From Octopus vulgaris (lineage: Eukaryota): a stretch of 64,000 nt of DNA. This document shows positions 1-64,000 of the stretch, piece after piece. The notes beneath the pieces were generated by a model. That model searched no databases. It was not told the DNA's origin and saw nothing but the letters and a program-made list of their open reading frames with translations. The stretch spans positions 72,602,001-72,666,000 of the forward strand of contig OX597823.1 of the NCBI GenBank assembly GCA_951406725.2, read 5' to 3'. Positions within the stretch are counted from its first letter, which is position 1. Each line of letters begins with the position of its first letter. The position numbers and the translations under genes are program-made.

Positions 1-2129
1 CCGCGCCTCTCGACACGAGAGGCTGAGTGCTGTGAAGGGCCAATCACAGCCGAGGAAGTAATCGAGGTGTTGGGAAAGTGCCCCGGGGAGAAGTCGCCGG
101 GTCTCGATGGTCTGCCCTATGAATTTTATAGAAGTATGCCAAACTTGTTCGGGCACCTGCTGGCTAGCGTCTACGCCAACTGGTAGCAGAATGGGAGAAT
201 TCCCAAGTCTGCGAGCCGGGGGCGGTGACCTTGATCAGGAAGGACCCGAACAAGGGGGACGAGATAGGGAACTTCAGGCCCATAACTCTGTTAAACACAG
301 AGTTAAAGATTCTGGCCAAGGTGCTAGCAAAAAGGTTGGCGCGGGTCGTGGACAAACTTGTCGGGGAAGCGCAAACGTGCGCTATCCCCGGCAGAACGAT
401 CCACGACAATCTCCACCTTATACGCTACTCCTTAGAGAGGGTGGGGAAGCTTTCTGGCGCAGGGGGAGCACTGGTACATTTAGACAAGTCCAAAGCATTT
501 GATAGGGTCGACCATCGGTACCTGGCGGCGGTCCTCGGAGAGGCTGGCCTAGGCCCGACCTTTCGAGGTTGGATCGCTGCTTTGTATAGCGACATCGAGT
601 CTGTAGTCAAGGTGAACGGTTCCTTTTCGAAGCCGTTCAGGATCGAGCGTTCAGTTCGTCAAGGGTGTCCCCTGTCCTCGCTCCTATACGTATTGGCTCT
701 TGAGCCTTTGCTGCGGAAGTTGGAGGCACTAGGGGGCGCGCCGCATGATCTATGGTGTGGAAGAGGAGCTACGGCGTATGCGGATGACACCTCCATCATC
801 GTGGCAGACGAAGGCCAGCTTCCAGTGGTGGAAGAGGCCATAAAAAGCTACGAGGCGGTGGCAGGAGCAAAGGTTAACAAGGACAAGTCGGTCGGTTTGC
901 AACTCGGCACCTGGAGGGGCAAGCCGATGCCGTCCAATAACGTCGTAGGGCGTTGGACGGAAGGTCCTGTTAAGCTGCTCGGAGTCTGGTTCGGGCCAGA
1001 CCTCCAGATTGAGAAAAATTGGAGTGAGGTGGCCAACAAGGTGACCGCTCTAACCCAGACCTGGTCTGGGCGGGCGTTATCCCTGCTAGGGAAGGCGGAG
1101 GTGGTGCAGATGTTTATAGCATCAGTAATCACCTACCGTCTGACCGTGGTGCCTTGCCCCGATTTGTGGCTGAACAAGTTGGAGAGAATCCTTTTCCGAT
1201 TTTTGTGGAAAGGAGGAAAGCCACTTGTAAAGCGCTCTGTCTGCTGCCAGAAACCGCTAAAGGGTGGGCTAGGGATGCCTTGGCTGAGGATGCGAAAACT
1301 CGCGTTAAGGTTGAGGCACCTCTGGCTTTACCTGGATGGAGAGTAGGTGTGGTCGCCGCACGTCCGGTTCTACCTTCCCCAGTTAACATCCCTAACGGAC
1401 ATCGGTGCATGGATCAAGCGGAGACCTAAACTGAGTGAATGGCATTTGGAGTGCCGTCAGGCGCTCCAGCTACTATCTCGGGTGGGCAACGCCGGCAACA
1501 GGAGTTCCACCACGGATTTCTATAGCGGGTTAGTGGAGATTAAGTCCGAAGACGCCTTGGGGGAGACCCTGGGCTACGATGAAAATCAGTTGATCAACCT
1601 GTTCCGGAGGACGTTCGGGCCGGGGTATCTGGATAATTACCAGAAATCCCTAGCCTGGCAGTGTTTCCGTGCGGCTTTACCTGTTCGCGACAAGCTGTCA
1701 AGGCACGGTAGTGCCGTCTCGCCGACATGCCCGCGATGTGAGCAGGATAGGGAGACCGTCTTGCACGCATTCGTGGAGTGTCCGGAGTTATCGGGACTGA
1801 TAGCTTTTGTAGAACAACTGTTTTCAGTGATGGGAAGAGTACAGCTATCAGCTGAGTCTATCATCGAGATTGTGCCGCCCCCTTTCCTTAACAGGGAAAG
1901 AAAGGCTTGTTTTTTCTGTGTAGTAGCCATACTGAAAGAAACAGTATGGAAGACGCGTACGAAAGGTATAGTGACAGGCACCTTTGTCTCCGGCCAGGGG
2001 TTGATTAACTTTTTTAGTTACCACCTCAGTAGCAAAATCAGGCTGGAGAAGAGGTGTCTGTCACGAGATATGTTTGTGAAAAGATGGAAGCCTGTGGCAT
2101 ACAAGATGGGTATGTTTGGCACCAGGTAA
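1..2129 (+). pseudogene. LINE ORF2 (reverse transcriptase + CCHC zinc finger), disrupted
   Basis: Continuous RT-like protein with three lesions: TAG at 184-186, a frameshift in the G-run near 218-224, and TAG at 1344-1346. Natural stop at 2127-2129. Confidence 0.9.
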
Positions 2130-2347
2130 GTGTGACCGGATCAGAAAGTAAAGGATGGCTGGGTGTCCGTCCTTCGACATGATCATTAATATTTTTAAAC
2201 ATTGCCTTCGTAAAATTCATTGTTTATAATCTTATCCGTAATTTCATTCGAAAATTGTAACTGTGTTAAGCTACTTCACCCTTTATATTTGTCTGTCCTT
2301 GTTTGTCCCCTCTTTGTAAATGCCTAAATGGCAAATTATATGAAATA
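1..2347 (+). mobile_element. Tx1/L1-clade non-LTR retrotransposon, 3' part (5' end outside window)
   Basis: GC-rich block. RT motifs KSPGLDGLPYEFY, NFRPITLLNTELKILAK, LDKSKAFDRVDH, VRQGCPLS and YADD (777-788), plus a C-terminal CPRC...HAFVEC zinc finger. 3' UTR 2130-2347 ends in gaaata. Confidence 0.92.
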
Positions 2348-2706
2348 AAGTAGCTTGCTAACACATGGTTCCGGGTTCAGTGCCACTGCGTGGCATCTTG
2401 GGCAAGTGTCTTCTGCTATAGCCCCGGGCCGACCAATGCCTTGTGAGTGGATTTGGTAGATGGAAACTGAAAGAAGCCTGTCGTATATATGTATATATGT
2501 ATGTGTTTGTGTGTCTGTGTTTGTCCCCCTAGCATTGCCTGACAACCGATGCTGGTGAGTTTACGTCCCCGTCACTTAGCGGTTCGGCAAAAGAGACCGA
2601 TAGAATAAGTACTGGGCTTACAAAGAATAAGTCCTGGGGCCGATTTGCTCGGCTAAAGGCGGTGCTCTAGCATGGCCGCAGTCAAATGACTGAAACAAGT
2701 GAAAAA

Positions 2707-2715
<9 letters not shown>
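2348..2715 (+). mobile_element. tRNA-derived SINE family A (CORE-like), lacking its first ~24 nt
   Basis: B-box-like ggttccgggttcagt, CORE-like cttgggcaagtgtctt, internal (TA/TG)n and tail catggccgcagtcaaatgactgaaacaag. Multiple copies in window. Confidence 0.9.
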
Positions 2716-2775
<60 letters not shown>

Positions 2776-2776
<1 letters not shown>

Positions 2777-2983
2777 CGCAGGAGTGGCTGTGTGGTAAGT
2801 AGCTTGCTTACCAACCACATGGTTCTTGGTTCAAACCCACTGCGTGACACCTTGGGCAAGTGTCTTCTACGATAGCCTCGGGCCGACTAATGCCTTGTGA
2901 GTGGATTTGGTAGACGGAAACTGAAAGAAGCCCGTCGTATATATGTATATATATATGTGTATGTGCGTGTTCGTGTGTCTATG

Positions 2984-3024
<41 letters not shown>

Positions 3025-3228
3025 ATAAGTTTGTGCCCCCAACATCACATGACAACCGATACTGGTGTGTTTACGTCCCCGTAACTTAGCGGTTCGGCAA
3101 AAAGGGGCCGATAGAATAAGTACTAGGTTTACAAAGAATAAGTCCTGGGGTCGATTTGCTCGACTAAAGCCGGTGCTCTTGCATGGCCGTAGTCAAATGA
3201 CTGAAACAAGTAAAAAGAGTAAAAGAGC
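2776..3228 (+). mobile_element. SINE family A, full length
   Basis: gcgcaggagtggctgtgtggtaag head through aaaagagtaaaagag tail; preceded by (TA)n at 2715-2775. Confidence 0.93.
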
Positions 3229-3824
3229 ATATATATAATTGCGCGCGCGTTTATGTTTGTCAGAGTGTGTGTGCGTACGTGTATCTGAGTGCTTATGAAA
3301 ATAATATCCATTTGCTGCAAAAGCTGTATCATTTTCATTGGCTTATATATTTGCTAATTTTATCACCTTACATGTACCAACTATTACATGTACTCGGTTA
3401 TTCCTTCATGCAACCATATGAGCATACACAAAATATCCCCGAATTACAAAAGTATTTTTATTCATGTTATGTGTAATTAACTGCCTCCCATTTTATATCT
3501 TGTGCTCTGGCCTTCGATATCAACTATTATATAGACCGCCTGTTTTCTTTCTGTAATTTTATACTGCAATAATTTTGTCCTTACCGATGCGAATAATATA
3601 CCAGTCAAACCAGAGGCATATTTTATTTAAATAAATGTCATTATTACATTGTCTAATTTCTAATTGTGCCTGAGAACAATTCATTCAATGGTGAACATAT
3701 TAACAAATTAGACAAACTACACACACATAAGTGGGGTTAGACAATACATAGATGTGTATGTGTGCGTGTCTGTGTATGTATTTATGTATACACGCATAAG
3801 TTTAAACACACAGGGCCCCCCCCC

Positions 3825-3873
<49 letters not shown>

Positions 3874-4117
3874 TATAATTACAAAAACACACGTCTGAAT
3901 ACATAGAAATTATGTTTGCATCTTTTATTCTATATATTTACTTTGGTCGCTCTTCACGAGGCATAGGTAATCGAAGATATTCGCTCATTTTTTTCTATTT
4001 AGTCACAGACGTGGTCCATTCACGCACATCGAGAGTTACAAAGAGAAGTACACTCCGATTCTACCTGTTTTATTATAATTTTACCGTAAATCTCTCACGT
4101 TGAAACCGTATTTTATT

Positions 4118-4420
4118 TCCAAAAAGGGCAGCAGACGCACATATAACCTACTGCTGGCACGGGGGCGTAGTGTTGAAAAGTAACGGAGTGGGATTCTCTC
4201 GAGGCCCCGAGAGTGTACACTTTAAAACCGAGGGCAATTCTGGTGCCAGCGGTCGAGGTAATACATGCTCCGGTAGCGTATATTAGAATTTTTGCATCTG
4301 AAAAGCTCGTATTCGGAATCCGGGTCTCGAAAACGTGTCCCAGCACCCGTCCTCTTCAGTTGTCTGTTCGCTCTCCCGGCCCTATTCGCCGGTGCGTGCA
4401 CGGTCGGGTCACGGAACTCT
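4118..4420 (+). pseudogene. Decayed 18S rRNA gene fragment (about V3 to start of V4)
   Basis: Collinear degenerate matches to eukaryotic SSU motifs GGCAGCAGGCGCGCAAATTACCCA, GAGGGCAAGTCTGGTGCCAGCAGCCGCGGTAAT, TAGCGTATATTAAAG and AAAAAGCTCGTAG, with many substitutions and deletions. Confidence 0.88.
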
Positions 4421-5541
4421 GCGCGCATTCACGATAATACCATTTAACACGTGTGTCAATCTTTGTATGTTGGTCTCTTCCTCACTCTCTATATTGTCTT
4501 TACAACTATATGCATGCTCACACATTTAATAATAATCAATCTTTTGTGGCCTCTGTCGTATTTTCTTTTATAATTAGAGGGACATATAAACCCATACCAA
4601 TACGCCATATGGCCTTTCTCTCAACTTCTAATTTCCTTGAATATTTTTACCTTCACATTCTAAGTCAGTCAAATCACGCCATCAAAACTTCAGGGGCGTT
4701 TATATCGAAGTTCATAATCTTATGTGTTCCACTTAATTAAACTGAAGCATACAAATATACATTAATCCCATCTTCCATATTCTATGAGAAACAAACATTG
4801 ATCATGCGATAAAACGTGACCTTAAATTGGTTCACCGAGACAATAGATTTTACAGTTCGGTTCAAACACAAAAAATCTATATTTAAATGCACCATTTATT
4901 GAATTTTACTCAACACTTAAAACTAAACAATTCTCCATAAAGAAAACATATCAAGCAATCAAATAGGCAGAAGAACAATTTAGGAATCATCTAACATCGA
5001 AATGAGTTTCCTATTAAATTAATATTTACAATTATAATGTTGAATGTCTAAAGGTGTTTCTTATATTTTCCATTTTTCCATTGTTAGGGATATCTTTCAT
5101 TTTTTTCAGTGGACGTATTATAAGAAAGAATTAATTACTTATTCAAAAAGATATTGAAAATAATTATAGTCACGTTGCTTTATAGAAATATGTAGGACAC
5201 ACTGTATTTTAAAAATATTTAATAAAAAGTGTGTTTAGTTATGTCTTTATATTTTTTCTTTTTTGATTTCCAAGAACCAACAATTATATTTCAGTTTCTA
5301 TTTCCATTCAAATAATTTTCAATGTCTACCTACCCAAATATGTGAATGTGTCTTTATATATGTCAATGAGTTATACATGTCTGTATCTATCAAGCTATCA
5401 CTTGTAAGCTTCTCCGACTGTATATCTCTCTCTCTCTCTCCTCTGTGTACACACACATAAATACATAAGCACAAATATATGTAACATATATATTAATATA
5501 AATCCTTATGTTTATATATACATATACACATAGACATATTT

Positions 5542-5589
<48 letters not shown>

Positions 5590-5602
5590 TATATAAATAT
5601 AT

Positions 5603-5956
5603 AGACGCGGGAGTGGCTGTGTTTTAAGTAGCTAGCTTATCAGCCACATGGTTCCGGGTTCAGTTCCACTGCGTGGCACTTTGTACGGGTGACATCTAAT
5701 ATAGCCTTCGGCCTACAAAGCCTTGTGGCTGGATTTGGAGGACTGGTACCGAGAGAAACCCGTCATATGTGTGTGTATGTTCCGCGTGTCTATGTTTGTC
5801 TCTCTACCAACGCTTGATAAACGATCATGGTGTGTATAGCGGTTCGATAAAAGACAACGATAGAATAATTACTGGACTTACAATGAATAAGTCCTGGGTC
5901 GATTGTTCGACAAAAGGCGGTGCTCCAGCATGACTGAAACAAATAAAAGAATAAAA
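5603..5956 (+). mobile_element. SINE family A, diverged
   Basis: gagtggctgt...ggttccgggttcagtt head and ggcggtgctccagcatgactgaaac tail. Confidence 0.88.
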
Positions 5957-5960
5957 CAAC

Positions 5961-6019
<59 letters not shown>

Positions 6020-6027
6020 ACATGCAT

Positions 6028-6064
<37 letters not shown>

Positions 6065-6106
6065 AAATGTACAAATATATATACATACATGCATACATTA
6101 CATATA

Positions 6107-6150
<44 letters not shown>

Positions 6151-6297
6151 TAAATGGTGATACAGTATGGGCATATTGTTGAAATCCAACGAACGTTTAT
6201 ACAAATATACTTTTTCAGGAGATACGGTAGACCTATTATAATGGGTAATACTACGTGTACTTTTAATTTTGTGATGTAATATTAGGGCTAACAATGT

Positions 6298-6392
6298 TTG
6301 CGGCTGAAGAGAGCTTTAAACCATCTTTTATATCATTAATATACTGATGTAATAACAGATTGTTTATAAAGCTTGAAACACGTGTACCGCGA
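6298..6392 (+). ncRNA. Minimal type-I hammerhead ribozyme motif (Penelope-type)
   Basis: Stem I ttgcgg/ccgcga; core CTGAAGA 6304-6310; stem II gagctttaaac/gtttataaagctt; GAAAC 6375-6379; palindromic loop ACGT; cleavage triplet GTA 6384-6386. Confidence 0.75.
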
Positions 6393-6500
6393 TATCATTT
6401 GTGTTCTGTTTTCAATTTATGTTTCATATATTTTTCACCTCTGCCACTATTTGGCATGTACAGTTGCTTACACTTATCAAGTATTGACTCTAAATTTTTA

Positions 6501-6552
<52 letters not shown>

Positions 6553-6607
6553 GTTGATGGCATACGAGATCTCTCTACCTATACCTCCATTACTCCCCTC
6601 TCTCTCC

Positions 6608-6675
<68 letters not shown>

Positions 6676-6868
6676 GCGCGTCAGTTCTGTGTCGATTCCA
6701 TCATGATTATACTTGTTTCTCCTAGGCACAAACATGTACGTTAAGATTCAGTATGATAGAAAAAGTTTGTTTTCAATAACGTAAAACAATTGTGTTGATA
6801 GCTGCATATGAGAGTTTAATAAATTCTGTTATAAAATGATTTATAATTGCCGTAAATATTAGATCTTG

Positions 6869-6903
<35 letters not shown>

Positions 6904-7236
6904 CTAATTAGTTATTGAAAAATAATTATTTTGATTAATACATTTGTCAATTTTTTATATTCAAGTATTTATTCTTCCAATCTTTTCTTGAACATTAATT
7001 TCTGTATTGCAAACAAAAATCTGTTCTGTTTTTTTAATTTTTTTTATCCACATCTAATTTATCATGATTTATTTAACTGGATGGCATAATGGCCGCTTCT
7101 AGAAAAGTGATTTATGTAAATGTGTCTGGATCGACATAAAGGATTTATCTATTTATTCATATAGCTAGTTATCAATCTATCTATCCATGGATGTTTAGTC
7201 GAATGAATCGGCCTTAGCACTTATTGTTTAAGCCTG

Positions 7237-7272
<36 letters not shown>

Positions 7273-7744
7273 ATATATATATATATATATAGATATATAT
7301 GTATATACATATATAACAAAACTAGGAAATTCGTCATGCTTTCTTCTATAGTTGAAGCTAAGGTATGTATATTGTGCTATTAAATTTATTTAGTACCAAA
7401 CCTAAATTTGTCGAGTTACTTACTATCCTATAACTTTGCTATAAATTTGGATGTAAACTTCTTTTTACCAGATCAAATCTGCATTTTTTATGCCAAAATG
7501 TAGCTACCTACAAGTCCTCTTCAAAATTATTATCAGTTTTCAATTTAGTTAAGAACTGACGTAGAGACAAGCTCTGAAAAGTGCTACGTGGGAATAACTT
7601 GCAGCTTTAAGAATATTATCCATCTAGTGCCGTAGTTGAATTATATATATGCATATTTATGTACATCTATATATATATACTTATATATGTACATACATTT
7701 TAAACGTAAAACAATACACAGTATGAAAATAAACAAGTCGAGAG

Positions 7745-9200
7745 TGTTACCACGAATACTTTTATAATTTTACGCATTTCGGTGCAAAGGCCTTTCGGGG
7801 CTTTTGTATCGCCTGTATTTTAATATTTCAGTTATAAGATTCCTTCCTCTGGAAATATTTGGAGAAAAGTTGGTATTCTCTGTCCTGTACTGTTTGTGTG
7901 AATTTAATATGTGTCTCTTTACAAACCAACCAATTGCGTGTAAGTCTGATTTATCATTATTGCGTAGTGCATATGTTTTTTTTATTAAAAGAAATTTTAT
8001 TCTTACAATCCCTATAATTCTTTCAGTAGCTCTAATGGAAATTTGACTGTCGTCGCATTTCTATAGATGTTTTGTTTTGGGGGAACGAGAAAAACATTAA
8101 CATTAAGCTTATTTAATACATATGTGTTATTGTCTGATGGTACTTATGATAAAGAATTTGTTAAATTTTCTACATAAGATTTTATGCACCACGTAGAACC
8201 TCAGACATAAATTTTCGATTTAATTTGGGCAGTGTACATATGGTGTTGCTTTGTCATGATGTGTCTTTTGTTGGGACATTCCTCAGAGAGGATCTGGAGT
8301 AAGCCAACTGTATATTTAATCCTTAAAATATGGCAGTTTCCCAAAAAACACATTTTCCTTTGATGTGTGGAGCGTGTAAAATGGTGATGTTGTAGCGTTT
8401 AGTGACAGAGTATGGATAGAGATTCTCCTTCGGAACACTTCTGAATTGTATGGTGTTAATATTTTGGATTTCTGCCTCGCTATATATTCAGTAAATATAA
8501 TTTCTGATGTAGCAATTTTACCTCTGAAGGCCACGGATTAATTGTAATGTACCCATTCCACATTTTTGCAAAGGTTAGTAGAGTCGGATCCGTTCTCTGT
8601 GATTTTTTTTATTTTGACGTGCAGCCTAGATAAAGAACTGGTGCCATCGGGGCTCTACTATATATGTTTATCGATATTGTTCAACATCTCACGAAATGAT
8701 ATTAATATGACCTGCATTAAAAATTATATTGATATGATATGCTGTGAATACAACGAGGCAGGAAGAAAAACAACTCCGTACAATTCAAAAAGGGCTTCAC
8801 GGAGAATGGCTAAAATATTCGCGAGGAAAACATAATAGTCCCAAAACGCAATCTTCATATTCAACTTAACGTGTGCCTTTATGCACCATGCCTTCTACAC
8901 GAGAGGAACTTAGAATCATATCTTTAAAGAATACATATTAAGCTTCGCAGTGAGAATATGTTCCGTTGTGAAAAAGACAGGAATCTCATAAGACTATACA
9001 CGCTGGAATTTTCTTGAAATATTTAGTAACGTAAACTTTGTATCTCTATATCGATCACAATTTCACCATAATATTAATAACTTCAGGCTTCAATTAGATT
9101 TGCTTACACTATTGATAAAGTATCCAGAGTTAGATCTGTCTGCAACGAATGAGAAGCAATCGACTTACGATATTTGCTACAACTATTAATTACAAGGCCT
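7745..9200 (-). mobile_element. Highly decayed Penelope-like element (RT + GIY-YIG relic)
   Basis: Minus-strand fragments SRAPMAPVL (~MGSPLAPVL) near 8650 and KCDDSQISIRATERIIGIVRIK (~C..C...YIGxTxR) near 8000-8060, in the expected order. Boundaries approximate. Confidence 0.45.
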
Positions 9201-9370
9201 GACCTATGACACTATACTCCAAAATGATTTTAATTCTATGTATGAGTCTATTTTCGCAGCTAAATTTGCAAAAAGAATTTACTAAGAGTCTGAATGTAGC
9301 TTTGTTGCCAAATTATATTCATCTACATAGTGTACGGTTTCTCAAAATATGTATGCATATATGTATATAT

Positions 9371-9690
9371 GGGAAGGCGGTTACAGCGTCGAGCTTACGA
9401 TCGCGAGCGTGTGAGTTCGAATCCCGGACCGGGCTGCGTGTTGTGTTCTTGAGCAAGACATTTTATATTACGTTGCTCCAGTTCACTCAGCTGTAGAAAT
9501 GAGTTGCGACGTCACAGGTGTCAAGCTGTATCCCTTGGATATCACTGGATATCACTGGTGGCGTGGAGAGGGGAGGCCGTTTTGCATGGGCAACTGTTGG
9601 TCTTCCATAAACTACCTTGCCTGGATTGTGTCTCAGAGGGTAACTTCCTAGGTTCAATCCCTTGGTCAGTCATGACCGAAGGAAATCTCA
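9371..9690 (+). mobile_element. tRNA-derived SINE family C
   Basis: B box gagttcgaatccc, then ttgtgttcttgagcaagaca...gctccagttcactcagctg (CORE-like). Head related to 43180-43430. Confidence 0.8.
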
Positions 9691-9760
9691 GCATGTATGT
9701 ACGTATTAACTACCTACAAGTACATATGTGCGTATATACATGCACACATATATGACGATA

Positions 9761-9960
9761 TAAGGCAGCGAGGTGGCAGACACGTTGGCACGACGAGTGA
9801 AATGTTTAGCGGTATTTCGTCTGTCTTTGCGTTCGGAGTTCGAATTCCGCCGAGGTCGACTTTGCCTTTTATCCTTTCGGGATCGATAAATTAAATACCA
9901 GTTGATTACTGGGGTCGATGTAATCGACTTGCCCCTTCCCCCAAAGTTTCGGGTTTTGAT
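9761..9960 (+). mobile_element. SINE family B, alternative tail
   Basis: aaggcagcgaggtggcaga head and gtcgactttgccttttatcctttcgggatcgataaa central domain; tail gccccttcccccaaag differs from the 38887 copy. Confidence 0.88.
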
Positions 9961-10301
9961 AATGGGCAAATACCGTGAAACTAGTCTGTGGATGATTGAA
10001 CCCGCATGGAAAGCTGATGACTTCCCTAATCGAAGGTTGCAATTCACACAGGATTATGTGATACATAGCTAGCCAGAGGCAATGGCATCTTGGAGCTAAA
10101 CAACGACAGCATTCGTCCTATTTTTCTGAACTGCCATGTTAGCTAGGCGATAACTATATATCTATCTATCTATTTATTTATCATATGCTAGTATGACTAC
10201 TAGCATATGTACATTCAGGTACATCTCTACATATTTATATATATATATATTTATGCATACACACACACACACACGTGGGAGTGCACACATTAACACACAT
10301 A

Positions 10302-10722
10302 TTTTGTTTCACTTGTTTCACTCATTTGACTGTGGCCATGCTGGAGCACTGACTTTAGTCGAGCAAATCGACCCCAGGTCTTATTCTTTGTTAGCCTAGT
10401 ACTTATTCTATCGGGGTCTTGTGCCGAACCGTCGGGTTACGGGGACGTAAAAACACCAGCATCGGTTGTCAAGCGATGTTGGGGGGGGGGGGGGGGGCAA
10501 ACTCAGACACACAAACACACAAACACACACACATACATATATATATATGCATATATACGGACGGGCTTCTTTCAGTTTCCCTCTACCAAATCCACTCACA
10601 AGGCTTTAGTCGGCTGGAGGCTATAGTAGAAGACACTTGCCCAACATGCCACGCTGTGGGACTGAACCCAGAACCATGTGGTTCATAAGCAAGCTACTTA
10701 CCACACAGCCACTCCTACGCCT
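10302..10722 (-). mobile_element. SINE family A, full length
   Basis: Reverse complement of the 2776-3228 copy. Confidence 0.92.
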
Positions 10723-10727
10723 ACACT

Positions 10728-11056
10728 TATGAATTTCTGGTCAAAAACAACATGGTAATGCTTCCGCATCCGCCATTTTCGGTAGTTTTAGCACCTGCGG
10801 TCTTCCATCTCATCTCCAAAAGGAAAATACACCTGAAAGGTCGCCGTTTTAACACTGTTGTAGAGATTCGGAGCGGATCGCAGATGGTCTTCGAATCATG
10901 GAAAACGCCTTCCACGTCGGGTTCCAATAGTTGTAGGTACGTTCCGACCGGTTTGTTGTTGCGCATGGCAACTATTTCCGCAGAGATGATGCTAAATCTT
11001 ATGTTAAGTTATTTTCTATTAAATCTAAAAGTTGTGGAAATTTTCATAACCCCTAT
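10728..11056 (+). mobile_element. Mariner transposase C-terminal relic
   Basis: EFLVKNNMVMLPHPPFSVVLAPAVF..K..LKGRRFNTV resembles mariner HPPYSPDLAPxDF..LKGxRF; a TIR-like end follows. Confidence 0.8.
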
Positions 11057-14000
11057 ATTTGTCGATTCGATGATCCGAACTTTTGTATTGAACACCCTGA
11101 CATACGATAAATTAGATCTGTGAAAGAATGAACAAACCCAGTGTCATGGGCCATCAAACAATGTATAAGTATGTAGGTGCATACATATGTATGTGTGTGG
11201 TCAGTGTTATGCTCGGATTTCACTTACACGAGACACAGAAGACAGAGAAAGGACTGTGAAAATTTTTGTTATAAAACATTGTGTTTACTACTTCAGTTAG
11301 AATGAATGTATTATATTAGATGGTGTAATGAATCATGGCTCAGAATATAACGTTTGTAGTTTTTCAAACGATATGTATAAGTATATTTCGCAAACTATTC
11401 ATGTATCACTGCGGAAACCGGTAACTCAATGTGTTCAAGCAAAACATTTGATACACCTTATGCCTGATTTGTTAAGACAATCTGTTGTGATTATCCTCAA
11501 CAGTAATGTAATAAACTCATTATATAAACACACACTCACACTCACACACTCGGGCACACCCACACATACTCCGACACACACACGCACACACATGCACAAA
11601 AACTCAAAAACACACATTCATACTCACACGCACATACACACACAGATGCATAGAGAGATTGCACTTTCAGATATTACTTGTTGCTGTTATACGCAGATGA
11701 TCCAGTTTGAAATGTTGAAACTCGAAATATGAAGCCGAGATTAATTCAATACTTATGTAACACTTTCAAAACAGTTCTTTCTCACAAAATATCAATAGAA
11801 TTGCCGCATTATTTTTGTTGAAATTGTAACTAACCAATATTTGCGAAAATTTTGAAAGATAGAAGTAATAACTTTGTAGAGTAACTATGAAAAACTATCC
11901 ATTAATATTTGATAAAATTTGATACCCAATGTTCATTAAATGCACAACTCCTAGAATATATGATATCTATTTACGCTTAATTTTGTATAAGTGTATAAAA
12001 CATTATTGAAGAACAAACATGTATTTGAATGCAATCGGAACAACAAATTAATGAAAATGAAACAATAGGTTTCCGTTGTAAAGAAGGACATTCAGAAATA
12101 ATCAAGAGAATATTTACACAATGAACACGCGCGTTTGCGTGCACACACATAATCATGCATATGTATCTGTATGTGTGTGTGTGTGTGTGTGTATAAACAA
12201 ATATGTATGTATATATGTAGTCATGTAATTGAATATTGCCTCAACGGAAACTGAACTTGAGCTTAACAACAATCATTAGGAACGCGGTTTAATATTGCAA
12301 GTTAATAAAATAAATGGATAAAAAAAATTATATACTAATCAACGGATATTGATACATGGTTCATCCGAATGATTGAAATTGAAGCAAACATATCAGGAAG
12401 AAAGCAGATAATGTTGAAATGGCCTCAGTGAATTTTTCTTCCTCGGTACAAATAAAAGAGAAACAAACTGTTGAGTTCATTATTCGAGAAAAAAGATAGA
12501 ACTATCTTATTTTGAAAGTTAATTAGAAAAGATATCATGTTTCCAAGATAATTAGAATTACAAATAAATTAAAAATATAATTATGCAAATATATTAAATA
12601 CCATCTGCACACGATGTGTTTCATAAAAATCTATCGGTAATTTTCATCTTAATTAGAAATGTAGTTTAAATAAGGTTATTATTATAGTTTAGCATTTCTC
12701 TCCCACTAACATCTATCTTAATGTCTTCCGTTTACAAAAGGACAGATTTTCAAAAAGATAACACTTTCAGGTTCTTAAATGGAAAAAGAGAGTGGCAATT
12801 TGATAGTATCATTGAACATCGAACTCGCACGCTACCGATATTAGATTTGTAGCTGTGCAATCTCATACGACATCACCGACACATTGTCATTACACGTTCA
12901 AAGAAACACTGTCTTTTGTACCACGCAATTCACTCGATATATTTACTCAGCTGCAATTTTATTTGCAGTAGAATATATATAACCAACCCATCCTATAAAT
13001 AAATGTATCCAAGCAGAATTATTTAACTAACATTCTTACGTCAGTAAAGACATATATCTTTGCATCAAATCTTTAGAATAATTGATTATCTCTACTGAAT
13101 TCGGAAATGGAAAATATTTTAGTTTTTTTTTATTACGGAGACCAATATAATGCAGACACCAAAATTTGTGAATCATATAGGGCTGGTATCATCTCAGAAA
13201 AGCAAAGGATTCTTTTGTGTTATGCATTCACTAACCTTTTACTCGTGCGCGATCGAGTTGTCATACTCAAAATTAGAGTTTAGTGTATGACAACTCGATA
13301 TTGTATGAATGCAGTCTTCAATGAATTTGCAGAATTCTCATATGCATACATCTACGAAGAATATTGCTATATAAAGAACATTTCCGAGAAGGCAACTTCA
13401 AAATATCCTGTTTGGTTACCTATTCCACAACATAAATAAATCTAAATATATTTTCCGAAATCATATGATCTACAGGTAAATTCCCACTTTGGAATTTCCG
13501 ACCGCTTAGGACGACAAGGTTGCGTACTGCAAACATATCCTTTATATTACTTACAAGCAGTTTGCTGCTAAGCAGTATTTCATCCTCAACAAAATACTGA
13601 AATTATTCTTTTGTTATTGAAATCAATCTCCCAGGTGCATTTCAAAGAAGATAAATCTTTCTGAGCCTCCAAATTGTTGACCTATTATTTTCATTTCCAG
13701 TATCTATAACTCGGTAAATTGTCACTTTGTATACCACATTAAGTAGTGTCTCCTGCACAATAAACGAGAGGTATTTAGCGTTAGATCTACTGGGGATACA
13801 TTCCTCCCTGTCGCATTCACCATTAATTTTTTTTCCGTGAAGTCAATGTCTCTCATTCTGTTATGAACGAAATATTTGATTGCTTTTGGCCAAGTGAGGG
13901 CTTCATGTATCTCGTACTTTTATCATGGGTTTCACCTGCCGATATTCTATCTACTATGGTTTGCCGTAAATTTCGCTTATATCTCCTATATATTTTTTTC

Positions 14001-16562
14001 TGCATATTGATGGCTTATGCAGAATCTGTTCATATGTGCCTAACATCTTATACATGTGGGTCACGCTTATGCTTCCTAGTTTCCAGAAGTGAACACAAAA
14101 ATATTTGGTTCTAAAGAAAGAAATATTGCACAGCTTGTTAGAAACGTACATAAAACCCACAACGGCACAACACAAACGAGGCTACTCAATCTCTGTTGAT
14201 CTTTTCTGACAACACCGGTTATATGGCATAAATAAAAATGGATTCTTCTCTGAATATGCTATTTACGTAATACATCCGCTAAGGCCAATCCAACACTCAC
14301 CTCTTATCTGTCTACTCTCTCAAACAGATGTCATATAAAAAGGGGAGAATTTCTCTGATGATGAAGTATGACAGGGTCAGAATATTCACCTATTAGAACG
14401 CATTAGAAATGAAGAGATACGTAATTTTTGGGTCCTTCCTCTTCTGCGTTCACCTCGTGAATTAATTCAAATTGGCGGACATAAGCACGTTTCAACAAAA
14501 GAACCAGTAGTTTTGTTAGGTGATTAATCAGGGTAAGATTCGATTAAGAGGTCACACAATAAAGTCTGAATACGGTTGTATCTTCCAATTCCCTTACATC
14601 AATGAATCGCATGTACAAGGAGGAGATATTTTCTGGTTATGACCTACAATAGTAATCAGCATATGCACTTTCGAATGTCTTAGAAAACATTAGAAATAAA
14701 AAGATAAGTTCTGCGTACTCATAAATTATTAGAGCAGCGATATACCAAATAAATCGTTTATCTCTGTAACAAGGATTGGTAATACTGTTTAGTATTTAGA
14801 TAAATGTTATTAATATTTTTTTATCGAACCATCTGTCTATCTATCTATCTATCTATCTATTTATCTATCTATTTATTTATCTATCTATCTGTCTAATAAC
14901 CTAGATCTGGGCTTTAGCGATTTAAAGTAAAAAAGTGGAAATAATGAAATAGTGTTAACAATCAAATAAATAAATGGGGAAATGGGAAATGGGAAATGAG
15001 AAGTACATGTATCTGGAGAGATAAGAATGGAAAAATAAGAGAACAAAGAAAAGAAAGCGGAAATGATGAGTGAAAGAAAGGAGTATAGGAAGCATGGAAG
15101 AAGAAAATAGGAAAATATGACGAGAAAAATATTATTTATTATAAGCTAGGAGGTTGTCGATCAATAGTGCAAATATGGATATGATTTGAAATTTGGAACA
15201 GAAAATGTTGAAAGGAAATCTATTTTTTCGGGGTGGAGGATACGCTGTTTACAATTGAGATTAAGTGTATCAATATATTCGTTTTATAAATTCTACTGAA
15301 GTTATACGTGGAGTTACTTTCCTTCACATATAACTTCCTGTGAGCACATATAGATCGCAAAATAAGCTTAAATATGAAAGCATGCATACACAAACACATT
15401 ATATATGCATATCTATTCTTATAAATGTCCCTAAACATATATGCTTGCACACTTATACATGCACATATATAGTATGAAGGCAAATTAACTGCAGTTACTA
15501 TGGGAGAAAATTCCCTCTTATGGTTAAAGGTATAAAAATATTATATCCGCCCATTGCTGTTTCCTGCCGTATTCCCAGACGCATTTGTAGCTTCTTGGCT
15601 GTTATCAATAAGAAATACTGAAAGTATATATCCCTGGAGAGATTTTAAAGCCGTAACTAAAACACAGTCAACCACACTGACTGAGTTTCACTATTAGATC
15701 GCCAGCTCGGAGGAAGTTCAATATTATCAGTGCCGTGTAGTGTTTATTTCAGTTTCTTCCCTACAACTTCTGTGGGGTAATACTGGACAGATATGGTGTT
15801 TTCACCACCCCGTACCATAAGTGAGAATTTTTCATGCATGATAATTGCAGTGGATTTGCATTTAGAAGTTGAAATATCATTGGCTATTGAGTTACACATG
15901 AACGTATTCTGATTTATTATTGAAAATGTGTAAATATATCGTCTTGGATATGCAATGTTTCGATTGAACGTTTATTCTGAATATGTTTATCTTCACGTGT
16001 TGAAAACAAATTATGTCAACATTTTAGAGCAACAATCCTGTCAAACGTATCGTGACACAAGCCTAAAATAATTTGAGTACTTGTATAATCTTCGTTTAAA
16101 CTCCGACCAGTCCCGCGTATGTGATGTTTACGTTACGCTGTTTAAGTTTACAGGGCTTTTTTTCCAACTGACATGCATTCGGATTACTTCATAAGAATGT
16201 CCCACCAACTTGCTGCTCATTTTGTGTGAATGTGTGTATGCGCGTTTGTGTGTGTGTGTGTGTGTGCGCGCGCGCATGCGTGCATGCATTACGTGAGGAA
16301 AATATACGTAGTGTCTGTTTTCAACAGTAATTTTCTCAAAACTTTTCTATAGCTCAAGTTGGAAGAGAAAAGTTAACAATTCGGATTGAATGTTTGAATA
16401 TCAGATACTAAATTAAAATTCATATCAAGTAAAAAGAGTTGTGTGAACCATATCTTATTCAGCAGTTTTTCTGTAAAAAACGTAAGTCATTTGTTACATT
16501 CCCGTTTGAATACGATAGTAATGGCATCATTTAATCTTTTCATCACCCTAAATCTCTCAAAT

Positions 16563-16923
16563 CATGTTTGAAATATTTCGATTTCAGAAAATATGCCGCT
16601 TTTCCCAGTTTCTCTGAAATCGTCATGTATAAGATACAATAACTCATGCAATTTGTGGGAGAGATTCTGCTAAAATATGGTATTAAGTAGGACGTAAGTG
16701 CCTCAATTCCGAATTCGGAAAACGTGACATATAAAATGCTAAAGCATGTTTAAAATATTTCGATTTCAGAAAATATGCCGCTTTTCCCAGTTTCTCCGAA
16801 ATCGTCATGTATAAGATACAATAACTCATGCAATTTGTGGGAGAGATTCTGCGAAAATATAGTATTAAGTAGGACGTAAGTGCCTCAATTCCGAATTCGG
16901 AAAACGTGGCATATAAAATGCTA
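16563..16923. repeat. Tandem duplication, 2 x 182 bp
   Basis: Copies start at 16563 and 16745 and differ by only a few substitutions. Confidence 0.95.
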
Positions 16924-17331
16924 TGTCCTCAGTTAAGTAGTATAAAAACATACGTATTGGTTTTGAATAACTTGAAGGTTTAATCTTTGATTTCTGTAAC
17001 TGCACCAATTTTATCAAGTAACATTTTCATTTCACATTGAATTCTTACATCTAGCATACATTTAAGCTTCACAACTATTGATCTATAAACTTTCCACTGT
17101 TGGATAATATCATCCGGCATTTTAAAACACGTATTGAGGCTATATAAAGTAATCGAAGTAATCGTTTGCATATCATCGAAGTTAGTGTCAATAGTGGGGT
17201 TTAAATATTTAACGCCATACACTCATTCTTCAACACACATTTTGAGAATACACACACGTATATATATATGATTCATGTGTTAAAAGGAAACAAATAAATG
17301 GTTTTCTAAAGATATTTTAAGATATGCTCAC

Positions 17332-17347
17332 CTCACTGTTTTAAGTC
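17332..17347 (-). other. Candidate 16-nt microexon of an unidentified gene
   Basis: Minus strand reads ttttctttcttttttcttttgcag | gacttaaaacagtgag | gtgagc: strong polypyrimidine acceptor and consensus donor. Confidence 0.45.
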
Positions 17348-17786
17348 CTGCAAAAGAAAAAAGAAAGAAAATATTTTAAATCTTTTACATAAATATATAA
17401 ATACACAAGAAACATGCGTATACAATTGTGTGTGAGAGAGAGAGTGTGTGTTTGCACTCGCGCGCTTGTGTAGGTGTTCTTGCGTGGGTGTGCGCGTGTG
17501 TGTGTGCGCGAGCGTGTTGATTTCACGTATAATTGTGTTTAAAAGGGATGAAGCATTAACCGAGAAAGTTCTCCCTACATATATGTAGGTCCTGTGTGTC
17601 AATGTTACATGGAAAAATTAGATTATGATATCAGATTTTGCCCAGTATCCCTGTGAGATATTTGGGTATCATTATGATGGTCATGTCTCAGTTATTATGT
17701 GTGAGGAGCACACTGAGTGCTACTTGGGCGGTATGTAAAATTTTACTAGGAGTTCGTGAGTGTTTGGGTTGATGAAATAGATGGCG

Positions 17787-18126
17787 GGAGGAGGAGAAAA
17801 AGAAGGAGAAGAAGAGGAAGAAGAAGAAGGAGAAGAAGAGGAAGAAGAAGAAGAAGAAGGAGAAGAAGAGGAAGAAGAAGAAGAAGAAAGGAGAAGAAGG
17901 AGAAGAAGGAGAAAAAGAAGAAGAAGAAGAAAAGAAGAAGAAGAACGAGGAGGATGTGGGGGTGCAGCAGCAGCAGAAGAAGAAGAAGAAGAAGAAGAAG
18001 AAGAAAGAGGAGGAGAAGAAGAAGAAGAAGAAGAAGAAGAAGAAGAAGAAAAGTGAGTAGGAAATGAGAAGAAGGAATAAGAAAAAGAAAAGTGAGTAGG
18101 AAATGAGAAGAAAGAATAAGAAAAAG
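17787..18126. repeat. (GAA/GGA)n polypurine microsatellite with a 39-bp tandem duplication at its end
   Basis: Direct inspection. Confidence 0.95.
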
Positions 18127-18386
18127 ACTGGAGTTGTATAACAGAAGTAGGCCGTTGCTAGAGTCTTCTTAAATGGTCAAGTGATGTATAAGTGAAAGAA
18201 GAAAAGAAGAAGAAGCTTTTGTAATATTTTGGAGTTCATACACATGGTACCTTTAAGAAATAAATTGATAGGGTAATTTGACAGACAATATACTATGCAT
18301 TTATTTATCCCTCCACCGCCTGACAACCTGTGTCGGTTTCTTTACACCCCTTTAATTGGCTATTCCCATGCTAAAAGCAGTGCAGT

Positions 18387-18440
<54 letters not shown>

Positions 18441-19461
18441 GTCCCTTCGGATGCATCGCGTATATATTACAAATATCGAAAGTGTGAAACTGTTTTCAAA
18501 ATAATATCTAAAAATGATAGATCATAATAATGGAATGACTGGTCGATTCTTTCCAAATGTAAATGTAACCGAATGGATTCTATTTCTGTACATTATCTAA
18601 AAAAAATATAGTCTAAAATGAGATTTGACTGCTTACACAGCTCAAAGCATACAACAGTAAGACAAGCACAACGATAATTATAATGATAATAGAAATAAGA
18701 ATATTAATATAAATAACTATACTGATAAAATAAATAATTCAAATATTGTTTCCTCTCTATTCTCATAATGCTTGAAATATATAGTCACTTATAATTTCCA
18801 AAACTTTATAACTTGATTATAGATTGTAAATAATATACAAGAATAATGAAAATCAGAATTTTGGAACATAATGATACATATTTATGAAAAAAATGTTTTA
18901 AAATCATATTATACATTCTAATAGAAGTAGTTTTTACTTTCAAGTTATATACTGTATGGAATGTAAATGGCGAAGAGACAGTACAATACATATTCAATAT
19001 TAAAAGTATAAATGTAGTATCGAATACTGACAAAAAATATGAATATATTAAATAAAACAATCTCTAAGATACATATATGTACACGGTTTGATTGAGTATA
19101 TGCATATAATTTTAGATATGACTGCATAGGAAAAGTTCAGCTATATTACAGAGAAAAAAAGTTTACGTATAGATTGCATTTGGCGAAATATACTTTCTAT
19201 AGAAATTTAATTAATAATTGAGAATGTATTGTACAAAATACACTCTAACCATTAATAAAAGGAAGATCAAAAAATAACCTTGTTGTCTCCAGCATTATCG
19301 TACGTCACGAGAAACACTGAGTTGCACAGGAGTGATACACCGAGCATTCATTATAAATTCAAACTTATCCAAATTTAAAATTGCGAAAACCAAAAATTTA
19401 TGTCTAACTGTTTATATGCTGGTATACACAAAAATAATGACATATGTATTCACATACCAAC

Positions 19462-19531
<70 letters not shown>

Positions 19532-19555
19532 TCATACACATACAAATATATGTGT

Positions 19556-19866
19556 GGAAGCGCAACGGCCCAGTGGTTTGGGCAGCGGACTCGCTGTCGA
19601 AGGATCGCGGTTTCGATTCCCAGACCGGGCGTTGTGAGTGTTTATTGAGCGAAAACAGCTAAAGCTCCCCGAGGTTCCGGCAGGGGGTGGTGGCGATCCC
19701 TGCTGTGCTCTTTCACCACAAATTTCTCTCACTCTTTCTTCTGTTGGCCTGCTCGCATAGCCAGCGGAGTGACGTCATTTGAAGGCTAAAGCAATGCGAA
19801 GCGCATTGTGACCAGCGATGTGTAGCAACATCTGATAGCCTGGTCGGTCACGGTGATCACGGTGAT
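19556..19866 (+). mobile_element. tRNA-derived SINE family D
   Basis: A box ggcccagtggtt, B box ggtttcgattccc and 3' short tandem repeat cacggtgat x2; flanked by (CA)n and (TA)n. Confidence 0.82.
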
Positions 19867-20039
19867 ATATATATGTATACGTGCAAATACATACACAACC
19901 GTATACATAAAGAGAGAAAGAGAGATATGTAGCCATGCGTCATATATGTATGTGTGTGTGTTTGAAGTACATATTTGTATGTATAATAGTTGCATATAAA
20001 TATGTACACATGTGTATACATTGAAACAACTACACGCAG

Positions 20040-20093
<54 letters not shown>

Positions 20094-20314
20094 GCGTATA
20101 TGCATGCATGCCTTAGTTCAAACTTTCATATGGTAGTCTCCTTGGATATGAGCACAGATTATTAATAGTGGACATAAGTTTCGAGTACCATACGTGGATC
20201 ATTTGTGAGCATTTCTGTCTGAACAAATGTGCGTTACAGTTTTGTGGCTTTAACATACACAGTGGACCTAAATTGTTATTAATAGAAATATGGTTTTGAT
20301 TAAGGCGTGTTTTG

Positions 20315-20711
20315 TTTACTCATTTTTACTCTTTTACTTGTTTCATTTATTTGACTGCTTCCATGCTGGAGCACCGTTTTTAGTCGAGTAAATCTACCAC
20401 AGGACTTATTCTTTGTAAACCTAGTTCTTATTCTATCGGTCTCTTTAGCCGAAGTTACGGGGACGTAAACATACCACCATCTGTTGTCAAGCGGTGCTGG
20501 GGTGGTGAGACAAACACAGATACACATACATATTTATATATATATATATACATATACACGAGAGTCTTCCTTCAGTTTCTGTCTACCAAATCCTCTCACA
20601 AGGCTTTGGTCGGTCCGAGGCTTAAGTAGAAGACAGTTGTACAAGGTGCCACGTAGTGGGAATGAGCCCGGAACCGTGTTGTTGGTAAGCAAGCTACTTA
20701 CCATACAGCCA
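20315..20711 (-). mobile_element. SINE family A, diverged
   Basis: Reverse-complement similarity to family A along its length. Confidence 0.88.
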
Positions 20712-20759
20712 GAAATTCGTCATTAATAAGATAAAATTTAAGAATTTGTATGGTTTCAA

Positions 20760-21480
20760 ACTAAAGCATGTCTAAACATGAAGCAAGAGTTATAAATATA
20801 ATGTCAATGGTATGCGTTGAATAAAAACTCATAATTCCGTTAAAATATGGCTTTGCTTTTCAATATAATATTAATTTCAATAAAGAATCTCATAGGGAAA
20901 TGGTTATTTGGTGATAGTAAGTTAAAAAAATACCCAATATACTAAATCTGATCCATTTTCAATAAAAGATTCTGTTAAGATCTTGGAAAAAGGTTTCCTG
21001 TATAAACGATAATATTAGTTCATTTGAAGGAATATTTCAATTAATTTATTTTGATATTTTACATTTGCCTTAAGTTTTTTCCACTTGGTTCATGTATCGA
21101 TTACCTTCATATATATTTTAGATTGCAGATTTCAATCCTTTCTTCTTTTTACTCTACAGAAATATCTTCTGATTCACTTCTGAAAGTTTAAATGATACCT
21201 TACCATTATCCTTCCAACTCTCATACACCTACTCTTTATCCTCAACATACCCTGATCTCTCTTTAATTCACGATATCTGTCCTATCCTCACGGTTGACTG
21301 CTTCCTTAGATTATTTTTAAATATTCCCGTCGATTTATTTGAATATATATAAAAGAGATACAACTGTATATTTAGGATTTGAATTAGAAGAACCAATATC
21401 TGATTATTGAAAAACATAAATCTATAAAATATTTTAACTTTCACGTAATATGAGATTTCAATCAAATTTTACATGTAAGG
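20760..21480 (-). mobile_element. Possible Penelope-like RT relic
   Basis: Minus-strand RYMNQ (~RYVDD) followed by LYRKPF (~VYRKPT); very decayed. Confidence 0.3.
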
Positions 21481-21612
21481 CTGTAATTATTTTAAAAAGT
21501 GTTGATTTCGTTATATGTGTTATAATACTACGTATATTTAACAAATCGTTTAAGTGAAGTGTTACGGAAGTGAATTAAAACCAAAGAATAGCCTACATTA
21601 TTCATTAACGTT

Positions 21613-21697
21613 GAGGTTAAGAGCGCGCACTACTAACCACAAGGTTCCGAGTTCGATTCCAGGCAGTGACCTAAATAATAACAACAACAACAACAAC

Positions 21698-21729
<32 letters not shown>

Positions 21730-21760
21730 TAACAATAACAATAATAATAATAACAATAAC

Positions 21761-21810
<50 letters not shown>

Positions 21811-21819
21811 TAATAATAA

Positions 21820-21904
<85 letters not shown>

Positions 21905-21915
21905 TACTAATAATA
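21613..21915 (+). repeat. tRNA-like SINE head followed by a long (AAT)n microsatellite
   Basis: gttaagagcgcgcactactaaccacaaggttccgagttcgattcc (B box), then (AAT/AAC)n at 21675-21915. Confidence 0.75.
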
Positions 21916-21917
21916 CC

Positions 21918-22855
21918 GTGTATACTTTCAATGCTGATATCAGAAAGGAGTTCGGACTGAGAAAATGTGGTATGTTAGTCTTGAACAGAAGCAAAATCAA
22001 ATGTATGGACGGACTATCGATACCTTCGGGAGAGGATATGAAGCAGATAGAAGAGGCGGGTTATAAGTACTTGGGGATTTGGGAAATGAATAAATTAGAG
22101 AAGGAAATTACAGAAAAATTTAAGGTGGACTACATGAGGCAGACAGGGACTTATCCCTAAGACGAAATCAAACAGACAGAATAAGATTGAAGCTATCAAC
22201 ACCTGGGCGGTTTTACTCCTTAAACATGGAGCAGAGCTAATCGCATGGTTAGTAGACAAACTAAAGGGCTTATTGACAAAGACAACGAAGTAGCGAACTA
22301 GATATGGGATACTCCACCCAAAAAGTGACACAGGCAGATTATATGTACAAAGAAAAAAGGAGAAGAGGACTTATTGGACGCGAACACAGCATTGGTGCCG
22401 ATGAAAACAACACAGTATTGTATGTAAAAATGCTACATAACCTCAATTATTGGAAGTAAGAACGTCAGGCTTGTGTAGGTTGAAAGATTACAAAGATAAA
22501 TCATTGTACAATCAATTGAAAACGTATGAAAATGAAAATAGATGGGTAAAGAAAAGTATGTATGGACAATTCCATAGGGATGTTGATGATCAGACAGACA
22601 GAGAAAAAAAGTGGCTGTGGATGACTAAAAGTGATTTAAAACCAGAAACAGTGGCTCTAAGCTGTGCTTCTGAAGAGCAAGCACTAAGGACAAACTACAT
22701 AAAATACAGGGTAGACAACACATCAAAAAATTGATAAGTGCAGAATCTATGGACAAAATTGTGAAACCGTATGGCATATTACCAGCCAATGTACGCCACT
22801 AGTCCAGAAGGAATATAAGAAACGCCACGACATTATAGCAAGGCTTGTCTATTGG
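21918..22855 (+). mobile_element. R4/Dong-clade non-LTR retrotransposon fragment
   Basis: DIRKEFGLRKC...YKYLG, W..KSMYGQF, SDLKPET...EQALRTNY and zinc knuckle CRI...ETVWHITSQC...YKKRHD. Confidence 0.85.
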
Positions 22856-23780
22856 GTCCCAAAGCAGTATTCTGTGGACCATCACTCATTATTTGTGTTT
22901 CCTTAGCCACTACTACCTGGCTTCTATCTTTTAGAAAGTTATCTAACTATTCTCTAAGTTTTCCAACTATGCCAACATCATGTAGCATTTATATCACGTC
23001 CACGTTTGAGTTGTTGAGCAACTGATTTTACAGCCAGTCGCTCTGCTACAAGAGCTCCGTTAGGCAGCTTCTACAAGATCGGAAACTAAGCTGGATGTCA
23101 GTCAGCAAGTTACTCTCTTCAATCAATGCTATTAATTTCCTTCGAACTATTCATTCGTTGACTTGGCGGATGTGTGAAGTCAGAGAGATAGGCTTATAGT
23201 TTCTAGCATCTGCTCTGCTTCCTCCTTTGTGAACAGGTCATGCTATTCTCCTCAGTTTGTTTGGGAGCTTTCCATCTGCCATGAGCCACTGGAAAAGAAG
23301 CTGCAGTGGTTCTGCTAGGACTCCTTTGGATGACTTGAGAAGGATTGCTAGGAATCTATTGGGACCAACACTTTAGTTTGCATGTACATCAACTATCGTC
23401 AGTATTACATCCTCTTCTTTGATGTTGATGCAATAAATTGTTACTGCGTTCCGTTCATCTTCTGTAGTGGCAAATAATTCTACCTGTTTGTTAACTTGCA
23501 TGTGCCGTAAGACTGTAGTGAAGACATTTTTGAATTCTTCATTCAATGTTTCACTTACACTCGTGAGGGAGCCATTTTTTAAGGAGGAATCTCCCTACCT
23601 GTTAATGCACGGAGGCAGTCTCCTTGGCGTACCTAAAGACGGCTTTAAATTCTGTTCTTTCCTTCTCATGGGAGCGCTTCAGTTGCTTCTCAATCTCAAG
23701 CAGTGCCGTTTGCAGGTGGGATGTTCACTGCCGCTGCGTTCTGTGTTAAGGCGGTTTACAATCTTTGTACGCCGTCTCAT
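22854..23780 (-). mobile_element. CR1-clade LINE RT fragment
   Basis: Minus-strand GPNRF.AILLK..VLAEPLQLLF, PVHKGGSRADARNYKPISLTSH, RSCLTELL, FLKDRSQVV and PQNTALGP. Confidence 0.82.
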
Positions 23781-23876
23781 ATGAAATTTTCTCTGGAAAA
23801 TTTTGCGTTATGTGCAATGGACCCCCTCTTCGAGACAAAAATGTAGCATACAGCTCGCATTACGGGCATGAAAGAT

Positions 23877-23919
<43 letters not shown>

Positions 23920-24776
23920 AAGACACACACACACAGACACATGTATATATGTATACACACACATATATGTAAATGTATATTCATACATATATGTATATGC
24001 ATATGTAATTGTGTGCGCGTGCGAGCGTGTCTGTCTATATTTTTCTCTTAGTAGCCTACGAAATCTAATTTATCTTCTGCGAGGAGACGATAATAACGGT
24101 ATAGATTCAACGTTGCTATTCTCTTTCCTTGCATCATTTCTATATTCAAATTTAGTGCTTTGAAATAAATTACTAGAGTATTATGTATAATTTAGTGTTT
24201 CATATATCCTGAATAATGTAGTGTTCTAAACAAATATAGTTTATTCACTTTAATATATGTCAGTCAGATCGTCTACTGATACGATATCTTAATAACCGAC
24301 GGCAACATAAAACGATTTAAATTTCAAGTTATGTAGTATTGTTTATTGTATGCAGCACACTTCTATATCGTACGAGGATTCAAGTCATTTCTAATCTTTT
24401 ACCTGGTATGTATACCGGAGTAGTACATCGAGATTTCATTTCTGATTATATGTGTTTACAACGTTAAAAATCAATACATCATATACATTTAAATATACTT
24501 TATTAAAAGCTATGGATCTAAATGCCCATATATCTAAATGCTCATTCCCATTATTTAAAATATTTAATATGCTTAAATAAACATAAGTCTCTATTTAACG
24601 CTTCAATTATTATCTGAAATGCGAAAGGTCATTGTAATTATTGTGTAGAATTAATTCTAGCTTACTACCACTACTTGGCAATTATCGTTGATAATTATGC
24701 ATCGGAGTTCCTGCAGAAACGATTATCGTGTCAAGTAAACAGTGATACAAACGTACATACATACATACATACATAC

Positions 24777-24845
<69 letters not shown>

Positions 24846-25195
24846 GTATGTATGTATGTATTTACTACTGTGAAAATCATTTATATATGTAACATGTTTG
24901 GAAGCGTAAAAAATACTTTTAAAAGACTATATCAAAGGAACATGTACAGCTGCAGATGGTGGTGGTGGTGGTGGTGGTTGGATAGAGGTTTGTTTTGACA
25001 TACTTCCGAATCTATTTTGAGAAGTTACTTTTGCTGTACTCTGGATTAGTTTGAATGCATAATGTTTTTTTTATTATTATAATTTGCGTGTTGAGCTTGC
25101 AACAGCTTTCTTAGTAAATCTAACAACCGATCCTTTTGTAAAGAATAAAATATTTCTCTATTTAATTCGGATATATTCCAGATTTTAACATTAAT

Positions 25196-25251
<56 letters not shown>

Positions 25252-25259
25252 GCTGCTGT

Positions 25260-25290
<31 letters not shown>

Positions 25291-25306
25291 GCTGCTACTA
25301 CTATTA

Positions 25307-25339
<33 letters not shown>

Positions 25340-25410
25340 TTACTGCTGCGACTGCTACCACTATTACCAACTAGGATGATGATGATGATGATGATGAGTA
25401 GGAGGAGGAG
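25196..25410. repeat. Compound trinucleotide microsatellite (CTA/CTG/GAT/GGA)
   Basis: Direct inspection. Confidence 0.95.
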
Positions 25411-26761
25411 GGTTAATAACTACAATAACAATCTGACGTTAAGCAGCAGATTGAACCCTTAGTTGTTTCTGCTAGAAATACCAATACGAAACCTAGTGAA
25501 AATGTAATACAAACAACAGAATTTAACAAACAAGATGGAAAACTGAAATAGTACTACGACACTTACATATGAATATATAACAATTTAGTATATATGTCCC
25601 CCGAATTCTTTACTTCATTCATACTATTGTGTAATCCTGTTGTTTACCTGTAATTCCTGCAACATATAATTACGTATACATACACAGCTACATTTCCAAT
25701 AAGAAATAGTATTTAATAATATACAATATTCAAATATTATCGGAGGACAACACTATTAGCCATTTATCAGAAGGAGATGTGGTCTCTATACCGATTCAAA
25801 CTTCAGCTGTTCATAGTCGTAAGTCAAAGAAAATAACGTTACAGGTAGTGTCTCTCGAATTTCTTGTAAAGATAACGGGATTTTATTCCGCCAGTATCTA
25901 TTTGAAACTCTAATATAAATTCGTAGAGTATATAAGCTTTGTACTTTATGGACAATTTTTTCTGTTCTTGTAAAACTTCAAAACAATCGTACATATTTTG
26001 TAGCAAATATGAGCATAAAACTGAATTGCTTGATGATTTCCCTGAACGTCTTGCTGACACCAGTGATGAACAAACAGAAACAGTTTTATAGAAAACTCTA
26101 TGAAAGTCTATGGATCTATTATCTTAAAATATAGACGTGATGGTAATATATGGAGGTCATATTCGGATTCAGTGTTTCTAACATCTCCTACTTCAGATCC
26201 AAAGTTTTATAACAACAGTGAATGATATATATATATATATATTGGGCTTGTTATGATTTAAATAATTTGACTGTCTTGTGATAGGAGTGGTACAGGACTG
26301 GCTGTTAATGCTGTAAGTATATCTGTGTTATATCTGTGTTGAATTACGCAGAATGTGCAATATTGGCTATCTTATTTGATCTAATACGGATTCTGTAGCG
26401 TATATTTTGTGTGTTGTGCAAAATCTGCACGCTGTTCTCTTGTACTATTCAGAAATAAAATTACTTGTGTAGGATAAAGATAGTACCTACCAAAATAATT
26501 CTGTGGGCTATTTGTTTGGTAGAGAGCCAAAGAATATTTACATTATTCTCTTTCTCTAAATGCTATTTGATATAATATCTATTGCAACTACTGTCACTAT
26601 TTCCAATTTCCGTCTTTTACGCTTTCCTACCGTGCATTCAAATTATTTTGATTTCAAGATTCTTCGTTTGATATAAACAAGGCGTCTTCAGGGCGATGAT
26701 TTCATCTGTAGAGTTCGAGATGCGTATAAGATTAGTAAGATTTGTATTTCTGTCATTCATT

Positions 26762-27615
<854 letters not shown>

Positions 27616-27619
27616 TTAC

Positions 27620-29975
27620 TAATTAATACCTTTCTCGCGCACTTTTCAATGTACAACAAAATTCTTGCTGCTCCCAATTTGATCCTGTCAGGTGTTATAC
27701 GGTAACTTTCGTAGGACTGGGCAGCTAAGAATATTGCGTTCAATTATCTGTTTGTATTGGTTACATAATCTTCCTCTTTTGGTTACCATTGTTACTTTAT
27801 GCGACAAAGGTTTGATCCATATTTTGTGTCTGGTGAAAATGCTTTGAACTTTTGTTGTCCTTTACTCAAATTTTGTTCACTTTTGTCATATATCAGCAAC
27901 TTCATTTTCTATCGATAGAAATAAATATATAATGGAAAACATGTGCACAAGTCTTCAGGCTAAAGAACAACATTTTTAGAGTTTCTCAGAAATACTCAAA
28001 CTTAGAAGTGCTGAAAGTGAAGCTCTAACAATGTTTTGTTTTTTTCCCTAGAGAATGTTTGTCTTGTTTCAGGTGTGCCAGATGAAAATGGTGTGCAGAA
28101 TGGTCAAGTGGTTGGAGATCACTTATTAATGGGAGCATACACACCTGTATTTTGCGAAGTGAAACGACAATCACCAAAAACCTTGATCCTAGATTGGTTT
28201 TACTCTGAGAGGCGCAATCCATTTAGTTTTAATTCTGAATCAATTTTGATTCGGTTTCCATCTTCTATATTAGTGTCTTCTTTCAGTAGTTCTTTCTTCA
28301 TCCAGTCCCACCTATGTTCTGCAGCAACTTCGATTGTCACAACATGCAATTGATTGTGTAATCCTTTAGTGGGCAGCGTTACTTCGTGTTGTTTTTATAT
28401 GTTTTGTTTTTCCTTTTCTTTGCTTTAAATACGTCCTCATCCCCTCATCCCCAACTGACACTAGCAAGGCCTTACTTTGGGATAGGTATTTCCATAAACC
28501 TCGAAGCGTAATATGTAAGCAGCTTCCCACATTCATCAGTCCCCTTTCACTATTTGCTTCCTTGGTGTATAGGCAGTCATTGTCTGCACGTTGATAATGG
28601 GTTTCATTTATTTTCTTCCTGTAAAGTCATTTAGCTGATCCAATGTTCCCTTTAGAATTCCAGCGCCATATCAAACCACTTCGATTTCGCACGTTTATTG
28701 TCGAAATTATGTTTCTGGTTTAACATACATATATCTTCTTAACATATTTGACTATATGTGTCGTCTGTACATAGGTCTTCTGACATACATATGTCTTCTG
28801 TCCTGACAAGTTTTCCTCGTCTATCACAATCGAAGCACATTTTGAGAGTCCAAACTCATCTCAATATCATTCGAGAAAATCCGCACAGACTGGACTAAGC
28901 TGTCCAGTTTTGCCATGCTTTTTGCGAACAGCTTCAAGTCATCCATGAATAGCAGATGGTAAAGTTTTCTTTTACCACTTCCTCGATCATACCCAATAGT
29001 TGTCTTCGGCAGTGGTGCACTTTAGCTGATCTTTCTCAGCACAAAGATCAATGGGAATATACTATCTTCCTAGAAGATTCCTGTCCTAATTTTCACCTCC
29101 CAAAATACCTGATTCCCTGCTGTCAACTCAGTTCTTCAATATTTCATTGTTCCATTTAAGGTATCTTATGTTTTCTGCCCCTCCATACATTCCCATAGTT
29201 CTTATCCAAGAGCGCGGGTTGACATTGTATGTCTTACAATAACCAATGCATGTGATGCTCAGATTTATGTGCCTTCTCTTGCAGAGGTTGTAATGATTAC
29301 TTTATAAATTGACAGTTGATATTTAATTTCCCTGGTCGTCGGTAGACCCCTTTCTGTTCAAAAAGTTACTTTTATATAAGAACCCATACAGTTCACCGGA
29401 CAAACCAACTGACATTATTTTCTACGCAATAGCAGTAGACACGTTCTTGGTCGAAAGTTGTATACAGTATATACCCATTTCATGATCCTTGGCTTATCGT
29501 AATGTCCTTCCCTTTGTTATCCACATGGGTACTTAACATTGCTGCGAGCTGTAGGGCTATACTTTCATGGTGTCCTCTCAGATTTTTCACCCATTAACCT
29601 TGAACACCATCTGGCATAGTTCTCTTCCAGTTCGAGATTTTATCATTTCTGTATTTATTTCAGTTGTCTTGACCTTGTAAAGTTTTTGAAATATTTTGGA
29701 TTTATCGTTATGCTTTGCAGGTTGATCCAAGCTTCCTCCCCAGAATAACATGCTTTCGTCTGCATCAGGTATCAATGTTAGGTGTTATTGCAAATCTAGT
29801 TTCTCAAACAGTTTCTTTCTGATTGCCTTCAAACAATCTGTTCTACCTGAATTGTTTTGCTCTATTGCCATATCTTTCCTGTTTTGCCCTCGTTGCAACT
29901 ACTCTTTGATATCACTTCGCACCCTCTATCTTTTAACTTATGTTCTTTCAAGTCTTATTCTTATGCTTACGTTTT
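27620..29975 (-). mobile_element. R4/Dong-clade non-LTR retrotransposon, decayed
   Basis: Minus-strand HLLFMDDLKLFAK (FMDD 28938-28949), FSNDIEMSLDSQKCA and C-terminal LGAARIL near 27660-27680. Confidence 0.82.
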
Positions 29976-29979
29976 GCAA

Positions 29980-30230
29980 TTCCTCCTCACTTCCTCTTCG
30001 TTTTCATCCTCATCCTCCTCCTCATCATCATCATCTTCCTCCTCATCCTCCTCATCCTCCTCCTCCTCATCATCATCATTATCATCTTCGTCTTCTTCGT
30101 CTTCTTCTTCTTCTTCTTCTCCTTCTTTTTCTCCTTGTTCTTCTTCTCTCTACATTTTCTTCTTCCTATCATTATTATTATTATAATTAGTAGTAGTTTT
30201 AGTGGTAGTAGTAGTAGTAGTAGTAGTAAT
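29980..30230. repeat. Compound trinucleotide microsatellite (TCC/TCA/TCT/TTA/TAG)
   Basis: Direct inspection. Confidence 0.95.
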
Positions 30231-31389
30231 TTATTTTTCTACAACAGTGTTGCTAGCGTAGAAATTACGGAAGCAAGTGAAATTGATTATTAGTTCCATG
30301 ATTAATTGTAAATAATTCAAAATTTCCAATTTACTGTTCTTTATTTTTAGATCGATAATGAATATGCAGTTCTTGTTGAAGCGATCGATATATTCCTCTT
30401 TAAAAGAAGTCGATAATATATTGATATGTATTCTGTTGCAGTTTGAGAAAAGTCAGGCTCGGGAGGATAAATGCCATTTCTATATTTCGATTAACGAAGT
30501 AGGAAATATGTCTCCTTCATACTATTACTATTTCGTTCCAACAAGAAATTTATTAGTGATTCATTGTCCACGCCAATTCTATGCTTCACAGATGGAAGTT
30601 CAAAATAAATTATATCATGCTTTCTGGAAATCGATAAAAAGTTATGTAAGAAATCTCTTGTTGCGAGATTTAGTGAAAAATAAAATTCATTCTCCCTAGC
30701 ACGTATTCTAAACTGTGAACTCTAACGGCGATTAAAGAACATGATATCACTTTATATTTTAACATCAATTACGATTTGCATTTGTTCATTGTGTTAAACA
30801 TCAATCAAGTTTCAACGTAGTGAAATTTAAAACTAATTTAAAAGCAACCGATTTTTATGTTAATCTTTTGATATAGTGTAATATATCATGTATGTTGTCG
30901 TTCTATTGAATGCAATTATTGAATTATATATTTATGATAAAATACTAAACAATGATATTAAATATTGATTTCTTTCGAGAAGTACCAAAGTCGATTAATT
31001 TTTGCAAAATGCATTGCTGTGTAGTTTATTGAATAGACGCATTATATTACGGTTACTTATTTCATCGAGCGTCTAGATTTCAGTTTGTAGAAATACGAGC
31101 TAAACTTCATAAGGCATTTAAACATACACTTTAATACGTTTGGTAAACTAACCATTTATACATGATACTCCAGGAAGGATAACGATTTCCTGCGGAGGGT
31201 AAATCTAGATGAACAACAAAATAAGTATCGTGATGCTCATTTATTTGCAAATTTTGTTATTGACACGAACTAAGAAATGTAAGAATTTAACATAAGGTGA
31301 CTGATTTGAAAAAATCCTGTTGAAAGTTATAACGGAAAGCCTGGATACCAAGCTTCGTAAATGTCTAGGATGACTGCAATATAGCGACT

Positions 31390-32420
31390 CATTGGCACCC
31401 ACTCTTGAGGGATTGCTTTGCCTAAGATTCTTCTCTCACTACCCAGAGCACTATGGCGCCACTTTCACAGATCGCCTCCCTAATATTGATAACACCATCC
31501 GGTGCTTTACTGAATTGATCTGTAATATCAAATTCGGTGGTCTTCTACTAGCCTATCTATCTTCAATCTCTTCCAGCCGCATCATCATCGGGATGACCAA
31601 CCTCAATGTGACCCAGAGGCTGGAGTCAGCTGTAGCCGATTGGATTGCTGAAGGCCTTGCTGTCCTCCATAATACAAGTGTCCAACATAACTGGGATGAC
31701 ATCAAATGCAAATATGCCTTCGGACTGGTTGAGGCATCTTTAGACCAGTACTGCCTTAACTGTCTCCGTTTTGCTTCGCAGTCAAACAGAGGCGCGTGAC
31801 TTTAATTCGGTGCTGTCGTATCAACCGGTACCCTTCTTGATGTTGAGTGTAATCTTATTGGAGTGGCCCAACACCTGGGTCCCAGTGAGTGTGAGACGCA
31901 CCAAAGTCATTGTGGAATGGTAGTCGATGAATTCGTTCTGCAGTCATCCGCTAGACATATCGAGGGCCGGCTGAGTTATTTTATTAGAAAAGAACTCAAT
32001 GCGGCTGGTTTCTCGTCACAACCAACTCCAAATGTAGTATGGTAAACACCCAGACGTGTAAAACCTGCTTTCCATACGTGGGAGGCGGATCATTAACCTG
32101 GGACGCAACATGGTGCCATAAATACTCAGGATTCAACCTTACTACGGCGGCTGTAAACCCCGGATAGCGCTGCCTGTAACACAGAGGAGAGAAAGATAAA
32201 GAAATAGAGGAGCCTAACCGGCTGCTACCTGTTTGTACCGGTTGTCGTCCAGACCTGAGGTGTTCTTGTGCCCTTCGTTGCTGATTTCCTCTGTAATACC
32301 AGCATAACAGCTGTTCGCCTGGGAAATGAGGCCCGCGAGATGGGGTGATATTTCAGCGAGTGTCGACGACCATTCCAATCTCTACGGAAACACCTCTGGT
32401 ATCACGGCCGCGAGACAGCA
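31390..32420 (+). mobile_element. CRE-clade non-LTR retrotransposon 3' fragment (zinc knuckle + restriction-like endonuclease relic)
   Basis: GA*L...GTLLD...GVAQHLG..CETHQSHCGMVVD, ARH, KELNAAG, GKHPD, LTWDAT, AACNTEERKIKK, YLFVPVVVQT.G and GNTS match the CRE C-terminal pattern (GAWL, RH, DGKRPDG, WDAT, AE..K..KY, ET.G, QRGNA). Confidence 0.75.
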
Positions 32421-32656
32421 AAACAAGTCATTTGTTCTGGGGTGTACAGCCTGCTACACAACACCATTTTCTGCTGCTTCATTCATCTCCCACTTTTTTT
32501 CATTTTCTTTCTGTCCTTGGTGAGATAATAATGTTTCTAATTTCCTTTCTTGATAATATGACCTATTATACTTTTAATGTTATTTTCCTTCTTTTTTTCC
32601 TGTCCAAACGACATCAGAAAATTGGCTTAGCGTATCTTGCAAATTTCTTTATGGTA

Positions 32657-32688
<32 letters not shown>

Positions 32689-33412
32689 TACCACCATTAC
32701 TATTACTATTCCTGCTGCTGCTGTTGTTGCAGCTAACTATTGCTATTATCGATAATAATGAAAACAATCGATATTTTTTTTCTAATTTTTGCTGTTCACA
32801 GTGTCGAAGAAATACTGCTAAATACCAAGAGCAATTAAACAGGTGGCTTACTAAGACATGTAGAGTGAACGGAAGATAGGTGAAGGTGTGAGAAACGTTA
32901 TGTAATAGAACCAATCATAAAATTATAAAACAAATATTGGAAGGATCTAGATTAATAAAATTATGATAAAACATAGTAAGATTATGATACGAATATAAAA
33001 GTTAAACCTCCGAGTTGCTTTCATCAGGGCACACTACGCTCTTGATTTAGATTACGATATATTTTCTCTATTTATGGCTGTCCTTCCCAGGAAATTTCAT
33101 GAGGTGTGCTCATGTTATTGTAGGGAAGTGAGGTTCCAGAGCATCTAGATTCTTGAAATATAACACTATCTGAAATCTAAAATCCTATTTTTCCGGTTGT
33201 GATGTAAGCAACAATAGCGACAACAAAAACGAGAACAGCAACAACGACAATAAGAACTGCAATAAGAACACATAAAAGTGCTGGAACAAGTGTGATATCA
33301 TCTTTTCAATAACACATTCTCCATTCTCTCCAACTATAGACTTCACGAGGTTAACGTCCATCAACTTTGGTAATTATAGATTTTAATAATGTTTTTGTGT
33401 GTTTTATTTTAT

Positions 33413-33830
33413 TGGCGAAGGCATGACTGTGTGATTAAGAACCTCGCTTTGTAGCCACATGGTTCCGGGATCAATCCCACCTCGACAAAGTTTAACTTGG
33501 CCCAGAACTAACCAATAATTCTTCAATGAATTTCATAGCGAATACTGTTTGCAATCCTGTGTTATACACAAATTCACGCGCGCTCGCACACACACATAGA
33601 CAAACACACAAACACACGTGCATGTATGCATGAGTGTGTTTGTACTTGTGCCTTACCGCTTGACAAGCTCTGTTGGTTTACTCTTACTTTCACGTAGCAT
33701 AGCCGTTCGGCAAAAAATACCGACAGAATAAGAACCGGACTTACGAAGAAATAAGAACTGGGATAGATTCCTTACATTAAACTTTTGAAGGTGAGGTGCA
33801 ATAAAGCATGGCCGCAATAAAGATTAAAGA
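33413..33830 (+). mobile_element. SINE family A-related, old copy
   Basis: ccacatggttccgggatcaatccc, gttcggcaaaaaataccgacagaataag and gcatggccgca. Confidence 0.75.
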
Positions 33831-33892
33831 AAACACGATTAAAGATATTTTGTTACATAAATTTATAGATCTTCATAGCTATTTCTATTATA

Positions 33893-34080
33893 TTTATTTC
33901 TTTATTACTCACAGGGGGGCTAAACATAGAGGGGGCAAACAAGGACAGACAAAGAGTTTAAGTCGACTATATCGACCCCAGTGCGTAACTGGTACTTATT
34001 TAATCGACCCCGAAAGGATGAAAGGTAAAGTCGACCTCGGCGTAATTTGAACTCACAGCGTAGCGGCAGACGAAATACAT
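33893..34080 (-). mobile_element. SINE family B with LINE-like tail, 5'-truncated at gtatttcgtc
   Basis: Reverse complement of the 38887 copy from gtatttcgtctgcc onward. Confidence 0.9.
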
Positions 34081-34081
34081 A

Positions 34082-34308
34082 TTTCTATTTCTTTACTACT
34101 CACAGGTGGCTAACCACAGAGAGGACAAACAAAGACAGACAAACGGACTAAGTCGATTGCATCGACCCCAGTGCGTAACTGGTACTTAATTTATCGACCT
34201 CGAAAGGATGAAAAGCTAAATGACCTCGGTGGAATTTGAACTCAGAACATAGCGGCAGACGTAGCATTTCGCCCGGCGTGTTAACGTTTCTGCCAGCTCG
34301 CCGCCTTA
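34082..34308 (-). mobile_element. SINE family B with LINE-like tail, full length
   Basis: aaggcggcgagctggcagaaacg head through gtagtaaagaaatagaaata tail. Confidence 0.9.
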
Positions 34309-34679
34309 ACAGTTTTTATTATATCATCCAATAGTTCAGGGTGTAATTGTAGGATCTGTTTCTTTGTTAAAAATCTTGAATTTTTTTCGGTATATATACT
34401 GAAGTATCTTGAAGGAGTTACACCGGTCATAGTTTCAAAGTGTTGACTATTTTGTTTATAATTATGATTTCTTGCCATATTTAAGGATGAAAGGGAAACT
34501 TGTCTTAGATGTTTTTATTAGGCCGATTAAGAAAATATCTTCCGGTCTTTCATCTCGGTGTGGCAATTTACTTTCTTTCCATTTTCTCCTAAGAAATCAA
34601 CGCTTCTAATGGATCCCTCTCTTAATCTTCACGTAGTTGTCTTACAACGTTTGAAAATGAGCGCTAAGCGATCAGTCAT

Positions 34680-35255
34680 GGGAGAGGGGAGGAGAATAAG
34701 ATTGCATCTGTATGATGGATTGAATCGACCCTAGTACTTTACTGCTACTTTATTCTATCGACGCTAAATGAATAAAAAGCGTAGTTGTCTTCAATAAAAT
34801 TTATACTCAAAACACAAAGAGTGAGAAGTAAATGTTCCTTTGATTATAGGGACAAGGAGTTAAATTTTGTGGGAGGAAGAGAGCCGATTACATTAAACCA
34901 AATGATCAAGTGATACCTATTTTATCGACTCCGAAACGATGAAAGACAAAATCTACTTCGGTGGATTTTGAAGTCAAAATGTAAAAGACGGACGGTATGG
35001 CACTAAGCGTCTTGCCCGGCATGCGAACGATTGTGCAAGCAGAAATTAAATATTGATTTCAAATTTTGGCGCAAGACCATCAGTTTTAGTTGAGGCGTTT
35101 AAACAGATAACATCGACAGCAGTGCTCAAATGTAACTTATTTTATTGACCCCGAAAAGATGAAAGGGAAATTCGACCTCAGCGGAATTTGAAAGCAGAGA
35201 ATGCCGCTTCGCCTTTTGCCCGGCGTATTAAAGATTCTGCCAGGTCACCGCCCTT
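34680..35255 (-). mobile_element. Cluster of ~3 old family-B-related SINEs
   Basis: Repeated decayed tttatcgacnccgaaa.gatgaaag...cgacctc.gcggaatttgaa modules. Confidence 0.7.
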
Positions 35256-35895
35256 TGCGGCAAGAAAATATTACAAGGCAATTGTTACGAAGTCTTCAAG
35301 GTCAGGTTGAAATATATTATAATTCATTAAAAAATCTAATCAACAAAAAATATTAATACAAAAAGCTGAAAAAGATACAGAAACATTTTCCTCGATAGCA
35401 AACATGAAACTGAAAAAGAAGTATTGGAATTACAGAACTTGCTGGAAAGTGCACAAGGTAGTCAGGAAAGAATATTTTCAAATATTCATATCAGGTATGT
35501 GCCTGATTTCCATGTAATACATGTCTCATGTCCTCTATACTTTGTATCTTTTATGAAGGTCAAAATTGTCCAAGGTTACTGTTGATATTACTCTTAAGAT
35601 TTTTCAATTTACTATTACAGCTTTTCCTGAGAAAATGCTGTAAATATTTTTACTCTCTCTATATATATATATTCTGACCTATTAAGTGATGTTTATCGCT
35701 TAACTTATACTTAGAAGACAATTGTTTAAGTAAATTACAAACTCTTATTTTAAAAATTGCTTATACATAAACCACTTTATTTTATCTTCCCAAATAGATT
35801 ATAATAGTGTAACACAGCATTATTCTTCGCAAACAGTTATGCATTTACAATAAAAATGTATTGATACAATCTCTAAAATGTACATAAAACAGTTC

Positions 35896-37430
35896 AGCGC
35901 AAAAATGAATTTGTGAAATTGCGGATTTTCCAAAGTAATCATTAATATTGAATAACAGTAAATTCCTGTTGACCTTCGGAGTACATAGTTCCTGGAAGCA
36001 CTAATGGAGATGCAATGGCTCTGGTATCTTATATGTTTACAGGGATTTTTTTTAATCAAATACCGCCCAAACTTGTTAAATAAGAAAGCAAGTTACAGTA
36101 GATGTGTTATAGAACTGTAGACGATTTCCGCATTCGATTATGTCGGACCGTGTAAGTATTAGACATTACCAATGTAGACTCATTTGAAAAATATGGTTTA
36201 CCGACCTATGAGATATCCTCTCTTTGATATGGACGAAAAAAATTCGGATACCTGATTTGCATGCGAATGAAGAAGTTCATGAAAGCTCCATTCGAATAAA
36301 ACCAGTGAGAAAACAAAGCAGTTGTGGCCGATTTGTAAAGATCTCTTTGAGGTTTTTAAAGGATGACCTGGTAGATATATATCAGGCTTGCGAAGCAAAT
36401 TCAGTTCTCCACAATGATAGACTGAGATCTCGCGTCTTTCTATGCTCCATTCAGAGAGAAAGAAATAAGACGCTGTGTGTGTGTGTGCACGTGCGTGACC
36501 GGGTAAATGTGACTGACTTCTACGTATCCACATATGTTTATGTGTGTGGAACACGAAGTGATATGGGGTTTTGTAATGAAGGGCGATGGGTATATTGAAT
36601 GAAGCGAGACCATAAGCAAAATTATACTTGTCAATTTCGCCAAATGTTATGAATCTCACTCTAGCAACACTTTGTTAATAGTATTTTAACATCTTTATAA
36701 AGTTCCCTTTATACTTTCATCTTTTCAATTTCATTACTCATTGTAGTTTATCCTTTGTACCAACGTTTGATGAACGTGGTCTTTAATAGCATTGGAGTTA
36801 TTGTTCATAAATTGTCAAAGTGAGTTGGTGTATTTCACATTATATGTCAAAACGGGTATTGATAATTACTTTCCATTTTCATGAATATGCAACTGAATAA
36901 AAATCCATCGATGGTAAATGCAGAGATTTATTAATTATAAGAGATGAGATGACAAAGAACTACAATCATTTAACTGGAAATAATCTTGATCAGAGCGTCT
37001 CATGATAATAGCTTCAAAATATCTTCTTAAACGTTATCTGTAGAATAGCTACATGTTAATGTATCTAGTTCCCCATAAACGCTGGTTTTTTTTAAATGAA
37101 TAATGAAACAGACAACGAAATGTCAACGAGAAACGAGTGGAAGAGTAAATGCTCATCCATTTCCCAAGAGCAGTCATGACGGGCACGAAGTTATATAGGA
37201 AACAAAATTGCACTGTGCTCAAAACACCCCATCATCCCAAGTTTTGCTATATATTCGTTACTTCTGGCTGTGTAAAAATTAACAAAATTAAAAAATATAT
37301 ATATTAATATTGCATCTCCATTAGCGTTTCAAGGAATTATGTACTGTGAAGGTCAAAAAGGAATTTACTGTTATTCAATATTAATGATAACTTTGGAAAA
37401 TCCGCAATTTCACAAATTCGTTTTTGTGCT
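35896..37430 (-). mobile_element. Decayed DNA transposon with long inverted repeats (probably Tc1-like)
   Basis: Inverted repeats 35896-36016 and 37309-37430. Weak minus-strand Tc1 C-terminal traces (EW....RDLS..LW; ELLHS...KRG*) at 36198-36450. Confidence 0.65.
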
Positions 37431-38624
37431 AAATGTATTAATATAATTTTTCAAAAATGTAAATGTTTATACAAAGATCATAGCAAAAAAAGCTGACACC
37501 TATTATTTTGTGTGCATACAAAATTGTACTGGATATACTTGTTAAATAACGAACAAAACTTTCACTTCTTCCGAAAATAATGAGGTTTTGAATTTAACCA
37601 TCGAACCTGTGAAGCGTAAATGAAGCTATCAAATTGTCATTTATTCGATATTTTGTATATGTATGTTACCTGTGTGGTAGTTCGCAGGGGATATTAAAAT
37701 TGGGTGCTGTAATGGGCATGATTCCATTGCACAAATACGTCTAATGGTTATTTGGTGATTACATATTACTGCTGGTAATATATATTATTAAGAGAAATAT
37801 GAATATGCAAAATTGCGTAAAGAGTGTTGGTGTTTTTGAGGGATTATATGATTTCTATTCGAAATCAGGAAAAGCATTTTTGTTTGTCTCTCATTCAAAC
37901 TGCACAGTAAAATATTTGTCCAAATGTTTGTCCGATAAAGAAACATTCGATAATTTTTTCTTTGACCACACTTTTCATAACGATGACGAAATTAAAAATA
38001 TGAAATATTCAATCAGATAAATACAGAAAATCTAAATGTATCCTTGTCAGTAGAGTTCATTGTGACAACAACTTTCGAATCATATCTGTGGCTTTCGTCC
38101 ATGTCTATAGGAAAACTATAACACCAGATCTACCAACAATAACAAGAAGATAAGAGATTCATTGATATTTATTTTTAGTATGTATTTTATGAACATGAAA
38201 TTTATGCAATAATCTAGGTACGGTACAATATCAAATCTGATGCTAGAGCTTAATTATTGAAAATAAGGCTCATAAAAATATCTGCGGAAACTAAACATTT
38301 TAACTATTGTCTCAAGTCAGCTCTACAACTATTTTTATGAAACAGAAAATAGCAACACATTATTATAGAAGATATGGAACACTACCCACAATGGATATAT
38401 ATTAAAATGTTTACTGTGCCAATTATACATAATGCAGCTTTACTACAATAGAGCAAAACTGAAGAATCTGACGAAATGTCCTGCGATTCGTTGGATTATT
38501 GATCAGTCTCGATTTTGAGTAGAATTTAAATGTCTTATGATACTTATTCTGTAGGAATTGCAATGTCTATGGAATAACAAAACATTATTTCCGTATATTT
38601 CTCGTGCATTTTCAGCTGACAAGT

Positions 38625-38626
<2 letters not shown>

Positions 38627-38714
<88 letters not shown>

Positions 38715-38745
38715 CTCTATCCTTGTCTCTGTCATATTACATTTT

Positions 38746-38792
<47 letters not shown>
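38627..38792. repeat. (ATCT)n and (TA)n microsatellites
   Basis: Direct inspection. Confidence 0.95.
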
Positions 38793-38796
<4 letters not shown>

Positions 38797-38886
38797 AGAG
38801 AGATAACATAGAAAGATTGACTGTTTGGCTGAGCTGTTTTACTGTAGTATATTGTGCTACCTTCTCTCGTCGGTATAATGCTTGTG

Positions 38887-39132
38887 AGCTGGCAGAAACG
38901 GCGGCGAGCTGGCAGAAACGTTAGCGCGCCGGACGAAAGGCTGAGCGGTATTTCGTCTGCCGCTACGTTCTGAGTTCAAATTCCGCCGAGGTCGACTTTG
39001 CCTTTCATCCTTTCGCGGTCGATAAATTAAGTACCAGTTACGCACTGGGGTCGATGTAATCGACTTAATACCTATGTCTGTCCTTGTTTGTCCCCTCTAT
39101 GTTTAGCCCCTTGTGGGTAATAAAGAAATAGA
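38887..39132 (+). mobile_element. SINE family B, full length, with 13-bp target-site duplication
   Basis: TSD tataatgcttgtg at 38874-38886 and 39133-39145; tRNA-like head; tail shared with the LINE at 2290-2347. Confidence 0.95.
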
Positions 39133-39838
39133 TATAATGCTTGTGCCAGCATTATACATAAACATCACTCGTCTATGTTTTCAAGTCATTTGAACCACTG
39201 TTGGCATGAATCATTCTACATTTGTACAAAAATTTTCTCATTGTCATTTATATGCACCAACTCGCTTGCTTCCTCCCTTAGGTACTGATGCACGCACTCG
39301 CAAACGGACTCACTCAGGCACACACCCAGCCATCAACTCACTCTCTATATAACGTACTTCTGCTCTTAATCAACTTATCTATATGCATTTTTGCTCAGTA
39401 TCTCTCTAACCTCCAGTTTCTATTATTCCGATAATAGACAAATAACTGTCTGGGCTATTGTAAATTTATTGATCAAAATTTCTCTCTCGAATAGATTCGC
39501 AAAAGCTGGGTGAGCTAACGTATCTACCTAATTATTAAGCAGGTATGTATGTGGTTTCTTCATTCCAGACGGCAAGAGATCGGTTAATAACAAGCAAACA
39601 AACAAAATATATGTGGTGGTGTAATTGTTATTGTCACCTGCTCCTAAGTATCTGTAATCAGTTTTCGTACAATTTCCATTCAATGTGGTAATATGTTAGT
39701 TCAATATTATTGGGAAAAGATTTCCTAGCATATAAATAGATGTAGAAACACAAGCATGCATACAAATCTTGTGGCAGTGTGAATATATATATATACATTA
39801 TGTATGTATTATGTATGCATATAAATATAAATATATAA

Positions 39839-39871
<33 letters not shown>

Positions 39872-40039
39872 TGTGTGTGTGTGTACATTATGAATGTATG
39901 TATTATGTATGCATATAAATATAAATATAGATATATATATATATGTATACATACACACACATACACAAACACACACACACATATATATATATATATACAT
40001 ATGTATATTATATGCATATGGAAATATGTGTTTATGTGA

Positions 40040-40077
<38 letters not shown>

Positions 40078-40168
40078 GAAGCGCTAATCCGAATGATATG
40101 ATATATATGTAAAATGTAATATATAAATAAATATCTACAAATATGAACCATCTGATCTGATTATAATT

Positions 40169-40202
<34 letters not shown>

Positions 40203-40283
40203 CCATAGATGTAGGCATATACATGCTTACATACATACACACACGAATATATGTGTGTGTATATATATGTATATGTTCATATG

Positions 40284-40353
<70 letters not shown>

Positions 40354-41129
40354 AATTAGGTACTTACATTGAGGCACGAGCCCGGTCTGGTATTATCCGT
40401 ACACCACGAAGTAAGGTGAATTGACAGGCAATAAGTAAGTAGGATGTCAAGTTAACAATGCATTACGGCCGCTTGAGGCGATTGCATTTAATCTATGGAT
40501 GTAAGTATTACATCAATTTAAAATACACCGCCTTCCTCGGACGCATAAGACCATAAAGGTTTTCAACTTATAGGATACACTATTATAATTTTTTTACCAA
40601 ATTTTTAATCAGAACTAGGGAATAAAATAATTACACGCATGTTGCTATTATTGTAGTAGAATGAACTTTAGGAGAAAATGGCGCAGTTATAATTTGGAGT
40701 GGCAGAAGCAGATAACTATGGGGGCTAAGTGATGGTAATATAGCTACGTTTATATCTCTCCTTATCACAATCAAAAGATCTATTGCAGCTGGTATTCTAC
40801 ATCTACTAAGAATTAAAACCACTGGGAATTGACCTCTAAGTTCTAGCTGCTGATAATAAAATTAGTTTTATTATTTTACTATGGCTATTTATTATCATCA
40901 GTTAAAAAGTTATCTACAATTGAAAATAAAGGACGTTACAATGATGTCTAAATGGGCACTAGGGGTACAGGGGGAAAATGTATATCTAACGTTAGCAAAT
41001 ATTTTTTAATTTAGAAAGGGATTTAAGGACCAAGTAAGAGAAGAAGGATATGTAAACCAATATAAACCAATGTAAGCCCTAAAAATAGAGTACTGTTATA
41101 TAAAATTGAAGCCTCAAAATCCCAGGATG

Positions 41130-41350
41130 GAGCATTATGAGGTTTCTATTTAAAGGGGTTTATATAAGGCGTCTACAGTCATCAGTGTAGGCTATAGTGA
41201 AACGGTGGCCAACAAACTGAAACCAGCAATTCGCACAAAAAGGCGAAGTCTATTGTTATTGTTGCACTACCATGCACCCCCACATAAGGCCACATCGTTG
41301 AAACCATTGAAAAATTAGGCTTCGAGTCGCTGAAACACGCTTCGTATTAC
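41130..41350 (+). mobile_element. Mariner transposase internal relic
   Basis: TVISVGYSE..NKLKPAIRTKRRSLL..LLHYHA.P...VETIEKLGFESLKHASY resembles mariner KLKPAIRxKRRG..LLHDNARPH..LEHPPYSP. Confidence 0.75.
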
Positions 41351-42732
41351 AAAAGAATAAAATTCTGACTGATTTTTACCATTTTGTGATTGTGTTATTG
41401 AACATACTTGTTTCTCCTTCAGACAGTTTTGAAAGATATAGTCTCTTTTACAAAATATCCTACATGTTGATACTACAACCTATTTGAAGACCTGATTTGC
41501 CTTCTACTCAAAATAATTTGAACATATTTTTAAAATTTTCATGAATGCAAATATAAATGCTAGGGTGAAGGATTATTTCTCATGCATAATTAGAAATTGA
41601 AAACATGCATGCATAAAAGAAAATTAACATATGAAAGTAGTTCACTGCATTCCTTATTTATTATCTTGCTCAGGACGTTATGCCAATCAACAAATATAGA
41701 ATGACTGACAGTTGTGATGATAATGATCGATAGGGATGCTGTCGATTACATATCCATGGCTGGCAAATAAGACAAATGTAGGGCCTCTAACATTTGCTAT
41801 GAATAATGCGATAATAGCTCAGGATTAATAATTACAGAAAAATCTAATGTATCACCAAGATTTGCAATTACATTTTCATACCTACCATTAAAATGTCTCG
41901 TTTTATCAACAAACTTGCGCCGTTTCCATTTAATCTCATCATTCTAGTTTTAAGTGCACAATCTTTCTTTCTTATATGAATATGAATGTAAACAACCACA
42001 GATATATACCCAACCCACACACATACATACAGGCGTGCGTATATAAACGTAAACATGAATAATGTACGCAAAATATCAGAAGAGCAAACTTTTCTGTTTT
42101 TCTTTTTTTATTTCGATTAACTAAAATTAAAAATTGAAAATAAAACTAAATTCGCCAAACTATTTTTATCACTTAGGGACTGCGATCTGTTCACGAGATT
42201 TTGAAAATAAAACGTTTCAGTTAATTTGTCTCAAACTTGTTATATTAGAAAATAGCATAACGAACTCGTTTTTATCTCATTAAAAGTGCAGGCCATCTGG
42301 ATTGATTCTGTTTAAGTCACGTTTTATATACATATATAAAGCACCTCAAAATTATCAGATTACTTAACTGAAGTAGTCCTATCAATCCGTGCGATGGCTT
42401 CAGTATGTAAAGAATAAAAATACCTCAGATGAGACAATAATTAAAAGAAAACATTTGTTACGCGTGCGAGATGCAAAAACATTTCATATCCAATAAAAAA
42501 TGTTTCCATATCCGTATACAATGACTGAGTAGTTGAGTTTATTATATTAAAAAGTTCTCAATTAGGAAAATATTATCATATATCGAATAACATACGTTAT
42601 ACAAAAGAATGCTTACAAAATAATATGTATAGATATCAAAATTCACGTCTGACCAGCCAACTTGATACATCAGTTAAGTCTTACTAAAAATAATTAACTG
42701 TGAGATATATCTATATTTATACCCTAGTATTT

Positions 42733-42857
<125 letters not shown>

Positions 42858-43179
42858 ATCTATTGTATGATGTATGCTGTATGTATGTGCGTGTTTGTTA
42901 CGTGTGTGTGTGTGTTCAATTGCGAGAAACAGTTTGCTTATTGTGTACTAATACATATGAAATTTATCTGTTCAATGTTAATTAAAAATGATAATCTCAT
43001 TCAAGTTAGGGACTTTCCATTTGATTATCTTCACTAATTTGAATAATATGTCATTTCGCATTATGCATAAATCATAAGAAGTAAATACTTTTGACAATAT
43101 TCTCAAATAAAAGCAAATCAAATTCGTTTACTCTGTGAAATTTATTTCATTTATCAATCATGGTTTTATAGCTCATGTA

Positions 43180-43430
43180 GAGGTGCGTGGCTTAGTGGTT
43201 AGGGTGTCAGCATCATGATCGTAAGATTGTGGTGTCGATTCCTGGACCGGGCGACGTGTTGTGTTTTTGAGCAAAGCACTTTATTTCACTTTGCTCCAGT
43301 CCATCAGCTGGCAAAAATGAGTAACGCTGCGATGGACTGGCGTCCCATCCAGCTTGGGAACACATACGCCACTGAAACCGGGAAACCGGGCCCATGAGCC
43401 TGGTTAGGCTTTAAAAGGGTGCATTTATTT
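43180..43430 (+). mobile_element. tRNA-derived SINE (family C-like head, different tail)
   Basis: A box tggcttagtggtt, B-box-like gtcgattcc, ttgagcaaagcac CORE-like segment, tail gatggactggcgtcccatccag...(TTTA)n. Confidence 0.85.
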
Positions 43431-43906
43431 ATTTATATTTTATGGCTCATATCTCTTCTGTTATTGAGGTTTTAGGAAATCGCTTGCATCAAACCAAATC
43501 AAATTATACTGCAAAAGGAAACTGATCAAACATTAACTTACTCAATATGTGCGCTTTAAAAAGCTAAAGCCATAATTATTTTGCCACACTCCTTAGTGTG
43601 AAACAAAGATTCAGCAAGTTTAATGGAATACAAATTTGCAGTGGAATAAAATGTATTTATGGGACATCAGTTAAAATAAGTGCTAATTGTAAGAAACAGG
43701 CGTTGATGAATGTTCACGAAAGTATTGGACACCCATTTACTTCTTGATTTAGTTTTGCTCAATATGTTCCTATATTACAAAGCTATCATTCCTTGATCTT
43801 TCTCTTTTTTTCCACGCACAGACACAGATACACGAACACACACACACATATTCCCTCTCTATCTATCTGTCTAGCTATCTATCTATCTCTATTCTTATCT
43901 CTTTCT

Positions 43907-43941
<35 letters not shown>

Positions 43942-45491
43942 TTTCTGTCGCACTCACATGCACAAACGCATGCATATATGCTGTGTAAAGTCAGCAAATA
44001 TTAAAGAAAAAGAAGAAACCGTGATGAAGAACGTTTGGCAAGCGTGGTATTAATTTAATACTTAAGAATTTGAAGTGAGAAATTCCAATGACTCGAACGT
44101 TAGATTTTAGAAATTAAAAAAAATAGAAAAGTATAGGAACAGAGAGGGAAGCAAACATATTTGGAGTATTAAAGAAAATAGTAATTTTTGTTAGAAAACA
44201 CATTACAAAAGAAGATATATTTCTTACAAAAAAAAAACTAATGTAAAGAATGCAGAAGGGAGGCGGTCTAACCACAGAATCCTACTCTTCTATGTATGAG
44301 TAGAGAAGACATAGAGGGGCAGGTATACAAGCGTCTATATATCTGAGTATGTCTGGAAGTGGACATTAAGGACAAATGTATAGTTGCGTGTGGGTGTGTA
44401 GTATTATATCTCAATACGTGTTTGCAAGAATGAAACTATTGCAGCGTTTGTATGTAGGATAAGTGGATATTAATATATATACGTGTAATTATTCGCTAGG
44501 TAGTGTGAAAGTATCTGAGGATGTGAGAGCGTGTGTCGTGGAATAAAGATGCAGAAGAAGAACAAGGGAGGAAAATAGTAAGGAAGTATATAGAATTGAA
44601 TTTATGCGTGTGCAAATGAGCAAACTCAGACATATATGGATAGAAAATTGTTTTTTTTTTTCAAAATGCGTGCCTGAGAAACACAGACAGAATCGTATTG
44701 AACTCGGAAAAGATCGTTAAATTGTTTTAAAAAGGTCATAAATTTGGTGCAATCTATTAAAAATGGTGAAATATTAATGATGCAAGATGAAAACAAGACT
44801 TTAATTGCACAAGTGCTGTTGGAAGAGCGAAAAGTTGTACACACATACATCCCTATCTAACGACATATATTAGCTGCTATCATATTATAAACACTAACAT
44901 ATTTATGTATTTTTAAGTTATAGCAAAGTATACACACAATAAATCTGCTATCATATTAAATTTCACGCAATGTAAATTAAGAAATTTATATCAACATCAC
45001 AATAAGAGTTGATATGGAAATCATTGCTGTGGTGCTTATTCACACTACTTTCCTAACAAAGTGCGTCTATTAGCATATGTTGGCAAAGTCAGTTAATCGT
45101 TCACGTTGCACGGATTAACAACTACTTGATATAGAAATATTTCTAGAAAAAGAGATACAATTCTACAATATATCCATTGTGTCTCAATTTTGATGAATCT
45201 GTCTTTTAGTAATCTATACATTTCTGTAGAATACATGCTGTATTGTAGACAAATTATTTTCATAACATTTTCCAGTTAGGTTGTCAGTAATGGTATTATG
45301 AAGTAAAATATATCCTTCAGAAAATTGGTAGCATATTGCATGGTATGCTTCCAGGTGTTTGCTATAATAAATATCAGATGCAGCTGGCAGAAAACTACAC
45401 TAAAAGTAGAAATACTGAATATATGGATTGGGGCACTAATATATAACGAGGCAACTCAGTAACTTCAGTCAATGTTTTTTATAATTTATAC

Positions 45492-46179
45492 AATATCTAT
45501 TTTATATTAGTTGTGTGTTAGTTTTTATGACAATGTAACACCAACATTTTGTTGATAAATGATAGTGATTTCCATTTATTTGTAAGTAAGATGTTTCTTT
45601 TTACCTTCAACTTTACTATAATTTAACATGGTCATTCAAGCCACATTACTACTATACTTGTTATTGTTTCCATTCGGGGCATTTTACATTCTTAAACTCT
45701 CCTTTATATTTTCCATTTTAGATTTTAGAATATTTCAAACTTTATATGAACGATAACATTGTCCAAGTCATAAACCCTGCCCTGAGTTATTTATGTTACA
45801 GTATACACACATTATCATTAAATATTGTTATTTATAAAGAATGTCCATAACCATGACTGTTACTTTATCGATTCGGTTAATTGCCCGATGTTCTAAAACA
45901 CTATGAAGACATATCAAATCGATTCTTCATGGATATACACAGTATTTGACTTATGAAATTAACGACAATCAAATAACGGGGATATTCGGCATTTTTGGTT
46001 CTGCCTATACCTTACATCGAACTGCCTAAATATGCTTTGGTAAAATCTGTTTCAGCAGATGAAATTCTAATTAAGTTTATCTTACTTACAAATAAATGGA
46101 AATCACTATCATTTATCAACAAAATGTTGGTGTTACATTGTCATAAAAACTAACGCACAACTAATATAAAATAGATATT
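45492..46179. repeat. 101-bp near-perfect inverted repeat enclosing a 486-bp spacer
   Basis: Arms 45492-45592 and 46079-46179 with one mismatch seen. Confidence 0.92.
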
Positions 46180-48722
46180 TTTGCAGTAAATATTCGCTGC
46201 TCTTCAATAGAAACAGGAAATTAAATATACTCGTAACTCAGATTTAATATTCAAATTAAAAATTAAGATACATTTTCCAAAAACATCTGAAACAGTGTAC
46301 GTTTTGTTTAGTATTTAAATACAATTATTCATTTTATCATGTTTGCATAAAATGAGGGATATTTGTGAATATAGTGTGAGTTGATAAAATCATAATTTTT
46401 ATATTTATGTTTCCTACATATTTTAAAATTCTAAGTTGTTACTTTTTTTTATTTCGAAGGCTTTGATGATAGAAAGTTCAAAAGAAAACTGATTCAATAA
46501 TAAAACGCGCATATTTGTAATAAACATGTTTATAATTCTTTATAAAACGTATATGCTCAGCTAATAAAAGAGAGTGGATATTGTAAAATATCAGAAAAAT
46601 ATTTCTGGTTTATTTGGATAAAACTCCTCGTTTAAAATTACACCTGTACATGTCAACATGTAAACAGAAAGCAAACACTTACACACACATGCACACACAT
46701 ACGTACACACACACATCCACCTTCCATAAATGGAATGTTGCTGTCACAAAACTTGCTGAGAAATTGAGTGCATGACGTAAATTTTTTACAGTACTACGAA
46801 TTTATGGTTTCAGCTAAATATTTCCTTTGTTTCTGCTTATCCATGAAAAGTATCTGTACAAATCAGTCTATCTACCTACATGTCTGTCTTTCAATCTATC
46901 AATCTGTTTTTCTATCTATTTAATCTATCTCCATACATACATATATATATATATACGTGTGTGTGTGAATATCAATGTATGTATGAATGCATGTATGTAT
47001 GCATGTATGTATGTATGTATGTATGTATATATGTATGTATGTATGTATGCATGTATGCATACACAGGATGTTGTAGTTCTCTCGCCGCAAGGAACACATA
47101 ACAACAGCAATTTCCGATATGACCTCAATGTTATTTCAGGCTGAGCGGTTTGAATTAATCACCGTCACATTTACATATAACAATTTAACATTGTTTATTT
47201 AAATCGAACTCAAATGATTGCTATCTTTAATAGGTTCGCTATTACATCTATATATATATTTAACTTCAAGGTCCCTCAAGTTTCATATGTTTGCACAAAT
47301 AACCTCGCTCTTCAGTCCTATCAAATCACAGAGAACAATTATAAAGCTAATTGTACTGAACTGGCAGTGCAGCACTCAAATTATAAAATGCATTCATGAA
47401 AAAGAGAGGAGACCGGGAATAAATATACTAAATACGGGATTGGTATGTTTGATACAGGTACGATGTTTCAGTTAACACTAATGACGGTATAGAGTCATAT
47501 ACAAAATGTCTTTGTACCTTTCTTCGCTTCATCAGGTCCGATCTCGGTCTGCACACCATGATAAACGGACTAACTATATAAAAAATAAGATCCAATGCGC
47601 AAGTTATTCATACAAGAAACAAGACCTCTTTACGAATTTATATTATAGAATCTTGAATACTTAAATGTATTTCAGTCACGGAAACATATGCATCATATGC
47701 ACATCAGAACATACCGAAATGCACAAGCTCAGACACATAAGAATTCAGGTATGCGTACGTGCGTACCTGTCTGTATATGTGTGGTTATTATGTACGTGTT
47801 TGCAACGTATGTGTTAGCCCGTGTATTGTAGCAAATTCTTTACACTATTTTATTTTACAAATAGTATATCATTTTACAAACGAACATATTATGAAGATTA
47901 TATTATCTTATAAACGATGTTTAAATTCTTAGAATTCTAAAAACCTAATCATTTCGAGGCACTAAGAATTCTCATTTTGAATATGATTTTTCTTCAAACA
48001 TTATTTTCTTGGTTTCCCATATAAATACTTACCATACGCTTTCCAAAAATAAATGGAAGGTTAATTATCACTGAAGGTGACTTGCCAATCTTTATTGCAC
48101 TCGTACAATTTCTACCAGTATGAGATTGGTACTAGCTTATGCGAACTTGAAACCCATCGTACGTTTTTATATGAAACTCGTGCAAGATGGGTTACTTTAT
48201 TTATTTGCCCAATTTTTTATATTCCAGGATTTGTTTCTATTATTTCAGAAACAGTGAACTGTTTAAAAATGCTATAAAAGACTATCTTCCATATATCTCT
48301 TTACTGTTTTCTTTGCCAAAATATTTACTCCTTTCTTTCTAAGTCCATAATACAATAATATAGTTGTAATAAAAAAAAGTCGTAGTTGCTTTGTGCCGAA
48401 AAGTTTAAAAGGACTTGAACAGGAGGTACATATAGATAATAAATTAAATACTATATGGTTCAAAACGAATGCTAAAGGCATTGTATTTAAAATGATAAAA
48501 AAAAGACTATTGAACTGAATATAAGAATATAGATTACATAATATATAAAAATTTATACGATGCACTTCGTTCCATTAAACTACAATCGACTTCAGTAATG
48601 CAAAACAGTATACAGCATTGATTATTGCTAGTCTGCTCTCTTTATTACAACAGAATACATCTGAAGGAACGGTTGCGTATTCGCATGCACGTCCCGCCCT
48701 CCCAAGCACACTCATATGCATT

Positions 48723-48798
<76 letters not shown>

Positions 48799-50654
48799 GT
48801 ATACATACGTGTATATTCTATACACATATGCATTATATATGCATTTATGCATACATGTATGCACATAGGTATGTATATAAATACATATGGAAGGCAGAGA
48901 TCCAGCATGGCTACAGTCAAATGACTAAAAAAAGTAAAAGTATAAAAGCGTGTATGTATATATATATATATATGCTGATTTTTCCCTTCACACACACACA
49001 CACGCACCCTCACACATGTGTATATATGCACATGCAATATTTTATGCGCATGTGTTTCTGATTGTATGTGTCTGCATATAGGCGTCACTTTGTGCGTGTT
49101 TGTGTGTGTTCATTGCTAACTCCCAGCGGATCTTGATGTAGCTAACGTAAGATTTAATGCTTTCCATCCACGATGCATCTGTACTGATGCTGTTGCAGTT
49201 AACGTGCAACTAGTGCAACATATCCAGCACAATATACTTTGATGTTTTAGGCTCTATGTTTTGATTTGAGAGAAATATTGCTGCTTTTTCGCTGGGCATG
49301 TATGTAAACTCCGCATTTCTTTTGATTTAGTGAAATAGATCGCTACAACAATTCTGCATTGCTAATTCGTTTGTACGTGAGTGTGTGTGTGTTAGAATGT
49401 GTCCGTGTGTTTGTGTTTTTGCGGCATAGATATGCTTGTGTAGTATCTTAATATTCTGAGCAATTTCATTCATGTTTGCATTTATTGTTATTATTTTCTA
49501 TATTTTATAATTATCTTCTTGTCATTTCCGTTCAGGTAAATATTTGTAAAATTACCTTGTTACATATAAACCATTTTCACCGTTGCATTTATGTTCTCTG
49601 GTAATTTTTCCTTTCTATACTTTCCTATTTCATGTTTTTTCTGTAAATTAAAACACGTTCTGAATTAATGTGTGACGTAACTCTTGAAATGTTTTTATTT
49701 TCTCTCTACATGTAAAATGTTATTAATACTATTCCATATGATTACTTTATAATTTTCGGCATATACGTACTTTGTTAAATACTGGCGTTTAAATATATCC
49801 ATCTCAATAAATTGGATTATTTACTTCCACACTTTTCGACATTTTTCCATTACTAAGGCGTTCAAAATGGAGTGTTAGCTTTTTGGCTATCTTTTTTTAC
49901 ACCTGAAGTGTGTGTCTATTTTTCACATTTTATTTATACAAATTTTAACTCACAAATGGGATCAATACATGTGGTTAATGTCTTTTTTTACTTTTATCTG
50001 AAGTGCTGTGGCCATGCTAAAGCACTGGCAACATATTTTGTTTGATAGCATAATATTTGTAAATTATACCGTAATTGCTTGAATTTCTTTCAGCCATGCA
50101 CTTCCAAAACTGAAGAGAGCAGTGTCTATCTGATAGCCAAACAGAAAACAGAATGTTACTAGTATTGACGACAACAGCCTTGAAGACACGATGTGTGAGT
50201 CATCTAATAGAATAGAAAGCATGCTAGCGTCAAGATTTTAACAATATATCAAGTTAGTTTGCAATAAATTCAATATTAGTATTTAACATCTACCACTAAT
50301 ATGTCTCGCTAGGTTTCCTTTCAAGATAAATTTTAACGATCCTGAAGCCCTGTAATAAATGAATTTCGGTATAGTTCTGACACCTACAAAATAGAACGTC
50401 TTATACAGGTAATCTGGTAACACATTATTAGATTTTATTGTCTAGAAACCTTTTACTCAGATACTTGCTTGGTTATGACTGGCCTAGTGATATAATGCTA
50501 TAGTAAACTCTAATAGTGATAAGGTTCTCTTAAAATAATTCTGAAGTTACACTTATTACGAACAATGTAAATATAGTAAATAAGCATGATCTTCTGAAAA
50601 TAACCTCTAATAGAACGGTTACAAGACCCTTTCTAGCAGTAGCAATAATCCAGT

Positions 50655-51035
50655 CTTTTAACTTTTGATTGGTTCACTCATTAGATTGCGGCCGTGCTGG
50701 GAAACCGCATGAAAGAATCTTTTAGCCGAGTAAATCGATCTTAGCACTTAATCTTTAAAAGCCTAATACTTATTCTATCTGCCACTGATTTCTGAACCTC
50801 TAGCTAACGTGGATGTAAAGACAATAACACAACTTGTCAAGCGGTGTGAAGGGAACACACATAGAAATATACATACGACTTGCTTCTAGTTCCCGTCTAC
50901 CAAATCTACTCACAAGTATTTTGGTCGGTCCGAAACTATAGTTGAAGACAGGACATTTACCCAAGCTGCCGCGCAATGGGACAGAAATGGAACCATAAGG
51001 TTGGGAAGCAACCTTCCTGCCACATTGCCGCGCCT
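50655..51035 (-). mobile_element. SINE family A, old copy
   Basis: cccgtctaccaaatctactcacaag, ttgtcaagcggtg and tacttattctatc. Confidence 0.8.
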
Positions 51036-52406
51036 ATTTAATATCTTTTATTGGAAATATAACACCCTTCATTACTTAATTTGTATGACTGCCACAATGC
51101 AGTACATATGAAGGTAATCCCAGGAAACCTACGTTCGAGGAAATGTCATTGGGCGTAGAAATTTGTGTAGGGTCTTGGTTGATCACAGTATGAAAGATGA
51201 GATGAAAGTCAAATGGACTGACTTTGAATGCGGTTTACATCATCTTCGAATGAGTCAACTTCATTAACGATCTAAACGGAGCATTACAGAGTTAGGAGAT
51301 GATAGGTGCTGAATTGTTGAAATATTTTCTCACCCGAATAATATAGGCTTTGATATGCAATCTTTTATGTGCTAAGATTGTGCGCGCACTACAAAAGATT
51401 ACCAGTGATGCTTCGAATCAGGATGGTTTCAATTACAGGGTACTCCAGTGTAAATGGAATATTATGTCTTGTTATAAATAGAGAATTGATCTTTTTGTTT
51501 TTGCTGTTGAAGGAGACAAAATTAGCATAAGCTAATTGTCGACGTGTTTCATCATAAAAGTAGGGTTGATTTGTTGTGAAGTGCCAAATTCACATGTAGA
51601 TATAAAAGCCAATCGAGAATTAAGGGGTTCAATCAAGATGCACATTTCTCTGTCAATGTAAAATGTGTTTGATACGGAAAGAAATGAATGTTCATGAATG
51701 TTTTTACTACACATCAAGCTTTTTCATTGTATACACCAAATGCTTCATAATGCATTGTGTATAAGCACCATTTTTTGTGATTTTGTATGCCTTTGTCATG
51801 TGTATGTATTTAAAATCTTCAATTGCTTATGAAGAATTAAGAAGATTTACAATAATTTGTGCTTTCACTATTTTGTTACAATGACTGAACACATATTCGA
51901 AGATTGACTGAACGAAAACATTGCAATAAATTTCATTTGAATTTCTAAATATGATTACTTTATGAAATTCTACTTGGATATTTGTGACAGAAAATTTAAG
52001 CCGAAATGATGGAATAAATAAAGTAAGGATTACAGGGAAATATAAAGTTTTATGTGGGGATTAACGTTTTCTCCTAATTCCTTCCTGAACTGACTGGCAT
52101 TCCGAACTGCGCTAGGTGCTTCAGAGCATAAGTTACAAATATAGAAAATATAGATCTTTCTAACCTGTATCTGAGTACATATAGGTAGCAATTCCTTTTT
52201 GATAGAAATTGGACGCCCTCTATGGCGGCTGCATGTTTTCTATGCATATATCATTTCTGTAGTCATCACATTAGTAGTGTTTTAATGCAAAAATGTATAC
52301 CAGGTTGTACATTCATCTCACACAAACACACACACATACACACACACATATACGCACTTAAATATATGTCTGGTCATAGAGTAACCAATGATTTCGCATC
52401 CAGAAA

Positions 52407-52451
<45 letters not shown>

Positions 52452-53647
52452 TGATTCAGTAGCGGAAAATCCAATATTAATCTCATTTATAAAAGCTAGA
52501 GCAATATTATTTTCTGAGTTTTGCACTTTAATTACTATTGTACATTTGTTTCCGTAGCCGAAAATCTTTATGTGTGTATCTTCTTTCTTACTATATATAT
52601 TATTGTAATTTACAATATGATTGTTATTATTGTCAATATTCTCTTATTAATAAGTTGAAAAGCGTACAAATATCATGAAATAGTTAAATTTTATGATGGT
52701 TGTTTCTCTTCCTTTGTTTTCTTTGCGTTAAAAGGATATGAAAGAATCTGGGATGCTTTTTGAAGAAAAGTTTTTAATCACAGTTGTAAAAGACAATTGT
52801 GAATATCAAATATTTGCAATTACATGCGATTGTTTGTAATGCAATTCCATTTAAAATTTATTTGAACATAAAATGGCACAAGAAGCTAAAAGGTCAAAAC
52901 GAATTACGGATTGTTAATGAAAGTTAAATACAACTAATTTTTCTGGTTACATTCGTAATGTTCTGGAGGAAATTGTATTCAGGTTAATGAATATTGATTC
53001 GTGTTGAGATGAACACAGATCTGATGATGTCATCTTGAATAAAGCAAATATTAAAAGCCCTACGGTCGTGGTAAGCCATCAAAGTTTTGATGACGACTGC
53101 TTATAATAACTAAATTACTGCAGATCTATATTTTACAGGAATTTGTACCATCGTCTTCAATAAGCTGACAGGCATCTTTGGCAAGAGGAAATTCTGTAAA
53201 TTTTGCATCATATTTCTCGGCATAATATGAGTGAATTGAAAGCATACATCATATTTTTACGTAATAGAAGCCTAATTAAACAGATGTAATACCCTTGCTA
53301 AATGAGAAAATAATCGTGCAAAGATTGTAAGGAACAGTGATAAAATAAGACAAATCGTTTTCATAAATTAGAATCGTACCCCCATTGACGAGAACATTCA
53401 TTATCAAAATACATTTTCTCTAGATAAATACAAACTTAACTGGATAATGTTTGTTGTCAACACTAACGTTTTAATTTGAATCAATAAAAATTTCTCTTCA
53501 TTAAGTATGTTATTGCTCAATATATGATTTAGCTAAACAGTTCACACCTGCTAAAACCTGCGTAAATTGTAATTAACTTTAATTATTTCAAGGATTCAAG
53601 ATACCTGAGATGTATAAATGACTATGTGATTGTGCAAAGGATGAGTA

Positions 53648-53840
53648 ATGCTTTCGGTATTTCATCTGCCGTTACGTTGTGAGTTCAAATTCCGCTGAAT
53701 TCGACTTTGCCTTTCATCCCTTCGGTGTCGATAAATTAAGTACCAGTTGCGCACTGGGGTCAATGTAATCGACTTAATCCGTTTGTCTATCCGTGTTTGT
53801 CCTCTCTGTGTTTAGCCTCTTGTGGGTAGTAAAGAAATAT
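53648..53840 (+). mobile_element. SINE family B with LINE-like tail, 5'-truncated
   Basis: ggtatttcatctgccg...gtttagcctcttgtgggtagtaaagaaata. Confidence 0.9.
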
Positions 53841-56340
53841 ATACAGTAGACATAAAAAATAGATGAATTTTACATTGTGTAATGGCTTTAGAGCAAACCA
53901 ATTAAATAAGTCAATCATTTTCTTTTAGATTCCAATGTGTCTCTCTCTACTGTTGTTTTATTCCCTGTTTCTTCATTCGATGAGCAAAAGAATCAAACTT
54001 TACTCTCGATTCAAAAAAAGTTTGTTACATCTAAACTTTGTTGGTGTTGAAAAGGGATTGATGACTTCTAATATAAACTTAGTAAATGTCAGCGGCATAA
54101 CATTTATTGAATCGTTAATACTGACAATTCTCATCGTTTGGGAATTCGTTCAACGTTGAACATAAGGGCCTACCATTCACAATAATACTTAAATTGATAC
54201 ATGCTATTAATTTGTTTGGAATGGATACAGCTAATTTTATTAACCCCAATGGGAGAAAGAGGCAGCAGGGTTTTATTGACCTGAACAGAAAAAGCGAAGA
54301 GATGAAATTAATATTTTTAGGTTAGTATTGTGGTGCATTGTCTTTTTAGCCACTATGAACCGGAAGTTTGAAAGACACATTTAATCAATTACTTTTCAAT
54401 TTATTTGCTCCTAATGGAATGGTGTTTATTTACCTTTCCATTTACCATTTTATGTGCTATGTCTCCCCTCTTTATACTTCTTTACATAGATGCTTATATG
54501 CGCAACAATAAATAAACTATCTTCTGTTAAAGCTATTAGTGATTTCATTTTTGCTATTAATGCTCTCTATCGCTTCCTTTTTATTATTGGCTCCCTTGCT
54601 ACATTAAATATTTTAGAAAGTACATCGAAGAATTAATTGATCTCTAATGAGTTATTTAATAGCACAGCTTTTATGATTTTACTCAATAATATTTGTTAGA
54701 AATAAAATGAAAAACCGCCGAATAAAATGAAATTTTCTAAGAGATGCTTGCTATTCGTTCCAGATTGGATACAGATTGAACTCCATTAGAGTGTTCACCG
54801 TAACGGAAATTTAAGTTATTATCATTAACGTTATATCTTGTGGTTGATGTTACATCTTGTACATATAACTTGGTTATTACTTATTTTAATTTTATGATGA
54901 CAAAATTTATTAAATATTTGGAAATGCTCATTGTCTCTAATATTTGGTAAGGGGAAATGACTTAACGAAAGATGGGACATAATAAAGAAAAGGATTGGCA
55001 ACTCTGAAGCGAAGCACGGATGAGAAAATAGAAAAATAATTGGGCAAATTAGGTATATCTTAACATATGCGGTTCATAATTAATTATATGCATAACTACG
55101 ATTTATAAATGTTTCGTGTATCGGCTAAAGACACTCACTACTGATAGTGTTCCTTCGAATTCGATTCCCTTTATCTCGAAGAAATATGTTGACCATATAT
55201 CTCGAAAAGAGTGGTTTTATCGTCAAGTCTATACGCAATATCACTAACGGAGATGTTTGAGCTGTTTCGATATGGATGCATAAGGTAGTGGATTAATGAT
55301 TTTCTACATCCATGTGGCCTCGAGGCTTTAGCAACAATCAAATCACGTAGACAAAACCCAAACTTAATGCTGAAATTTTAAGTATAGAAAAGTAGTTCTT
55401 AGACTCATGAATCATAATAATTCCGAAATGTACATGTCATTTCTCAAACAATATTTCACAGAATTACGTGAAGATTTCTCTATGGATACAGAACTTAAAA
55501 ACAGACAAACAGCCTACAATACTTGAATTAGATAGCATTGCTTAAATTCATTCCAGGTCGAAGGCCTCAGTATGTTCATTTCACCAACTACGATCCGATG
55601 TGAAGACAGGAAATTTCTGCTTGAGATCATACTGGTTTGATGTGACTACCATGGCACATTTGCTCGATACGACTTAGAAGAAAGGTGCAGTTTTATTATT
55701 TACACTTGTACCCAGGAATAGCTAAGTCGATTATAATGCTCATTGACATGGATATCGGACGATCTAGAACTTGATATGGGCAAAATTCAAATGAATTGTC
55801 ATAGAATCATCATCGATGTTTGAAAAGGTCAAGATGGTGCATTTTTGTTTTTGGTATATGGTGTTATGCGCTACCCACTCGCAATATTCTCAATGCTATC
55901 GGAACTAGTTCAGTGGAGAATATGAAGTTAGAATTTGAAGATGTGACTTGCAGCGCATATTCACAATATACAACATATTAATGGTAACTTCATTTCATTG
56001 CATGGTAGAGTGCTGAACGTTTTCTTCTATGAGAGTAACTCTCTGTTATCGATGTTAGGCTGTTGCCACTTGATTTGATGGGACGACTTTGTAGTGGTTA
56101 GATTTTCGGATCTCCACTTCCAGAAGTACGCATACATACCTACGTGTTTAAGCATACATACAAAAGACATACATATGCAGATATATACACAAACACATAT
56201 ATGTGTATATGTAGGCATACATAATACATATACATATATACGTAAACTGAGTCATATATATGCATCTCTCTCTCTCTTTGTCTCTCTCTCTCTTTGTCTC
56301 TCTCTCTCTTTGTCTCTCTCTCTCTTTGTCTCTCTCTCTT

Positions 56341-56391
<51 letters not shown>

Positions 56392-57231
56392 TTAAAGGAG
56401 AACATAACTATTTCCATGCTGCCGATTAGAACTTATCATGAACTTAACATAAACAGCACGGGTAGAGTCTGTCGGCTGCCGATGTTTGTAGCCATTAGAT
56501 GCTTGTACACTAGAATAAGATTAAAGGACACGTGTCTAAGCGTATAGTGCTACTTTGCTGTATTTTATTCTAGTTTTGTTTTCCTGCACTTCTTGTAAGT
56601 TCAAGTTATTTCGTAAGCTGTTATAGTGTTTTGGGAAGTGTTGTAAATTTATATAATTGCTTGGGCTGGTTCGGGTGTGTAGTGATAAAAATGCTGTAGA
56701 TTGTGACACTCGACTGTAAAAATCATGGTATACTGGAGATAAATGGTTGATGAAGAGAGTAGATGTAGACAGACCTTTTCAATTTCCAAAATTCCTCAAA
56801 TTCCAACGCGTAAAGTAAAACCACTCTGAACATGAAGTATGGTCTGATGTCACTCGAATATTTGTTTCACGTATCATAATTGTATTCCGGGAAAGAAATA
56901 TGAAATATGTTATCGAGAAGCACATACTTAAGTTTAAAGAAGTTTTTTCAAGTAGGCGTTTACAACTTCATAAGACCAATATAAAATGCTCTCTATAAAT
57001 TAAGATTGTCGAGAGATTCGTTCGTTGATAATATTATTAAAATTTCTTATACGTCTCATTTTGTTATATGAAAAGCGTATGATGCACAATTTAGTGCACC
57101 CAGTGATGTTTTGAACCAAAATTATCCTGAAGGTGACTAAGACACAACGAGGAAATCTAGATAGCTACTTAGAGGTTTGTGTGTGTATGTATAATATATA
57201 TATACATATATGTATGTATACACACACACAT

Positions 57232-57264
<33 letters not shown>

Positions 57265-58684
57265 AATATATAGAAATTGCTCCATCCTCTATTCAGTTGC
57301 ACAGCAAATCTCCATGGTTTGAAGTATTGGTGACAAACGAAAGTTATAACTTCCACTGGATTGATCGGATCACTTTGAACTGCCATAAGTCTCTTCAGTC
57401 CATTTTAAGTTCGGAACAACTTTGGTTCAACTTCGGACTATCCTTTTATTATATACATACATACGTACGTACGTACATACATACATACATACATACATAC
57501 ATACATACATACATACATACATTTCTTCGATTAGTTTGAAGTACTTCAGTTCGTATGTATCTAAAATGTAGAAAAATTATGATGGAATTATACGTACCAT
57601 GCCCAAAATTTGGATATAGAGATGCTAATCAAAATTAAGTAACGGGATGCTTTCTTACATATAAATAACCGACGATCTTCCGTATAATGCTAATACGTAT
57701 TTTTTAGAGAGATTAAAAATTTTATGGGAGAAGGAATACGAATTGTTCAGCGTTTGCATTTTTCTACAAAACGTTTCATTTGCATAGTGTATAAAATATA
57801 TTGTCACCAACTTTAAATTTTCGACAGTAAACTCAATTGAATATGATTTTATTAAACCAGCCGTACATATCTTCCCATATATAGGGAACGATATAATGGG
57901 CTGAATCCATTTCACTACAATATAATTGTTATTGAAAATGTATATTAATCTCAAATTTGGATACGTTAACCTAGTTATTTCAATTTACCTCACAGAGTAG
58001 TGGAACTAAATAAGGTAAATCATATAATTCCTGTCCCACAATTCTACCACCTTTGTATTGTATACAGTAATTAGTTATAAAATCCAGGCAATTATAAATT
58101 CCAGAAAATGCTGATTTTAGGCTAGATGCAATTTCATATGTCACTAAATAGAATTCTTGCAGAGGAGAATCAAAGCTTGACGAATCATAACCATGTCATT
58201 AGTTTAAATGAAGAATGCGTATTCATTTTATTCACGGTCGTAAAATCTTCGTATTAATCATACGTTCATTTTACCGTCATTTCAAGAGCAGGAGAGCCAC
58301 TCATTTAACGATTCTTTAATAGATTGATGAATGATCTGTGCGCATTACGTTATCGTTAATTGTTGAACATGAAGGAACGGGACTGAGCAGAATGTATAAA
58401 GACCGATGAAATATACGAATTTGTTAGCATTTACATTCATAAAGCCTTACTTCACACATCCTATAATCGAAAGTTCCATCCACGACGATTCCACCAGCTT
58501 GCAAATAGAATTTTCATTTATGCTGCCTTATATGTGCCCTCGTTATACAAAGTAATTTTGCGTGTCATATTTAGATAGAATGTGATATAAGGACAATGCC
58601 GTTGTCATTTCAACCTGGTAGAGCAACTATGTAGATGTAGGTCCTTAAATAAATAAATAAATGAATGAATAAATAATATATACA

Positions 58685-58721
<37 letters not shown>

Positions 58722-58725
<4 letters not shown>

Positions 58726-59187
58726 AAATATTAGGAAATAAATCCAAACTTACAGGGACAAATCAGATTTAGGATTGAATCCAATTTTATAGTAAAATAT
58801 TATATTATATTAACTTAGAGATAAAACCACTATTAGGCAAATCAAACAATGAAAAACTTAAGCCAATACATAAAATTAATTTATTTATATTATTTTAAAT
58901 ATATATCAAAAGTATTAAAAGTTTAATAAAAGATAATGAGTAAAACACTACGATCGTTTCAAGGCTGTCCAATTCGTAATAATTCGAATTATGGTTACAG
59001 TCAATCTTCAGGTAATTGAAATATTTATGTTAGCGAGGTTTAGCAATGCTAAACCTCGCTATCTTTTATCAAACTTTTAAACTTTTAATACTTTTGATAT
59101 ATATTTAAAATAATATAAATGAAATAATTTTATGTATTGGCTTAAGTTTTTCATTGTTTGATTTGCCTAATAGTGGTTTTATCTCTA

Positions 59188-59190
<3 letters not shown>
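58722..59190 (-). mobile_element. Non-coding fold-back element (Penelope pLTR-like) between (TA)n tracts
   Basis: Inverted arms 58815-58935 and 59060-59188; internal hammerhead motif; perfect 15-bp hairpin 59031-59061. Confidence 0.7.
58944..59016 (-). ncRNA. Minimal type-I hammerhead ribozyme motif
   Basis: Minus strand attac CTGAAGA [gactgt..cc..aattcg / cgaatt gg acagcc] GAAAC GATC GTA gtgtt. Palindromic loop GATC; stem I imperfect. Confidence 0.62.
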
Positions 59191-59273
<83 letters not shown>

Positions 59274-59519
59274 ATAAAGGAAATAAGACAAGGTAGAAAA
59301 TACGAAAATAATTTTATCGTGAAGAATATTTCAGTATCTCTTTCATGCTTTGCGACTTTTTCAAATTAAAGCAAAACATGAAAAACAATTAAATAGTGGA
59401 AAAATTAGATGAAATGTCATTTTAAAGAATATTTCCATAGTTCTCAAATACTTATTGCATTTTCCATTTTCTGTCTCTCCCTCGCTTTCTTTTTTACTTT
59501 TGTGAATGTTGGGTAGGTA

Positions 59520-59536
59520 GAAGATAGAAGATAGAA

Positions 59537-59568
<32 letters not shown>

Positions 59569-59770
59569 AGAAGGACGAATAAGAAGAGGAGAAGTAGGAG
59601 GAGGAAGAGGAGGAGGAGGAGAAGAAGAAGAAGAAGAAGAAGAAGAAGAAGAAAAAGAAGAAGAAACAGAAGAAAAGAGTGAGTAGAAAATTAAAAAGAA
59701 GAAGAAAAAGACCGGAGTTGTATAACAGTAGGCCGTTGCTAGAGTCTTCTTAAAAGGTCAAGTGACCTAA
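59520..59770. repeat. (GAA/GGA)n tract plus flank homologous to 18050-18185
   Basis: ggagttgtataacag..taggccgttgctagagtcttcttaaa.ggtcaagtga is present at both loci. Confidence 0.9.
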
Positions 59771-61244
59771 AAGTGACCTGTTGTGGATATTGTAGCAGTG
59801 ATTGAAATTGTGAAATTGTTCTGAATGAATTCCTGCTTACTGATTTACCTGAATATATCACTTTTAATATTTGCGTGGGTATTATTCTAAGGACCTTGTA
59901 GCAGTGTCATTTGTGGTTGAATTATTCAAAAGTGGTCTATATTTTACGATAAAATATGATTCTTTCCTAATGCGCTAATTATATGTTGCATCGTCCCTGA
60001 ATTTATAGAGGGGAAACATTTTGAAGTTGAGTTTTTCGTTAGTGGCGCTAATGTCGATGTATTCGCTAAATGATAATTTTCTGCATTTCCGAATTGCTCA
60101 ACTATTTATGAAATGATCCTCGTATGCTGTTACTATATTTAGTCAAAAATACTGAATAAAACAGAAGCTTTTGCTAGCTCATAAAACTACTACATATGCA
60201 AAAGGAGGGACTGAGTAGTAATTATCCGATCCTTGCTTACCGGGTGACGACGTCGATAATAGATTATGAAAGCAACTCCCTCCTTTATTAAATTCCAGCG
60301 TCGTCTCTGGACAGCAATCAGAATTTCATGCACTTGGAGCAGTGGTAATTTGCACCTTGCTTTATATATCATAAAGTTGAACTGCCCATCCGTCAGATAT
60401 TCAAATATTAGATAAATACCACAAACATTATTTACAAAACATCAGTGGAGTGGACTGGAAGTACTAAATCCATTGCTTTGTTACTTCCAACAAATTTAAC
60501 CTCTCTTACATTGAATCGTTTTTTCATACGCAAAAGTTGATGCAATTGTCATATGGTGTCACAAGTAATTTTAGAAGCCCTTCTCTCGGATACGAAGATA
60601 AAATACAGTCGAATTTATTCATTTCTAATGCACTCAGAAAACATTTGATTTAAAAAACATCTCTTTCTGTAATTTTATACCGACGTAGAAGGATAGTATC
60701 CATGCACTTGATGCATCTTTGAGGCTAAGAAACGGAAAGGAAGGTAGGAACCAGGACTCGTCGGTCATTGATGAAGAATGCAACCCATTTATCTTTAAAC
60801 CATGGATTTGCTTACAACTTATCACACTTTTGGATACGTTTCTATCCGTAGAAACTTATCAGAACATTGTTAGAATAATATGCATATGGTTAAAAAATAC
60901 ACATAAAGAGGAGATCTGTTTCCAACAAATTGCGGTTGTTACACGAATTTTATAAATGTTGGAGAGAATATGAAATAATAGTTGTCTGGTAATAATACTG
61001 ACATGATAGATTTTTAAACTAAAATTCCTAAAATGGATAGGGTATTTCGAAGAATTGCTTTGATACAATGGTAGAACACCCGTGATATCCACGGAAGTTC
61101 GAGTTCGAGTTCACAGTCAGACTTCGACTTCTATCCAAAAGCGCTTAAGATTTTTCAGCTCAATTTGCACATTGTATTATTTAATGCTTTTTGAGAGCCC
61201 CGAGATCCGCTATTCCAGAACACACACACACATATATATGTATA

Positions 61245-62118
61245 CCGGGTGTGATAGGTAAATTGTTGCCATTTTATAGTTGTAATTTCGCGCATGCTCA
61301 TTGTTTGTCTTTGATTTTGTCAACTACACAATAAAGTAGAGTCAGTTGTCTGTGAGCAATACAGTACCGCGACGCAATTCACTGTGCCAGAAATTTGGAA
61401 ACGACATGCAGTGCTTCTTGTTATTCACGTCGGAAACTCCAATACGAACGTTTCAGAGTGTTTGGGTGTCAATCTGGGAACAGTCCAATCTGAGGACATG
61501 TACCGAGAGTGATAAAAATCAAACATCCAGTCAACATCATGGTGCTTGGAGTTATTACTAGTGGTGGCAACGTAATACATCTGTTCATTTTCCCACACCG
61601 ATTCAGATCTAACACGGAGGCCTACATCAAGTGCTTGGAGACGTTAGTGCTTCCCTGGGTCAAGTGGATGGCTGGAAGACCCTATGTCTGGCAACAGAAT
61701 TCTGTACCGTGCCATTCAAGCAGGAGAACCCAGTAATGACCCTCAGACAATTTCTGCGACCACATCAACCTTAAAGGCCACCTAACTCTCTAGACTGAAA
61801 TCCCTTTGATTATCATATGTGGGGTGCGGTTGAACGAGAGACACACTAAACTCCTTATGATACCAAAGATGAACTGAAAGCAAGGATTATAACAGCATAC
61901 AGCAACTTGAACAACTAGACCGTTCAGATGGGTTACAGGAGATTCTGAAGTCATCTTGAGACACTGGTTGAAGCCAATAGAAATTTTATTGAATAAATTT
62001 ATTCTTTGTATTTCAAGATATTTTTATGTAATTTTGGTAAATGTGGCTGTTAAAATGAGATGCGAATTTTATTTTCATTTTCGAGTAATTTAGACGACAA
62101 TTTATTCACCGCATCCTG
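61245..62118 (+). mobile_element. Internally deleted Tc1/mariner element, maT (DD37D)-like
   Basis: Imperfect TIRs (ccgggtgtgataggtaaattgttgcc / gacgacaatttattcaccgcatcctg) after TA. Transposase motifs KHPVNIMVLGVI, YVWQQNSVPCH and PPNS.D.NPFDYHMWG. Confidence 0.85.
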
Positions 62119-62285
62119 CATTCGCCCATTTGAACGTGGATGTTCTATAAGGACAAACAACAATTGATAAATACCTTGAGGGAAATTCTCGTATTGGCTT
62201 TTGTTGCAAATTGGCCACTTGATATGTATCGCAGTATAGTTCTGTTCTAACACAGAACATCGACGTCTAAATGAGCATAAATATT

Positions 62286-62392
62286 ACTTTGCCTTTCGGG
62301 GTTGATAAATTAAGTACAGTTTGCTTTCTTAGGTCGATCTTATCGACTGGCCTACCCCCCAAAAAATTTAGGGGCTTGTGCCTAGAGTAGAA
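62286..62392 (+). mobile_element. SINE family B 3' fragment, alternative tail
   Basis: actttgcctttcggggttgataaattaagtac...cccccaaaaaatttaggggcttgtgcctagagtagaa. Confidence 0.75.
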
Positions 62393-62663
62393 TATTTATT
62401 AATTTGGATAATGTTCACATTTTGTATTTTAAAATCTAAAACTACACGCGTATATGCCCAACGCCACGCACACATGCAAACATATACACACACACGCGCG
62501 CATACACACACACGCGTGCATACACACACACGCACATGTATAAATATATATGATTTTTGATTTTGATTTTTCCAGTTTCAGCTCATGAGCTGTGGCCATG
62601 CTGGGGCACCGCCATTGTATATATATATATATACATACAGACATGTAAAGTCTGCTATTATTG

Positions 62664-62723
<60 letters not shown>

Positions 62724-63911
62724 CATACATGTAAAGTCTGCTATTATTTTTAAATAACAAGATGTTAGTGGCGAATAGCTATTTAATATAATATTATTAG
62801 ACAGTAACCGATAGACAATTTTAGTACTATTTCTGAACAATCTATTATGGATTAATCAGCACTTTGTTTCCAAGCAGGGTAAGAGTTAATACAATACAGA
62901 TTCGTCTAAACGAATGTATTTCCGAGATTAAAATAAACGTTGTCTTAAATAAACAATTCTGTACTTTGTATTATTTAATTCCCCCAGCTTAATTATATAT
63001 TTCGAAAGATAATTTTTATAGTCTGAATTGCTTAATATGTCGTTATTGTGAAGAGGTCATAGAAATGTCTTCGAAAGTTCAAACAATTAATTATATATGT
63101 TTCGGTATATTGAAGAAAAATGAATACATAAAGGAATAAAAACATCTTCTTGTGAATATATTATTGGTGTGAGTCCTATTACTGATAGCTGAAAATTAGT
63201 AATATTATGTAGTTCTAAATAGACCGTTCACGCACGAACACATACATTTCCATACACTTAGAGGCATACAGACTTGCACACAAGGGTATACCACACATAT
63301 CTGTGCATGCGTATGTGCATTTCTTTAAATATATACAGAGAAACATATATCAGAATGTCGTTGGTTAAACAGTGCGGATAAAATTTCAATATATTTTTCT
63401 TACATATGCACAAAAGTGGGAGATTTGAATAGAAATTTATAAAAAGAAAACATGAAATGCAGAAATATATTACCTGATTAAATATGCTTACTACCTATAG
63501 GCATAAGGGTAAAAATATGTGGGTCATAGGGCTAGTCGATGACATCACTCCAGCACGAATCATAAAATAATACATCTCTACTGAAAATAAGGTCAACCAC
63601 GGGTGATTTTAATGCATACAACGATGCTACCATGCGGGTTGTCCGGTGTGCGAACAATAATATTAATTAATAATAATTTCTTGCCGTGTAGACAAATTTG
63701 AAGGGCTGGTCCATCATCAGTGCCATAGTGTTAAAGCTGGTGCATGCAGAATATCCGCAGCTGTGGAGAAACACGTGATACTTCAAAAGTGGCAAATTTG
63801 AACTAAAGACACGTAACTAAATATTAACCCTTAAATTGCCATAAATATATATATTGATTATTCATGCATGGCTTCGTTCCTTGGCACTGACATTACCCTA
63901 AGAAAATACAT

Positions 63912-64000
63912 AGGCGTAGGAGTGGCTGTGTGGTAAGTAGCTTGCTTACGAACCACATGGTTCCGGGTTCAGTCCCACTGCGTAGCACCTTCGCCAAGTG
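63912..64000 (+). mobile_element. SINE family A head (runs off window)
   Basis: aggcgtaggagtggctgtgtggtaagtagcttgc...ggttccgggttcagtccc. Confidence 0.92.

Follow-up and report, generated by a model that had tools for sequence, protein, structure and literature searches.

Stringent SINE/LINE tail pairs number 58 in Ohshima's survey, and the partners tabulated there belong mostly to the L2, CR1 and RTE types (PMC3747384, Table 1). The bivalve pairs described involve CR1, CR1-Zenon, L2 and Nimb elements, with 35–61 bp of homology (PMC11481361). L1-clade partnerships are represented by ZmSINE2/ZmSINE3 with LINE1-1_ZM in maize and by SINEX-3_CR with L1-1_CR in Chlamydomonas; SINEs with an L1 tail make up 3 of the 58 pairs in the survey, none of the three being from animals (PMC3747384, PMC3472496). 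For SINEU and Tx1-Mar of crocodilians, the main sign of partnership was a shared target, found in 13–90% of the copies, and the same source describes the target-specific elements Tx1 (in Tx1D), Keno (in U2 snRNA genes), Kibi and Koshi (both in microsatellites) (PMC4494074). In the case of SART1Bm and R1Bm, the RNA of the element may anneal to its target (PMC7265360).

The locus from Octopus vulgaris considered here lies at the beginning of a 64,000-nt stretch of contig OX597823.1, the whole of which is called the window below, and likely represents a Tx1–SINE tail pair together with a SINE-targeting LINE, that is, a variant of the known kinds of system. As in the stringent pairs, 3' sequence is common to LINE and SINE, poly(A) is absent, a hairpin stands near the terminus (in the LINE and in two of four SINE copies) and the tail has been swapped on a common SINE body; in contrast to them and to the bivalve pairs, the partner is Tx1-like and the homology, shorter at 28–30 nt, is located 5' of the hairpin and does not reach significance at the terminus itself. 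As in maize and Chlamydomonas, an L1-group LINE shares its 3' end with a SINE, here putatively of tRNA type, but those LINEs are plant and algal L1s, whereas the present one is Tx1-like and comes from an animal. Similarly to SINEU/Tx1-Mar, a Tx1 family is the putative SINE partner and the LINE appears to prefer a site in another interspersed repeat. However, that pair has a shared target, a Mariner element, with no shared 3' end found, while here a 3' block is shared, the target is a SINE head, and none of the four tailed copies of the partner (SINE B) occupies the site in the target family (SINE A), a number (n = 4) with which a weak preference would still be compatible. The Tx1-like RT and the fixed junction and orientation in a multicopy target are shared with Tx1, Keno, Kibi and Koshi, the difference being the target, a tRNA-like SINE head. 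Finally, short target-related words are present in or behind the 3' UTR of this putatively site-specific LINE, as in SART1Bm and R1Bm, but the RNA of those elements corresponds to the top strand, its pairing partner being the nicked primer strand, whereas the UTR motif here has the opposite sense. In the literature searched (including PMC8967140, PMC10294476 and PMC5786205, and apart from Repbase Reports and most subscription papers) neither a tail shared by a Tx1 element and a SINE in an animal nor a Tx1 element targeting a SINE was reported, although supplements may list such cases.

The window DNA is rich in microsatellites and SINEs and opens within the ORF2 of the LINE. The LINE and its insertion site consist of the following parts:

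1–2129, plus strand: 3' part of ORF2 of a Tx1-like LINE with RT (RVT_1) and zf-RVT domains; the 5' part is outside the window
2130–2347, plus strand: LINE 3' UTR without poly(A); 10 bp behind 2152, present in contigs of all four runs compared, are missing from the window copy
2268–2276, plus strand: 9-nt motif AAGCTACTT, an exact reverse complement of the target flank 2348–2356
2288–2317, plus strand: block common to the SINE B tail, by alignment (24/24 at 2290–2313)
2321–2333, plus strand: 4-bp stem with a 5-nt loop; predicted pair probability 0.76–0.85 in RNA ending at 2347 and 0.16–0.2 in read-through RNA
2342–2347, plus strand: terminal GAAATA, the LINE 3' end, behind which a diverged contig departs (at 2348)
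2348–2704, plus strand: SINE A copy without its first 21 nt, the 3' half of the likely target, with a B-box-like motif at 2374–2384 and a private 5-bp deletion near 2360
2776–3216, plus strand: uninterrupted SINE A with the empty site between 2796 and 2797, GTGGT^AAGTAGC

The ORF2 copy is dead: stops interrupt it at 184 and 1344, and the frame changes near 190–225. The best of 615 homologues was a protein of Argonauta hians (64% identity). The RT gave bit scores of 196 with ORF2 of Xenopus Tx1 (P0302) and 218 with Polyodon YTX2, compared to 118–120 with human L1 and 51–66 with R2, so the Tx1 affinity proposed in the original prediction held in the sense that, by bit score, this RT is nearer to Tx1 than to human L1 or R2. 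In an RT tree of 38 rows, built without an L1 outgroup, the window RT clustered with Argonauta and two other rows (100/100), separately from the Xenopus Tx1 group. The designation of the LINE as Tx1-like is supported by these comparisons. Relatives of the element carry the APE endonuclease domain PF03372, and the window starts downstream of any such region and of any ORF1; the ESM Atlas returned generic RT and zf-RVT clusters that bear no clade name. Behind a microsatellite, at 21930–22160, an open frame resembling by eye another LINE ORF2 fragment was also seen.

Words of the segment 1000–2350 were present at fractions of 0.64–0.81 in 20 of the 24 runs listed. Contigs of four runs (X1, X2, X9 and X10, originating from four studies under three organism labels) were compared with positions 1760–2389; the records mentioned below belong to the 32 pieces listed of 2,801, and their contig depth is not equivalent to copy number. 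Record 31 of X9 spanned 2062–2313 with no other letters at a depth of 1554.7, while the other seven X9 records listed had depths of 9.5–44.8, and it carried the 10 bp missing from the window copy behind 2152. Because of this depth and the 10-bp difference, the contig cannot be the window locus alone. Contigs agreeing with it were found in X1 (record 6, 1920–2317), X2 (record 24, 2153–2317) and X10 (record 13, 2047–2362). Two joints in X9 (2128 to 2281, side 33, and 2141 to 2278, side 36) had lost the middle of the UTR and regained the match up to 2313, and the records paired with both of them, as judged from depth and end point, showed 13 other letters in 112–131 bp of ORF2. Another X9 contig (record 32), with 18 other letters and 5 gaps, covered 2154–2348 and then departed, which fixes the end of the LINE. 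Other LINE copies had been expected to lack this 3' end if 2271–2347 were an independent SINE fragment inserted behind the LINE; instead, a high-depth contig joins ORF2, UTR and block, and two diverged copies keep the block. The block, the hairpin and GAAATA are, hence, part of a multi-copy LINE family and not a stray SINE fragment, and the retention of the block in diverged LINE copies means that it was kept in diverged members of the lineage. Summed depth at the block exceeded that of the UTR 1,700–7,600-fold in all four runs, from which the shallow runs were taken to reflect a pooled family signal. The summed X9 depth at the end of ORF2 (1823–2074) was up to 30 times that of the UTR, which suggests that many related families share the ORF2 but not the UTR.

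The SINE B family is present in the window in two forms, with and without the LINE-like tail:

38900–39130, plus strand: full-length SINE B with LINE-like tail (block 39075–39098, hairpin 39106–39118)
34080–34305, minus strand: SINE B with tail, stem broken, two GAAATA units at the end
33895–34078, minus strand: 5'-truncated SINE B with tail, stem broken, directly behind the preceding copy
53657–53839, plus strand: 5'-truncated SINE B with tail, stem kept via a G-U type pair
9764–9930, plus strand: SINE B-like, same head and body, different tail
35106–35256 and 34882–35040, minus strand: SINE B-like, same head and body, different tail

The 24-nt identity reported between the LINE at 2290–2313 and SINE B at 39075–39098 was found to be exact (24/24). 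Further copies of the block start at 33928 (1 mismatch), 34118 (2) and 53784 (3), and altogether 5 matches with up to 3 mismatches were present in the 64-kb window against 0 in 100 shuffles; the longest exact match between UTR and SINE in 500 shuffles was 13 nt, compared to 24 nt observed. The similarity extends over approximately 2288–2317, with 27/28, 28/30, 26/29 and 26/30 identical positions in the four SINE B copies. The derivation of the SINE B tail from the whole of 2271–2347 could be upheld only for this block, since LINE and SINE diverge upstream of about 2288, and the similarity 3' of the block was not above shuffles (210, 784, 898 and 343 of 2000 reached the score, with SINE ends 1–2 nt off). 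Likewise, the "same tail" attributed to the copies at 33893, 34082 and 53648 was there as far as block and GAAATA are concerned, but with 1–3 mismatches in the block and with the 4-bp stem in only one of the three. Four SINE B copies have the LINE-like tail and three others share the body and diverge behind GTAATCGACTT; this occurrence with two different tails marks the LINE-like tail as a swapped-in module. The tailed copies were 5.5–10.7% diverged from their majority (4 copies), while 558 bp of the window LINE copy held 2 substitutions and a single 10-bp gap relative to the closest contigs listed (about 0.4%), and block-bearing LINE copies near 10% divergence exist. The block pattern had no matches in metagenome contigs and none in viral contigs, and a related-locus scan of metagenome contigs gave 32 pattern matches with none confirmed. 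A segment in the middle of SINE A (2506–2528) also resembled the block (20/23 identical, E 0.046), reflecting either low complexity or an old relation, and was treated as low complexity.

The predicted terminal hairpins were confirmed both in the LINE (TGCC-TAAAT-GGCA at 2321–2333) and in SINE B (GCCC-CTTGT-GGGT at 39106–39118), and so were the GAAATA ends in all five elements, the LINE and the four SINE B copies (2342–2347, 39125–39130, 33895–33900 minus, 34086–34091 minus and 53834–53839). GAAATA is the shared 3' terminal unit of these elements, which have no poly(A), and is doubled in one SINE B copy. The conservation of structure in the tail turned out to be weaker than claimed: the hairpin stem is kept in two of the four SINE B copies, and the fold z-scores of the last 40 nt were -2.4 for the LINE and -1.5, -0.2, -0.6 and -0.9 for the SINE B copies, whose tails thus folded no better than shuffles.

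A point missed in the original prediction is that the LINE ends at one fixed base of SINE A, just after an A-box-like motif. The SINE A copies at 2348–3216 are arranged head to tail with a (TA)n run between them, the first being the interrupted one. Five of the 32 pieces listed of 2,801 reached the LINE end, and four of the five entered SINE A at the identical base (records 7 and 8 of X1, 13 and 16 of X10), the exception being the diverged record 32 of X9; two of these four carried a different upstream sequence, belonging to differently tailed sister elements. In X1 the depth of the junction contig (9.94) was close to that of the UTR contig (10.3), and in X10 a single contig spanned 2047–2362. 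Of the 23 loose-end rows listed (104 more exist), 7 lay behind 2357–2362; their 22 contigs, from all four runs, showed SINE A without the deletion and in no fewer than three variants, 18 of them presumably starting in the LINE tail. Loose ends before 2321, 2328 and 2329 revealed at least three other upstream sequences with a similar hairpin, whose loops (e.g., CTTGT, CTAGT, TTTAT) differed among the sister ends, with few full tails in the sample. The differently tailed sister elements at the SINE A site are candidate LINEs. The interrupted SINE A copy (2348–2704) is 6.7% diverged from the majority of the other window copies, while the LINE copy is nearly identical to the contigs, which makes the target older than the insertion. 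Site-specific insertion of the LINE at one SINE A base is the simplest reading of these 3' junctions and is likely, the 5' end of the LINE and any target-site duplication being outside the window. An additional joint in X9, from 2317 to 2367, for which the intervening letters were not given, could correspond to SINE B or to a diverged LINE tail within the SINE A site. B-box-like motifs were recognized in SINE A and B by consensus, and neither head matched the A-box pattern where it would be expected; no matches were obtained with ARAGORN and Rfam.

The 9-nt UTR motif, noticed post hoc, complements the target flank in antisense orientation at all nine positions; in 1000 shuffles at each of three target widths such a match arose 0, 2 and 3 times. 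Other 30-mers of the SINE A head had antisense matches of at most 6 nt and the sense-strand likeness of the UTR to the target was not above shuffles (559–704 of 1000). The motif is absent from the SINE B copies (best match 5–6 nt). Three sister ends have an AGCTA(C)-type word just 5' of the hairpin with no block between, as seen by eye in the 30 nt displayed. In the predicted fold of read-through RNA, the 9-mer closes a stem with pair probabilities mostly above 0.8 and the terminal hairpin drops from 0.85 to 0.2. The motif may bind a protein, act as a guide or be a relic.

Taken jointly, the data make it somewhat probable that an older member of the LINE lineage gave SINE B its tail and supplied the RT which copied it, and that the young family targets SINE A by target-primed reverse transcription at TT/A. 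According to this scheme, the tRNA-like head of SINE A would be nicked by the endonuclease at a TT/A step of the bottom strand, and reverse transcription would start from the GAAAUA end. The LINE tail would have been joined to a SINE B body by a one-time template switch, and the RT would have recognized the block, probably together with the hairpin. The burst of SINE B would then be owed to a lineage member that was older or less site-specific, and not to the very young family of the window copy. The partnership with SINE B is opposed by the position of all four tailed copies outside the SINE A site, by the stem broken in two of them and by SINE folds comparable to shuffles. Moreover, the related ends having the same hairpin but no block in the 30 nt displayed imply that the block is not needed by all of the elements.

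The direction of the transfer might also have been the reverse: through template switch or conversion, one LINE lineage would have gained 30 nt of the very abundant SINE B tail as a patch, and another LINE would mobilize SINE B. This we consider unlikely, but worth weighing: comparison with the sister ends makes the block appear inserted between the AGCTAC-type motif and the hairpin, its summed depth far exceeds that of the UTR, and the identity is perfect inside the block and not significant 3' of it. On the other hand, the block persists in LINE copies whose ORF2 is about 10% diverged and whose match in the mid-UTR is lost, SINE B bodies exist that have no LINE-like tail, LINE and SINE B both end in GAAATA (28 and 26 nt behind the block) instead of poly(A), and the SINE B loop CTTGT recurs in one sister end, all of which fits better with the LINE as donor. 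The assumption that the junction is a single old insertion multiplied by 3' transduction, segmental duplication or carriage in another element seems very improbable. It draws on the presence of a single junction in the window and on short-read contigs breaking inside SINE A, which hides the flanks, but at least four different sequences precede the junction in the contigs and three SINE A variants follow it, the junction contigs listed do not have the 5-bp deletion of the window, and divergence is much higher in the SINE A copy than in the LINE copy. Hardly any credence is left for an independent SINE B fragment or a chance match at 2271–2347. The block is pyrimidine/TG-rich and has the above-mentioned counterpart within SINE A, but chance is excluded by the shuffles, and an independent fragment is refuted by the contig evidence, in which ORF2 is joined to the block at high depth and the flanks of the block are not SINE B on either side; a single-locus origin is disfavored by the depth and the 10-bp difference.

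The remaining alternative concerns the choice of the site, which might be assisted by RNA: the same LINE machinery would mobilize SINE B, the 9-nt motif would pair with the displaced top strand or with read-through RNA, and SINE B, having no such motif, would insert anywhere. The complete complementarity, the comparable words at the matching place in three sister ends and the lack of the motif in SINE B, coupled with its absence from the target, are in line with this idea, which nevertheless appears doubtful: the motif was noticed post hoc, is short and near-palindromic and may be a protein-binding site or a relic, the 9-mer competes with the terminal hairpin in the read-through fold, and target choice is credited mainly to the endonuclease in the text of PMC4494074. 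Slightly more doubtful still is an extended three-way version, where a Tx1 LINE would use the motif as a 9-nt antisense guide to one base in the promoter region of SINE A, splitting its head, and SINE B would have taken the RT-binding tail without the guide, left the target and spread genome-wide. If true, a single 80-nt tail would hold two separable RNA modules, one for RT recruitment and one for the choice of the site.

Returning to the preferred reading, in which the LINE lineage is the donor of the tail and the partner of SINE B, an animal Tx1 with a sequence-recognized tail, if true, would bear on the question of stringent RNA recognition as the ancestral state in the L1/Tx1 group. RNA recognition and site choice would become directly testable in a family of this kind, young and site-specific, having a short target and natural variants of the tail. 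Such a system would, furthermore, be a candidate engine for part of the large SINE load of octopus: 11.6% of the O. vulgaris assembly is SINE, and 13 L1-Tx1 families have been recently active (PMC13282606).

Among the individual SINE B copies, the full-length one at 38900 is flanked by a 13-bp duplication (38874–38886 and 39133–39145), and a clear duplication was not found around the 53657 copy and the 34305/34078 pair (5 and 8 nt). A 13-nt partial repeat of the SINE B head, similar to a 5' template jump, occupies 38887–38899 and so separates the duplication from the full head. The two copies at 33895–34305 on the minus strand form a tandem, the first of which lacks approximately 10 nt of the head near the start of the second, so one copy may be nested inside another; both share the stem-breaking GAGT variant. 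The tRNA-type SINEs OR1, OR2 and OK of Ohshima and Okada (1994) are reportedly abundant in octopus. SINE A and B may be among these families, of which OR1 and OR2 are named in PMC4824008, PMC4758252 and PMC5804259. SINE A (2561–2638) and SINE B (33684–33762 and 34718–34771) also have a loosely similar central word near GATAGAATAAGTACT / GATAAATTAAGTACC, possibly a common conserved domain.

Follow-up and report, generated by a model that had tools for sequence, protein, structure and literature searches.

A complete type I hammerhead with a 64-nt stem II in the likely 3′ end of a Penelope-like retrotransposon from octopus DNA

A hammerhead ribozyme between TA arrays

The DNA analysed here, a 64,000-nt window from Octopus vulgaris, is repeat-rich animal DNA with many microsatellites. 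Near its start, at positions 6149-6501, lies a repeat copy that carries a complete type I hammerhead ribozyme and belongs to a many-copy repeat family of two organisms. The features of the locus, and two further sets of features elsewhere in the window, are as follows.

5963-6148, unstranded: TA-rich microsatellite array, upstream flank (repeat scan)
6149-6501, + strand: 353-bp repeat copy, likely a solo pLTR, left by a Penelope-like element as its 5′-truncated 3′ end; bounds from the sequence and the flanking arrays
6150-6182, + strand: ten codons and a TGA, possibly, on weak grounds, the last codons of a parent ORF (translation, loose ends)
6298-6303, + strand: hammerhead stem I, 5′ strand (descriptor match and fold)
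6304-6310, + strand: core C3-U4-G5-A6-N7-G8-A9 (CUGAAGA)
6311-6374, + strand: stem II, 64 nt, consisting of a G-U base pair and 7 bp, a 2-nt bulge, 3 bp and then a variable apical part (fold)
6375-6386, + strand: core G12-A13-A14-A15.1, with the 8-nt palindrome of the intermolecular stem III at 6378-6385; cleavage is predicted to fall 3′ of A6386
6387-6392, + strand: hammerhead stem I, 3′ strand
6432-6501, + strand: 3′ tail that many other copies are without, those copies joining (TA)n at about 6425-6431 (loose ends in run contigs)
6502-6549, unstranded: (TA)24, downstream flank (repeat scan)
58723-59190, − strand: second (TA)n-bounded element, of a different family, with a type I core at 59011, a 44-nt stem II and a palindromic stem III
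2348-2674, 2777-2950, 3001-3185, 10337-10715, 20338-20711, 33424-33480 and 63919-63991: matches to a SINE-like repeat

Every hammerhead part named in a preliminary description of this DNA (stem I, CUGAAGA, stem II, GAAAC-ACGU-GUA and the TA flanks) is present where it was placed. Stem I comprises 6 bp, one of them G-U, formed by 6298-6303 with 6387-6392. In the second half of the motif GAAA occupies 6375-6378, C15.2-G16.2 closes the ACGU loop, U6385 follows and A6386 is H17. The conserved core is complete (C3-A9, G12-A15.1, U16.1-H17), and it is flanked by helices I and II with helix I open, as in type I hammerheads. The base of stem II is a G-U pair instead of the consensus G10.1-C11.1. The term minimal, used in the preliminary description, suits stem III but not stem II with its 64 nt; similarly, the loop described as palindromic is so, but the palindrome measures 8 nt (6378-6385) and reaches beyond the 4-nt loop.

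A type I descriptor finds this hammerhead as its sole match on both strands of the window. Rfam hammerhead models give no match in three scans, even at E 10. Using dinucleotide shuffles of the window in 1-kb blocks as the chance level (n=200), no shuffle yields a type I hammerhead whose stems match 6+6 bp; relaxing the setting to 4+4 bp with a short stem III gives 1/200, and the loosest setting 11/200. The ribozyme region 6290-6398 folds with a z of -2.49, equalled or bettered by 3 of 200 shuffles, and the entire 353 nt with a z of -0.55 (29 of 100 shuffles equal or better). A bacterial promoter scan is at chance level and irrelevant here.

As a monomer, the active fold has an energy of -20.4 kcal/mol against -22.1 kcal/mol for the best fold, a cost of 1.7 kcal/mol. 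Unconstrained cofolding of two copies produces a double hammerhead (-55.9 versus 2 x -22.1 kcal/mol) in which the stem I strands are swapped and an 8-bp intermolecular stem III forms. Ordering the four loop bases in all 24 ways puts the natural order in third place (gain -11.7 kcal/mol); gains of at least 10 kcal/mol are confined to 5 of the 24, palindrome-forming orders only, and 19 gain 7.3 or less. These models predict cleavage, after A6386, in the dimer alone, and both the double-hammerhead cofold and the 8-nt palindrome agree with the Penelope-type, dimer-requiring hammerhead first proposed. Such a double hammerhead has been described for the metazoan hammerheads of Penelope-like elements (PLEs), which cleave poorly and as dimers only (PMC4209133, PMC6765202). 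Dimer cleavage is attributed also to Lunse et al. (as cited in PMC6765202), and 8 of 9 Xenopus dimers tested gave no cleavage (preprint 10.64898/2026.07.22.740005).

The nearest other hammerhead lies 52.7 kb away on the opposite strand and has a different palindrome, so the 6149-6501 copy has no cis partner in the window. Barring pairing in trans with a second transcript, this lone copy is probably no more than an inert relic.

The second hammerhead, whose core at 59011 (−) was found by a relaxed scan, sits in an element (58723-59190) that also lies between TA arrays and has no clear sequence in common with 6149-6501. It has its own 8-nt palindrome and a weak stem I of just 3 bp, and is placed between 112-nt inverted arms that are 98% complementary; the inverted arm is without the ribozyme segment, and a perfect 15-bp hairpin at 59031-59061 marks the inversion point. 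The element shows the inverted-arm layout of PLEs directly, and it suggests that this genome contains more than a single case of a long stem II. Weak cores at 47535 (−), 42525 (+), 52124 (−), 26691 (−) and 22670 (+) have no convincing stems and were set aside. The core at 26691 lies inside a TA-bounded segment of 522 nt and could be a decayed relic.

Throughout the window, runs of (TA)8 or longer bound 15 segments of 99-869 nt, about 10% of its length; TA on both sides is therefore frequent, and TA flanks alone are weak evidence. Other repeats include an L1/Tx1-like LINE ORF2 (RVT_1, zf-RVT) at 168-2129 (+), GC-rich relative to the rest and with one in-frame stop at about 1344-1346, and decayed fragments of RTE-like LINE reverse transcriptase at about 28400-29600 (−) and 21900-22160 (+). 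A SINE-like repeat at 5604-5962 (+), often beside TA runs, has the seven further matches given above; we take it to resemble an octopus tRNA-derived SINE, and a literature search did not find its motif. A 182-bp unit forms a two-copy tandem at 16559-16923 (96% matches). A 24-residue Pfam WH_Egal match at 44629-44856 (−), with E 2.6e-5 under the family cut-off, is possibly a small exon.

A multi-copy family in public sequencing runs

Parts of the 6149-6501 element occur in 20 of 21 listed public runs (11 studies, three organisms), none of which contains more than 0.46 of its words. DNA runs contain at most 0.25, those of the organism of runs X1 and X4 0.18-0.21, and none of the runs with parts of the element is on record as RNA. 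Four runs were compared at 80% likeness, a filter that favours the conserved parts of the element: X1 and X4 from organism A, X2 and X17 from organism B. Related contigs matched to 6149-6501 number 50 in X1, 734 in X4, 611 in X2 and 45 in X17, and a self-search finds no further copy within the window (best E 0.22). The sequence first called unique is thus unique in the window but belongs to a multi-copy family in the public runs; all four runs speak against the single-copy state that was to have told against a mobile element. A family-specific pattern has 0 matches in metagenome contigs and 0 in viral contigs. A looser core pattern matches 99 metagenome loci, none of them (0/99) with both stems, and all were regarded as chance.

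Summed contig depth, which is not a copy number and is read only as many more sequences sharing the ribozyme than the flanks, is strongly uneven and reaches its maxima over both ribozyme halves. It stands in X2 at 60,170 for 6309-6321, 320,421 for 6374-6386, 376 for 6218-6230 and about 3,200-4,100 for 6166-6191, and in X4 at 173,013 for 6309-6321 and 216,743 for 6374-6386 versus 678-1,761 for 6166-6217.

Conservation follows the ribozyme as well. The 55 positions that define it (stem I, core, proximal stem II, palindrome) hold 1 of the 40 listed variants, 77 having passed the filter, where 6.2 would be expected (P 0.007). The core is therefore more conserved than the flanks, the comparison that the preliminary description had named as one of its tests. 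The sole listed variant inside these positions is G6311, and no core position is among the 40 listed of 77. G6311 is replaced by U in 94% of X2 depth and in most X17 contig depth, which puts a U-U at the foot of stem II. Apical stem II (6322-6361) holds 8 of the 40 listed variants (of 77), which indicates that no single structure is imposed on the apical part. The proximal helices are nearly invariant and the apical stem is variable; the variants are given by position and unphased, and no compensatory pair is readable among the 40 listed of 77.

The 6149-6501 copy itself differs from nearly all matched contigs at 6178, 6281, 6287, 6336, 6397, 6451, 6458 and 6464. Such flank differences would be expected of an aged copy or of a different species. 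Two X1 contigs are identical to it, over 6156-6260 (105 nt) and 6231-6317 (87 nt); given the low word share in the DNA runs of the same organism, the insertion may be polymorphic.

Copy ends were read from 24 of 158 loose ends and 32 of 1454 contig pieces, those listed. On the upstream side one X17 contig has 31 nt of sequence before 6149 and two X1 contigs have a median of 133 nt before 6155, in neither case TA; the loose ends of the two runs match at 20 of 24 overlapping letters, compared by hand. One X4 contig continues upstream with 36 letters. The upstream continuation of other copies thus consists of three contigs from X1 and X17, runs only guessed to be RNA, and the one X4 contig. Being non-TA and in mutual agreement, the X1 and X17 ends indicate that other copies carry a longer element, the 6149-6501 copy being 5′-shortened.

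On the downstream side, among the loose ends listed, (TA)n joins at about 6425 in 16 X4 contigs, whose loose ends lie behind 6412, behind 6431 in 21 X2 and 2 X17 contigs, and behind 6497-6498 in X1 and X17. There are accordingly two classes of 3′ end, at about 6425-6431 and at 6497-6498; stem I to (TA)n spans 109 nt in the 6149-6501 copy and about 35-40 nt in copies that end near 6425-6431. Insertion into (TA)n, as originally suggested, is upheld by this copy and by the 3′ loose ends of other copies. Several differing 5′ flanks precede the ribozyme, with loose ends before 6288, 6297 and 6299. All four listed joints (4/4) are opposite-strand joints, one contig each, as in the truncated inverted copies known from PLEs (PMC8557442). 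Of the tandem copies to be looked for there is no sign: the window holds no tandem copy of 6149-6501, and no head-to-tail joint is among the joints listed in any of the four runs, contigs being able to show presence rather than absence.

Relation to known hammerhead-bearing elements

PLE hammerheads, their cleavage as dimers and (TA)n targeting are already published; the unusual feature of 6149-6501 is solely its 64-nt stem II, missed by Rfam. Like the PLE type I hammerheads with a small palindromic helix III in PMC4209133, it is of type I with an intact core and a 6-bp helix I. It further shares with them a palindromic helix III too weak for the monomer, AU-rich flanks and an occurrence mostly as single dispersed copies from truncated PLEs. 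It differs in helix II, which has 64 nt versus about 23 nt in the longest of the 56 aligned examples (judged by eye), in having G-U or U-U where the 2014 consensus has an extra base and G10.1-C11.1, and in its perfect palindrome of 8 nt.

Thirteen distinct PLE hammerheads that we fetched have 11-24 nt between the core halves versus 64 in 6149-6501. In 4 of these 13 stem II begins with a U-U, as it does in many of the Hydra-clade rows of File S2 of PMC8557442. The same file contains a Selaginella entry, marked as deviating, with about 53 nt between the core halves, and a long stem II thus has precedent.

Hydra-clade PLEs are (TA)n-targeted, carry a hammerhead near the 3′ end and frequently show, at the foot of stem II, a U that faces U or G (Craig et al. 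2021, PMC8557442). With these and the Neptune-type C-terminal EN+ PLEs the 6149-6501 copy has in common (TA)n targets and a hammerhead placed some 100-200 nt before the 3′ end (PMC8557442), together with U or G after the core and U before it at the base of stem II, and a stem III of the form AC..GU (PMC8557442 and fetched loci L100-L108). Its stem II is 2.5-6 times longer than theirs, and the ten codons at its 5′ end are unlike the Hydra-type C-termini seen in the fetched loci. No sequence match exists between 6149-6501 and the Hydra-1_Obim hammerhead, nor any DNA or protein likeness between L100-L108 and the window; the 3′ regions of Naiad_Obim and Naiad_Ovul show no likeness to 6149-6501 by eye or in motif searches. 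Naiad PLEs do share its (TA)n targets (PMC8557442). Eight of them carry a half-core label, their second half lying at a distance of 35-50 nt, and a long-stem-II hammerhead would look like such half-cores to the 7-17-nt descriptor of that study.

Loci L100-L108 are nine matches to a PLE RT motif in MAG contigs, used as anatomy controls; the motif has no match in viral contigs. These contigs are filed under bacterial MAGs, and contain animal-type PLEs (Hydra- and Neptune-like) with hammerheads that are probably host DNA. At L100/L101 an inverted PLE pair directly adjoins bacterial-looking genes (regulator, oxidoreductase) on a 492-kb contig, through misassembly or insertion, and L104 has an inverted hammerhead pair overlapping at 4532/4558. 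ORF ends were measured for six loci, leaving out L100 and L101 (broken end), L105 (hammerhead not found) and L106. In all six the ORF stop is followed by 90-203 nt and then the hammerhead, and in 3 of the 6 (TA)n lies 65-162 nt beyond.

The equivalent distances in the window are 121 nt from stop to core, if 6180-6182 is the stop, and 198 nt to (TA)n. The upstream loose ends of other copies are stop-free in the frame of 6150-6179, which closes at TGA 6180-6182. Three of the four differences between these loose ends would alter an amino acid, which gives no sign of coding constraint, and another of their frames likewise closes in a shared stop; for both reasons we offer an ORF end at 6150-6182 as a possibility only. 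No RT or GIY-YIG ORF is present in the 6149-6501 copy or in the 150 of 283 window frames that were scanned, and these frames contain no host gene. Six PLE proteins have no match in the window by tblastn, and no single contig in the four runs spans the whole element.

Octopus PLEs are known (PMC13282606, PMC8967140); the main text of PMC13282606 makes no mention of ribozymes. Rfam hammerheads are present in giant squid (PMC6962438). In the open-access literature we found no description of octopus PLE hammerheads with so long a stem II.

Origin of the element and significance

The results described above make it probable that 6149-6501 is a solo pLTR, the 3′ end of a Penelope-like retrotransposon that targets (TA)n, truncated on its 5′ side and with a ribozyme predicted to act only as a dimer. 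The non-TA upstream continuation, the 3′ ends in (TA)n and the exclusively inverted joints together favour a solo pLTR over a tandem retrozyme. Of the two alternatives named in the preliminary description, the solo pLTR is therefore the best reading, and the self-contained, retrozyme-like unit of about 350 bp is less supported. Membership of the PLEs is likely, although no ORF is linked to the copy; the PLE traits come from few contigs, namely three with upstream continuation, four single-contig opposite-strand joints and the two classes of 3′ end.

A life cycle consistent with such an origin can be outlined. A full-length parent with an RT and GIY-YIG ORF would be transcribed from partial-tandem copies, and the two hammerheads of one transcript would pair, cut after A6386 and release the element RNA. 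The endonuclease of the element would then nick (TA)n, with reverse transcription beginning at the 3′ end. If reverse transcription mostly ended early, short tails like 6149-6501 would be left behind.

The strongest competing explanation, which we regard as rather unlikely, is a dedicated non-autonomous element, either a non-LTR retrozyme monomer or a PLE derivative with an internal deletion, somewhat longer than 353 nt, spreading as a small linear or circular RNA by means of the enzymes of a PLE. Animal non-LTR retrozymes (PMC7229834; 2026 preprint by Li, Clavereau and Pollet) resemble 6149-6501 in size, in their type I hammerhead and in their kinship with PLEs; like them the copy is without an ORF, and its 353 nt fall inside the retrozyme range of about 170-400 nt (PMC7229834). 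Solo monomers are frequent in retrozyme families (preprint 10.64898/2026.07.22.740005), the ribozyme part is far commoner in the runs than the 5′ part, and the upstream loose ends, linked to no ORF, show no coding constraint. Unlike the non-LTR retrozymes, however, 6149-6501 shows no tandem copy in the window and no head-to-tail joint among those listed in the four runs, although a unit longer than the compared stretch would hide one. Its 353 nt are no more self-paired than shuffles, where retrozymes are highly self-paired, and it has no short helix II of the canonical kind to bring loop 1 and loop 2 into contact. Other copies extend further on the 5′ side, and several different 5′ flanks share the ribozyme.

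That the hammerhead belongs to a non-PLE repeat, SINE-like or another retroelement with a PLE-style ribozyme, is improbable. Such a repeat would account for the want of a linked PLE ORF, and SINE-like hammerhead repeats do occur in schistosomes (PMC6765202). Yet neither a poly(A) tail nor a tRNA-like head is visible in 6149-6501, the family's (TA)n 3′ junctions, inverted joints and optional 3′ tail are traits of PLEs, and the layout of its core agrees with PLE hammerheads.

It is more improbable still that the host has retained this copy to act, within a transcript, as a ribozyme in cis or in trans, as might be argued from the intact core amid several flank differences from nearly all contigs and from the two X1 contigs that match without difference. 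No host gene appears in the 150 frames scanned, X1 is just guessed to be RNA, the DNA runs contain at most 0.25 of the copy's words, and little selection after insertion is required to explain an intact 55-nt core in a copy diverged by about 10%. A chance arrangement of AT-rich sequence, with which the failure of Rfam would agree, is refuted by the shuffles (0/200), by conservation across the repeat family and by the 99 chance matches in metagenomes, none with both stems.

As the probable solo pLTR of a PLE, 6149-6501 contributes a probable cephalopod case to a class already in print. Its predicted 8-bp intermolecular stem III provides a convenient construct for asking whether PLE hammerheads cut in trans. 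Since standard models miss motifs with a long stem II, hammerhead counts in such genomes may be too low, and statements that some PLE clades have no hammerhead may likewise understate them. A broader proposal, which we put forward as speculative and doubt more than we credit, is that of a PLE hammerhead lineage with a 44-64-nt stem II, invisible to Rfam and to published descriptors, that this genome would contain in a great number of copies from two or more unrelated families. In it the module would spread as a short non-autonomous element of its own, and the perfect 8-nt palindrome would permit dispersed transcripts to pair and cut one another in trans. If it were true, real hammerheads would by that blind spot also be overlooked in some PLEs now classed as half-cores.
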